From Owenia fusiformis (taxonomy: Eukaryota), in contig CAIIXF020000001.1 in NCBI GenBank assembly GCA_903813345.2, forward strand, positions 12,896,001 through 12,960,000: DNA of 64,000 nucleotides. The letters run 5' to 3'. Made by a program: the position numbers and the translations under genes. This document shows positions 1 through 64,000 of the stretch, one piece after another. Numbering within the stretch: the first letter of the stretch is position 1; each line of letters begins with the position of its first letter. The notes beneath the pieces were generated by a model. The model was not told the origin of the DNA. It did not search any database and was given only the letters and a program-made list of their open reading frames with translations.

Positions 1-1628
1 TATTTTAAAAATCACAACATCAAGACTTAAGATAGTGAATATTTCATATTCATCTACTCATGCCAATAAGGTTTACATCAAGTTAACAGTATTAATTAAA
101 ATAATTGATAAATCAAGAATAAGTTGCTTTTTTGCCTCATCAAAACACTACCGCCATCTTTCGATAATTTAGAAAATGGTCTATTAGAAATAATTAATAA
201 TTGTTATATATAAAGTGGGAGTAAACATGTTTGAAATAGCATCAATGTGTTAGTGTTACCTTTATTAATAGAGATATCGAGCTTTCAATGAGTTGAATAA
301 ATGTAATTATTTTTTCTGATTTAGTGTAACTTATCTGTGGTACTCACTTGATAATTTATATATAAGAGCTAAAATTCACGGAGTGTTAAGGTTTAGGCCA
401 GTTGAAGTATCACATGTACTTTACAGAATACAAATAGATTTATATATAATAGATAATTTGGATATTAAGAAGGATAATTGCGTAAGTAATATTTTTTTGT
501 AATTTTAACAAAATAATAGAGTTTGTACTGAACAGAGTTGAATTAGAACAGATATCAGAATTTTTTCAATGAATTGTGTAATTACAGAATGTGTAATAAC
601 ATTTTTTGCTTGTTTAAATGCATTTTTAAAATTTGAGGCACCATTTTCAATAAGGCCACTCATTTCAAAATAGCCACCAATTTTTCATAAAAAATACCAG
701 TTGAAGGATTTAATTCAAATTTTACAGTTCAAAATGGCCGCTTTTATATCATAAGAACTATATTTGTGATGACTGAAATGCCAATTATCAGATTTGGTTT
801 AGATTTTGCCTAAATATGGGTCATGTAGAAATGCTGAATTCAAAATATATATTTTTGAACAGCACAGAAACAATTTTCTAAATTTTGAGGAGAGTAAAAA
901 ACACAGTATAAGATAAGTTAAAAGAAAGACAGACAGAAATCAACATTTACAGGAATGCCTTTCTGCGATTCTAGAATTTGAAAGCTTATATGTCCAGAAA
1001 CAAAAAATGATATCCTGGTAAGATTAACGGATTGAATTTTTACATCATAAAAATGTTTTATTAACCTCGATGATATGAGTTTAGATCTGTTCTTTTTTAA
1101 AGCTTCTTAGAATGTGCGAAACAGACAAAATCAATTTACAAAATTAATCCCCTGTTGCTATTGCATATGACTACAGAATGTCGAATATCTTAATTTAAAG
1201 ATGGCAGCATGAGACGGGAGACAATCCTTATATTTTTTAATAATAAAGATGTCTCAAGAGTATACTGCAGCCAACTTGGAATAAAGAAGTTTAGTACAGG
1301 GATATTTTTCCAGAGACATTGTCCCATGTTATTTTAGTGGCATGTGTAGCAATGGGAAAAATAGGATCTAGTTTGAAAATAAATTTATTAGGCCTGGGAT
1401 TTTGTTCTTGCTGGCTTTCAAATGGTCTTGTTTGTTTTCCTATTAGTCAGCTGTTATATTCTGGCTTGATTTCTATGGACTTGCTTGTTCCTGGTCATGG
1501 TTTGCCTATTCATTATCCCATTAGAGGAAGTTCGGGGGATGCAGAGAATGTTTCCATCTTTCCATATATACATTTATTCATCATATATCCATCTGTACAT
1601 CCATTCATTCATCTGGGCAATTACTTAA

Positions 1629-2461
1629 AGGCCCCATGTAAAGTTTAAACCACTTTTGCTTATATTGTAGTCTTACCCAATGTTATCAAAGTGTGATACG
1701 TGAAACTTTTTTTTTTTAATTTCAAAAAGTGGTTTTTGATTGACTTTTTGTTCCAAAATTTAGGAATTTATTTAAAACCAACTTTTAGAGGTCACTCATT
1801 TCTTCTAATTAGCCACAATTCATACCAATGCATAGCATTCATCCTCCCATGTTTTTTGCCGAAAAAATTAAGAAAATCGGTTGATAAACAAGCGAGAAAT
1901 GAACTTATCAGTGCATGAAAATGGTTCTGAGAAAAATGCATTTCAAAATTTTAGTTCTAATAGAAACCAATGGTACAATGATATCTAAAACATAATTTGT
2001 TCTTCCTTTTAACCTGGTTAGACAATCAACATTGGTTTTTTATGAAAGTCTAGCATATTTAGAAAAGATTGACATCGAAAAAAAAATTTCAATTTTTTTC
2101 AAAAAGTTTTTGTTACCTTAGTGACATCACTAATGTTTCAAAATATTTTTGATAAGCTAAAACATTGAAGTGGCCCATTAAATATGACATTTTATTATTG
2201 AAATAGTGTGTCTTTTGTTCAATCTTTGCATTGGTGTTAAAAAGATAATCTTTTTTGAAATGCATTAAGAAATATTTGATGATTAAGAAATTTCAACTTT
2301 TTTTGAAAAATGGCGGGAAATTTGAATATTTGAGAAATGAAATGCTCACAACTTTTTTTCAAAATTTTTTTTTTGTTCAAAAATCTCTAAAATCACTTTT
2401 TAAGTCCTTACAAATAGTAAATGAATGATAAAAAAATATTTTCAAACTTTAGACGGGGACT
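1629..2461. mobile_element. Non-autonomous DNA transposon, Kolobok-like (TTAA target)
   Basis: Imperfect TIRs AGGCCCCATGTAAAGTTT / AAACTTTAGACGGGGACT, flanked by TTAA at 1625-1628 and 2462-2465. It interrupts an older repeat whose intact form is at about 6660-6695. Confidence 0.75.
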
Positions 2462-5400
2462 TTAAATACCGTTGGCCAAATAGCCTTAACCATATTCTCT
2501 CTAATGAGGGTACAGTTCAAATGAGCGCATATGCCACTTTTATATTGAATATGTTGAAATAAATACAGGAGCTGTGGTGTATGTAAAATGCTTATTGGAA
2601 TCTCTCAATATCTTACCCTTTTAAAGTTCTGCACGAAAGTCGATTTTCAAAATGACCACCAGTTTCAAAATGGCAAGTTTACAGTACTTTAGGAACAACA
2701 TATATAAAACTGTAATATTATTATGTGTTTCCAATAAATAAATAAAAAAAATAGGATATTGATTATGTTGAAAATCTAATTATTCAAAAGAAATCGGTTT
2801 GTAGGTGGCCATATTTCAAAATGGCTGCCATTTTTTATTTGTGTTATTCTTTGTTTTTCAGTATAACCCGAAAAGTAATGGAGTGATTTTATTGAAATTT
2901 GATATGACTACTTAGAAACATATTACTCATTTTAATGACAATTTGGCTAGTGAGCGGCCATTTTGAAAAATGGTGACCATTTTTATGTGTGTTATTTTAT
3001 GTATTTTTGCTATTTACGTAAAAGTAGTTAAGCGATTTTGTTGTAATTTTATTTGTGAATAACTTGAAGCATATTACACTTTCTCATGATGATTTGTCTA
3101 GTAAACATGGTGTATTGTGTATAGAACAATCATACAAGCCTGATCGCTTGCATAAAAAATATCCATTTAAAGAATGCATAGCTTTATTATTAACACCATT
3201 TGAATATAAAGTTGGACTTTTTCCTGTATTAAGCAGAAACATTTTGCTGAGTGAGCAAAGGAATCATGGGTCAATTTTAGTTTGCTTCGGCTTTTTGAGT
3301 CTCATGTGACTGTCAGTATTGAGATTTGACATTGCAGTGATTAGTGAAGTGGAGTTTGGATTGATTTCAAAGTCACACAGTTTTTCCAAGATATGCTATA
3401 AAAGTGTGTAGATTTAGGTTGCCATAACAACAGAACCTTTTAATTTTCTGAGAAGAAGCTCAATAAGTAATAGTCGGATTGACTTTTTAGTCATACAGTT
3501 CTGAAACATATGCCTAATCATTGAATACCCAAAATGACAGATATTTCTGTCACAGAATTTTTAACTAACTTTGACAATTTTATCCAATTCTCAAAAATAG
3601 AAAATGCTCTGGTTTCAAACACCTTTAGAGGCTTCTATCCAAGAGGTAAAAAGTCAGATTGACTTGAAACTCATACAGCAGATACTTACAGAGAAGTGAT
3701 AAAAGTGTTCAGATTTTAAACAGTATTTGTTTCCCTAGCAACAATTTACTACTTGTACTTGTAACATTTTTGATAAGTAATAATAATGGCCTAATGAATT
3801 TAAACTCAAGACAGGCATGCTCCTAAAATGCTCATACACTTGAGGTTTCTAGGCAATATCTGTTGCCATGGCAATGAGACTTATGAGACTTTAACTTGTA
3901 AGATCTATATAATATTAGATGAACAGGTGTGGGATCAGTATGTTGACTCGAAGCATACATACAGGCAGTGAATCGCCAAATATTCACTCTATGTACAATC
4001 TGTTACCATGGAAATGGATTATCTTTATGAATATATCAAATTGAATAATGAAGATAAATATGAATAAATATCAAAGAAAAAGTATAAAATATTTACTAGG
4101 GGAGAGTGTAAGAACCACTATCTTTCACATGGGGTATATTGATTTAAACAAAATTCAGGGAATATATTTAAGTTGGACACATTGCATTACCAATGTGCCC
4201 CGAGGCAGCCTTTAACTAAGCCAATTCTCTTTAATTTGAATAAATGATCTACCGTCAGTTTTTATTTAATTGTTAACTTTTATATTGCTGATGACACTTC
4301 CATTCATTTACCTGTTCCCAAAATACATAGTTTTACATAATACCCATGTATATACCCATAAAATTGTAAATGATTTAAACATTTTTAAATCAAATAATAA
4401 ACTTTGCAATTATAACACCATTCATCAATCACATATACTCTCGGTACAGTGATGTGACTGACCAGGAAACTTCCCATATGCCCTTGCTGTCCAGTATACA
4501 AACTTCCTCAATGTATAAATGTTTCTCAAAGAATGTATCAACAGGGGGAGGGCAATAATGCTTCTAAAGCCTATATATATATATCTTTTATTGACTCTGG
4601 AGATGTCATTTCATGACATATTAGTCACTAAGGTAGAGCAGTTCTTCCCATTGTCAAGTTGAAGAACTGGTATCTTTATCCTGGCTAGAACCATAGACAA
4701 TTCTAGCCAGCGCCAGCCTTTTATCGAGTTAGCAGCACTCTTATAATCGAATCATCCAAATCGTTGTGCTGATTACATAAGTACATAATGTTTACTAGAC
4801 TTCAACTCAAAACCTTTTGAAAATAATATTGTAAACAGGAAAAGGTCACATGTGTGTATGGATACAATTGCCTTTGTACGCCTTTTTGCTCTTTTGATGA
4901 TGTCCTCAGTCTATCTTAGTTGTTCAAATGATGTACATGCTTGTGTGTCTACCATTGTTGACTGCTTGCAGACGTGGTGATGAGTTCCTATCTTTATGTC
5001 ACCACCAAGAAGCGGTGATACTGGGCGGTGATATATTGTCATTGCCTCCATTTATTGTGACACTGCTTGCTGGTTGGTATTCAGTGTTTGTTACAAATGG
5101 TTACACGTTTGCAGCCAGGTAGCGACATTTTATGACATAAATTGTTGATCTTGCCCACAATGTCTTATTGCTATGTTGCGGAAATTATAACCGGAAATAT
5201 GAAATCCTATCATCTCTTCTTTCGAGGATACGTATAACTTTGAGCGGATGTCAAACTATCATACATGTTTTCCATTTTTGTAAATGCACAGTATAAGACA
5301 AACTTTCTGCAGTGTTCCTCGTAAGTGTTCCTCCATGCCTTTCTGGTACGCCTTTATGCATTCATTGGAATTGTTGTTTAGATGGCATTAAGTACAAATG

Positions 5401-6599
5401 TCTTAATAAATAGTCTTCCTTTTCACTCATATTGCACTGCACAAGTTAGCTGATATATTTACTGTCTAGCACACAGGAAAGCAATATTGCCATCACGTTG
5501 AAAGGCATGTGACAGTAAACAGTAACCTGAGCCATTTCCTCCGACGCATTCCCCGCACTCCCCCGATAAATTAATCAGTAAGAATCCATGTTATTACTCA
5601 TAATGCTGTAATTGTGCACTCTGATATATTAGATATTGGTTTCCTGGACCCAGTGGTTTCCCATAATTGAATCTTCCCATGTAATATTATGTGTTTTTCA
5701 GGATACATGTCTGAGAATTAATGCAATGTAGAAAGTAGACGGTATCTTGTGATTTTATACAAATAGGGGTGTTGACATCATAAATTATACCTAATGCTAT
5801 TAATTGTTCATTAATTCAGTTCTTTTCTGTATATTATATATAATATAGATAATATTTAGGTTTTAAAAATAGGAGTCTATATATTTCATTGTTGGTTAAT
5901 TTTCAGAATAACCGAATTATCCCAGCAATAGTTTAATCCCAAGATTGTACAGAGATACATTCCATTCATGAAAGTAGTTCGTTAAATTATTCCTTCATAA
6001 ATTACTTACAAAGAATACCATCTTTTGATTGGTTCAAACGTTCACATTGATTATTAAGTGTCTCACACGTACGTCTCGGTCCCTATTGTTACAACAAAAC
6101 ATGTATATAATCTTCTACCAATAGAATGTAATGACATATCTAATATCAGTTATTGTTGGAATTAATGCCTATTTATTTCAAGATCAAGCCGTCACAGACT
6201 ATTAATATGGTATAGCACAAAGGGACATTTGCGTCATTGGTTTGATTATTTCAGATAGCGCATGGCAGAAAGTGTTTTATTATTCTCTTGGGCTGTATCC
6301 TGATACATTTGCTGTGTGGGTAGCAGTGATCTCCAACATACTTGTTCGCTGGTTTCGAGGTCAAGTGTTTTTTGAATTGATTTCAAATTTTCAGTCGCTA
6401 TATTTTGGGCATGCTGGTTTAATTTAAAGGTGGCATTTTTGGATTTTTATGTCACCACCACCACCACAAGTGGTGACATATTGTTATAGTTTCCAACTTT
6501 TCTGTTGGCAGTGTTCAGCAGTTCGCATTTGGCATTCAGAGTTTGGCATATGTAGCAAATGGCAGGTGGTGACGCATTCAGTGTAAAATATGTACCTTG

Positions 6600-7290
6600 T
6601 ATCACTCCTTTTGAGGGAACACCTTTCTCTGTCCATTCGTCCTTACATCTGTTCATCCATCTTGGAAATAACTCAAATACCGTTAGCCCAAATTTGTTCA
6701 TATTTTGTACACATATGTCCTATACATATATGGGGGTAGAAGTTCTGCTTGAAAGCTGCTTTTCAAAATAGCTACTCATTTCAAAATAGCCACCATTTTA
6801 GTGCCGATTTTACAGTAATTTTGGTACAATATATAAAACTGTAATGGCATTATGTTTTAAATGTAAAAAAAATATATAGGACATTAATAAAGCTAGAAAT
6901 GTAGATATTTAAGAAACACATGCCAGCCATCTTGAAAAATTAAATATTTTTACAATTTTTGCTATTAATTGAAAAGTAATTTAGTGATTTTGTTCATATT
7001 TGATATGTGAACACCCATAAGCATGGCACACTATCTTATGACACTGTACTTTGGTTAGTAGGCAGCCATTTTGAAAAATCGCTCTCATTTACATGTACGT
7101 GTGTGCGATTTTGTTGAAATGTTATATGTGCCTACTTAGAAGCATATAATACTTTTTTATGACAATTTGGCTAGTGAGCGACCATTTCGAAAATGCTGTC
7201 CATTTTTCGTGTGTTATTTAAGATTTTTGCTGTAACTGAAAAAGTAGTTGAAGGATTTTGTAAAAATGGCAGCCATGGTTGTTGGATGGG
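6600..7290. repeat. Dispersed repeat rich in AAAATGGC(G/A)GCCATTTT motifs; relatives at about 640-780, 1560-1628 plus 2462-3100, and 51950-52250
   Basis: Clear local similarity, for example 7150-7270 versus 2930-3060, and 6830-6900 versus 2700-2780. Confidence 0.65.
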
Positions 7291-8617
7291 ATTTGCTATG
7301 CTTTGGCGTCGCTGTTATCTAGTTCACCCTGATATATTACCCTACAATAACCCTAAGTTCAATAATATTGATATTTCTTGTGGAGGGACCTGTATTTTGT
7401 TTAATATACATTCACTCAGTGGTCAATAAGTTTTTAATTAGGAGTGCAGAGATTATTTCAGGCATTGAGACTTTTTGACCTACCCTGTGTGTAGCCCTAT
7501 ACATTATAACACAGAATATCTTTATATTGTTCACCTACCCATTCTCCAGTATGATTAAGGAGATTGTAATTATAGAAGCCATTTGGGTAGCAATTGTGGG
7601 CAAAATAGTTGGAATCAAGGTAGCTTGTTTTTAAATATTGCCCCTTGTTCATTTTGTGTCATACTCATGGATATCAGTGTACTGTATCTCTATCCAGTTC
7701 TTGCAGTAAAACCTATTCACTAGGTTTCCATTATTTCGGGGATATTTAATTTAATACAGCCTATTTACCTCAAAAAGTTGGTCAAAGATGACGAGGATTA
7801 GATTCACGATTTCTCATGGGTAGGTGTGCAGGTATAATTTAAAAGATGAAGCCATCATAGCAGTCACATGTCGAAACAGGTGCCTTGTTAAATCCATCCG
7901 CTGCTATCTGATATATAATGAATAGTGTAACTGCCTTTCATTCATAAATCCAATGTGGGAGTACAATTTACTAAAATAGTGGAAGTTACATACAAGTGCA
8001 TTCAAAACATTGTTTAGTTTCATTCATTCGTCTTAAGTCAGTGTTTTAGGGCAATAGGATTTACTGGAGCAAAGTTTGTATCTTTATAATTATATTTTGT
8101 TTTATTTATTTATTTATTTGAGTTATATTTGTTCAATAGTTGTCATAAAAAAAAAATATATGTAGTTTGTTAAATACATATGTGTTGTTTGTAAAATTTA
8201 ATGAAGAATTAGATTACATGCTAAAACAATAAGTTCTTATTGATTTTGTCTCGCCAAGACATGGGACATCAAGATCAGGTTTTATATGGCACAGTGGACA
8301 TGTACTCTTAATATATTGATTTAACTGACGTGTTTGTAAAATTGATGTTCAATTGCTTTCAGATAAAAAAAATTCAAAAATACAACTAAAAATTTGAGTT
8401 TGTTTTTATTACATGATATTATTGATTGTATTGACTTAGTTTTACTCAATATAATTTTTGGTGATCTTCAAGCATCTAGAATTTGAAATCAAAATAAATA
8501 TACTGTGATATTACTTTTAAGTTTGTAAAAAATGAAAATGGCTAACAATGGCTGAATCAGCTTGAAAAGGTCTTAATCAGGAGACTTTCTTCAACTATTT
8601 TTTATGTATATTTACAG

Positions 8618-11600
8618 ATACTGTGTGTAAAGGTCCAGAGCAGACCACACCAGGGGATGTTGCAATAAAGTCTACAACAACAACAACTAGTCAACAACAA
8701 AAATACCAAAAACAACAGCAAACGTATACAGCCTGCAGTGATAACCCTGAAGCAATACATAATTCTAATAATAACACAAACAACGAATCTGAAATTAATG
8801 GTGCCAAAGAATTAAATGGAAAAACTGCACGATATGACCTGTGTTTGGGTAGCATCAGTAATGGCATATCTGGCCTAAAATCATTGAGCTCTACCCAGTT
8901 GAATCATACCACCCCTAAAAAACGAGGGCGGAAGGGAGTTAGTGTGTCAAAAAAGACTTGTAGCTATTGTGGAAAAGTCGCGAAAACTCCAGCAGCCTTA
9001 CAGCGTCATTTACGGAAACATACTGGTGAACGGCCTTTTGTTTGTCAGGTAATTTCATATTGCCATGCTTAATTATTGGCTTTTTTACTTTAATTTCTAA
9101 TTAAATTCCCTGAGAATTTATTGCATTCTTGTATATGTCATTCTCAAATAAAATCTGTGAAGAAGTGACACTCTGGCACAGCATTCATCCAAGAAAATGA
9201 ACATAAACAATTAAACATCAACAGAAAAAAATCAGATATTAACCATGGAATTATAGATGCACTTTGGGATATGATGGTAAAATCTGTAAAATACTGTGGA
9301 CATATTCATGTAGCTATTTATTAGCAAACTTTCTCATGAAAAAATAAATGTTGCAGATTTGTTGAATTTTCTAGCAGAAATTGGTTACCCCCTCCATTCA
9401 CTTTTTCTGATTTCCAGGCTTGAATGTTTCATTTTGATTACCATGATTTAATGTTAGAAACAATGTCTAGTACCCCCTTTTCCCCACCTAGATAAAACCT
9501 ATATAGGCTAATTCCTTATTGTTGTTTCTTTTTAATTTCAGAATAATATTACTTATTCAGCACTCTTTAAAATTGCCAAGTTACATGTATATACCTAAAT
9601 ATCATGGCAAAATATTATTTAAATGATGAAGACTTTTTATTGGCCTTTTATGGAATTAAAAAAACATTGTATATTATCTCATTGATATTGTCAACAAGTA
9701 TAAGCCTGGCCATAGGAAAACCGGTCTTATCACAAAAAGTAAAATTGAGCTACAGAGCCAAAAATGTGCCCAAGATTAAGAGGAAAATGTGCTAAATTCA
9801 AATCAGACTTTTTGGTCTATATATGCAAGGAAAGATTGTCAGGACATAAGCCATGGCTCATTTGAAAGGTCTCTTTGTGCTTTTTAAGATAAACAAAAAA
9901 TCAGAATATTGAAAAATAAGACCCCTTTTTCTGTGGCCTGGCTCATATATAATTTTGAAATAATTTTGACCACATTACTGATAAAATAAATATACTGTTT
10001 ATTGTAAAACATCAATGTATAATTTTTCATTATTTCATATCATTCATGTCATTTCTTTCTTGCAGCGCTGTGTGCCACCCAAGTGTTTCAAAGCCAAAAG
10101 AAGTCTACAATACCATCAATTGGGCCATCACAAGATAAAACCAAAACCTTCAAATTATCGTTTTCGACTAAGATCTGGTGGTGGTGAAAACTTAAACGAG
10201 AATCTTGATAATCTTACTAAAGAATGCCCAAATATGGCTGTGTTACAGCCACCCAGTGATTTGCGGTGTTTAACTTCAAGAATGTCAGGAATTGATCGAG
10301 AGGTCCCCGATGATAAACTTAGTATGCAAAGGTACTATAGAGAATCTCTAGGGCTAGAGTTAATTCAGTCAGTACCCTCTGATGCTACCTCGGACAATGG
10401 AAATACCTCTAAACATGAAGACAAAGATGAGGAAATCTCTAGTCAAACCCCTGCCACTACTGATCAACCCATGACCTCTAAACCTGAACTTCCTGTCCAT
10501 GAAATACAAAAGGAAGACCCCGTGGAAAAAGCTGAAAGCATTGAACCAGAGCAGAGATCTCCATCCGAAGTGGATAATGAGAGCTTATATAAAGATTTAT
10601 CCCCCGATGAACTAAAGAAGGTGGAACTATCACTAACATCACGTCATTGCCAATTCTGTGGGAAACATGGTTCAAAACCTAGTGACATGAAGCGCCATCT
10701 TATGGTCCATACAAATGAAAGACCTTTCAAATGTCAGGTTAGTTATTTCTATGGTGTCAGACACATCTCATATGACATAAAGAGCATGCACGATAGATCA
10801 ATTATCTATACATCATATTTTACTTATTTATATCAAATTGCTAAATTGTCGTGACTTAATATGTCACGGTGCTAAAGCATGAGTTTTTATCCGAAATAAC
10901 TATGATGAATTATATTAAATCAAAATGAATCACAATCCAACAGAATCTGAATTTTAAAAAACACATCAATGTAACAAGGTGAACTATCAGTAAAACAAAT
11001 CTCTTGTTTTGATTCCAATTTTAACCTAATTTGAAACTTAGATATTTAATTTGAGACGGCATACTAATTAGATTTTATTTACAAATATTATAAATGTGGC
11101 ATACTAAGCCCTCATGACCCCCATCCTATTTTTCTGTAACAACTTGACTAAACTTTGCAAATAGCAGAAAAGTCGCTTAGTTTAAAAAAACATGACATGA
11201 AAAATATCATCAATTATTATAATTGTATTGATAAAGTGACAAGATATTTCATCTTCTTTGAGTCTTGAATTACTCCTTTGAGTCTTTTTATGAAGACTTA
11301 CTTTAGTATCACAAACATGTGGGATATAGTTTTCACTTAGAATTGATTTAAAGTGAAAAAAAAAAGTTTCTCATCTTGACTTATTGATAGATTCATGTAT
11401 CCTGAAATTTTACAATTTTTTCATTTCTCAAAGAACATACAAATAAAATACAATATTATTGCCTACATTTTTCAACATCGTGGGCAACATATATTTTACA
11501 AATAAAACAGAAAAGCCAAGTAGAATACAAGTTCAAATATCTAAGAATAAAATCAACAGAATCTCTATATTTGGATTTGTAACCAAAACATAATAGTCTT

Positions 11601-14600
11601 GTCATCTAATTATTGTACAAAACAAAATAATACAATACAAATGATATGAACATACAATTTAATTACTAAGTCACTTTTTTTAACATCAGTCATTATCGCT
11701 GAATTTCATGCTGTGTTTTCATTAACCAATATTTAAATCAAATTTTGTTTTCCGAATATTAGTACAGAACCACAGTAAGAACATACATGTTTTTTCTATT
11801 TTTGAAATAATAACATAAGCTGCCAAATTATAATCAAAATAAATAGAACTTGATATAATACCTTCAGGTGCATTTCATATTAAATACGTCCACATAAGTG
11901 ATTGTTTTCTTGTAATGATTGCTTTCGGAGTAATTGTATATGCTTCGTATTATATTATTTTATTACATTATATTACATTATATCATATAATACATTATAT
12001 TATATCATATTATATTATATTTTATCATATTATACTATATTATACCATATATTATATCATATTTCATTATACTATATTATCTCACATCATATATTATATT
12101 ATAGATATTAGACAGTCTCCGTTTGAATAATCATTTGACATTTTTTATGTCAATTTTTTTTTTGTTCTAGGTGTGCAGTAAAGGTTTCAAGGCAAAGGGA
12201 AGTTGTAATTACCATGAGAAGGTGGCTCATGGTATTGAGGTAGAGCTTAGCCAGGGCTTACAGGAGCGCTACCTCAGACTTAGAGCCAATCAGAAACTTA
12301 AGCGAATCTCACAAGCATATGAGAATATGGACATGTCCGAGTTTACTGAGGACAGTGAACTTGATAAAGTTGAAGTGAAACAGGAAGCAGGTGATAAAGA
12401 CATTGAATCAAATGTTACTGCACAGCAAGCAAAAGCTTGTGCTCTTGTTGATAAGGTACCAGATGATAAAGATCAAACTTCTGAGTCAATTGCCCCTACA
12501 GTAGAATCTTTTAGTAAACCTATGATCTCATATTTTGATAAGCAAGCTGATGATACCAAAGAACGATTCACCAGAGATGAAGTTATAATTAAACCAGAAG
12601 ATGGTGACTTCACTGATACATATAGCATAGACAATCAATCTAGTTATGTAGAGTGTGGTACCCCATCTGGTCATTCTAACCCAGACCCAGAGAGTCCATC
12701 ACTACAGACTTTAAACATAGAAAAGGAAGAAGTGGTTGTCAGTAGGATTACAGGCATTAGCAAGAAAACTGGCCTTAAAGCTAAATTCTATAAGTGTCAT
12801 TTATGTTCGAAACACTACAATGACTTTGGTAATCTTCAGAGTCATTTAGTGATACATTGTTTCAAGAAACACACGCAGATGTACCGGTGTGAGAAGTGCA
12901 ATGTTGGCTTCACTAAGCAAGCCCTTCTACTTAGGCACAAAGTGAAACACAAGCTTCAAGAAACAATAAAAATTGACAATCAGTCACAATTAGCAGAACC
13001 AGTCATTGTAGAATCTCCGTTACTTAAGCCAGAGGAAGTAAAAGCTCTCACAACTGATAAATCATCTCCTGAAAAGATCTACGCATGTCAGTATTGTAAT
13101 AAATGTTTCGATCGTCTGTTTTCCCTTCAGAGGCATGAGCGTGTACACACTGGGGTTAAACCATGCTTCTGTAAGGCATGTGGTAAAGGGTTCAGCGAGC
13201 CTCGCAATCTAAGACAACACATCATGAGATTTCATCGTGAGCAAAGTCACAAGCTGATCACATATAGTAGAAGACGTGTGCGCCCTCTATCCTCTGAGGA
13301 ATCCCACTCATCACAACAACGGGGCACAAGCATAGCCTCTGAAGACACTGAAGTCACAAGTCCAAGTAAATACTCAGAAAGTTTGCGAACCGACAGCGTG
13401 GATTCTGTGTATGCCAGCATGTTAGGTGCAGATGATGACATCACAGTAGTAATTCCATCTGATGCTCCCATGGAAGTTGAACCACAGACTCCTGGTTCAA
13501 ACAGTTCCGACTCTGTTTGGTCGTCTAATTCCTCATTGTGTGAGGTCTCCCCTGGAAATGAAATACTTTCTGCTCCTGTAAAATCAATGTTATATAAGCC
13601 TCGAGAAAAAGTGAAACGTAAGATGCTGATGCCCACAAAGGCTTATCGTGATGAGGATGATGAAACTCCATGTCTGCCAAAACAACGGACTATGTTTGAA
13701 TATCCTCCACTGGATAAAGGCGAAGATGAGGAGAAAGATATTCCCAGTGAGAGTCAGGCAAAGGATACTTATGAGACAATAGAAACAAAAATAGCACACA
13801 AACCATTGGAAGCAAAAAGCCAAGCTGATCCAGTAATCATCAAAACTGAACATTCAACAGTCACAACTGAGGAATCTCCTGATATCAAGCCTAATGTAAA
13901 CCCTCTAGCATTTGTTCCTAAACCATTTGGTACGTTTCCTACAGAAATATTTTCTCCCTATATGTTTCCAATGGTCCCGAATATGCCAAAAGTCAGTCCT
14001 AACCTTATCAGCTTTCCAGATATGCTACCATTCTTTCTTGGAGGGACAAGAACCCCTAACCTTCTCAATGCATCAAGGTTTCCACCCCCAACCACCTCAC
14101 CATCGTCAACCCCAGCAATTAAAATCTCCACCGAAACTAGTGCCACTAGTGCCAAATCACCCACACTGTCAAGTCCAACCAGAAGAAGTAGTTCCTCCCC
14201 ACCTAGTGACAATGAGACTGGAGAGGATCGCAAGGCAACATCACTTTCCAGAACTCACTCCCGGTAAGAATGCATGCACATCATTTAGTTTTATGTGATA
14301 TCTGGATATATCAAATCCAAAGCACACCTTAGAAATTATACTGATCCTATTTTCAGTAACTTAATTAAATCTGAATGGTCATTATTTCTATTTGATTGGG
14401 TGTGTGCTATGTTATACTGTTATCATGTATATTGTTCAAAATAACCACTCATCTCAGCCCATTCCTTATATAACAAAAGCCTTTTTTTGTGCAGTCTTTT
14501 GGCCTCTTGTCTGCCAAAGAGTTGCCCTTTCCATGATGTCTGCTGTCTGACCATTCCTTGAAAACACATGTTATTGAAAAGCTCCAACCACTTGTTAAGT

Positions 14601-17600
14601 TTCCGTGTCATGGTCCAGACAGTGAAGAGGAATCTTTATTATGATAACAAATCAAATGAGTATATTAGAAAAATGAAAAAGTTGGGTTTCAGGCATCATC
14701 ATAAAACCATATCTCAGCCATGTGCTGTCTTGAGTCCAGATTTGATTTGTGTTTTGAAGTTGTTCATTGCTGAATTATATTGGGAGTCATATTTGTTTTT
14801 AATGAAAAGATGTGTCCAGGTTGATATAAAGTTACAGTTCCTGGCTTTGGAGTTTATTAAATTTACTGTTCATAATTGCCATTTACAATCAATCATTTGT
14901 TTTTGCTGTATAATGACCGGAATTAAACTAGAAAGTCTCGTTTCCATTTCAATGAACAATCAGAGGGATAGATATAATGTTTTTTTGCTTTCATCATTTC
15001 ATGACCTGCCTAATTTCTAAAAAGTTTGACTGTTCTGGCTTTATTTCAGGATAACTCTTTGATTTGTAAAACACAGTATTGGTGTACCTCCAATTTTCAA
15101 TTCTAATGAATTTGTACATTTCTGCATCTTAAATTCTGAACAACTTCTACATTTCATCAGATATTTCAATTCTTTTTTACAGATAATAAAATGAGTATTG
15201 TCAAGGAAACAATGGCATATTTTTGTAGATTGCTTTCAACATTTTCACTCATTATCCCTTCTAATTGCTTTAATTGTGCCATCTCATTAGCTTATTTAAC
15301 ATAACTACTAAACAGTACTGAATCAGTAGGTGGAATTACACCTACGATGTAAAAGCGCTTTTTAAAATCCTATCGGGTTTCGACCCGCCTTTAGAGTCAG
15401 GTGTAATCACGATCGCGGATTTAGAAAAGCGCTTTTGTAATCCTCCCAGACCCCTAGTCATTAAAAACCGCTTTCACACCCAAAGGCGGTTTAACGTGTA
15501 GGTGTAATACCGATTGGTTTTCAAGGCGCTTTAACTCGATTTTACACTGAACGAAAACTATATTTGCGCATGAGCATCAAGCATGTTATTGATTTCCGGT
15601 GTGGAGGAAACTTCAAAAAACAAAATTCAAATATTGTGCAAAACTCAATCAAATCACCAAAATGTCGAAAATCATCATGATTCCACGTTCTACCAAGAAC
15701 AACGCAATTTGTAAATAGAATAACCGTAAATTAAATAAATGATATAATACTATTGACGACGGATATTGATGATTCAGCATCCCGAACAGAAGAAAGTAGC
15801 TAATATTTTGAGCACCATAGTATTATGATAATAGCTCTTCTCGATCACTTTGACGCTCACTGGGCCAAAAATCTAAAGTCTTATATTTATACGCCCATGG
15901 GCGTATAAAAAATGATAAAATAACGGACGAAATTACCCCTTCTTTCAGTTATACGCCCAGGGCTTATATACGAGAAATTCCGGTACTATTGTAGATTGGG
16001 GAAGGCGAGGGGAGGGGATGATTGAATAGTTGAAATTACCTCTCTACAATGAAGTCAAAAAAGTGACGAGATCTTTGTCTTGTCCACATCGTTCGTTCCT
16101 GTCCCATATTACCAAGGATGCCAAACAGCCCCAACAAAAGTACCATCTTCATTTTACTGGATCTCTCTTGGATCTCTCATAACAACCGAGCTTCTCTCTT
16201 TGCGCGCTTGTGCATTGTTTTCCATGCTTTCTTTAGCACATATTTGTTAAAGCCAGAGGTAGATTGAATACGATTTAAGAAAAAAAGGAACATACAGTAT
16301 CGGATCATTTTGAATCTCCAGAGATGGCGCTACGGTTGAAAGTGTATATCTAAATAGCAGATTTTGATGCAAATGCGATGGTTGATGGCAAATTATTGTC
16401 TTAAATCAGTCTAAAAGCGCTTTAGAAAAATCAAGTGTAATCACGAAAAGTTGTCTTCAAGGCGCTTTTAAAATTTTGGTGTAATCAGGATTGCGGTTTT
16501 CTAGCCTACGTTACCCAAAACGCCTTGAAAACGCCTTTAGCCATGAAATAGGTGTAATTCCACTAAGTGTGTACATGAATTACAAATATAATACAAATTT
16601 TCTTAGGTAAAACCTATCTAACCCAAAAACACTTGGACCGACCAAAAGTGCTTGGATACGAAAGAAGTCACATTTCAAGGTTTTTAAATTTGACGTCCAT
16701 GCCAGATTGAATAAAAAATGTTCATGTTAAGAGGTGTTTGAAGTATAGAGGTGTTCAGATATAAAAGTATTACTGTATTATATGGATTTAATGTGAACTT
16801 CATTTTTACCTTCAGACTACAAGTAGTTCGTTCACCCATCAATCGTGAGAAGGTCTGCAAACCTCAAGCACTTCCGGATGGTAGATCAGTTTACCCTTGT
16901 GTCTTTTGTGGGAAGGAGTTTAGCACATTCTCTGATATAAATAGACATATGGACTTCCATGAAGGTAACTTGTTATCCACATTGAGGAACTTAATTATAT
17001 ATCAAATAGGTGTTGTTGTTTTTTTTGTTAATTAAGGTGTTTTTAAAATGACTTTCATAGGGCAACAACCCTACTAGGTAATTGTTAGTTCATTAATTCC
17101 ATAAATCTTGTTTATCATAACTTTTGCACAGAATAGCAGTATTGTTCCCTTGTCAACTTTAAGATGCTATTCTTTGCAAAGTTCATCAGCTTATTTCGAC
17201 GTTATCAGTGTCGCCAACAATTTTGATTTACTTTACATATCGTGTAGATTGAAATGTGATCTTTTGAATATTTAAGATTTAATTATGGTAATATTTTTAT
17301 TTATTTCAAAAAACAAATATTAGCAAACCCCTACTGTCGTTATCAAAGACAGAGGGGGATTGAAATTGGTATGATTGTACTTGAAAATGTAGTAAAAAGC
17401 TAGTTTCATCTCTAAACATGTCTGGTGACAAAAAGCTCAATTTATGACATGGTCAGTGGGACTTTAAAACGTGAAATATTGGGGGTGGGGGCTTGCTAAT
17501 ATTTGTTTTTTGAAAGAAATAAAAATATTACCATAATTAAATGTTAAAAATTCAAAAGATCACATTTCAATCTACGCTATATGTAAAAAATCAAAATTGT

Positions 17601-20530
17601 TGGCGACATTGATAATGTCGAAATAAGTGATGAACTTCATTCTCCAAACTTAGAATGGTCCTTTCCCAAATCCTATTAAAATTAAAGACTACATGGCGGG
17701 AAAAAATAGTAGAGGGGGAGTAGCCAATCTCTGCTAGAAAATTCAACAAATCTGCAAGATTCATTTTTTCACCAGAAAGTTGCTCAGTGAATAGGTCCAC
17801 ATTATGGTGAAATCTGTTATTTTCTAGGTATTTTATGATACTGATTCACTTCTGAGGTTAGATCTATTAAAAAGCCACAAAGCCACTAACATGCAAAAGT
17901 CAATGTTCTTGCTATGAATCAAATTATGATAGAGGTTGGATAAATTCTTTAAAGGTTACTACAACACTATCATGCATGATGGGTTCAAGAGAATAACATT
18001 TTTGCAATTTAAAATAACTGAGTTATATATCATTTTTTCTTCAGATATTCGGCCTTATAAATGCCAGTGGTGTGACTATAATGCAAGGACAAACAGTCAG
18101 CTTAAAGTCCACATGATGAGGCATCAAGGTATATACTAGCAGATGTTTTACTGTTATACACAAATATTGTTTTTATCATCAAACTCAAATAGTTCTTTTT
18201 TGTCAATTCAATTTATTCCTTAATAATATAATTAAATACAGAACATATAACAGGTGACATCATTTCTGATGTTTATACCCGTACATGTGAAAGCATAATA
18301 TTATGAATATTAAGAGCAAGGCAAAGTCAAGGAGTCATCAAACATATCAATTGAAGAGGGGGTGTTGGTGCTTTTGATGTCACCACCCAGAGGACATATT
18401 TTTATTACAGTCTCCAACTTTTTGTGGACTGTGGTTGGTGTTTGGTGATCCGCATTTGGCAGTCATTGTCTGTAACAAATGGCAGGTGGTGACAATTTAC
18501 ATGTTAATGCTCTGTCTTGTGTTGTTAGAAAGCTTGGGTATAACGTTCAAACAGAATCATATCTTAAAATTATAGAATTGTATATTTGAATTCATCTTTA
18601 CTTAATATTATGTACTTGGAATTCAATAATATTTGATCAGTGACTTTGATCAGACACTCACTCACCAAATGTCTGTTCCTCCATGGCCATCTCTACCAGA
18701 ATGCATTGGAATAATCTATAGTACTTTCTAACATTTATATCAGCAACCATAAAAGTATTGTATGATTAATAAGGAAAGCATATTCACATAATCCTCAAGT
18801 ATTTAAGACATAAAATGATATTAATCGTAGGGTTTCACTGACAGTGTAGTTATTATATTGATCATTGCCAAAGAACAAATGTTACATTCGGTGTTCTAAG
18901 TTGAGAACATATTAAAGTAACAAACTTAAGAAGACAGAATATGGCATATCTGACCACAAAGTAACATACCAGTCGACCACAAAGTGACATACCAAAGTTG
19001 ACTTCAAGGTGACATACCAGAGTTGACCACAAGGTGACATACCAGAGTTGACTACAAAGTAATATACCAGAGTCAACCACAAAGTGACATACCAAAGTTG
19101 ACTACAAGGTGACATACCAAAGTTGACTACAAGGTGACATACCAGAGTTGACCACAAAGTGACATACCAAAGTTGACCACAAGGTGACATACCAGAGTTG
19201 ACCATAAAGTGACATACCAGAGTCGACCATAAAGTGACATACCAGAGTTGAATACAAAGTGACATAGAAAATGAAGTGACATACCTGATTTAAAAACGAA
19301 GTGACAAAATTGAGTTGAAAATGAAGTGACATACCAGATTTGAATACACAGTGACATACCTGAGCTGACTACAAAGTGACACAACAGATTTGAATACATA
19401 GTGGCATACCAGAGTCGAACATTAAGGGACTTACCTGAGTCGAACATTAAGTGACTTACCAGAGTTGACGACAAAGTGCAAGACCAGAATCAACCACAAA
19501 GTGACATACCAGAGTTGAATACAAAGTGAAATACCTGAGTTGAAAACAAAGTGAAGCACCTGATTTGAAAATGAAGTGACAAACTTGAGATGAAAATGAA
19601 GTGACATACCAGAGTCGATCACAAAATGACATAATTGAGTTAAAATACAAAGTGTCTTACTCAAGTAAAACACAAATTAGCAAAACAATCTCCCTCATGA
19701 CCATAAGCAGGGCTCGTCTCATTTCTCTTTTCATTCATTTAATTAGGAAAAAGCATATTTCTTAGGGAAGGATATTGTTATAATCGATCACAGAGCCAAT
19801 AGCAATAAAGTAGCTCTGCGGAAGTAAATATGACGGATTAGTATAGTTGTGAGGCCAGACAAAAACACATCATTTATCATGAGGGGCTCTTCCGCTAAAT
19901 TGTTCTGATTTCCTGTCGCTGAACACGTGTATCTGCAAATGAGGATAGTGTCAATTGAGAGGATATTATGGATGAAAGTACTTTTCTATGACAGGATAGA
20001 TAAAAACAGAAATTAGAGGAAAGAAATAATATGTGTTTTCAACAGTGAAGACTCTAACATGACAAAACTGAAAGACACAGCTCAAATTGGTTTAGAAAAA
20101 TATTGGACATTAATTAATGACAGTGATGAATCATTGATTGTCTTTATAATATTTCCTGATTTGTTACACCCTCGTATATTTCTTGCCATATATTTTTAAG
20201 ATATCAGGCCTTGAGAACGGGAGCACATTATTGTTAATTTGAAGTGTTTATTCGTTGGTTACAGGCATTAGAGAGTTCCACTGCACGCTCTGCAATTACA
20301 AAGGCGTTACCCAATCAGATCTGAATCGTCATATGAAGTCACAAATTCATGTCATGAAATCGCAGAACCAGTGCATCTTGTGTGGGGAAGGTTTTGTGAC
20401 ACCAGTTAATCTACGCAATCACGCTTTGACCTGCTCAGGTCAAAGGTCACATGAAGAAAGGTCACCAGGGTCAAGGTCAAGTCATGGAAAAAGCCATCTA
20501 GCTTACCACCCGCCTGATACCAGTACATAA
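8618..20530 (+). CDS. Large multi-C2H2 zinc-finger protein, probable transcription factor (5'-partial; about 1,230 codons and 12 fingers in the window)
   Basis: GT-AG exons 8618-9048, 10066-10737, 12171-14263, 16816-16964, 18045-18128 and 20265-20530 (stop) join in frame (intron phases 0,0,2,1,1). Fingers split by introns are restored (FVCQ|RCVPPKCF, FKCQ|VCSKGF), with TGERPF/TGVKP-type linkers. The first exon follows a phase-1 acceptor; no upstream coding exon was identified. Confidence 0.9.
9702..9944. mobile_element. Degenerate MITE, possibly Sola-like
   Basis: Imperfect TIRs AAGCCTGGCCATAGGAAAACCGGTCTTAT / ATAAGACCCCTTTTTCTGTGGCCTGGCTC; flanks GTAT and ATAT. Confidence 0.5.
11935..12105. 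repeat. Degenerate (TATTA/TATCA)n microsatellite
   Basis: 5-bp periodic AT-rich run ending about 65 bp upstream of the 12171 acceptor. Confidence 0.85.
15330..16563. mobile_element. Non-autonomous TIR element, possibly PIF/Harbinger-like
   Basis: 15-bp TIR GTGGAATTACACCTA / TAGGTGTAATTCCAC with flanks TAG and TAA; subterminal GTGTAATC and AAAGCGCTTT motifs at both ends; CpG-rich relative to its flanks. Confidence 0.75.
17179..17637. mobile_element. Foldback element (about 155-bp inverted arms)
   Basis: About 17179-17331 is the near-reverse-complement of about 17487-17637. No clear TSD. Confidence 0.75.
18945..19650. repeat. 25-bp minisatellite (AAAGTGACATACCAGAGTTGACCAC), about 28 copies
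   Basis: Direct tandem periodicity, more diverged towards the 3' end. Confidence 0.93.
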
Positions 20531-23087
20531 TTTTATTGAAATAATAGTTCATGAAATATATTAGAAACGTATATGCTAAAACTATTCCGTAAACTATAGG
20601 GTGGTCCAGAAGTAAATCTTTATTTCTGTGGAACACCCTGTATATAATTAGTCATTGAATGATTCCAAAGAAGTGTTTCAAATTTTTGATGATTTTAATA
20701 CACATTTCTACAAATTGTATAAATTATAAGTTTGTTTGAAGCTCATCTTCAAGCATAATGATATGCAGGATTAAGGGGTTTAGTAACTATAGTAACACAC
20801 TACTTGTTTACACCTCTCAATTTACAAAGCAAATGAAATTTGTGTATAGAATGATTTATGTCCATCATAAAAACTATTTTAGAGATCTATAAATATATTA
20901 TTAAATATATATATACATTATATAGTACTGTAGTTGCTACATGATTAATCTAAATAAAATTATTTATTGTAGAAACAATGTATGATATAAATACAGTATG
21001 TACATTCATATGATGTTTGCATTTTATTTGTATTCCGTACATGTTCTTTATAAAACAGTGAAATACAAATTTCTAAGTTAAGTAGCCAACAAGGAGTTGA
21101 CTTTTTGTATTTTAATGATTTATATTTTAGCATTGTGTACTATGTAGTCATATATTATCCTCATTGTCAAAACTTAATGTGTTATATGTGGAGGTACCTA
21201 GTACCCTATGTAGGTCGTTAGTAAGTAGTGCAATTCAATGTGCCAAAGTTGTATTTAGGGTAATTGTATACAATGATGTGCTTGTAAGGGAACTGGTTCA
21301 AGTATGAATGATTAATATTTTTCATGGAAGTAATTTCATTTCTTTTATTTTTTATTAATCTACATAAATCATTTGCAACAATAGCCATTTATTTTGTACT
21401 TGAGCCCACTGAATTATTTTTTTGAAAAGTAAACATTGATATTTTGAGCCAGACCCTTGTATGTTTATTAGACAATCTGTGTTAAAACTTCAAAGTTTAG
21501 TCACAATATATATAGCTGTTATAAATTTAATTTTTATTATATGGTCTTTGTGGAGATCTGTAGAAAGGGTGGAGATGAGTTTAAAAGTTTCAATGAAATT
21601 GTAAAACAATTTTGAAATACTTTTTGCTTTCATCATTCGATGTCATGTCTTTTACCTAAGGGATGTCATGTCTATTACCTAAGGAAGTTCTAACTTTATT
21701 TCTGGACAATCCTTCGTTTTTTAAGGTTTTCTTGCCTAAACTACAAAAATTGATACCTTTTTCGATTGCAATGAATTTGGAGATTTCTGCATCGTATATC
21801 TTCAATGTGATTACTTTTTCAGAAAATTAAGATTAATTAAAGGAAAACATTGACAATTTTAATAGATTTCTTCCAACATTTTACACTATCTTTTTTAATT
21901 CCTTTGATTAACTGGATTCTGTTGAAAGCTCTGTTAAAGTAAGCATATATTTTAACATGGCCTGTGCATTGCAGGAGAATGTCTTCAATTTTAATTGAGT
22001 GGAATGGAAATAAAAACCTTTGATTTACCTTTAGTCTATGTATTTATATTTGGATGTGATATGGTTATAACATCAAAAACATGTATGATTTATGAGGTGC
22101 AAGTGGCTTTAAGGAGATCAGCATATATTCCAGTATTAAAAAAACGCAGTAGACTTATTTGATCAAAAAATTGTATGAAGTAACTTATTGTTAAAAACAG
22201 GCATTTATGATTTTTCTAGAACTTTTTATGAAATAATTGAATAAGTTCCTGCTGAATGAAAAACAGTGTTTCTTTATATTTACATGACTAAAAGGATTGC
22301 AAGTATCGTGATATAATTCTTAAGACTAGGGCCAACCCTGGAACTGGAATAGTCAGTTAGTTGATGAATCTAAGCTACTTTGAAACTGTTGAAGACCCCC
22401 CCACCCCTACCCTCCTCTCCCAAAAAAGAAAATATTCAAATGTTTAATTCTGTTGCTATTATATGACTCAGATGGGGTAAAGTAAAATAATCGACATTTA
22501 TAAAAAGACCTAGAACTACAAACATAACAATATTGATAATAGTGCAATAATGAATGAGTATTTACAAAATTATGAATGTGTGTTTTGGATTATAAATGGA
22601 TTGTTCTTTTCATGTGGTCTTATACTCTTTATAGTCTACTGAATGTTAAAATGATCAATTTTGCATGCATCTTCAACGACTTAAAGTTTATATTATGATA
22701 AAGTATCTGGCAGGCCACATAACATGGTAAAGTACACCTAATGTGTTATAAATTATATTCCAGTTTCCGCTTATATAATCTTGCCAATAACAACAGTGTG
22801 ATCTGTAAAAGTATATAAATTATATCTCAGTCATTTTTTATAGATATCTGCAGTGGGATTTGGGAAGCCAAATAAAAGACCTCCAATGCATTATAAATTA
22901 TAAATATTGTATGATAACATTACATGACCAAGCTTTATTTGAATGTGGAAGTAAAATTGGTAAATGTGTCCAAAACAATGGTGTAACTGTAATTGAAATA
23001 AGTGATTTTCATGTTATTTTTGATTTTACGGGAGTAAGTACATGCAGTTACCATAAACTGAAGTTTTGAAGATATTTTAACCATATA

Positions 23088-23156
23088 CAGGCTGTGCAAT
23101 AAAAATGGGATACTATGCATCATTCTCAAGTGTCCCATTTTTATTTGCCCACCCTG
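23088..23156. mobile_element. Miniature Tc1/mariner-type MITE; similar minis at about 20597-20640, 52408-52468 and 54744-54824
   Basis: TA|CAGGCTGTGCAATAAAAATGGGATAC ... GTGTCCCATTTTTATTTGCCCACCCTG|TA. Confidence 0.65.
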
Positions 23157-23779
23157 TACATGTAGAATGTAAAAATTGTTCATATGTGAACACCTCATAA
23201 AGGGAATCTGAAATGGTCTCATTTTTGTGTTTTCAGAATTACTCCCATCAACTGTATGTGGTTTTATTAAGTAATCTAAGATATATGTAATGTCAGTATA
23301 TATGTACTGTAAATGGAACCTTTTATGTTTTGATGTACGACAGTTGTCATTATGTCAACTTTATATTACAATGTTAAATTATACACTCACACATAAGCTG
23401 TACAATGAGAGTTCATTGTGGAAATGGTATGGTTGGGAAATTCCTACAGTGTTCTATAAACCTTGAATGTTGATTAAATATTGTAATATCAAACGGTTAT
23501 TGCCCCTGAATGACGAAATACCATAAACCTCAAGGAGATATGATTTTGTAATTCAACGAGGAGTTTAGATAATTCCTTATGAGAAGCGACCTGTATCAAT
23601 GGCTTAGATATGTAACTGTAATGAAAATTAATGAAACAGTACTTACAGGTAGCATTTATGTTAGGTATGTGTTTTCTATAAAGCTGTAAAATCTGAATAT
23701 ATGTAGCTTATAATGTAACATGTCTAAATTGGAGCATGGGACACAAGAAACTAGATACATGTATTGTAATAGCATTTAA

Positions 23780-24380
23780 TGATGTAGAATCCTCTCAGTG
23801 CAATCACTGGGACAATCAAATTGACATGTTCTGTCACGGTGGTGGAACTTTTCAAAAATGGATCCAGATATCCAGCCTCGGAGGTACATTTTTCTTTATC
23901 CACAAGATGTAGGTTAAATCTTCAAGACCTTTTTAGCACACATATGTGCCAGCATCATATGTTTATGAAAATCTAAGCATTTGCAGTTAGATCACGAGAC
24001 ACCAGAATCATTGATATGATTCCTCACTTTTGTTACATAAACATATGTTTAAAAATGGTTAACATCTGCACTTTTTTGATATGATATTGATGATTCTGGT
24101 GTCTTGGGAGCTATCAGCCTGAAGCACAAAAAATATTATGAAGATTCTACCTACATCTTGTGAAATCATGGAAACCAAAAAATCGTACCTCTTTGGCTTT
24201 GCCATTTTGTTACTGAAGCAGATGTTTTCGTAACCAGTTTGAAAAGTTCTACCACAGTGAGTGTCTATGATATTGTTATTAATACAATTGATATTAATCA
24301 AGGAATGACTGAAACCAAAAAAGTATGTTTTCAGGTCTTCATGTTCATTTGAAACAACAAACTCCATTTTGGAAAACAAC
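23780..24380 (-). mobile_element. Possible highly degraded hAT transposase remnant
   Basis: FFVLQADSSQD resembles the first catalytic-Asp motif of hAT transposases (F.l..DgstD). The rest is frameshifted and weak. Confidence 0.3.
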
Positions 24381-24720
24381 TTTTCACTATGAAATAACTA
24401 TGATTAGAACTACATGTATAATCATCATAATGGTGACATCTCTTGGAACTTAATATAGACCAATGCATTGCATTTTTTTTATTATACTTCATTGGGTTAA
24501 TTCTGTTACCATGACTTACAGTAAGTATAGGTTATAGTATACAGTAGCATGTTTAGTATACTTCTATATGAAGTTATTTACATGTAGAATACTTAGGCAG
24601 CAGCCTATGTATAGTTTACATATGGTATGTATCTAGTTAAAGCGTATTATTCAATAAATTATAGAGTATATAAATCACATATTTTTGTGTAAAATATTTC
24701 TACAATTTTCTACTTCCCAG

Positions 24721-24752
24721 CATGGGCTTTCAATTCTAGTTGAAAGCCCATG
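24721..24752. mobile_element. 32-bp palindromic transposon remnant (P-element-like footprint), copy 1
   Basis: CATGGGCTTTCAA-TTCTAG-TTGAAAGCCCATG, flanked by the exact 7-bp direct repeat TTCCCAG (24714-24720, 24753-24759). Confidence 0.75.
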
Positions 24753-25133
24753 TTCCCAGTACTTTAGTAATAACAGTAAACGTGTTTTTGGAATATTTCT
24801 CTAATCTGAACATTTCTCAGTGTCTTTCACCTGGAATTGTGATCAGATCACATTTGGCTGGTTTTATTATTATATAACATCTGGCCTCCTTGCATATTTC
24901 ACATATAGTAGTGTCAGTTTGTTACAATATTTAAACTTTTATGATTTTTGGAAATAGTTGAGACAGGTGATTCTGATGCTCATAGCATCTTTCTGTTTCA
25001 CCTGAAACATGAAACATCTCTGGGCTGAGAAGAAATGAGATGTCATGGTTTATCATGATGGATACAGGTAGCTGCAAGAAACTAAGTTATTTTGAATAGC
25101 CTTTGAATGAAATTGCATTGCATGCTAATCTAT

Positions 25134-26033
25134 GACGTGTCGCAAAAAGCTCGCGCACGCATTGTTACACATTTTGTGGCGTAATCCAGAGGATCCTCGC
25201 TTTTAACATGATAGAATGTGACGTTTTTGAGAAAAATGTACACACATAAAAATCCTTTCGTCCTCCACATTTACCTCTATATCTCAAAACATTTTAGACG
25301 AATAACTCTGATATCATATATATATTGTTAATGGGCTAGGAGCATCATAAAACACGAATCAATTGATATTTTAGGTGAAATAAATATACGTGTTGCTGTG
25401 CTTGAAAATAGGCGAATGGCGTAAATAAGCCCTATTTTAATGAATTTTGAAAACCTTTCGTCCTCCACTTTTCCACATACAACAGAAAACACATACTTTT
25501 GTGAACAAAATCAACTATTTATTAATAAACTAGAGTTTAGGAGCAAAATAATCATGTATGATTTATTAAAAATTGATCTCGTATTTTTTGTTTAATGTAC
25601 ACCTGAAAAGTTGAAGGTACCAAAAAATGAGCAAAAAAGGTCGCTGTCAACAGATTCTATTTTTCAGACACTATGACGTCACAATATGGGACGCTTACTA
25701 AAATTCATCCTTTGAAATAAAACTTCCATCTACCTTTATCAAGACGAAAAATAAGTATAATAGTCATATATTGTTTGAGTTATGAGCGTTTAAAGACGAA
25801 AAATAATTCAAAATGTAACGTGTCAACATGGGATATTTGCCAGATGTTTTACTTTTTTAAAAACGAACGCGCAAAAAATGTGAACGGAGTGTAGTTGATC
25901 TAAAATCTTCATCGAAACAGCTTTAAAATGATATATAACTTTAATTAGAATATTATCTTATAATCCGGGGAATCAAAGTTACATTCACGCGATACCTTTA
26001 AAAAACAAATGCGCCACCTTTTTGCGACACGTC
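25134..26033. mobile_element. 900-bp non-autonomous TIR element, superfamily unassigned
   Basis: Perfect 16-bp TIR GACGTGTCGCAAAAAG / CTTTTTGCGACACGTC with TAT on both sides. A tandem copy of the flank without the insert lies at about 26093-26135. Confidence 0.85.
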
Positions 26034-26267
26034 TATGCATAAAGGCTAAAGATGAAATAAATGCAAAATGAATAACACACAAATTGCAAATTGCATTCTA
26101 ATCTATGCACTATAAAGGCTAAAGATAAAATAACTGAAAAATGAATAAGATTTCAATGAATTTAAAAAGTTGAATTCCAGCGTAAATGCCAGTAGCCACA
26201 GGTGGCAGAATTTTTCTCAGGAAATACATAAAGAAATACTAAGTTGTATTTATTTAGGATGTATTTC

Positions 26268-26433
26268 CTAAGAAAAACTGCCATCTGTGCCAGTATCCAT
26301 ATTGTTCCATTGGCCAATTCTCCAACAACAACTCCTACTGCAAAACCTGAGTAGTTCATAATACCAAGCAGTAGTGTATACAGAACAGCTTGCTTCAAAC
26401 TCATCCACGTATTCACCAAGATCGAAAAATCCC
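26268..26433 (-). pseudogene. Orphan exon fragment of a ZIP/SLC39 (LIV-1-type) zinc transporter
   Basis: After a tttag acceptor (phase 1) it reads GDFSILVNTWMSLKQAVLYTLLLGIMNYSGFAVGVVVGELANGTIWILAQMAVFL. This resembles the LIV-1 segment after HEL (GDFAILL..GMS.KQAL.YN...WIFA..AG.FLY). No donor and no other ZIP exons were found. Confidence 0.6.
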
Positions 26434-26741
26434 CTAAATATGAAAATATACGATTTGTGCAATTGCAGCCTTTAGAGAATTTTAAAACACGTAGTGTATG
26501 TTTTTTTATGTAATCCTAAAATAGTTCAGATTATTCACAATCAGCTTATTTGCAACACAGTAGAAGCCTTGGACGGAGGTAAACGTGCACAATGTCATTA
26601 AATTGGTACAAGGTGTCCCAGAACTCATGTTGTATTTCTCTGACAACGCTGGGGTTGGAATAATTTCAACATATAGCGCAATTACATCGTGTTCAACAGC
26701 TAAGATGTGGTAAGTTTAACCAGTTATCATATTAGAAAGTC

Positions 26742-27122
26742 CATTTCACTGCTTTATTTCGTCAGTAGAACGGCAAAAATAAGAAATTTGGAGACCATTG
26801 TGCAATAATATATGGAAAAGTATATTCATAATGTACATGAATGACATTTGTATATTTCAGATTTTCTAGTTTTTTGTGCAATAAGCCTGTGCCGTCTTGT
26901 AATTTGAAGAATTTCAGCCATGTTAATCTTATTGAAAATAACATGGCAGAGAAACATCCAAATATAAGAGGCCACACACTTTATAAGCCAAACTAGAAGC
27001 AATCCAAGATATACAAATGTCATTCATGTACATTATGAACATACTTTTCCATATATTATTGCACAATGGTCTCCCAATTTCTTACTTTTGCCGTTCTACT
27101 GACGAAATGAAGCAGTGAAATG
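26742..27122. mobile_element. Foldback element (about 112-bp inverted arms)
   Basis: About 26742-26854 is the near-reverse-complement of about 27009-27122, with few mismatches. Confidence 0.8.
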
Positions 27123-28027
27123 TTTTTCTAGATTCCATTGGGTCAAACATTTCGCACATACAACTTGTAATCACTGGGGATTATCAGAAATCGACTCCAA
27201 AGTAGCGCTAGGTTCAAAATATTTATTTTTTCAACATTGCCAAATTTAAAACGCATTAAACCCCGGCCCCAGTGTATTAAAACTCCGATAGTCAAAGTCA
27301 CTTGAGCGGGGCAGCCCGTCTAGTCGTCTAGTAATAACGTAAAAAACATATTTTCAAAGTGCTAAGATTATTTTCAATGTCAAAAGTTTCTCAAACAAAG
27401 TGTGATAAAGTTTGAAATCGCAATTAATTTTTCAGCTAATTTTGATCACCAAAAGTTCAAAATTAAACTTTGAACACCATTCTTCCATTGAGGAAAAAAT
27501 ATAGATATCTTGGATAATCTATTCATACAGTAAAAATGAGAATATGCGAGCCTTTTAAGAACATTTTGAAAACAATTGTCGAAGATTTGGAAATTTGGAG
27601 TTTTATAACAAAGCACGTTGTTGATAAACATTTTCATGGAAAACAAACATAGCTCCGTCAATTATCGTTTTATTTAGCATCTCAGACCATTTGTCCAAAC
27701 AAAAAGTTTAGATAAAGTTTTTGACTAGTTTTGATTTTAATGGAGGTTTGAAGTAAAAGACTAAAATTATTCTTCCAAATTACTTTTTACATGCCGAGTG
27801 TTCCGTTTTTATGAACACATTTTTTATCTAATGGTATCCGCCAATTACATTCACAATTGCATATTTGCAAGCGCGTGTGTGCGAGTGCTGCTGGTTATAA
27901 TTGATAATTAAACATTCGAATAAAAAATGCAAGTGATTTAGAAAATTAGATTAATATAACTATGTTCGAGCTCATTCAAGCAAAGCGACAGAACAAGTAT
28001 TAAATTTTTAGCAGTTTTGACACCTGA

Positions 28028-28415
28028 GCCGTTTGGGCGAGTGGGTTAGACTGTGGTTGAGCGTACTGGTGGAGGAATACGGAGGTCCCGCGTTCGAACC
28101 TCAGGTACGGCGTTTTAGATGATAGTCCTACAGTACACTCGGTCCGAAGGTCCAACCTCTGGCCCTTGGCAATGGGTTGGTTCTCTGACTGCTCTTGTTC
28201 TGACTGCTCTTGTCGGAGATAGATTGTGAAACTGTGGTTGATTCCTCCACAGGCGGGCTATTGGAGATACCGGGAGTCATACAGTATGGTAGCGAGCCCC
28301 CACCAAGGGCAGTAGTGGAACGACACGAATCGATCCTAGTATGGTTGCATTGCAACTGAAGAGACTCGGGGAAATCATACCATTCGCTTTGACCCAGAAA
28401 AGGCTTTTGCTTCTT
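28028..28415 (+). mobile_element. tRNA-derived SINE-like element or tRNA pseudogene with a GC-rich body
   Basis: Head 28028-28111 with an A-box-like TGGGCGAGTGG, a B box GTTCGAACC and GCCGT...ACGGC acceptor-like ends. D and anticodon arms do not pair canonically. The 3' boundary is approximate. Confidence 0.55.
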
Positions 28416-30990
28416 GATACAATTATAATTTTTTATTTGACTTATTTATTGAAAACAAACGTCAATTTCTGCGCATTCCAGTCAGCAGACTACCTCAGCT
28501 GGCGGGGAATCCATAAATTGATATTTTCCTTAAATGGCGAAAAGATGGAGTTTTACCTATATATATGGGCATGCCGAGCGACGATGGCAGAAAGACCTAA
28601 TGCAGTGGCGAAAAAGGTACTAAGCGGAGGAACACGTCTCAGAGAATCAAGTTTTTCATTGCCCTGATCATGCCCATGCCCAGATGCACTGTAACTAATC
28701 TATACTGTAAGATGTTATGCAAATACAATATGAATAAATGTAAATAGCAGGGATTTTTTATTACAAGTGCTTATTGCATTGGATAACATCAATGAATGAC
28801 AGGTTAACATTTCATTTATTCTATAGATCGTTACGTCAAGTCCTCGGACACCGATCACTAATTGCGTCATTCTTATGGCTTAAAAAGGCTTATAGTTGTG
28901 AGGATTACTTGTCTCTGATCTTTTAACATGTATGTCACGTCCGTTACTGGCCATTGGCTTCCGTTCATCATGAATGACACACTCACTGCCTCTGAATGTG
29001 ATGAGAATTCCCAATGTAATTATGCTAGTATGATGATGATGCCATGCTGTTGACGTAAACTAGATCGTGACCGGATCGTGACACAGGCGGTCGACATCGC
29101 AATATTTCATTCTGAATACTAGTACACAATAATATGGGAAATACAGCTGTCTCAGCATAACAAACAATAAAGTAATTAATTTGAGTAAGTTTATTTACAA
29201 AGATATTTATATACATTTTTTACAAAAGTAATCTGTTTACATATTATGCAATATGGACGGATTATTCATTTATATATTACAGAAAAAATATTCACAACTT
29301 GATATGTTGGTTTTTATTTGGTGGGAATGTGTTCGCTAAAACTCAATTCCATGCTAACACTGCAGAACAATACATATGCTACATATAATACATATGCTGT
29401 ACAATACAGGTCAGAGAATAATAAAATATTTATGTACATGTATACAGTTATGTATCTTTGAAATAATGTCTGGTAGGTTTCATTATTTAAAGGTACTGTA
29501 TTATTACAACAAGACATCGTAATACATAACATAACACTTGTAAAAATGAATGTTAAGAACTGCATAATTGTAATAAAGCTTCACAGACTGTCACACACTA
29601 TTTATTTTTAGTTTTTACATTTTTATTATAAAAGGTTCAATCGTTTTTATACAATATCACAGACTGAGCTTCGATAAGCTTAGATTTATCACTGAATTAG
29701 ATAAATTGGCTTTTTTGAGTGGGAACTGCCCAATGATCACAAAGAAGAAGTACAAAAATGCAGACAAAGGAACATCTAAGATTTGACAAATACAAAATGT
29801 GAAAGTCAGTCATTCAAAATCATTCGGGAACACTGTTAAAAATTCACAATTTGACATTTAAACCCGAAGGATAATAGCCAAAGTGTCCCACTGATATCCA
29901 AATACGAAAGTAACTGCATCTTTATTTGTATTGTCTAAACTATTTCACGAGTTTGCATTTCTTGGATCTATAAAGGCACAATTCTAAAATCTGAAATATT
30001 ATTGCACGTTTTTTTGTACTTCATAGACAATGCAGGACATAAACTAATATGTGTTAGAAATCAACATTAATACTCAATGTTTTGAATAAAAAAGAAACAT
30101 ATTCGAGAAAATATAAAAATGCAAGATATACTGGCTCTATGAACTCTATGTATCTGTCAGTCATTATAAGAACTCTTCCTCTTATAACAGACATTCTAGT
30201 TTTGTGTATTTGTGAAATAATACACAACTGATAACATGTACTTAGTATGTCACAGACTTACTTGATATACCCTGTGCTACCAAACAATCACATTGTTGTA
30301 TAATATAGGATGGAGTTCATCCAAGTTGTAAATAAATTCATGTAAAGAACTGCATTTTTGGAAGTAATATCACAGAGTCGTATAAAACAGAATATTGAAT
30401 AACAAAATCTAAATTCATAGTGAACAATTTGTAAAAATACAAAAATAGTTGCAGAAAATGTTGTAAATAAAAATAGCAGAAAGGATATATAATATCATCA
30501 TTGGTTGTTACATATATATATATATATATAATATAACATCATATAAAAACAAATGTTATGAGTCAAGTATTTACCTGGTTGACATACAACTTGGCTTCTA
30601 AATCCAGAAGAACCTGGATGAAATAATTTTTAAATGTTTTTTAAGGATTACAAGTATATGTACTATTTCTTGGGAAATCAATCATCAAAAATGGCTTTTG
30701 AATATGAGAAATATGAGAAGTACAAAATGCAGTATTTTAATCCACATCACAGAATAAATATTTTCCAAATTCTATTGAGTAAACCGCCTACTCATTCTTG
30801 CAGCTGTAAAGTTTATGTATAACCATATTGAGTATTATTTTTTGAATTCATCATTTATTCACTGAGTCCTATAATGTTAGCCAAATTTAGAGTTGTTTTG
30901 GAGAACACACACTTTCAGATATAGCAGACGGCTCTGATTCCATGACACACCACATGTAAGTAGACACATTGGTTTCTAATATAGATGTCA

Positions 30991-33900
30991 CTATAAAAGT
31001 ACACAAGCTTTAGATTTATCTGATTTTCCACTTCCACCTCTACCGCCATCATCATCATCTGAAAGATAATTCATGTACAGTCATTTTTTGATCACAAACA
31101 AATCAAAGACATTTCAATAATCTATCCAATGTCAATAGAGGAACACTTACTAAGATATCATTATTCATGATAGATTAATTAAAGTACATGTACCCCAAAT
31201 CATCATAAAAACGTTTTGATATACTGTTAATGTTAAATATTGAAAGATCCAAGGGGGTTTCCATCAAATTTCGTCATGAGTATGGGTTTATTTCGACCAT
31301 GCATGAGGTGTTATTTCGACCTTCTAAATTGATAATAGTTTCAAGACACCAAAAACATTACACTTTTAATACTAATATTTAAATGACATTTAAAAGTGAA
31401 GAGAATGGTTGAAATAACTCCACACCGATGACGAAATAGCCCCATACGACGAAATCTACATACCACCCCTCATTTTGATCACTGAGATTGCTCATGAATT
31501 TTTCACACCTTTCTCTTTCGGTATGAGCTTGAAACATTTCTCAGCTTCTTTCTCACTCTGTGAGTTCATGATTTCTTTGATGAGTTTAAGTGATATCCTT
31601 TGCTTGTTGTGGTCTTCAGCTATCTGGACCATTTTACGCATATGGGCCTACAAATAGAATACACACAATAAAAGCAAGTGTATCACAAACAATGAGATCA
31701 CAGATAATACCATTTCAATTCATCTTTGATACACCTGAACCAATCTGTCTCCTAGCTATGTTATCATATCTTTATATCATTACATATGCAAAATGTCTCA
31801 GAAAGACATATACAGTAGACCCGACAGTAGATAACTTTGTTCTATCTTACATTTCATTCTGTAGGGTAAATGAAAAAATAGTTAAATAAGCATACCATTT
31901 TGTGTTCAAGTTTTTCTTGCTTTTTCTTCAACATAGCAACTTCCATCATAAACTTGGCCTTGGCTGGGTCAACCGTCTACAAGAAAATAGATGTCATTGT
32001 ATGAATAAAGCAGGATTGTAAAGTCATATTTTGCACATTCTGGTATGCCAGAGCCCCTCTTATCTGCCGTTTGCGAGAAGGAAGGATAAAGACAAAGGGG
32101 GCGCGGCTATCGCGATGTATTTTGCATAGAAAGTAGGACATAGAATAGCTTCATATATCATAGGGGATACTGTGAAAAGATTGATAAAAAGGTAAAATTA
32201 CAAATAAAATGCAATTCCTGAAGTATCTAAAACCTGAAAGTACAGTACAGTGTAAAATAAACTACTGACCTTGACATTTGTGTTGGCTGCGGATGACTGG
32301 CCCTTTGCCTCTGACAGCTTGTGCAAGGTTTGCTTGGTGTTCAGGTTCTTCTTCACCTTTGACGGCTTCTGCTTGCCCCAAATCTGAATCATGATTGCAC
32401 TGTCCTCTAGGTAAGATACCAGCTGAAATAGAAATCATAATAATCATCAGTAAAGTGAGTGTACGATGATAGCTAGTAAAAGGCTCTAAACAGCTCTAAG
32501 AAGAAATATAATGTGGAAAATAAAGTAACTTAGGGGAGTTAAAACAAAAATCAGGAAAAGCTAAGGAAAATAAGACCTCTTCAAATCTTTGAGTGAAATT
32601 GATCAGAATTGCCATGATAAGGAGACAAAAGTTGGTATTATTACAACGAATTCAAACTTCCAAATATGATACTTTAACAGCAGAATTCACCCTGGATCTT
32701 CAAGGGGTATATAATTCATGAAATTTAAATTAAATTAGCCATAGTATTTCAGATGTTCTAAACTTGATGTTGCTGTTACCTGTTTTGTTGCTGGAGCAAA
32801 AGAAAATTGTTTCTTAAAGTTAAACTCAGGGTTGGTTGTGTCTGCTATTTTTTTAGTACAAGTTGGCTCATCATCAACATACATCAGGAACTTGGCATAG
32901 ACATCCTAGATGGTGGAAGTATAAGGCTATTATTGGCAGATAAAAACATATCAAATATGGTAAAACCTGTGTATTCAAACACCTCTCTATACTTATGTCA
33001 ACACCTCTCAATGTGAACACTTTTTCAAGGTCCCAATTGTGTTATCTCCCATTGAGCCGAATATAATGAAACCTTGAAATGTGAACACCTGCTAATTTGA
33101 ACACCTCTGGCTAGTCCCAGTAGTGTTAGGATTAAAGAGATTTAACTGTATTTTATTTACATTGTACGTACATCACAGAAGTATGTCTATGTTCAACATT
33201 GGATGGGTGTTGTTAGACAATAATACCTCAATCTATAGTCAAAGAGGTATTCAGTTACACTGATATATAACAGTGGTAAAATTAGAATAAAATACAGGTA
33301 AATCTACTATAACGTCATTAAACCTTAACAACGTCAAAAAATAATAAATTGCTATTGCAATATAACTTCATCCCACAAGCGATCTAGATTGAAGTTGGAA
33401 ATGTTTAATGTATTCATTAAATTGTTAAAACTTGAATTTATGCTTACTGTGAATTTCTTCGGAAGCCCTAGTGCCTTTGTGATCTTGACATTGAAATACA
33501 CATCACGTCCAACGAGTGCCTTTGGATCATCAACAAAGATATCATCTGCCTCCGTGTATTCTTTGCCCTTCTTGTCACATGGCCTGATCTCAAACTGGAA
33601 AAGCAATTCATCAATCAAATGTTTATGCTTTATTCATGTTCCACTTTTCTATCTTTAACTCTTCAAGCAAATTTCAAGTGCTTCCCCCCTGTTGTATGTT
33701 ACAATAACAAGGTTATTCAAAGTTATATAAATGTTTAACATCATTCTCTTCTGAGATTGAAGCACACTTTTAGTGAACCAACAACATATTAAGTGCCTTA
33801 TGTAATTGTAACAATAGAAATGAAAATTAAAAATTCTTATCTTAGATCATATTGTAATAAAATGAATTCCTCAATAAAACACTACAATTGTTTTAGCTTT

Positions 33901-36900
33901 GTTTAAAAGTTTATTTGAATTCAAATTCAAAGAATTTGCCAGTTTAAAGTCACCCTCTTGTATGCTTAATGGTATTTAAAATAACATAAAACCATTAAGT
34001 AATACAATAAATAAAGGTTTTGATTGATTTTTTTTTTTTTTTACCTACAACCTTCTTTAGATTTGGTCATTGTTAAACATGTAATTAACTTTCAATGGCC
34101 TTATAGTATAAAAGTGGAATAATTCAGACAGATTTAACAGGATTCAGTTCTATTATCGTCTTTATATTTCCATCAGATGAGATCATCAAAGGACTTCATT
34201 AAATATCTTTATTATTAGAATGTTGTTCACTTAGCTACTGGATGCTCTTGATTTCCTGGATACTATTTATAAAACTAATTTATTGTACACTTTGCAATAT
34301 TAAGTTCCTGTTATGTATTTTTAGCAGTAGCTACTTTTGAACTCTTCTGACACATCAACCATTGGTTTTTAAATCAGTTCATTAATATAAGTAGTGAATT
34401 AAATTGTTTGTAACACCTACCTAGCAGAACCCACCTACCTAAGTACGTATTTACAAGATAGAGTTACATCATAAACCATTGGTTTAGATTAACTTGTCCA
34501 GTGGGTGGATGAATGCCAAGCTTTGTTCTTAAACTAGATGGTGGCTCAACATTGGACAGTTCTATTATCACATAACTCAACTTTAAGATGATAACTCCAC
34601 TTGAAGATGTTATCACATATTGATGTAAAATGGACGCTCACATATGTGGGTGTTATATATACAGCACTTACATTTAATAAACCAACTTCTGTGCCTTTGA
34701 AGTCAGTTATTTCCAACTGCTCATCCATTTCTATCTGATATGAGAGGGACTTCAACCAGGCCTTCACACTTCCTATGTGAGTTTCTGCATTGGGGTCCTC
34801 CTCAAATGGGTCTTTCTCCTAAAATACCATCAAAAAAGTTGCACAATAGCTCAAGTAACCAATACGGGGTAATGCTTGATACATGTATCTCCCACTCAAA
34901 AAATAAGTCACATTTGTCTTATGTTACGTTACATTCTGCGATCTAATAGAAAGGCCTCTTCTAGTCTGACCTCACATTTAGCTTAATCCCCACTAACCCT
35001 CTCCCCAACCTAGCCCATTTCTAGTCTGATCCTCACATTAAGCTCAATCGCCACTAACCTTCTCCCCAACCAAGCCCATTTCTAGTCTGACCTCACATTA
35101 AGCTTAATCCCCACGAACCCTCTCCCCAACCTAGCCCATTTCTAGTCTGATCCTCACATTAAGCTCAATCGCCACTAACCTTCTCCCCAACCTAGGCCAT
35201 TTCTAGTCTGACCTCACATTAAGCGTAATTCCCACTAACCCTCTCCCAACCGAGCCCATTTCTAATCTGATCCTCACATTAAGCTTAATCCCCACCATCC
35301 CTCTCCCCAACCTAGCCCATTTCTAGTCAGACCTCACATTAAACGTAATCCCCACTAACCCTCTCCCCAACCTAGCCCATTTCTAGTCTGATCCTCACCT
35401 TAAGCTCAATCCCACTAACCCTCTCCCCAACCTAGGCCATTTCTAGTCTGACCTCACATTAAGCGTAATTCCCACTAACCCTCTCCCAACCGGGCCCATT
35501 TCTAATCTGATCCTCACATTAAGCTTAATCCCCACCATCCCTCTCCCCAACCTAGCCCATTTCTAGTGTGACCTCACATTAAGCATAATCCCCACTAACC
35601 CTCTCTCCAACCTAGCCCATTTCTAATCTGATCCTCACATTAAGCTCAATCCCCACTAACCCTCTTCCCAACCTAGCCCATTTCTAGTCTGATCCTCACA
35701 TTAAGCTCAATCCCACTAACCCTCTCCCCAACCTAGCCCATTTCTAGTGTGACCTCACATTAAGCTCAATCCCCACTAACCCTCTTCCCAACCTAGCCCA
35801 TTTCTAGTCTGATCCTCACATTAAGCTCAATCCCCACTAACCCTCTCTCCAAACTAGCCCATTTCTAATCTGATCCTCACATTAAGCTTAATCCCCAATA
35901 ATCCTATCCACAACCTAGCCCATTTCTAGTGTGACCTCACATTAAGCATAATCCCCACTAACCCTCTCTCCAAACTAGCCCATTTCTAATCTGATCCTCA
36001 CATTAAGCTCAATCCCCACTAACCCTCTTCCCAACCTAGCCCATTTCTAGTCTGATCCTCACATTAAGCTCAATCCCCACTAACCCTCTCTCCAAACTAG
36101 CCCATTTCTAATCTGATCCTCACATTAAGCTCAATCCCCACTAACCCTCTTCCCAACCTAGCCCATTTCTAGTCTGATCCTCACATTAAGCATAATCCCC
36201 ACTAACCCTCTCTCCAACCTAGCCCATTTCTAGTGTGACCTCACATTAAGCTCAATCCCCACTAACCCTCTTCCCAACCTAGCCCATTTCTAGTCTGATC
36301 CTCACATTAAGCTCAATCCCCACTAACCCTCTCTCCAACCTAGCCCATTTCTAATCTGATCCTCACATTAAGCTCAATCCCACTAACCCTCTCCCCAACC
36401 TAGCCCATTTCTAGTCTGACCTCACATTAAAATCCCCACCATCCCTCTCCCCAACCTAGCCCTACAGTTCGCTTAATCCCAAACCTTAAACCAATCCCTC
36501 CCATGGCATAACCCCCACATTAAGCTTAATCCTCAATATGACCCCCTCCCCTTGCTAAACGCACACATGCTGTTAAATTCTAGTCTACTCACAGCAGGAA
36601 GTTGCCAATCTTCTCCCTCAGCATAGTTCTCATACATCTCTTGCATCACATACTTGCGGTTGAAGAACTTGGTCCTTGGCCAGACCCACTCAATTTCTGT
36701 CTCTATATTTGTAACTTTGATCATGACCTACAGAGATAATTCAAAACATAAATTAAACTATGATTAACGTATTAACTTGATTACCAAAATAGTGATTCAA
36801 ATTCTGAAGTGACAAAATGGTGACGATTCATAATGAATTTTGCAATCACAATATGTCACCATATGGCAGGATATCGAGATGAAATGCTAGGAGCCAATCC

Positions 36901-39900
36901 TTCTTGATGTGCAGTGGTATCTCATAAAAATTAGTTGATTTAAAAGAGGCTGACAGACAGGTATAATTCAAATGTGTACTTGGTACACTTGATACCATAT
37001 TATATTAGAAGGTTAAATATTCCAACTTGAAATTCTAACCAAGCAGCAAAATGAAATCATGCCAATATGATATACGACCAGACTTTAGTATCTCCAAATT
37101 TCAACATTTATTTCTCTTACCTCACTTCTGCCCTTGATGTCCCCTCTTGCCTCTGGTGACACAACAATAGCATCAAACTTAAGCTTCTTGTCCAGTTCTT
37201 CACTGATGGAGTTGGCTTCCTCTATGGCAGGCAGAACCTCCATTAAGTCTTCTTGTAGGAGCATATCATCTAAAACACACATTACGGAGGTTAAGCTACA
37301 CATTTTTAAGAGAAGTTGAACGTGAATTAGAATATGCAGAATTATGGTACTCCAATCCAGAGATTTCTTCTCCCCTTCATAGCACTTACTTGGCCAACTG
37401 AGGATTAAAGTATGAGGAAAAAGTTGTATCATGTTCCTAGCAAAAAGAACTGAAAAATTACCATGCAGTAACTCATGAAAGCCAATGCTCTAAGGTGCTC
37501 AAGTAAAATCTAAGTTCTTTTCTTGTACAAGTTGTTATTTCAACATACCTCTAGATTTGTTTTCAGTGTTCATATCAAAGCCAGAATTTGACGCAATCTC
37601 CTCCTGGGCCATTTCATAAGACACCTCTGTATCAGAACTTCCAGCCTCCTTAGGATTAACAAACACCATGAGTTGGGTGGTTCCGAACATGAGCCTGTCA
37701 TTGTTGCAGAGCTCCGTCTTACTGGATACTGGCTCACCATTGCGCAGAAGACGCCCAGAGCTGTTGCCACGCTCGATGGCAAACTTGCCGCCTTCGTTGA
37801 AAATTACTGCATGTTGCTCTTGGATGCTGCAAAAACAAGTCGGATAACAATGGTTGATTTGATTTGATTTGAAAACTATATTTATTCTGAATAGCTCTAT
37901 CAGTACAAAACTGGTCTTCCTAGAGGCCCAGTAATAATTTACAATTATTTACAATATATACAATTAATGGTTGATAATCTAATTTCATAAATTACAAATT
38001 TAACCTAAAAAGAATTAGAGTTAGGAATCTAAATCAGCAGGTATTTAAAAGTCCAGAAATTAAAGAAAGTTACAGAAATTCACAGATTTGTTAAGACTGG
38101 TTCCTAAAATGATAAGTCATGACATGATTTGATAAATGTTAAGACATTTTTTGAGTAAGGGATGTTGTCCAATTATCTAGAGGTGTGGAATAATGAAATA
38201 AGTATTTTTAGGGGGAGGGGGGGGGGTAAAAAGTGTTGATTTTCTTAAATATTCAAGTGAATGAAGACATTTTAAAATTTCATTAGATGAGGGGAGGGGG
38301 TCAAACAATAATGAAATGAACTTTGTTTTTCCACAGCTGTTGTTAATTTGACACCATCCCTGGACAATGGACATCTAAGATCGAGAAATATTCAGGCTAT
38401 TTACCTTGGCCCAGCAAGCACAATATCAGAAGGATCTCCCTTCTTGCTTCCTATCTTATTTTCTGGTAACTCAGTGAAGTACACGATTCTTCCACTCAGC
38501 TGGGGGTCAAAGTTCAAGTTGTAGATATGTGGAGTAGTTTTCTTTTTCTCATTTGTTTCACTCACGACAGGAACCTGAAGAGAACACAAAACATGAGCCA
38601 TAGGGTATGACTTACACACAGGTATTCTTTTTAAAAATTGAAGATAATTTTGCCCAAATCTCGATATCTATAGCCTACTGTTATGAAAGCTGGTGTTTGA
38701 GAATGATCACAAAATGTCAGTTGTACAGACCTGTTCACTGTTAACAATTCTTATGTTAGATGACAATGAACATTTTTTTTAGGTTTTTCCACTTATTACT
38801 TACATGGCCTTCTTGGAAAGCCTTTAGCTTCTCTTCATATGACTTTTTCATCTCTTCCATCTCATTGGCATTCTCACTCATCTGAGCTTTGAAATCTTCC
38901 TCCATTTCTTTTTTTAGAGCAGCGATCTCTGGAAGTGAAGAAAGTTTGTGAAGCTGTGTTGGAAAAGGACACAATTTCCAACCTTACTTTTGGTATTTTC
39001 ATTTGAGTTTTTTTTAAGAACAACTCTGTAGACATGACCCTGAATATTACTCCAAAATGTTCAACATATCAAAATACAATAAAATCATACATCAGATAAA
39101 ATAAAACCTTGTTAAACAAAGAATGAATTAGCTCTATTCAAACAAAGCGCACTTTATATCATGTGTTACATAATTGTTTTCTCACCAACTATAGAGACTT
39201 GTTAATAAATATATGCAAAAAGTAAAAGCTGTATTAGTGAACACCTCTCGCTAGTGACCCCCTGTGTTTAGTGAACACCACTTCAAGACACATTTCTAAT
39301 TGAGTCTTGTATAATTCCCCCACTGTAGTGAACACCTTTCGTGGCTCCATAGGTGTTCATTATATTCAGGTTTTACTGCACTGTTTTACTTGTGTATGCA
39401 AGAATGGATATATTTGTATGGCAGCTTCCCTTACCTTCATCACTCATACCAGTTGTATCCTCATCCCCTACATCACTAGCCTTGCTCATGTCAATTCCTC
39501 CACTGGCCAGCATCTGCTTAAGCCTCTCATTCTCCTCATTCAACTCACGAATCAGCTTCTCAGTTGGATCTTCATTTACCTTTACTGAGGTTTTGATCTG
39601 TTTTGCACGGTCAGCTACAAAGTTAACATTGTCAAATATAATTCTTTATGATGCATGGAAGGAGTAAATGGTTCATATGATGTAACAGTATTCTCCTGTC
39701 ATTGATATTCTATATCCATCTTAATTTGTCCTTAATAGTGGGAATTTTGAGAATTCAATGACATGTCAAATTCCCTACCCTGGGGGCAACCAAGGGAGTC
39801 CATTTCCCCACCCCGGGAGCAATAATAGCTGGTCAAACAGTCAAATTCATTTTACAGAGAATATGCATTTCAAAAGTGCCTACTTCCATGTTGATCATAC

Positions 39901-42900
39901 TCTATCAAAATCCCATTCCATGGAACAATACGATATGCAAATTCCTGATCCTCCCAATGTAAGGGTTCTCATGATTACCTTAATTTCCAAGTTAGTTGTA
40001 TGAATATTATTGATATTATGCAACAACTTATCTTACCATATCTGAGTGTGGAGAGGGACTCATCATAGTTAATGTCAGCAGGACTGACAGCAGCAATCTA
40101 CAACAAAAACAGCTTTGAATTAATAAAAATTAATAATATGGAGGCAATTTAAGATCAACATATAGATTAATCAAGAACATAAAAGCTGTATACGCATAAA
40201 GTAATTAACAAATGAATAGTTAACACTTAAAAACTTTTACTTGACCTTAACTCTGTATTTGTTAAGTAAATGTTTAGATCATTTGCAGCCAAGGTTAAAT
40301 GTTAAAATTATAAATGTTACTTCAATTTTTCAATAAATTTTTGAGATCATCTTACTAATACAAATATATATTGTAAGATAAGGGAGTTACAACTGTTTCA
40401 TGTACAGCTGTTCAGGGGTTTTAAACATCTTGGATATATATTGTGTCATACAAGAACTGCAAGGCATTGATATGCAAACTGTCATGACCTGCCATTTGTT
40501 ATTGGTGCTGAACACCAGCTCACGGATGCCAAACACCAACTCATGGATGCCAAACACCAACTCACAGAAGCCAAACACCAAAACTATAAAAATATGTGAC
40601 CACATAATAATGAAGGTTAAGCTTACCATGACGGTTTTACTGTTTCCTCCTAAAGCATTCTTCAACAACTTTGTTAAGACGGAATCACGGAACGGAACCC
40701 TGACATTTTTACCATTAGCCTTATCAGCGAGGGCTGAAATTACATTCCCCAGGGACGAGAGTGACTGATTTATAGCAGCGCCCTCTTTAAGTCGATCCCC
40801 TGTGGCACCTGTACTGTCTGCTCGTTCACTACCAGCTAAATCTACCAGGTTACATATGGCAGTTTTTGAGGTGTCTTCACCAGCAGCATTTTTATACTTT
40901 TGGACGAACTTGATTCCTACGATTGTGTGAGCACGACTGAAGCAAAACAAAGAAATTGAAATTGTCATTACATGTACTTTATAAGTGAAAATAAACACTG
41001 TATCTATTTACTTGTTATGCGTAATTGGTTATATAGGTATACAATTTTGCCAGTTAACCTCTGGATCAGTCAAAAAGACAGAATAAAGATACCAGTTCCT
41101 TTCAGATTAATACCAGGAACTGTTTCTACCTTCAGATATCAAGTTGCATCCTCCTACCACACATACCGTACAGTATTGTATATACCTTATGGTGCCTTGT
41201 GTGAAATAATTGTAACTCAAATGAAATGAGATGAAACAAATGAAATTATGTTTTCAAGTTTTAACACACCTGCTTGTTGCATTCATATTAGTCGCAGCAA
41301 CAGTTCTGTTTGTTGTCCCTTCTTCCATCTGTTCCTCTATCTGTTTGTAACTGTTCACTGGTGCAAATGTTAAACCATCCGCTGAAAACATGAATGATCC
41401 ATGATAAGTTTTATCTTTTGAAAATAAGGGTAATCTCAGCAACATTGCTTCACCCAACTCAGATTTTGAAACAAAGACACAGACATGTTCATGCCCCTTC
41501 CTTACTTCCTTAATAGATTTTTCATGCTGAAAACCCAAAACCAATCGGTTGAAGAGACAAGATTTTAGGATGAAAAATCTAAAATTGCCACCTTAACATT
41601 TACCCAAAAACTAATCAGCTCGAGATTTTCAATTCTTCCGTGAATATCTAAAATCAATCCATCAAAAGGTTTACTTGACTTTTATCAAGACATCCAAAAT
41701 GGCTGCCAAGATTGAGTCAACATGTCAAAATCCTAATCAGATGTAGAATGAAGTAAGTTAAAGAATATTTTAAGTTTTAAAACTAACTGTGGAGTGGTTT
41801 TTCTTAAAGTTTGCAGACAAAAATTTTAGCATTTGACTTCAAAATGACCCACAAGATGTAGGTATGGGTCAAAATTTTCTGTACCACATATGTACCCAAA
41901 AGTTATTCCTGAAATTTTTCAGGTGATATTTGTAGCGATTTTGGAGAATGCTTTCAGATGTTCAGACAGACAGATGTGCCTAAGGCCAACAATATGGCCC
42001 CACAATACAGTATGTTGTTGGAACATAAAAAGGTTTGCACCAGCTTAATGAGAAAAATCATGAAAACGTCGACTTACCATAAAATCCTTTTTTAGGATGC
42101 TGTCTGACTTTAAGGCCTCCTCTCTTGCTTGATTTAGGGTTAAGCAGATCCCTGACCTGTTCATTATAGATCTCCAACATACTGAATTCAACCTATAAAA
42201 ATACATTACAACACATATAAGCAATTTTCGTTTTTGATACTTTGCAGCGGCAGTTTAAAGTATTTTGGGGAAAATAAGTACATGTATGACATGGAATTAT
42301 TAAAATAGTATTCATTAATGTGATTTGACATTTTCTCTTTTAGGCTACTACTCATAGTATTGTTGTACAAATGCCATCTTCTTTCCATTCTCAAAAATGA
42401 AGGGTGTGATACAATAAGTATTGATTACGATGCTTTTTCTAGATACATTCAAATACAAATACCGTATTCTCTGTAATTAGCGCCCAGGGCGTTTAGAAAA
42501 TTGAAAATTCATTTTTAGACCATGCCCATGTATGAAAGAAATCAGAAATCCCGAGGAATTTCATGTATGGCAATTTTTCTTGACAAGAATGCATTTTCTT
42601 CAACATATTTTTATAATAATATGACAAGTGCTGTTATTGGAGAGAATACGGTAAAGATCGCTTAGACAATATTGACAGTGGTTGAAGACCCGTCTATGTC
42701 TAATTTATTTCCGGCACGCCCACTTTGTCATTATCGCCGATTACCTTCAATATTTCCACTAGAGACTGCTGGATATCGATCTAAAGTTATACATTATTTC
42801 TAATTTGATGAGAGATCATCATTATTCGTGCAAAAGTCGTGTAAAAGTCGAGAAACATTAAAAAGAAACCAGAAAGTTCACGACCTTGACATGCACAGAA

Positions 42901-45677
42901 CATCTGCGCAGTAGCTTTTGAAATTTCTGAATGCCGATAAAGAACAATTTCTTCATTCATTATGGACTATTTGGAGACAATATTAGCATGGTATGGTGTG
43001 GGAAGCACCCATCGATAGATATGTATCGAGAGGATGCATAGAATTACAAAACGCGTCGTGTTTACAGCAGTTTTAGGGTAAGTACTCTATTATCGCCCGC
43101 TCCTGGATTTTGAGAAATATTTTTTTCCTGATATATTCTTCAATTCTTGTTGATTCCTCGATGTTTCTTGAACTTTGTGAAGCGGGGTGGGCGCTTATTA
43201 GAGAGTGGGCGGTAATTACAGAGAATACGGTATACAAATGATTTTCTTTAAATATGAGAAAATTAATTTGACATATACATGTGTAGTACTAATAGCGCAT
43301 AAAACTACTCTACAATCTACATCTAAAAAACCCTGCTAGTTTTTCCCTGATTTCAGAAATGATCTCATATAATTATTACATAATATTCATAATCAAATTC
43401 ATAGGCCTACCTCAAATTCGAGTGCTTCCCCATCTGCTTTCTTTTTATCTATTCCTTGGAAGATTTCATCACAGAATAGTGGCACAATACCTAAAAGATA
43501 CAAAAATGAAAAAATGTCATCAACTTGTAAGCTACATATTCATATTATGAAAGTCAGGTATGATTCATGCGGTTGCAAGCTATCTTAATTAAGGTCAACA
43601 AATAAGGCCTTTTTGCTTGATCTCCCACTCGCCTATACTCGCCTATACTGCTGTGACAATGTTAACCCCAAACACCAGTCACAAAAAACAATGGCTATCT
43701 AGGAGTTTCACATAAACTGAAAGAACTACATCAATCAGATAAAAGTACTGATGAATATTTCATTAAATAAAATTTGCCTACCTTTGTTAACTCCATATCC
43801 AACCATGGACCAACTCTTCCCAGAACCAGTTTGTCCGTAAGCAAAGAGAGTAGAATTGAAACCTTCCCAGGCATTCTTTAGCACTCCTTTTCCAAGGTCA
43901 TCATACACTGTCCTCTGCAAGGCAAATAACATATTAAACAACATGTGATTGATAAGTTTTGATGGCTTAATTCATGATTTATTTTGGTTAGGGTGTGTTT
44001 GAAAAACCAGATTGACAAAATGTTCAGAAATGAACAATACAATTTCTATTGGACGCATCTCACAACCAACTTTGGATAAATAGAACACAAACAATGACCT
44101 GATGAAAAGATGGGGATCAAACAGGGTTAAATCTTCTTCCCCCAGGACAGATGTAAGAAAATGGGTTTATAATTATAGCTTGAAATTACCTCGTGATAAT
44201 TCAATTCTAAAATTGGAGTATACCTACCTAAACCAGTATAAAGTACATGTAGTAAATGGTTTATCTAGTGCTAAGACCATCATGGAATTAGATAATACAT
44301 GGTAGGATAAAAGAGAAGACTTATTTTACCTGATCTGCAAATTTTTTCCCATTTGGGTGACTAGTATCCTTTCCATAATAACCATTGCCATCATCTTTAC
44401 AGCCATCGTGAGACCAGTAGCTGTAGTCAAAAGCGAATGACCTTGGTTCTTCATTGGGATTTTCGGGATCTTGGATATAACTATTGGGCCCCTTCATGTC
44501 AATGATCAGCTTAGCATTGCGCTGTCTTTCACGTTTATTGTGCAGAATGTTAAGGATGGTTTACTACATGTAGTGAATGATTGTTACAATTGAAATTATC
44601 TGATGTCCTGAAATTGCTGTTTAAAAGATATAACGGTCTGCGGTATTTAGATACCCCGAAACCTCGTGGAAATGAGCAAATTCTACCCTCTGAAAAGATC
44701 TAGAAGTTTTTTTACAGATAAGATCTTTATGACCGTAAAAATAACTTAGGGGATTTTAGAACATAACAATGACATTTAGATTGTTCAATCATGAAAATCA
44801 AGATTTTTTTATTTGTATTTAGTCTACTGTGTTGCATGGGATTACCAATAATTGTTGTAATTATGCTGCATAAGGTTGCCAGTGATTGTTGTAGTTGTGT
44901 TGCATGAGAATACAAGTGAATGTTGTAATTATGTTGCATGAGGTGGTCAGTGATTGTTGTAATTGTGTTGCATGAGGTGGTCAGTGATTGTTGTAATCAT
45001 GTTGCATGAGATTACAAGTGAATGTTGTAATTGTGTTGCATGAGGTGGTCAGTGATTGTTGTAGTTGTGTTGCATGAGATTACAAGTGATTGGTGTAAAG
45101 CCATTGTGTTGCATGAGGTGGTCAGTGATTGTTGTAATCATGTTGCATGAGATTACAAGTGAATGTTGTAATTGTGTTGCATGAGGTGGTCAGTGATTGT
45201 TGTAATTGTGTTGCATGAGATTACAAGTGATTGTTGTAGTTGTGTTGCATGAGGTGTGGTCAGTGATTGTTGTAATCATGTTGCATGAGACTGCTATTGA
45301 TTGTTGTAATCGTGTAATGTACTAGAATATGGAGTAGTTATCACACTAGGGAGTATAAACTGAATATGAATGGAGTGTGGGTGTGCACATCTTTTTGATA
45401 AATTATTCAGTACATGCCTATGAAAACAATGCAGCATAAAATCAATTAGCAATTTATCAGTTATTCACTATTTGATGATATTTACAAATAGTACAATGTG
45501 CAACATTTGTACTTAGCTATTGTATAATGCAAACCACGTACTTGTTTGTGTATCAAACATGAAACAGCCTGTGCAGGCTAAAATGAATTCCAACCTGACT
45601 TGTAACATTAATCATGCATTTTAAAAGGATATGAAAGGGCGCACCCTTACAGCAACTTTGACACTTTCCTCTGCCAT
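30991..45677 (-). CDS. KIF28: Kinesin-3 family motor, KIF28/KLP-6-like (motor, coiled coil, FHA, C2-like tail), 987 aa
   Basis: 21 exons: 45633-45677, 44330-44539, 43782-43914, 43411-43490, 42078-42192, 41270-41381, 40627-40936, 40037-40097, 39435-39614, 38804-38928, 38405-38574, 37549-37826, 37121-37269, 36593-36727, 34672-34818, 33448-33594, 32780-32905, 32270-32422, 31896-31976, 31509-31647, 30991-31058; total 2964 nt, all phases consistent. Motifs: [23 protein letters not shown]-loop GQTGSGKS, switch I NATSSRAH, switch [25 protein letters not shown] before the FHA domain. Subfamily call is from recalled sequence style. Confidence 0.9.
31252..31470. mobile_element. Degenerate inverted-repeat element in the last kinesin intron
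   Basis: Arms with ATTTCGTC..GTATGGG / CCCATAC..GACGAAAT and repeated TTATTTCGAC / GAAATA motifs. Confidence 0.5.
34958..36462. repeat. 60-61-bp minisatellite, about 25 copies, strongly C-rich on the + strand
   Basis: Unit CCCATTTCTAGTCTGATCCTCACATTAAGCTCAATCCCCACTAACCCTCTCCCCAACCTAG, in kinesin intron 14. Confidence 0.96.
40508..40580. repeat. 21-bp tandem repeat, about 3.5 copies
   Basis: GCCAAACACCAACTCATGGAT-like units. Confidence 0.7.
42462..43230. mobile_element. Tc1/mariner (pogo/Tigger-like) non-autonomous element
   Basis: TIR CCGTATTCTCTGTAATTA / TAATTACAGAGAATACGG with TA on both sides; an internal TIR-like copy at about 42635-42652. Confidence 0.85.
44540..45632 (-). other. U12-type (minor spliceosome) AT-AC intron, intron 1 of the kinesin CDS
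   Basis: On the minus strand: 5' site |ATATCCTTTT at 45632, branch site TCCTTAAC at 44556-44549, 3' site ...TGCAC| at 44540. Removal restores the conserved RVRPF|NKRE motif in frame. Confidence 0.93.
44825..45312. repeat. 34-bp minisatellite inside the U12 intron
   Basis: Unit GTGATTGTTGTAATTGTGTTGCATGAGGTGGTCA interspersed with an ...AGATTACAA variant; about 14 copies. Confidence 0.92.
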
Positions 45678-45817
45678 ATTGCCCTGTTATATATCAAGCA
45701 ACTCCTGGTCAAATTGCTTCTAAATCCAATGACAGTATATTGTGATATCCTCCAAGTAATCCAAGTGTAAGGTAGTTTCAGTAACACCTGGCAGCCATAT
45801 TGGATTTAAGTTTACCT

Positions 45818-45830
45818 ATTACCTAGCAAC
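45818..45830 (-). promoter_or_regulatory. Candidate RFX X-box about 140 bp upstream of the kinesin ATG
   Basis: Minus strand GTTGCTAGGTAAT resembles the X-box consensus. Position is suggestive only. Confidence 0.35.
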
Positions 45831-48800
45831 TAGCCAGGTCAAATCAATAAGTGTATTGAAATAGTTAATACTGAATGGGTAGTTTAGCACTGGTAGGCAT
45901 AATAGAGTTCAATATTTAGTATGGTTGTGGAAACTCTATGATAAATAGCCTCTCTTGCTGTTTGCCTTTCTTAGAATATTTATGTTATTATTTTAAGTAC
46001 ATACTTACACTGACTAAACAGTTAATCATTAATACTGTACAATGTACTTTAATGTACTTTCCATTGGTTTAAACAATACTTGATTGAAAAAATAATGTAC
46101 TTAACATTAAACCACTTTATAAAATCAGATTAGAAATCATTATTGAATTAATTTTGATCTTTGTTTAAAAAGTTGTGTCATGCTACATAAATATATTGCC
46201 AAATATCATCAAATGTCAAGTAAAGATAATACAAGTTGGAATCCATGGTATAATTTCACAATCAACATACTGTAAGAATCATCTCAAGTTGCTGCTCATT
46301 TGAAATATTGCTGCTCATTTGAAAAGTTGATGCTCATTTGAAAAGTGAGATTTTAAATAATATGTAGTGTTCCACATTTGAACAGTTATCCTAAGTACCC
46401 TTTTCAATAAAAAAATTATTATTTAATTGGAAATATTTGATTGCTTTGCGATAGGATTGCTTCAACTATATCCCTGTCTATTCATAGCCGTCATTTTAAT
46501 AATCCCGAAGATAAATCCCAGGATTAAATCTAATAAATTATTCTGCTTATACTATATGCTGATATTTACTGCTGCATTGTTAAGTGTATAAATCAATCAA
46601 CATATCTACAAATAAAACATTTTTGACCTTTAATATGCCAATAAATATTTCAATATTTACAATTAAGATGAAAATATATTTCTATTTGTTTTTCAACTAA
46701 TCAGGCTTAGTTTAACACAAACTTGCTAGAAAGAAAAAATAAACTCGACATTGGTAATCCATTGAAAAACACATAAGAATATACTGTATTTGTCTTTAAT
46801 TTGGCACTACTTAATTTCGTGATTTTTTATTTTTGGGTCTATTGGTGTCTATTTAATTTTGTGGTTTTCAAGTTTCCCCGAATTCCTCCTGTCCTAGAAA
46901 ATTCAAAATACTCATTGTCAGTGTTGTTGATGAACAAGTTCTACAATATTTCTTGTTGTTTATATACATATCTTTAATATTTCTTTTTGTTTCTATCAAT
47001 TTAAACTGCCCGTCCATCTTGGTTCATTCTTAATACTGGGAATGCAAAAAAAGAAAAATACATGTCAAATTCCCAGGGATTTTGGCGACTATTCAATTTG
47101 GCAATTTTTTTAATTCGCCAATTTAAAACGCTCACCCAATTAAAGACATATACGATACACTTTGGCACCATTTTATGACTTATTATAGAGAGAGATGCGG
47201 TTGGGAGACATGCATGGATAGGAATAAAGATTGTTTATCGTTTTTCAAGGTGGTCAGCATTTCAGAAAAAATCATTTGCACCAGTTACAATAGCTACCTC
47301 CTACCTAAACAACTTAATAATACAATACAAATCTCCTTATTGAGAGTACATTGTTTATCATTCAATGAAAATGTAAAGTTTTTTCATGAAGTCTTTGATG
47401 TCCAAGAAATAAAAATAAAAACATGTCTGGATTCAATAACAATATCCATATTTAATTAACTAATTTTATTTTAATTACATATATTTGTTTTACTTTCAAC
47501 ACATCAGATACATCCTGTTCTTCATTAATTAGTCTTTTAATCTGATGTCAGTCAATGTTAGATAAACATTTGGAAAGTGATTAATCAGTATTTATACGAT
47601 ATAATTTGAGCAAATTTTTATAGAACTTGTGCTAATTACGAAAAGTGTTCATATAAGAAAGGCTAATTTTTCAAACATGACTATTCAAGTTGAGAGGTGT
47701 TCACATTTCAGGGATATTTAAACTTAGGGGTCTATGGAATGAAAAAACCTGAACCGTAAAAGTGGTCCATTTAGGAGGTGTTCAGATTAGCCAAGTGTTC
47801 GGACACACAGGTTCCAAAGTACCTAGAACTGGACTACAGAACTGTTTTGTCATAGTTGCCTAGAAAGTATCTCCACATTTAATCCTGAGATTCATCTTCA
47901 TATTAATCTTTTTATGATTAATGGCTGAGAAAATGATTAATTACAACTTCACATTTTTGTTTACTGATTGTCAACTCAACCTGACATGTCAGTCCATTAC
48001 TGTGTAGCCCTAATGGAGTTAATGGGCATTTAACTTTGTGAATCATTAATTAAAACCCTACTTTTCAATACACATTAATCATGATACAATTTTTGATACA
48101 ATTTATCATAACACAGAATTAATTGTGATTGTATTGGGAAACCCTTGAAAATGTTAATTGATTTCATATTTCATATTTTATGCTGTATCAGACAGTGTTA
48201 TCTTAGAATCATATTTTTGTGTTCAATTATTTCAGAATTTGGAAATATTCTGAAAAGGGAGACATTTCTTTCATGCAAGATACAGAAACATTAAAACAAA
48301 GATTCTAATTTGAAAATACTTTATTGGTGGCTCATATAAAAATAATTACATTTAAACTTGACTCTTGTTAACCTTGGATTGTTATCCAAAATTATTATTT
48401 CATTTTATTTAGAGCTCTTATAATATAGCTCAGAATGAAATAACATTCACGGTGAATTTTTATTTTACATTTCATTTTTTGACTGGTCAACAGGTACTGA
48501 ACAACAGTCAGTATTCATAATATTATATAGGAAATTATTGACATCCTGAGTCATTTCATAATAATTTACAAATTTGAAATTTCACCAGATGAAACTCTCT
48601 GTTCATGCATGATGTTTATCAAGTATGCAGCAGTTACATTTCAATTCAATATTATCGAATGCCCTTCAATTTTCACACATAATCATTCCCATTATGGGCT
48701 TTCGAAGAAGCACCCGCCCTTGGAAAAATCATGAGGATGCCCTTTCCCATGTTGGGCATAAATATGAATGGCTTAAAGTCCTGTTTTTAATGCACAATCG

Positions 48801-48914
48801 ATCTCTGTATCTCATTTCCTCATTGCACTGATCCACTTGAGGTTAAGATTCATTGTTTGCAATACATGTGCACAGTTGCACCCTTAGTCAGACAATGCCC
48901 AGGCCAGACAAATA

Positions 48915-49068
48915 CAGGGTAAGTCAAAAAGATAACCCAAACAAATTTTAATATTTCAGTCATTCAGCATGGGTTTAATTGTGCAAAATATAATTTCATT
49001 AAACCCATGCTGAATGATTGAGTTATCAACATACATGTGTTTGAGTTACCTTTTTTTGGCTCAACCTG
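48915..49068. mobile_element. Palindromic Tc1/mariner-type MITE just downstream of the ORC2 stop
   Basis: TA|CAGGGTAAGTCAAAAAG ... TTTTTGGCTCAACCTG|TA, with an internal stem TCATTCAGCATGGGTTTAAT / ATTAAACCCATGCTGAATGA. Confidence 0.7.
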
Positions 49069-49130
49069 TATGCTGATTAGAAATTGGTTTTCTTTAGAAA
49101 TACACATGTATTTAAAGGGCCTTATGTTTT

Positions 49131-52100
49131 CTATGAAGCATCATCCTGTTGGTCAAGGAATTCATTGAGTGTAGCAGCATCAAGTGGAATCATCAATTGC
49201 TCAACACCATCATAGTTCTACAACATAGAAACAAAGTCCTTCTTGGAGATTACCAGTTAAGGGGGTCAGTCGTTGTTGCTATTTTTGGATTGATGTTTAC
49301 CTGTCCATCTACCCTCTACATATATGTAGACACCTACCTAGCTACCTACATATCTACCTAGTACATGTTAATCTATTAACTATGGTATTCATCTTGTGCA
49401 CAAATACCAGTGATATCCCCTGTTTTTTTCTCAACATGGTGTTAAATCTAATTTGACTTGTTCTGGTCAAGCCATGTCAATAATCCTTTTGACAAGTTGC
49501 AAACAGATTTCCAACAAGTTGGCATTTACAATAGAATTTAAAAAAGTAAAGGATTTCAAACAGAATACTTCACCTAGTTCTTCCAATGCTGCACTAACTA
49601 CATTTTAATTGATTTTAAATCACATACCTTTTTAGATCTGATAAGTTTGTGGTCCTTGAACTCTACAAGTTGAGTGTTAAGAGTCTGGTCACTGTTCACT
49701 AAGAAAGCTTCTCTGCACTTCTGATAGAGATCTTGAAATGACATGCCTGCAATCACAAGAATTGAAAACAATTGGAAGCTAATTTACAGACAGACAGACA
49801 GTATATGGTTACAGAATGATGATGTTCAACAGATAACACCAGGCAAGAATTCTATGACCCTCACAACACAGAACAGACTGTTTTTTTAAGTTTTTATTTC
49901 ATTCATTTGAAAGTTAGTTTAATTTAGTTAAATATTTATTAGAGTCTCACGCTGTAAATATATCAAATACAATAAATACATAAAAATACATAAAAGATAT
50001 TACATGTTTTGCACTAAAATTGAATAAAAACACACAGCCCAGCCGGCACCGGCTTATGAGAGACTTTTTACATTTCATAACACTGAATAGTTTTAAATTA
50101 TAAGTCTATTTGACATCGTAATACCAATTGTCTTTGCTAGTATGCGTTGCAATGAAGGGGTGCACATTATATTACAGTATTTCCCTAATGATGGAAGGTT
50201 TTCAAAGTCAGGAATTATCTCTAGTTCTTTGAAAAAGGTTAAAACCTAATGTTTCATGTAAGGGACAGTCAATTAGAAAGTGTTGCTCGTCTTCAATAGA
50301 CTCATTTGAACATGAACAAGTCCTGTCCGCAAGGGGAGTGGCACTGTATCTCCCTGTTTCTATTTTTAATGGAAGTGTCCCTGATTGCATCCGGGCTATG
50401 TTACTTCTTTGTTGTTTGCTTAGTGTCAAAGTAACATAACTCTCTGGCTCTAAAGCATGGTGCTTATGGATCCTGTAAGTCCGCAATTTGTTGCCATTCA
50501 CTGGGTTGCGCCAATCGTTCCAGAGTTCCTTGAACCAGAGATCATTGTCGATTTCCACAAGCCGTTGTTTGACAAGCTCGAGTTTACGTTTGACCCCATA
50601 CCCCATTGAAACATACCAATACCAATATTGATACAGAACAGACTCAACAGTCTATACACACACCCACTTATGCAGACATCCACCCACTTATGAAGACATG
50701 CACCCACTTATGCAGACACGCACCTGCTTATGAAGACATTCACCCACTTATGTAGACATGCACCCACTTATGAAGACATGTACCCACTTATGAAGACATG
50801 CACCCACTTATGAAGACATGCACCCACTTATGCAGACACGCATCTGCTTATGTAGACATGCACCCACTTATGAAGACATGCACCCACTTATGAAGACATG
50901 CACCCACTTATGAAGACATGCACCCACTTATGCAGACATGCACCCACTTATGAAGACATGCACCCACTTATGCAGACAAGCACCCACTTATGAAGACATG
51001 CACCCACTTATGCAGACACGCACCCACTTATGAAGACATGCACCCACTTATGAAGACATTCACCCACTTATGTAGACATGCACCCACTTATGAAGACATG
51101 CACCCACTTATGAAGACATGCACCCACTTATGCAGACATGCACCCACTTATGAAGACATGCACCCACTTATGCAGACAAGCACCCACTTATGAAGACATG
51201 CACCCACTTATGCAGACACGCACCCACTTATGAAGACATGCACCCACTTATGCAGACACGCACCTGCTTCTGTAGATATGCACCCACTTATGTAGACATG
51301 CACCCACTTATGCAGACACGCACCCAATTATGCAGAAATGCACCCATGTATGTAGACACGCACCCACTTATGAAGACACGCACACATGTATGTAAACACA
51401 CACCCACTTATGCAGACACGTACCCACTTATGTAGACACACATCCACTTATACAGACACGCACCCACTTATGCAGACATGCACCCATGTATGTAGACACA
51501 TACCCACTTATGCAGACAAGCGCGCACTTATGAAGACATGCACCCACATACTCACACACTTGTGATTCTATAAAATAACTCAACTAACCTGAATACTGAG
51601 GATTGTCTTTATTGTCAAGTTGATATCTGACCAGCAAGAGAAAGATTCCCTTAGCATTCGGGGTAAGACTCCTCATAACATGGGTGAGAGAGCTCAGAGC
51701 CAGGACACCCGATTGTTGCACTAATAAAGAGTTCTCATATGAAGTCTCCTCTATGTATGGCTCAAATGTTGTGACATCATACCACAACCAATTGAAGCCA
51801 CTAGATTTTCTTTGGTCCCAGACTGGAAAAATGAGAATAAAATGAGTACAATATATTTATTTATTCTTCATTTTGTTTATTCATATTTAACTAAAAAAAA
51901 CAGCAACTCTAAGGAGTAGCAAATCCCACCGAAGAAAATAATAATAATAAGTGACCATCTTGAAAATTTCTTCTTGAGCAGTGCTCCTTTGTCCAGAGGT
52001 AGCAGCATATAAATTTGAACCAAATCTGTAAACTGGTATTTGAGTTATCAAAGATCACATTTTTAACAACAAATGGCAGCCATTTTGATAAATAGTGGCC

Positions 52101-55100
52101 ATCTTGAAAATATCTTCTTCAGCTCCTTTATCTCTTAGCATCAGCACAAAATATTAGGGTTATCAAAAGATTATGTTTTTTTCCTTAGGCATCAATATAT
52201 AAAATTTGAACCAACTCCGTCAATTGGCATTTGAGTTATCAAAGATTACATTCTTTTACGAAAAATTTGGTGGGATAAATATTTATCATAATAAAGGCGC
52301 AACCAATGATAGAGTGCAAATAAACCCCTTCTTTATATTACATCTTTTTCATTTCCTACAATTCAATAATGGTGTATCATCATGACTTAGAATCAGCATT
52401 TAACATACAGTGAAACCTGTAAGTGGAACATCTCTAAAAGTGGAACACCTCCACTCACAGGTTTAACTGTATATGTATAAGCATACCAGTTGTTGATGGT
52501 AGACTGCATCAAACAGTTGTAGGAACACCTAATTCATCACTTTTAGTCAGAGAGTTGGGTAATTATTAAGATTTATCACCCATAATGATTTAATACAGAT
52601 TAAAACTACTGATCGAGAACAATGGTTGTCAGAAGAAATAAATTTATTGCACATATTGAATTTGAATATGCTAATCTATAGTACAGAATGTCAAAGTGAC
52701 ATACTTAGCAGTTTTCGGTCTGTCGCAATATATTGATGACAGACCTCAGGCATATATTCAATGATAGGGACATAATTGTTGTATTACATACCTTTATTTC
52801 CATGGCTACATTATATCAATGACGTCACACGTCTGTGTGCGAGTGAAATTTGGAAGAAATGAAACATGATGTTTGGCGGCTATACAAGAATATACAAGAC
52901 ATTAACATGACAAAATGTCACCACCTAAAACAATTTGGTCAATTTAAAGCAAGTTGGAAAATACCTTTTGACCTTAAGAAGGTTTGATTTGAACGTCAAT
53001 TTGAAGCAAGTTGAAAAAATACCTCTTTGACTTTTTCTGACATTGAGAAGGTCATTGAAGGTCAAATGTCAACAGATTTGAACTTCTGAGAACATGTAGA
53101 TGATTTTGAAAAAAAATTAAGTAAATTTGAAGCAAGTTGAAAAAAGACCTTTTTGACCTTGAAAAGGTCATTGAAGGTCAAATGTCAAATCTAAAGTCAG
53201 ATTTGAACTTCTGAGAACATGTAGATGATTTTGAAAAAAAAAAGTCAATTTGAAGCAAGTTGAAAAAAGACCTTTTTGACCTTGAGAAGGTCATTGAAGG
53301 TCAAAGGTCAAATCTAAAGTCAGATTTGAACTTCTGAGAACTTGTAAAAGTCAAATTTGAACTTCTGAAAAGATGTAGATGATTTTGAAAAAAAAATTTG
53401 GTCAATTTGAAGCAAGTTGAAAACAGACCTTTTTGACCTTTTTTGACCTTGAGAAGGTCATTGAAGGTCAAATCTAAAGTCAGATTTGAATTTCTGAGAA
53501 CATGTAGATGATTTTGAAAAAAAATTTTAGTCAATTTGAAGCAAAGTTGAAAAAAGACCTTTTTGACCTTTTTTGACTTTGAGAAGGTCATTGAAGGTCA
53601 AATGTCAAATCTTAAGTCAAATCTAAAGTCAGATTTGAATTTCTGAGAACACGTAGATGATTTTGAAAAAAAAATTTAGTCAATTTGAAGCAAGTTGAAA
53701 ACAGACCTTTTTGACCTTTTTTGACCTTGAGAAGGTCATTGAAGGTCAAATGTCAAATCTAAAGTCAGATTTGAAGGTCAAATGTCAAATCTAAAGTCAG
53801 ATTTGAATTTCTGAGAATATGTAGATGATTTTGAAAAAAAATTTAGTCAATGTGAAGCAAGTTGAAAAAAGACCTTTTTGACCTTGAGAAGGTCATTGAA
53901 GGTCAAATGTCAAATCTAAAGTCAGATTTGAACTTCTGAGAACATGTAGATGATTTAGAAAAAAATTGAAGTCAGTCTAAACAGTATTTGTTAAGTTATA
54001 GGAAGTTGTAAGAAATTGTTACAGACGCCAACCGCCGAGCCGTCGCAAAAAAACGGAGACCATAACAATATGTCACCACTTTTGGTGGTGACATAATAGC
54101 CGACCTTCAGCTCCATTGAATTCATTACAAATGCTTCGATAGGTATGTAATACAGTACATTATTATATGATTGCTAGAAATCATGTGATTTGATTGGCTG
54201 ATTCAGTACAATGTGATCAAAAATATCATAGCATATTTCACAGCTCCCTCCATTATTGGATTATAAAAGATGTATTGCCCGGCAGCATGTATTTACCTTG
54301 CCCTACAGGCTGCGACTAATACATACTGCAAAAATCATCAGAAGAACAGGTATTGCCCACCATAGAATGAAATATTTGATCAATATTTTAGTTGGTGGCA
54401 CTAACTAAGAATGGATGCATGACACACTGTAAACTTGATATGGTACTCACTTAATGGTGCATTTATATGGTCTATTGATGCAATGATATGGTACTCACTT
54501 AATGGTGCATTTATATGATCTATTGATGCAATGATATGGAAACCCTGAATCTGGGCCAGTAGACTGAGAACTGCCTGCACTTTTTCAGCACGCAACATAG
54601 CACCATCAATATTGTGTACTATTAAATAGAGGTCTTCGTGATCTGAAAGTAAAGCATATATTTCTACAATAAATACAGTAATTGAGAGAATGCAAACTGA
54701 CAACTACAAATCATCGATAAACAATGCATAATAATCTGTAGAACAGGGTGATCCGAAAAAAGCAGAACCCTATTATAACCCTTTATTCAAAGCTTTGTGG
54801 GTTCAGTTTTTTTGGACCATCCTGTACTAAGATGAAATTCGAACAAAATTGATTTTTAACAACATCATTTCAAAATTGTCTCTTTTGTCACCCAGTTTTA
54901 TGTACTATGGACTTGTGGTTTATTATTATGGAATATGTGTGAGATTTACCTCCAGTTTCAAAGTGGTCTTTTATAAATTCATACTGATCCATTGGGCTTC
55001 GAAAGTTTCCTCTGTGATCCAAAATATCTTCAGTAATGCTGTTTAAAATCTGTAACAATGAACATATAAGGATTCATGAGCAGACCTTCATTCTTGTGGT

Positions 55101-58100
55101 TTTGCCCATGTTGAAAAAATAACACATCTCCTTGAAAAGTGGGTGTCATAAAAGTGAATGTGGATCTATTAAAAGGTAATATACGTTATTAATTTATACA
55201 TGTACAGTATATGTACTTTTAATACAACAGACTCTAAATCGCATCCATTTGTGGGTTCTTACTGATAAAAAGTATGATTTCTAATGAGATCCAGCAATGT
55301 TAATTTTCATGGGCTCGATGATATTGTGCAATTCTAAGGAATATTAAGGAATTCTTAATGTGTATTCTGGACTTACATGTTTCAAAGTGAGACTAGGAAA
55401 GTACCCATTGACAACCAGATGAGAGAATCCCTTGAGAAGGGTAGTCCTGAGTTCCTCTATTAGAGATCGCTTTGAGCCTACTCCATATAGCAGGAGATTG
55501 TATCCATTGCTGGAAGAATTAAACATTCAACATTTGAAACTGAACAATCATGACGCAGCAGCTCGTCGTATACTAGAACATCTAGGCACTAGAACATTAA
55601 GAGTAAATACATAGCAGTAAATGAAATTTAGGATAAGGCCAAATATAAATTACATCTTGGAACTTTCATCTTGGAACTTTGAGTGAATGCACTACTGTTA
55701 TCACTGATCTTTCGGAAGAATCAACAAAATCATAAATGTTAGTGTCATAAGTTAATCAGCTTCATGACAGGGGCAGTTTGAGATGAAATATTACACTCCA
55801 AATAATTCTTAAATCACTGTTTTGGTAGGAAATCAACTTCCAGGAAATAAAACTACGAAAGAAAATTTTGAATATCTTTCATTTACTAACATGATTTTGA
55901 CCAAATAAAGTTAGATTCAGCCAGAGGTTAGATCTTAATCTATTTTCAATACATTTACTCAAAGTTGTGCTTTGAAGTCTACATTGATTCAAGTGCATCC
56001 AGGGGACGGATTGAGTCCACTTCAACTGGAAACTCAGGTTCCTCCCCATTATGGCACAGTGTTATTGACAACCCATTAAATATTTCCAATAGATCAGGTA
56101 TTAAATGTCTTACCACATCTGAAGCATCCATTTGTTGAACAAACTGGTGTGTTCACGATGTAATTCCTCTCTCTGAGATTTATGTGATGCTGTGACACCA
56201 CTCAGTGCATCCTGCAAGGCTGCCTGGTCCATTCTGGGTGTGTCAAGCTTAGACAGAGTGCGGTCTGACGTAACAGCTGCAACATTTTGGGCGATGAAGT
56301 AATCTTCAACCATGGTTGTCTAAAATCATCAGAAATGACTTAGAATTATCCAAAAGAAAAAAATAAGGCTAAAACCTGAGTGTACAAAATAATGAGTTAA
56401 TCTACCTACATGCTCAGTCAAAAATTATGAACTTAGTGTGTTATATTAAATAACAAGGCCTTAACATGCAAAATATCACCACCTGCCATTATTTACAGAC
56501 ACTGACCACCAAACACTGTTACAGACGCCAAATGCTGTTACAGGCAAAGAATGCCAAACACCAACCACTGAACAGGATCCACAAGAGTTGGAGACTATAA
56601 CAATATGTCACCACCTCTGGTGTTGAGATAAAAATGAATTGATACATTTTCACTATAAAAAATAAGATATCTCACCAGATCTTCTCCCTTTGACTTTCTA
56701 CTGATGCGTTTTGCAAGTTCTTGTTTCACAGATATAGATACAGAACTGGTGCTGCTTGCAACACTCTCAGAGTCACTGTCACTGGCAATGCTTTCATCTG
56801 ATGAATCAGCATCTAATAATGTACAAAGGAAATACAGTCATTATCTACTAATGTACAAAGGAAGTACAATCATTATGTAATGATTGTACAAAGAAAGCAG
56901 AACCACTATCTCATATAATATACAAATGAAATACAGTCATCATCTACTAATGTACAAAGGAAGTACAATCATTATGTAATGATTGTACAAAGAAAGCAGA
57001 ACCACTATCTCATATAATATACAAAGGAAATACAGTCATCATCTACTAATGTACAAAGGAAGTACAATCATTATGTAATGACGATGGAATAATTATTCAC
57101 GGACATTAAAACACACCACTCAAGAATAAAAGTTGAATTAATTCAATTAATTTATGTTACTGATGCTTTGGTTATACAAGGCATTGGCAAACGAAATGTC
57201 ACTACCTGCAATTTGTTACAGACGCCGTAAATTGTTACAGAGGCTATGTTACGGATGCCAAACACCATCCACAAAAAAAGTTAGAGACAATAACAATATA
57301 TCATCACTTCTGGTGATGACATATTAAATCAATTATTGAACAGTAAATGAAGGATTCCTAAATTTCATTAAAATGGTCTTAATGAAGATAGTTTTGGTTA
57401 CTTTTAAATCAATCAATAATCAATAACACACCTAATTTTACACAAAATATTTCAGGTCATACTGACTCATATATATAACATGATACAGGGATCAATGCAC
57501 ACATTCCAACTTGGTATTATAGCATATTCATCCCGCACATTGTTACCTATATAACCTATTTATAAAAAATATGGATGGCCAATATATTATGGTGTCTTCA
57601 GTTTGGCAGAGGAGGGCAGGTTTTATTGGAAACATTGATTTTATTCACTTCGCTTTAAGCGCACATGGAAGACCTGTTCAGTAACACTGTCAATAATACT
57701 TGGTAATATTTCACATTGAGATCCATTCACATTAAAAATTCAAGAATTTCCAATATCAAATGGGAGGGGGGATTATCTGGGATTCTAAAGGTTTACTGAA
57801 TAAATAACAAATCTTCATTTGGGTTTCAGCCTCACTTTAAAATACAGAGGGAATGCCATGGGGGAAACAATACTTACTTGTTTCATTGCGCTTACGGAGT
57901 CTGTAGGGTGTTGTAGCCTCAATGGGCCTGTTCTGTCTGTCTTTGCCAGTTTTCTTCTTTGGCATGGGAGTTCCCTGACCTTTTGCTGAAATAATACAGT
58001 GATAACGTATGGCATATCTCTGACATTGCATTCATATATTACAAGCGAGAAAACATTTTATTCCAAAAATTTTTTTAATTAAAAAATCACTGGATTTGAG

Positions 58101-61100
58101 TTTCACTTACGGTGCCCTGGAAAATTTGAATTTTAATGCATTTTAAAATATGACAAAGAAGAGATTACAGGATATAGCTGGCTATCCCTAGACAAATTCA
58201 TTTGCATGTGATCTGAGAATTTTCAATAACATGTACTTTTGATAAGTCAAGTATACTCATTCTCAGACTACATGAAAGATCCTTCATCCTGAGACTGCCA
58301 AGAATGCAACATTTTGTCGTGAAAAAAGGTACTGTTTTGACCAATTTGGCTCATATTGAATGAGATCCAGGCAGATAGATTTATAAATCAAATTTAATAC
58401 ATCAACCATAAATCGTAGTCATTTTAATGTTGCAATTAAAACCACCTGTCTCTTTAATCAGAACTTCATGTTCAAAATTCAATTCACAGCAACAAAGGCA
58501 TACCTGAGGCAAATTCAGAAGAGTGTTATTAAAAGTTATGCTCATTTATCAAACCAGAAGCAGATTGTTAAACCAGAACCACAACATTGTGTGTCAATAT
58601 TCTGTGTTTCTGATTTCAGTCGTAGTTAAATGCTCTAGATATTTTAATTACCAATAAACAAGTTAATCTAGTTATGGTTTGACCCCCTCTCCTCATCTAA
58701 CGGAATTTTAAAATATTGATGTCACATGTTGTCATGGCACTATACTTTACCTTTTCCTTTACTAGGAGTATTTCGAGATGCAGGGGTGGTTGCCTTGGTA
58801 GCAGCTAGGGCTGAAGAACAAAATACAAAAAATATAAACATCCATGATAACAATTGAATGGAGGCAAAAGATTAAGATTTAACAAAAAAGATTTTGTTTT
58901 TGTACTTCAAATTCAGTAGCATGTATATTTTTCATATTTTTGAAAATTCATCAAAAAGTCATTATAATCTGCATATGTATTCTCAATCAATAAATTTCAA
59001 AATTTCAGTGTAGATTAACATATACCAGTTGGCTCACCTCATATGTAACAATAGATCAAAACCTGACCTTTAGTTAACCTTTCATAAATAATGATTGATG
59101 TCAAAATACAAGTTAAAAATCATGCATTGTAATGATTTAAATGGTCAAAAATTAGAGGAGTTATGGTGTTATACGTACTTTGAAATGATAGGGTTAGTAC
59201 AAACGAACAAACATTAAAATGAAAGATTTCAATAAAGATCAGATAAAGGTTACCCCTTCATTTGCATATCATCAGGATTAAATAAATTAAAAACAAATAG
59301 ATTATAATCTAATACACTAGGCCTATCACGATACAATATTCAGAATGATCCATGAAAAAGGAATCCTACGAACAGTTATGACGACTGCATTTTTCAGATC
59401 AGGAAAATTTAAACTTTTGCTATTGTTTATAGCAGTAACACTTAGTGTCTATTTCTTAGATACAAATGACGAACTAACTGCTAGTGTACAAACATATTCC
59501 ATAAAGGAACAGAATTCAATTGGTGGTGATGAGATAAAAAATGGAAAAAAAACAATTCAAGATGATGAAAATAACATTCCACTGTCTCATTATGAGGATA
59601 ACATTCAGAAAGAAAATTTCATTGAAGACAGGAATAATATCCTATTTGTTCATGATGAACTAAAAAGTGATGATGATAATGACGAAGCTATGAAAAGTGT
59701 TCATCAAATAAAGAATGATGACATTGATGATGAAAATGACTACGATGAAGATGAGAACAATGAAGATGACAATGATGAGAAATCCTTTTATAGGTCACAA
59801 CATGAAAATGATATAAAACAAACATTTAAGTTCAAAGGAATTTTAGAAAAAAGACTTCCCAAGTTTATCATAATAGGAGTACACAAATGTGGAACGATGG
59901 CTTTAGCAACTTTTCTCTCCATCCATCCATATATGGTACGATCCAGAGCTCATGAGGTTCATTATTTTGATAATTTCACACGACAAGCAATGGGTTTAAA
60001 TTACTATCTTAACCAAATGCCTTACACCTACCCCAGTCAGATACCATTTGAAAAAACTCCAGCATATTTTGATTTCGGAAATATCAAAGCAATATATGAA
60101 ATGAATAAAAACATTAAACTTGGAGTTATCGCATGCAACCCAATAAAACGGGTTATGTCACACCATCTCAATAAGTTGAAAGCTAAAGAACGATTAAATA
60201 AACAATTTAATGGAACATATGAAAGTTGCGTCATGAATGGGGACAAACTGAACACAGATTGTATTTACATAACCAGGGGATTGTATATTGAGCACTTAAC
60301 AAGATATATGGAATATTTTCCCAGAGAAAATTTCTTTATCATAAAGAGTGAAGATTTGAGATATACTCCAGTTGCTGTCCTGCAAAAGTTTGAAAAATTC
60401 ATGAACATTCCAAAATTTTTCAACAATGATACTCTCTATTACAACAATACTATGAACCAGTTCTGTATCAATAAGCCTTACTGGAAAAATCCATATATGG
60501 AACTGAATAGAGGATGCTTTCCTGAACACAAAAATAGAGTTCACCCACAAGTCAGAGAGGGAATACCTGAACTGCTACTGGAATATTATAAGCCATATAA
60601 TGAAAAATTTGCTGAAATTGCTGGACTTGGTAAATTAGATTGGGGTCTTTAAAAGTAGAAGCAACCTCGAGGTGTTGTCATCAGCCCCTAGTTACAGCAT
60701 CAGGGTAAAGTGAAAAAACTTAACTTCAATAAAGCTCAGTTCTATGAACAGAATTTGAACATCAAGTACATTTTAGCATTTAGAATGTGTTCAGAGACTT
60801 TTATTCCATTAATGTGATATTCATAGGATATCAAGTCAAAATAAAAACAGTTTTTTAGTAAAACAAAATTATATTTTTGGCAAATCTTTACTTAACCATA
60901 AATTAAGGGTTTTAAACCATGAGATGCAGTGCAATATGCAATGGTTCACCGATTTTTGCTACTTGATGAAACCATGGGCTTTCAACTAGAATTGAAAGCC
61001 CATGATGAAATGCGGCTGGTAGTGAAAATGTAAAAAAGTTTGATTTGAATCATTTTTATTATGGAACAAAAGGAACATCCTATGTTATCTACTCATGGAT

Positions 61101-63539
61101 ATTAATATTGGCATTCTAGCATTCTTGTGCAGATGTCCATATCCAAATTAAAATCATCACTCATAAATCATAGGATATTCTATATGTATAATGTATATTT
61201 AACTTTTATATTACATTGTTCTCCACAGAATTTTTTCTCAAGTTGGTGCAAATTCTCATTTTCACAATTCAGACCAAAATCGGTCAAAATATGCAAATTT
61301 AACATGATTTTTCTCATTTTCAAGTGGGTATAAATTAGGGGTCACACGGTTTGAGATTTCACGGTTCGGTTCGGTTATTGTATTTCACAGTTCGGTTCGG
61401 TTCTGATTGCGGTTCTCACGGGCCTCGTGAAATGAGCAAAAATATATGAAATTGATCCGAAAATCAGAAAACATACTAAGTGTGTCACAGTGTTTTATTG
61501 TATTCAGTATTGTAAGTATCCAGTTTCACACAATGTTTGTTTGTTTGTTCAGTCTTTTTTCCCTCCCTCCCTCCCAAAATATCTGTGTGTTCACTGTGTT
61601 AATCTTCTTGTTTGATGTTCAAGTTTTTTCAACACATAAAATAACTTGTCAACTGTTGGCAAAATTAGCACAGTACTTCACTAAACTGAATAAATGTTTT
61701 CTTTAGAAATATAACTTAAGTTCAACACTTTGTCAGGACTCAACATGGATCAAAGGCGAAACTTAATACACAGAACGTGACTCGTTCGCAAATTCAATGC
61801 ATTCGGCGTTCGGCTTTTTACAGTATACTGTTCTATCAACCAATAGGATTGCGCGAAATGTTTAGCGTAGGTCACTTCCGGGTCAATATGCCGGTGAAAT
61901 TTATCAACATTTTCCTTTTGTTTTTGTTATCTGCCGTCTATATCAGAAGATCGTCGTAAATATCAGGTATGGTTCGCATTATTGCATGATGATTAACGAT
62001 TCCAGACGATGTTTAGTTAATTGGTATTACACGAAAGCTTGAAATGGAGTTTAATTCCGAGTTTACATTTTTATTTTTCTGAAGTGAAACTGAAAATGTC
62101 ACGGTTCTTCAAGAACCGCGGTTTTCAAGATTGTGTGCGAGCTAACCGTCGTGGAGGTATGAACCGCGGTAACCGCAAGCCACGGTTAACCGTGTGACCC
62201 CTAGTATAAATGGATTTTCAGGTGGGTGCAGAAGACTCACAAGATTGAACGGCATTTTCCCCACAATTTTGGAATGAAATACTTCCCTGGGATTTAATAT
62301 ACCAATGATGTTCACCAAAAGTATACGTACTATTAGAGAACTACTACTTAGATTGTATATATATTAAGCATTTGATCTTCTAATTTACCTGGCGTTTCAA
62401 ATTATAAATTACTATGGACATTATGCTTATTGACATGATTCACGTCAATTGACAGGCAAAATGGCAATCTCCTTGTCATACATCTAATGGGGTTATCCTC
62501 TCCACTGTTGTACAACAATATAAAACTGAACCATTTTTATGAAAGCACTCAAGGGTATTTTCTGAACTGGATTTAACATACAGTACCATCAACAAACATT
62601 CTTTATTTTTGTTCAGGAAAAATGACTGAAGGGTGGTTCTTATGAACTGACTGGTTTATAAATGCCATTTCATGTTCTTGAGAACTATTTATGATATACC
62701 ATGCATTTTAGAACTTTAAAGGAACATTCCTGGCCAAACCTTTTCTATCCTGATGTGATAGCTATAATCATATATATACTTTCCATATTTAGCAAAACAC
62801 CAGGAAATGTTTAATATAGTCAATATTGATAATTTAAAAATGTAGTGCTCATTTCCAGTAAGCTGCCATCTTTTAAGATTTTACTCAGGAAGTGATGTCA
62901 TCGACTTTCAACTTCCATGACCTTGCATATAACAGTATAGGGAAGTAGCACAAAATCACTTCTAGACAAGTGGTTCTTACTTTAAGTGCAAAAATATTTT
63001 CAGAGTTTGTCAGCTTAGAATAATAGAAGAGACTTATAGAAGGATTAAATCATAGACAAAATTGAAAAAGAATGCACAGCTGGTTTTTGTAATTCTTAAT
63101 AGCTCCTTATAATGTTATGCAAAGTTGAGAGTCGATGACATCACTTCCTGTGTGAAATACTAAAAGATGGCAGCCTACTGGAATTCAGCACTACATTTTC
63201 AAGTGATCAATATTGACTATATTAAAACATTTTTCCCTGTTTTGCTAAATATGGAAAGTATATATATGGTTATAGCTACCATATTAGGAGAGAAATGGTC
63301 TGGCCAGGAATGTTCCTTTAAATTATTCCCCAGTTATTATTTACAATACAATATATATATATCTTACATATTATCCAAAACAAGATGTAACATGCAACCC
63401 AGTTTTGGTCTGAATCCTATACAAATTTTGAAATTGATTGAGGATGTGTTACCTTTCTCAGTCATAAGCCCAGATTTCTTTGGGGTGTGGAAAGTATAGA
63501 GGTCTCCACCTGCCAACCCTTCACTCTGCCCTGATAAAA
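49131..63539 (-). CDS. ORC2: Origin recognition complex subunit 2 (5'-partial)
   Basis: 11 GT-AG exons: 63453-63539, 58751-58810, 57878-57985, 56676-56812, 56114-56319, 55377-55509, 54950-55049, 54499-54642, 51589-51822, 49628-49746, 49131-49217 (stop); phases consistent. ORC2 motifs: [67 protein letters not shown]. The low-complexity 5' exons are less certain than the core. Confidence 0.92.
49880..50632 (-). mobile_element. 5'-truncated non-LTR retrotransposon (3' end of ORF2, RTE-X-like) in an ORC2 intron
   Basis: ORF 50208-50606 has KLRTY...[10 protein letters not shown]...RTC..C...[11 protein letters not shown] (C-terminal zinc knuckle); A-rich tail with AATAAA near 49881-49900; 12-bp TSD ACAGAACAGACT at 49868-49879 and 50633-50644. 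Clade is tentative. Confidence 0.85.
50655..51548. repeat. 20-bp minisatellite (CACCCACTTATGAAGACATG), about 44 copies
   Basis: Strict 20-bp period; starts just beyond the LINE TSD. Confidence 0.96.
52903..54096 (+). mobile_element. Helentron-associated (HINE/DINE-like) element carrying an internal tandem array of about 115-140 bp units
   Basis: 5' AACATGACAAAATGTCACCACC; 3' hairpin ATGTCACCAC-TTTTG-GTGGTGACAT; about 8 units containing TGACCTT/AAGGTCA between 52935 and 53975. Confidence 0.65.
56462..56630 (+). mobile_element. Short HINE-like element; relatives at about 6447-6580 (-), 18375-18507 (-) and 57185-57325 (+)
   Basis: Copies share the 5' TCACCACCTGCCAT motif, the GCCAAA/CAGAC core and the 3' ACAATATGTCACCAC hairpin region. 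Confidence 0.6.
56812..57082. repeat. About 30-bp subunit repeat organised in a roughly 100-bp higher-order duplication, abutting an ORC2 acceptor
   Basis: Repeated TCTACTAATGTACAAAGGAAGTACAATCATTATGTAATGA blocks. Confidence 0.8.
59345..60652 (+). CDS. Heparan sulfate glucosamine 3-O-sulfotransferase-like protein (type II membrane, single coding exon), 435 aa
   Basis: Open 435-aa ORF with an N-terminal hydrophobic anchor ([15 protein letters not shown]), a D/E/N-rich stem, then [16 protein letters not shown] (5'-PSB loop), [20 protein letters not shown] and RVHP, matching the HS3ST catalytic-domain layout. Confidence 0.88.
   Translation: MIHEKGILRTVMTTAFFRSGKFKLLLLFIAVTLSVYFLDTNDELTASVQTYSIKEQNSIGGDEIKNGKKTIQDDENNIPLSHYEDNIQKENFIEDRNNILFVHDELKSDDDNDEAMKSVHQIKNDDIDDENDYDEDENNEDDNDEKSFYRSQHENDIKQTFKFKGILEKRLPKFIIIGVHKCGTMALATFLSIHPYMVRSRAHEVHYFDNFTRQAMGLNYYLNQMPYTYPSQIPFEKTPAYFDFGNIKAIYEMNKNIKLGVIACNPIKRVMSHHLNKLKAKERLNKQFNGTYESCVMNGDKLNTDCIYITRGLYIEHLTRYMEYFPRENFFIIKSEDLRYTPVAVLQKFEKFMNIPKFFNNDTLYYNNTMNQFCINKPYWKNPYMELNRGCFPEHKNRVHPQVREGIPELLLEYYKPYNEKFAEIAGLGKLDWGL
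60973..61004. mobile_element. 32-bp palindromic transposon remnant (P-element-like footprint), copy 2, inverted
   Basis: Exact reverse complement of 24721-24752, flanked by ATGAAAC / ATGAAAT (6 of 7 match). Confidence 0.72.
61336..62203. mobile_element. hAT-superfamily non-autonomous element
   Basis: Perfect TIR TAGGGGTCACACGGTT / AACCGTGTGACCCCTA; exact 8-bp TSD GTATAAAT (61328-61335, 62204-62211); subterminal CGGTT/AACCG repeats; CpG retained. Confidence 0.92.
62720..63317. mobile_element. Long-TIR MITE, Kolobok-like (TTAA target)
   Basis: About 200-bp inverted arms starting AGGAACATTCCTGGCCA and ending TGGCCAGGAATGTTCCT; TTAA at 62716-62719 and 63318-63321. Confidence 0.85.
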
Positions 63540-64000
63540 CTGAAAGGCAAATACAATGTTAAAAACATAAATATATAAAATCTGAAAAGTAAACAAACAA
63601 ATATTGTCATGTCATGATTATAAACAAGAGCAACTTCCTAAAAAATTCTCACAATTTAGCAATTAAATAAATTATTTTTCTCATAATATTCTTTCATTTC
63701 CAATTGTTAATGCTTCTGATGATTTTTACAAGACAATTATTGGAATGAATTTGTACTCAAGGGGCGAGGAGGAAAATTCTCAATAAATGGTGTATAGTTG
63801 GTTTGGCAGCATTTTCAGTTAGGGGAGAGTCTTGGATGAAACTTCCACCTAGGTGATAGCTTCACAGAGTGGTAGGAAGTTCTTTTTTTTGAGGAGTTAG
63901 CCCCCCACCCCCCAAAAACACCCCACCCGGGGAAAAAAATTGTTCACAGTAAATAACCTTAGATATTTTGATGTTTGTAAGTGACATACATAGATATTAT

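Follow-up and report, generated by a model that had tools for sequence, protein, structure and literature searches.

Genomic context

The window, which here means the whole 64-kb stretch of Owenia fusiformis DNA that was analysed, has a GC content of 30-38% and contains a C2H2 zinc-finger gene, a kinesin gene with an FHA domain, a fragment of ORC2 and a sulfotransferase reading frame whose best outside relative is an annelid protein with 39% identity (Table 1). Two copies of a 32-bp hairpin lie among these genes; the first (site 1) is located between the zinc-finger and kinesin genes, and the second (site 2) is located 321 nt past the stop codon of the sulfotransferase frame. Eight reading frames of the window were scanned against Pfam, which returned host domains only and no transposase domain, and no Rfam family reached its gathering score anywhere in the window. 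On the minus strand, an open frame of 147 aa at 50208-50651 had no Pfam match, and we take its C-terminal motif to resemble the tail of non-LTR retrotransposon reverse transcriptases.

Table 1. Positions of the genes, hairpin units, flanking duplications and centre variants in the window
Feature	Position	Strand	Remarks
C2H2 zinc-finger gene	~8.5-20.5 kb	+	
Left 7-bp target-site duplication TTCCCAG, site 1	24714..24720		Single copy kept in the empty-site contig of run X1
32-bp hairpin unit, site 1	24721..24752	+	13-bp inverted ends CATGGGCTTTCAA / TTGAAAGCCCATG, centre TTCTAG
Centre variant T>C	24734		10-14% of DNA depth; 46/417 RNA reads
Centre variant, 2 nt left out	24735		9-10% of DNA depth; 40/417 RNA reads
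Centre variant C>A	24736		29-32% of DNA depth; 175/417 RNA reads
Centre variant T>G	24737		28-30% of DNA depth; 169/417 RNA reads
Right 7-bp duplication TTCCCAG, site 1	24753..24759		
Kinesin gene with FHA domain	~33-41 kb	-	
ORC2 fragment	~54.4-54.7 kb		
Sulfotransferase reading frame	59345-60649		Stop codon 60650-60652; Pfam Sulfotransfer_1 match
Left 7-bp duplication ATGAAAC, site 2	60966..60972		
32-bp unit, opposite orientation, site 2	60973..61004	-	
Right duplication ATGAAAT, site 2	61005..61011		6/7 identical to the left copy

Two identical hairpins between short duplications

The unit CATGGGCTTTCAATTCTAGTTGAAAGCCCATG is a 32-mer that is present exactly, on opposite strands, at the two sites, and no third match with up to three mismatches was found in the 64-kb window. 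None of 100 shuffles yielded any match to the 32-mer. The 7-mers on the two sides are identical at all seven letters at site 1 and at six of seven at site 2, and the sequence beyond them is unrelated between the sites. The first-pass annotation had described identical hairpins at two sites, in opposite orientation and with otherwise unrelated flanks, lying between TTCCCAG repeats at one site and between ATGAAAC and ATGAAAT at the other, and both the exact matches and the flanks were verified. By our own arithmetic, at a GC content of about 0.33, the chance of a 7/7 match between flanks is about 1e-4 and that of a match of at least 6/7 is about 2.5e-3. At site 2 the two 7-mers differ by a single C/T substitution, which fits CpG decay because the T of the right copy is followed by G. 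Folded as single-stranded DNA, the unit reached -14.9 kcal/mol with a z score of -7.7.

The whole window was scanned for units of 20-60 bp that have terminal inverted repeats and are enclosed by an exact repeat of 6-9 bp. Seven rows were returned; site 1 is one of them, and the other six fall within a stretch of low complexity or a tandem repeat. Five Markov controls returned 0, 0, 0, 1 and 1 rows. The 64 kb contain nine perfect hairpins whose stem is 10 or longer and whose loop is 12 or shorter, and site 1 alone among them has an exact flanking repeat. No other short hairpin with flanking duplications was found in the 64 kb, a window too small for this result to weigh against the existence of several scar-leaving families.

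Insertion polymorphism and copy number

The contigs of three DNA runs from one study (X1, X2 and X15) and the raw reads of an RNA run (X21) were compared with positions 24587-24886. A contig bridging site 1 without the unit was present in all three DNA runs. In the X1 contig, which had a depth of 61.5, exactly 39 bases (24714-24752) were missing and seven letters fitted either side, so that the inserted unit is 32 bp long and the duplication 7 bp. The net difference was also -39 in the other two runs; the X2 contig skipped 41 bases with AG in between, giving the target TAGCCAG, and the X15 contig skipped 42 with AGG in between, giving TAGGCAG. Since the site is filled in the window and empty in the contigs of other runs, the insertion at site 1 is polymorphic, and this empty state in three of three runs supports the recent activity that had been proposed from the window. 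The contigs were built from 31-letter words and cannot cross exact copies of a repeated 32-mer, and the filled allele of site 1 is for this reason invisible in X1, X2 and X15. Among the same contigs of 31-letter words, in which matches of 13-17 nt do not show, no long-element allele was found at site 1 in the three runs. The X2 and X15 contigs carry two and three adjacent substitutions inside the target heptamer, respectively, and X1 carries the reference heptamer; these substitutions could be ordinary polymorphism or the trace of an older event there.

The hairpin itself was found far beyond the two sites of the window. The numbers of matching contigs in X1, X2 and X15 were 421, 447 and 370, respectively. 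The summed word depth on the flanks was 61.5, 56.1 and 40.5, and over 24727-24746 it was 138,500-142,900 in X1, 99,700-102,700 in X2 and 109,100-112,100 in X15. The hairpin is thus about 1,800-2,800 times deeper than its flanks, a ratio of summed depths that is not a copy number. These data support a family on the order of 10^3 copies in this genome, in agreement with the many genome-wide copies predicted in the first-pass annotation. In the RNA run, 417 reads on both strands carry the unit, and they stem from other loci because each of them matches the site 1 stretch only in part. In X1 and X15, depth was also raised about two- to three-fold over about 40 bp at 24787-24826, which suggests another short repeated segment near site 1.

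Chance similarity, an assembly or library artefact, and a functional hairpin of the host that was never inserted, such as a site bound by a protein, are all very improbable as origins of the unit. Nothing beyond the hairpin shape speaks for such an origin. Against it stand the shuffles, the real duplications, the precise empty allele, the recovery of the unit from three other DNA runs (as contigs) and from a further RNA run (as raw reads), and the Rfam result for the window.

The two 13-mers separated by a gap of 0-30 nt were found in no public viral contig and in no prokaryote genome. The same pair occurred at two loci of public metagenomes, L001 (2214-2257) and L002 (3192-3235), on contigs of 82 and 89 kb that represent one AT-rich locus on opposite strands. 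The metagenome hairpin was judged to be unrelated; it shares the 13-mer start, but it has an 18-bp stem and an 8-nt loop and lacks a flanking duplication. The 13-mer did not occur in the literature searched.

Centre variants across the family

Variants with a share of at least 10% were listed among copies with at least 88% likeness. None of the 26 stem positions had a variant at that share, and all the listed variation fell at 24734-24737, the centre of the hairpin. The C>A and T>G changes have near-equal depths and were for this reason assigned to the same copies; C>A without T>G is present in at least one read. From these shares we infer about four centres, TTCTAG in about half of the family, TTAGAG at about 30% of depth, TTAG and CTCTAG, and the unit length across the forms is 30-32 bp. 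The forms share constant 15-nt arms, CATGGGCTTTCAATT and its near-mirror AGTTGAAAGCCCATG, which differ at position 14 (T versus C). Between the arms there is nothing in the TTAG form, CT in the TTCTAG form and AG in the TTAGAG form, and the CT and AG inserts are complements of each other. The three main centres appear to be related by 2-nt steps, all of which could be derived by trimming one pair of ends.

Target preference and transposase type

The left-side flank consensus sequences of other copies were GTTAAAC, GTTTAAC, TTTAAAC and GTAAAAC, and those of the right side were GTTAAAT, ATTTAAC, GTTTAAC and GTAAAAC. Five of these eight heptamers have the form GT...AC and three are one letter off, with an agreement of only 0.41-0.48 over 30 letters. 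The sequence around the target 7-mer is T-rich before it and reads CAA or TAA after it. The target is roughly a palindromic 7-mer near GTWWAAC, which is a preference and not a rule; of the targets in the window itself, ATGAAAC fits it partly and TTCCCAG poorly. Each unit is bounded by a 7-bp duplication, and a duplication of this length combined with a preferred palindromic target is characteristic of a DDE cut-and-paste transposase; the duplication marks a transposase that cuts with a stagger of 7 bp.

Other superfamilies have a different target or a duplication of another length. The hAT elements make duplications of 8 bp, Transib elements of 5 bp and Mutator elements of 9-10 bp. The piggyBac elements insert at TTAA and the Tc1/mariner elements at TA. 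The Dada elements make duplications of 6-7 bp and insert into small-RNA genes. The facts on the P superfamily and on MITEs used here and below were taken from parts of PMC7776569, PMC4168063, PMC10983969, PMC2895639, PMC3698922, PMC3964958 and bioRxiv 10.1101/2022.05.24.493293. As given in those parts, the duplication of the P element is 8 bp and that of the 1360 and Galileo branches is 7 bp. The Galileo target reads GTANTAC, GTATTAC or GTAGTAC inside a 15-bp palindromic and AT-rich motif, and the P/1360 target motif reads ANAGT...ACTNT. The unit described here ends in CATG-3' at both ends with a terminal G, and in the P strand-transfer complex, according to the same sources, the 3'-terminal G of the element contacts GTP. 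Judged by these marks, the transposase likely belongs to the P superfamily and to its 7-bp kind, like those of 1360 and Galileo. The P-superfamily character assigned in the first-pass annotation is upheld by the 7-bp duplication, the GT...AC palindromic target, the CATG ends and the length of no more than 17 nt per side.

Origin of the hairpins

The best explanation, which we hold tentatively and with a probability of about 0.45, is that the hairpins are immobile donor-site scars of a longer P-like element, each end of which would have left 15-17 nt behind. The P transposase, in the published descriptions available to us in part, cuts the transferred strand at the tip of the element and the other strand 17 nt inside, which gives 17-nt 3' tails to the element and to the donor flanks alike; end-joining then unites the donor tails, which are not complementary to each other. 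If a P-type transposase acted here, the cut would fall at the element tip on one strand and about 17 nt farther in on the other, and each donor flank would thus retain the end of the element as a 17-nt 3' tail. Once 0-2 nt had been lost from either tail, end-joining would give a duplication, 15-17 nt, another 15-17 nt and the second duplication. For a parent whose ends are both CATGGGCTTTCAAYTCT (or end in YTAG), joins of 17+15, 15+17 and 15+15 nt would produce TTCTAG, TTAGAG and TTAG, respectively. The features of a footprint are present at both sites of the window, where both duplication copies persist and each end contributes 17 nt or less to the stretch between them. Donor-site scars are favoured because both duplication copies surround the unit while the empty allele has a single copy, because each side is at most 17 nt long, matching the P donor tail, and because no stem position varies at 10% or more and the listed variation lies at the joint. 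The first-pass arithmetic, in which two 17-nt ends are joined through a CT overlap, accounts for the commonest centre TTCTAG and, by trimming, for TTAG, but it does not account for TTAGAG.

The parent element was sought in the window through its ends. No further match to either 17-mer with up to three mismatches and no longer element with the same ends was found in the 64 kb. Four extra matches to the 13-mer with two mismatches were present in the window, a number near the chance level of 2.3 +/- 1.5, and they contained no inverted pair; a near-match at 48693 had no partner. The lack of a parent in the window and of a long-element allele at site 1 in three runs weakens the case for donor-site scars. 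It is further weakened because a few discrete and abundant forms in thousands of copies resemble the subfamilies of an amplifying family; in flies, according to the partial sources, the junctions left by end-joining after P excision are more varied and fall into five types, as against about four centre forms in thousands of copies here.

Subfamilies from a few master copies are what the centre forms would be if the 30-32-bp unit were itself mobile, that is, an extreme MITE moved or copied by a transposase whose recognition is limited to the 13-bp ends. The family shows the hallmarks given for MITEs in the literature consulted in part, namely many homogeneous copies that have inverted ends and a duplication and do not code for protein; the centre forms are few, discrete and abundant, and the C>A-only read may represent a step between TTCTAG and TTAGAG. 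No relative longer than the unit exists within the window. The filled/empty polymorphism of site 1 fits a mobile unit and a scar alike; it would follow from a single event of a mobile unit, and the need for an insertion and then an excision counts against the scar. On the other hand, on grounds of DNA mechanics, a 32-bp duplex should be far too short and stiff to pair its ends in one transposase complex, and the P-superfamily elements known so far depend on longer ends or on binding sites in subterminal positions. As described in the partial sources, P has internal binding sites, the sub-terminal repeats of Pdre2 lie 400 bp inward, 31 nt of each end take part in the P complex, and the P-derived MITE BuT5 is about 1 kb long. 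The variation also lies in the exact middle of the unit and proceeds in 2-nt steps, and point mutation alone predicts otherwise. In the P complex as described there, the model of the transferred strand runs from -1 to -31, this strand folds back to pair with the non-transferred one, and transposition depends on the pairing. Under P-type chemistry the 32-bp unit would be immobile, because cuts 17 nt in would leave two unconnected 15-mers and no such duplex. We consider a mobile unit of this kind rather unlikely, and it is the main rival to donor-site scars.

The two 15-mers themselves could be the mobile form, in which case the 30-32-bp hairpin would be a self-propagating element and the smallest eukaryotic transposable unit known. 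If P-type cuts were made 17 nt inside each end, two single strands of 15 nt would come free, they would integrate 7 bp apart, and filling in and joining by the cell would create a new hairpin, while the donor tails would rejoin and restore the old one. Each jump would be a net copy, and thousands of near-identical units would follow from this. We regard such self-propagation as unlikely.

The hairpins could also be remnants of a long foldback-like parent that was lost without transposase, by replication slippage or by hairpin removal between short end-proximal repeats, in a manner resembling the nearly precise excision of Tn10 in bacteria. Loss of this kind would give the same product each time and would explain thousands of identical centres without reproducible end-joining. 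The palindromic CTAG in the centre can serve as a direct repeat between inverted arms, and Galileo-type elements, as described in the partial sources, pair 7-bp duplications with very long inverted repeats. However, the match in size to twice 15-17 nt would then be a coincidence, TTAGAG and TTAG would require other slippage points, and the foldback parent was not found in the window. We know of no report of such transposase-independent foldback loss in animals, and we rate this origin as improbable. The probability that remains is reserved for mechanisms other than those listed here.

Comparison with known systems

Donor-site scars of a P-like element have their closest model in the excision footprints of the Drosophila P element, which in the sources available in part also keep both duplication copies and up to 17 nt of each inverted end, with the joint in the middle. 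The P footprints differ in their 8-bp duplication, compared with 7 bp here, and in the host animal, and the likeness is known here from the 30-32-bp units themselves, not from a parent or an observed 17-nt cut. Galileo and 1360, as described in part of their literature, share with the family a 7-bp duplication and an AT-rich palindromic target that starts with GT and ends with AC, but they are hundreds to thousands of bp long and have long or internal binding sites, whereas the units here are 30-32 bp; the comparison covered the duplication and the target. The zebrafish P-like element Pdre2/THAP9 is described in the partial sources as having perfect 13-bp ends that start with CAT and end with CAAC. 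The ends CATGGGCTTTCAA found here are also 13 bp long from CAT and are followed by C on one arm, but Pdre2 differs in its 8-bp duplication, in the middle of the 13-mer and in its sub-terminal repeats, which lie 400 bp inside.

The family resembles MITEs, as the consulted parts of the literature define them, in its inverted ends, duplication, lack of coding capacity, homogeneity and high copy number. BuT5, a MITE of the P element of the repleta group, differs in its length, given above, and in its duplications of 8-9 bp. A unit of 32 bp is at or below the lower size range described for MITEs in the same partial sources and has no room for the subterminal sites of P, Pdre2 or Galileo. A literature search, at the level of titles, yielded no description of P-type scars in large numbers or of MITEs as short as 32 bp. 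A search for the smallest or shortest MITE yielded no usable figure; the only passage of relevance deals with family size rather than length.

In bacteria, the nearly precise excision of Tn10 leaves a 50-bp palindrome; it is independent of transposase and requires long inverted repeats, and the duplication there is 9 bp. The Tn10 remnant is similar to the units described here in that the two element ends form a short palindrome, which lies between the duplication copies and is identical at every site. The family differs from each of these known systems in its scale (thousands of copies), its size (30-32 bp) and its host, which is neither an insect nor a vertebrate.

Significance

If the hairpins are scars, they constitute a natural genome-wide record of thousands of P-like excision and repair events outside insects, and they would provide in vivo evidence for the 17-nt staggered cut as a trait of the superfamily. 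They would also serve as a free data set of germline end-joining outcomes in a non-model animal, and past transposition events, not just the surviving copies, could be counted. If the 32-bp unit moves alone, it falls below the size accepted as the minimum for cut-and-paste elements, and a new mechanism is required. Either way, the unit gives rise to insertion polymorphism close to genes, as illustrated by the position of site 2 behind the sulfotransferase frame and by the 417 RNA reads, and it is too short to be annotated by standard repeat finders.

Other repeats and motifs in the window

Several further hairpins and inverted repeats were noticed in the window. Perfect hairpins at 6448-6480 and 54069-54095 have a common 11-bp stem, TATGTCACCAC / GTGGTGACATA, with loops of 11 and 5 nt, and the adjoining ataacaa is common to both when one of them is read on the other strand; they are probably another dispersed repeat family. 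A perfect palindrome of 24 bp, TTTATACGCCCATGGGCGTATAAA, lies at 15886-15909 without a flanking repeat. An inverted-repeat structure of 88 bp at 48945-49032, with 35-nt arms that are 86% complementary, an 18-nt loop and CATGGGTTTAAT in its arms, may be a small MITE of another family. At site 2, the last four letters of the unit and the right duplication together read CATGATGAAAT (61001-61011), which we assume to resemble the start of the terminal repeat of the fly P element. The string was absent from the P-element review text searched, and the likeness was taken as a coincidence because seven of its eleven letters are target DNA. The same 26-bp hairpin, with a 12-bp stem and a 2-nt loop, occurs with identical flanks at 56864-56889 and 56963-56988, 99 bp apart, and this pair belongs to a tandem duplication.
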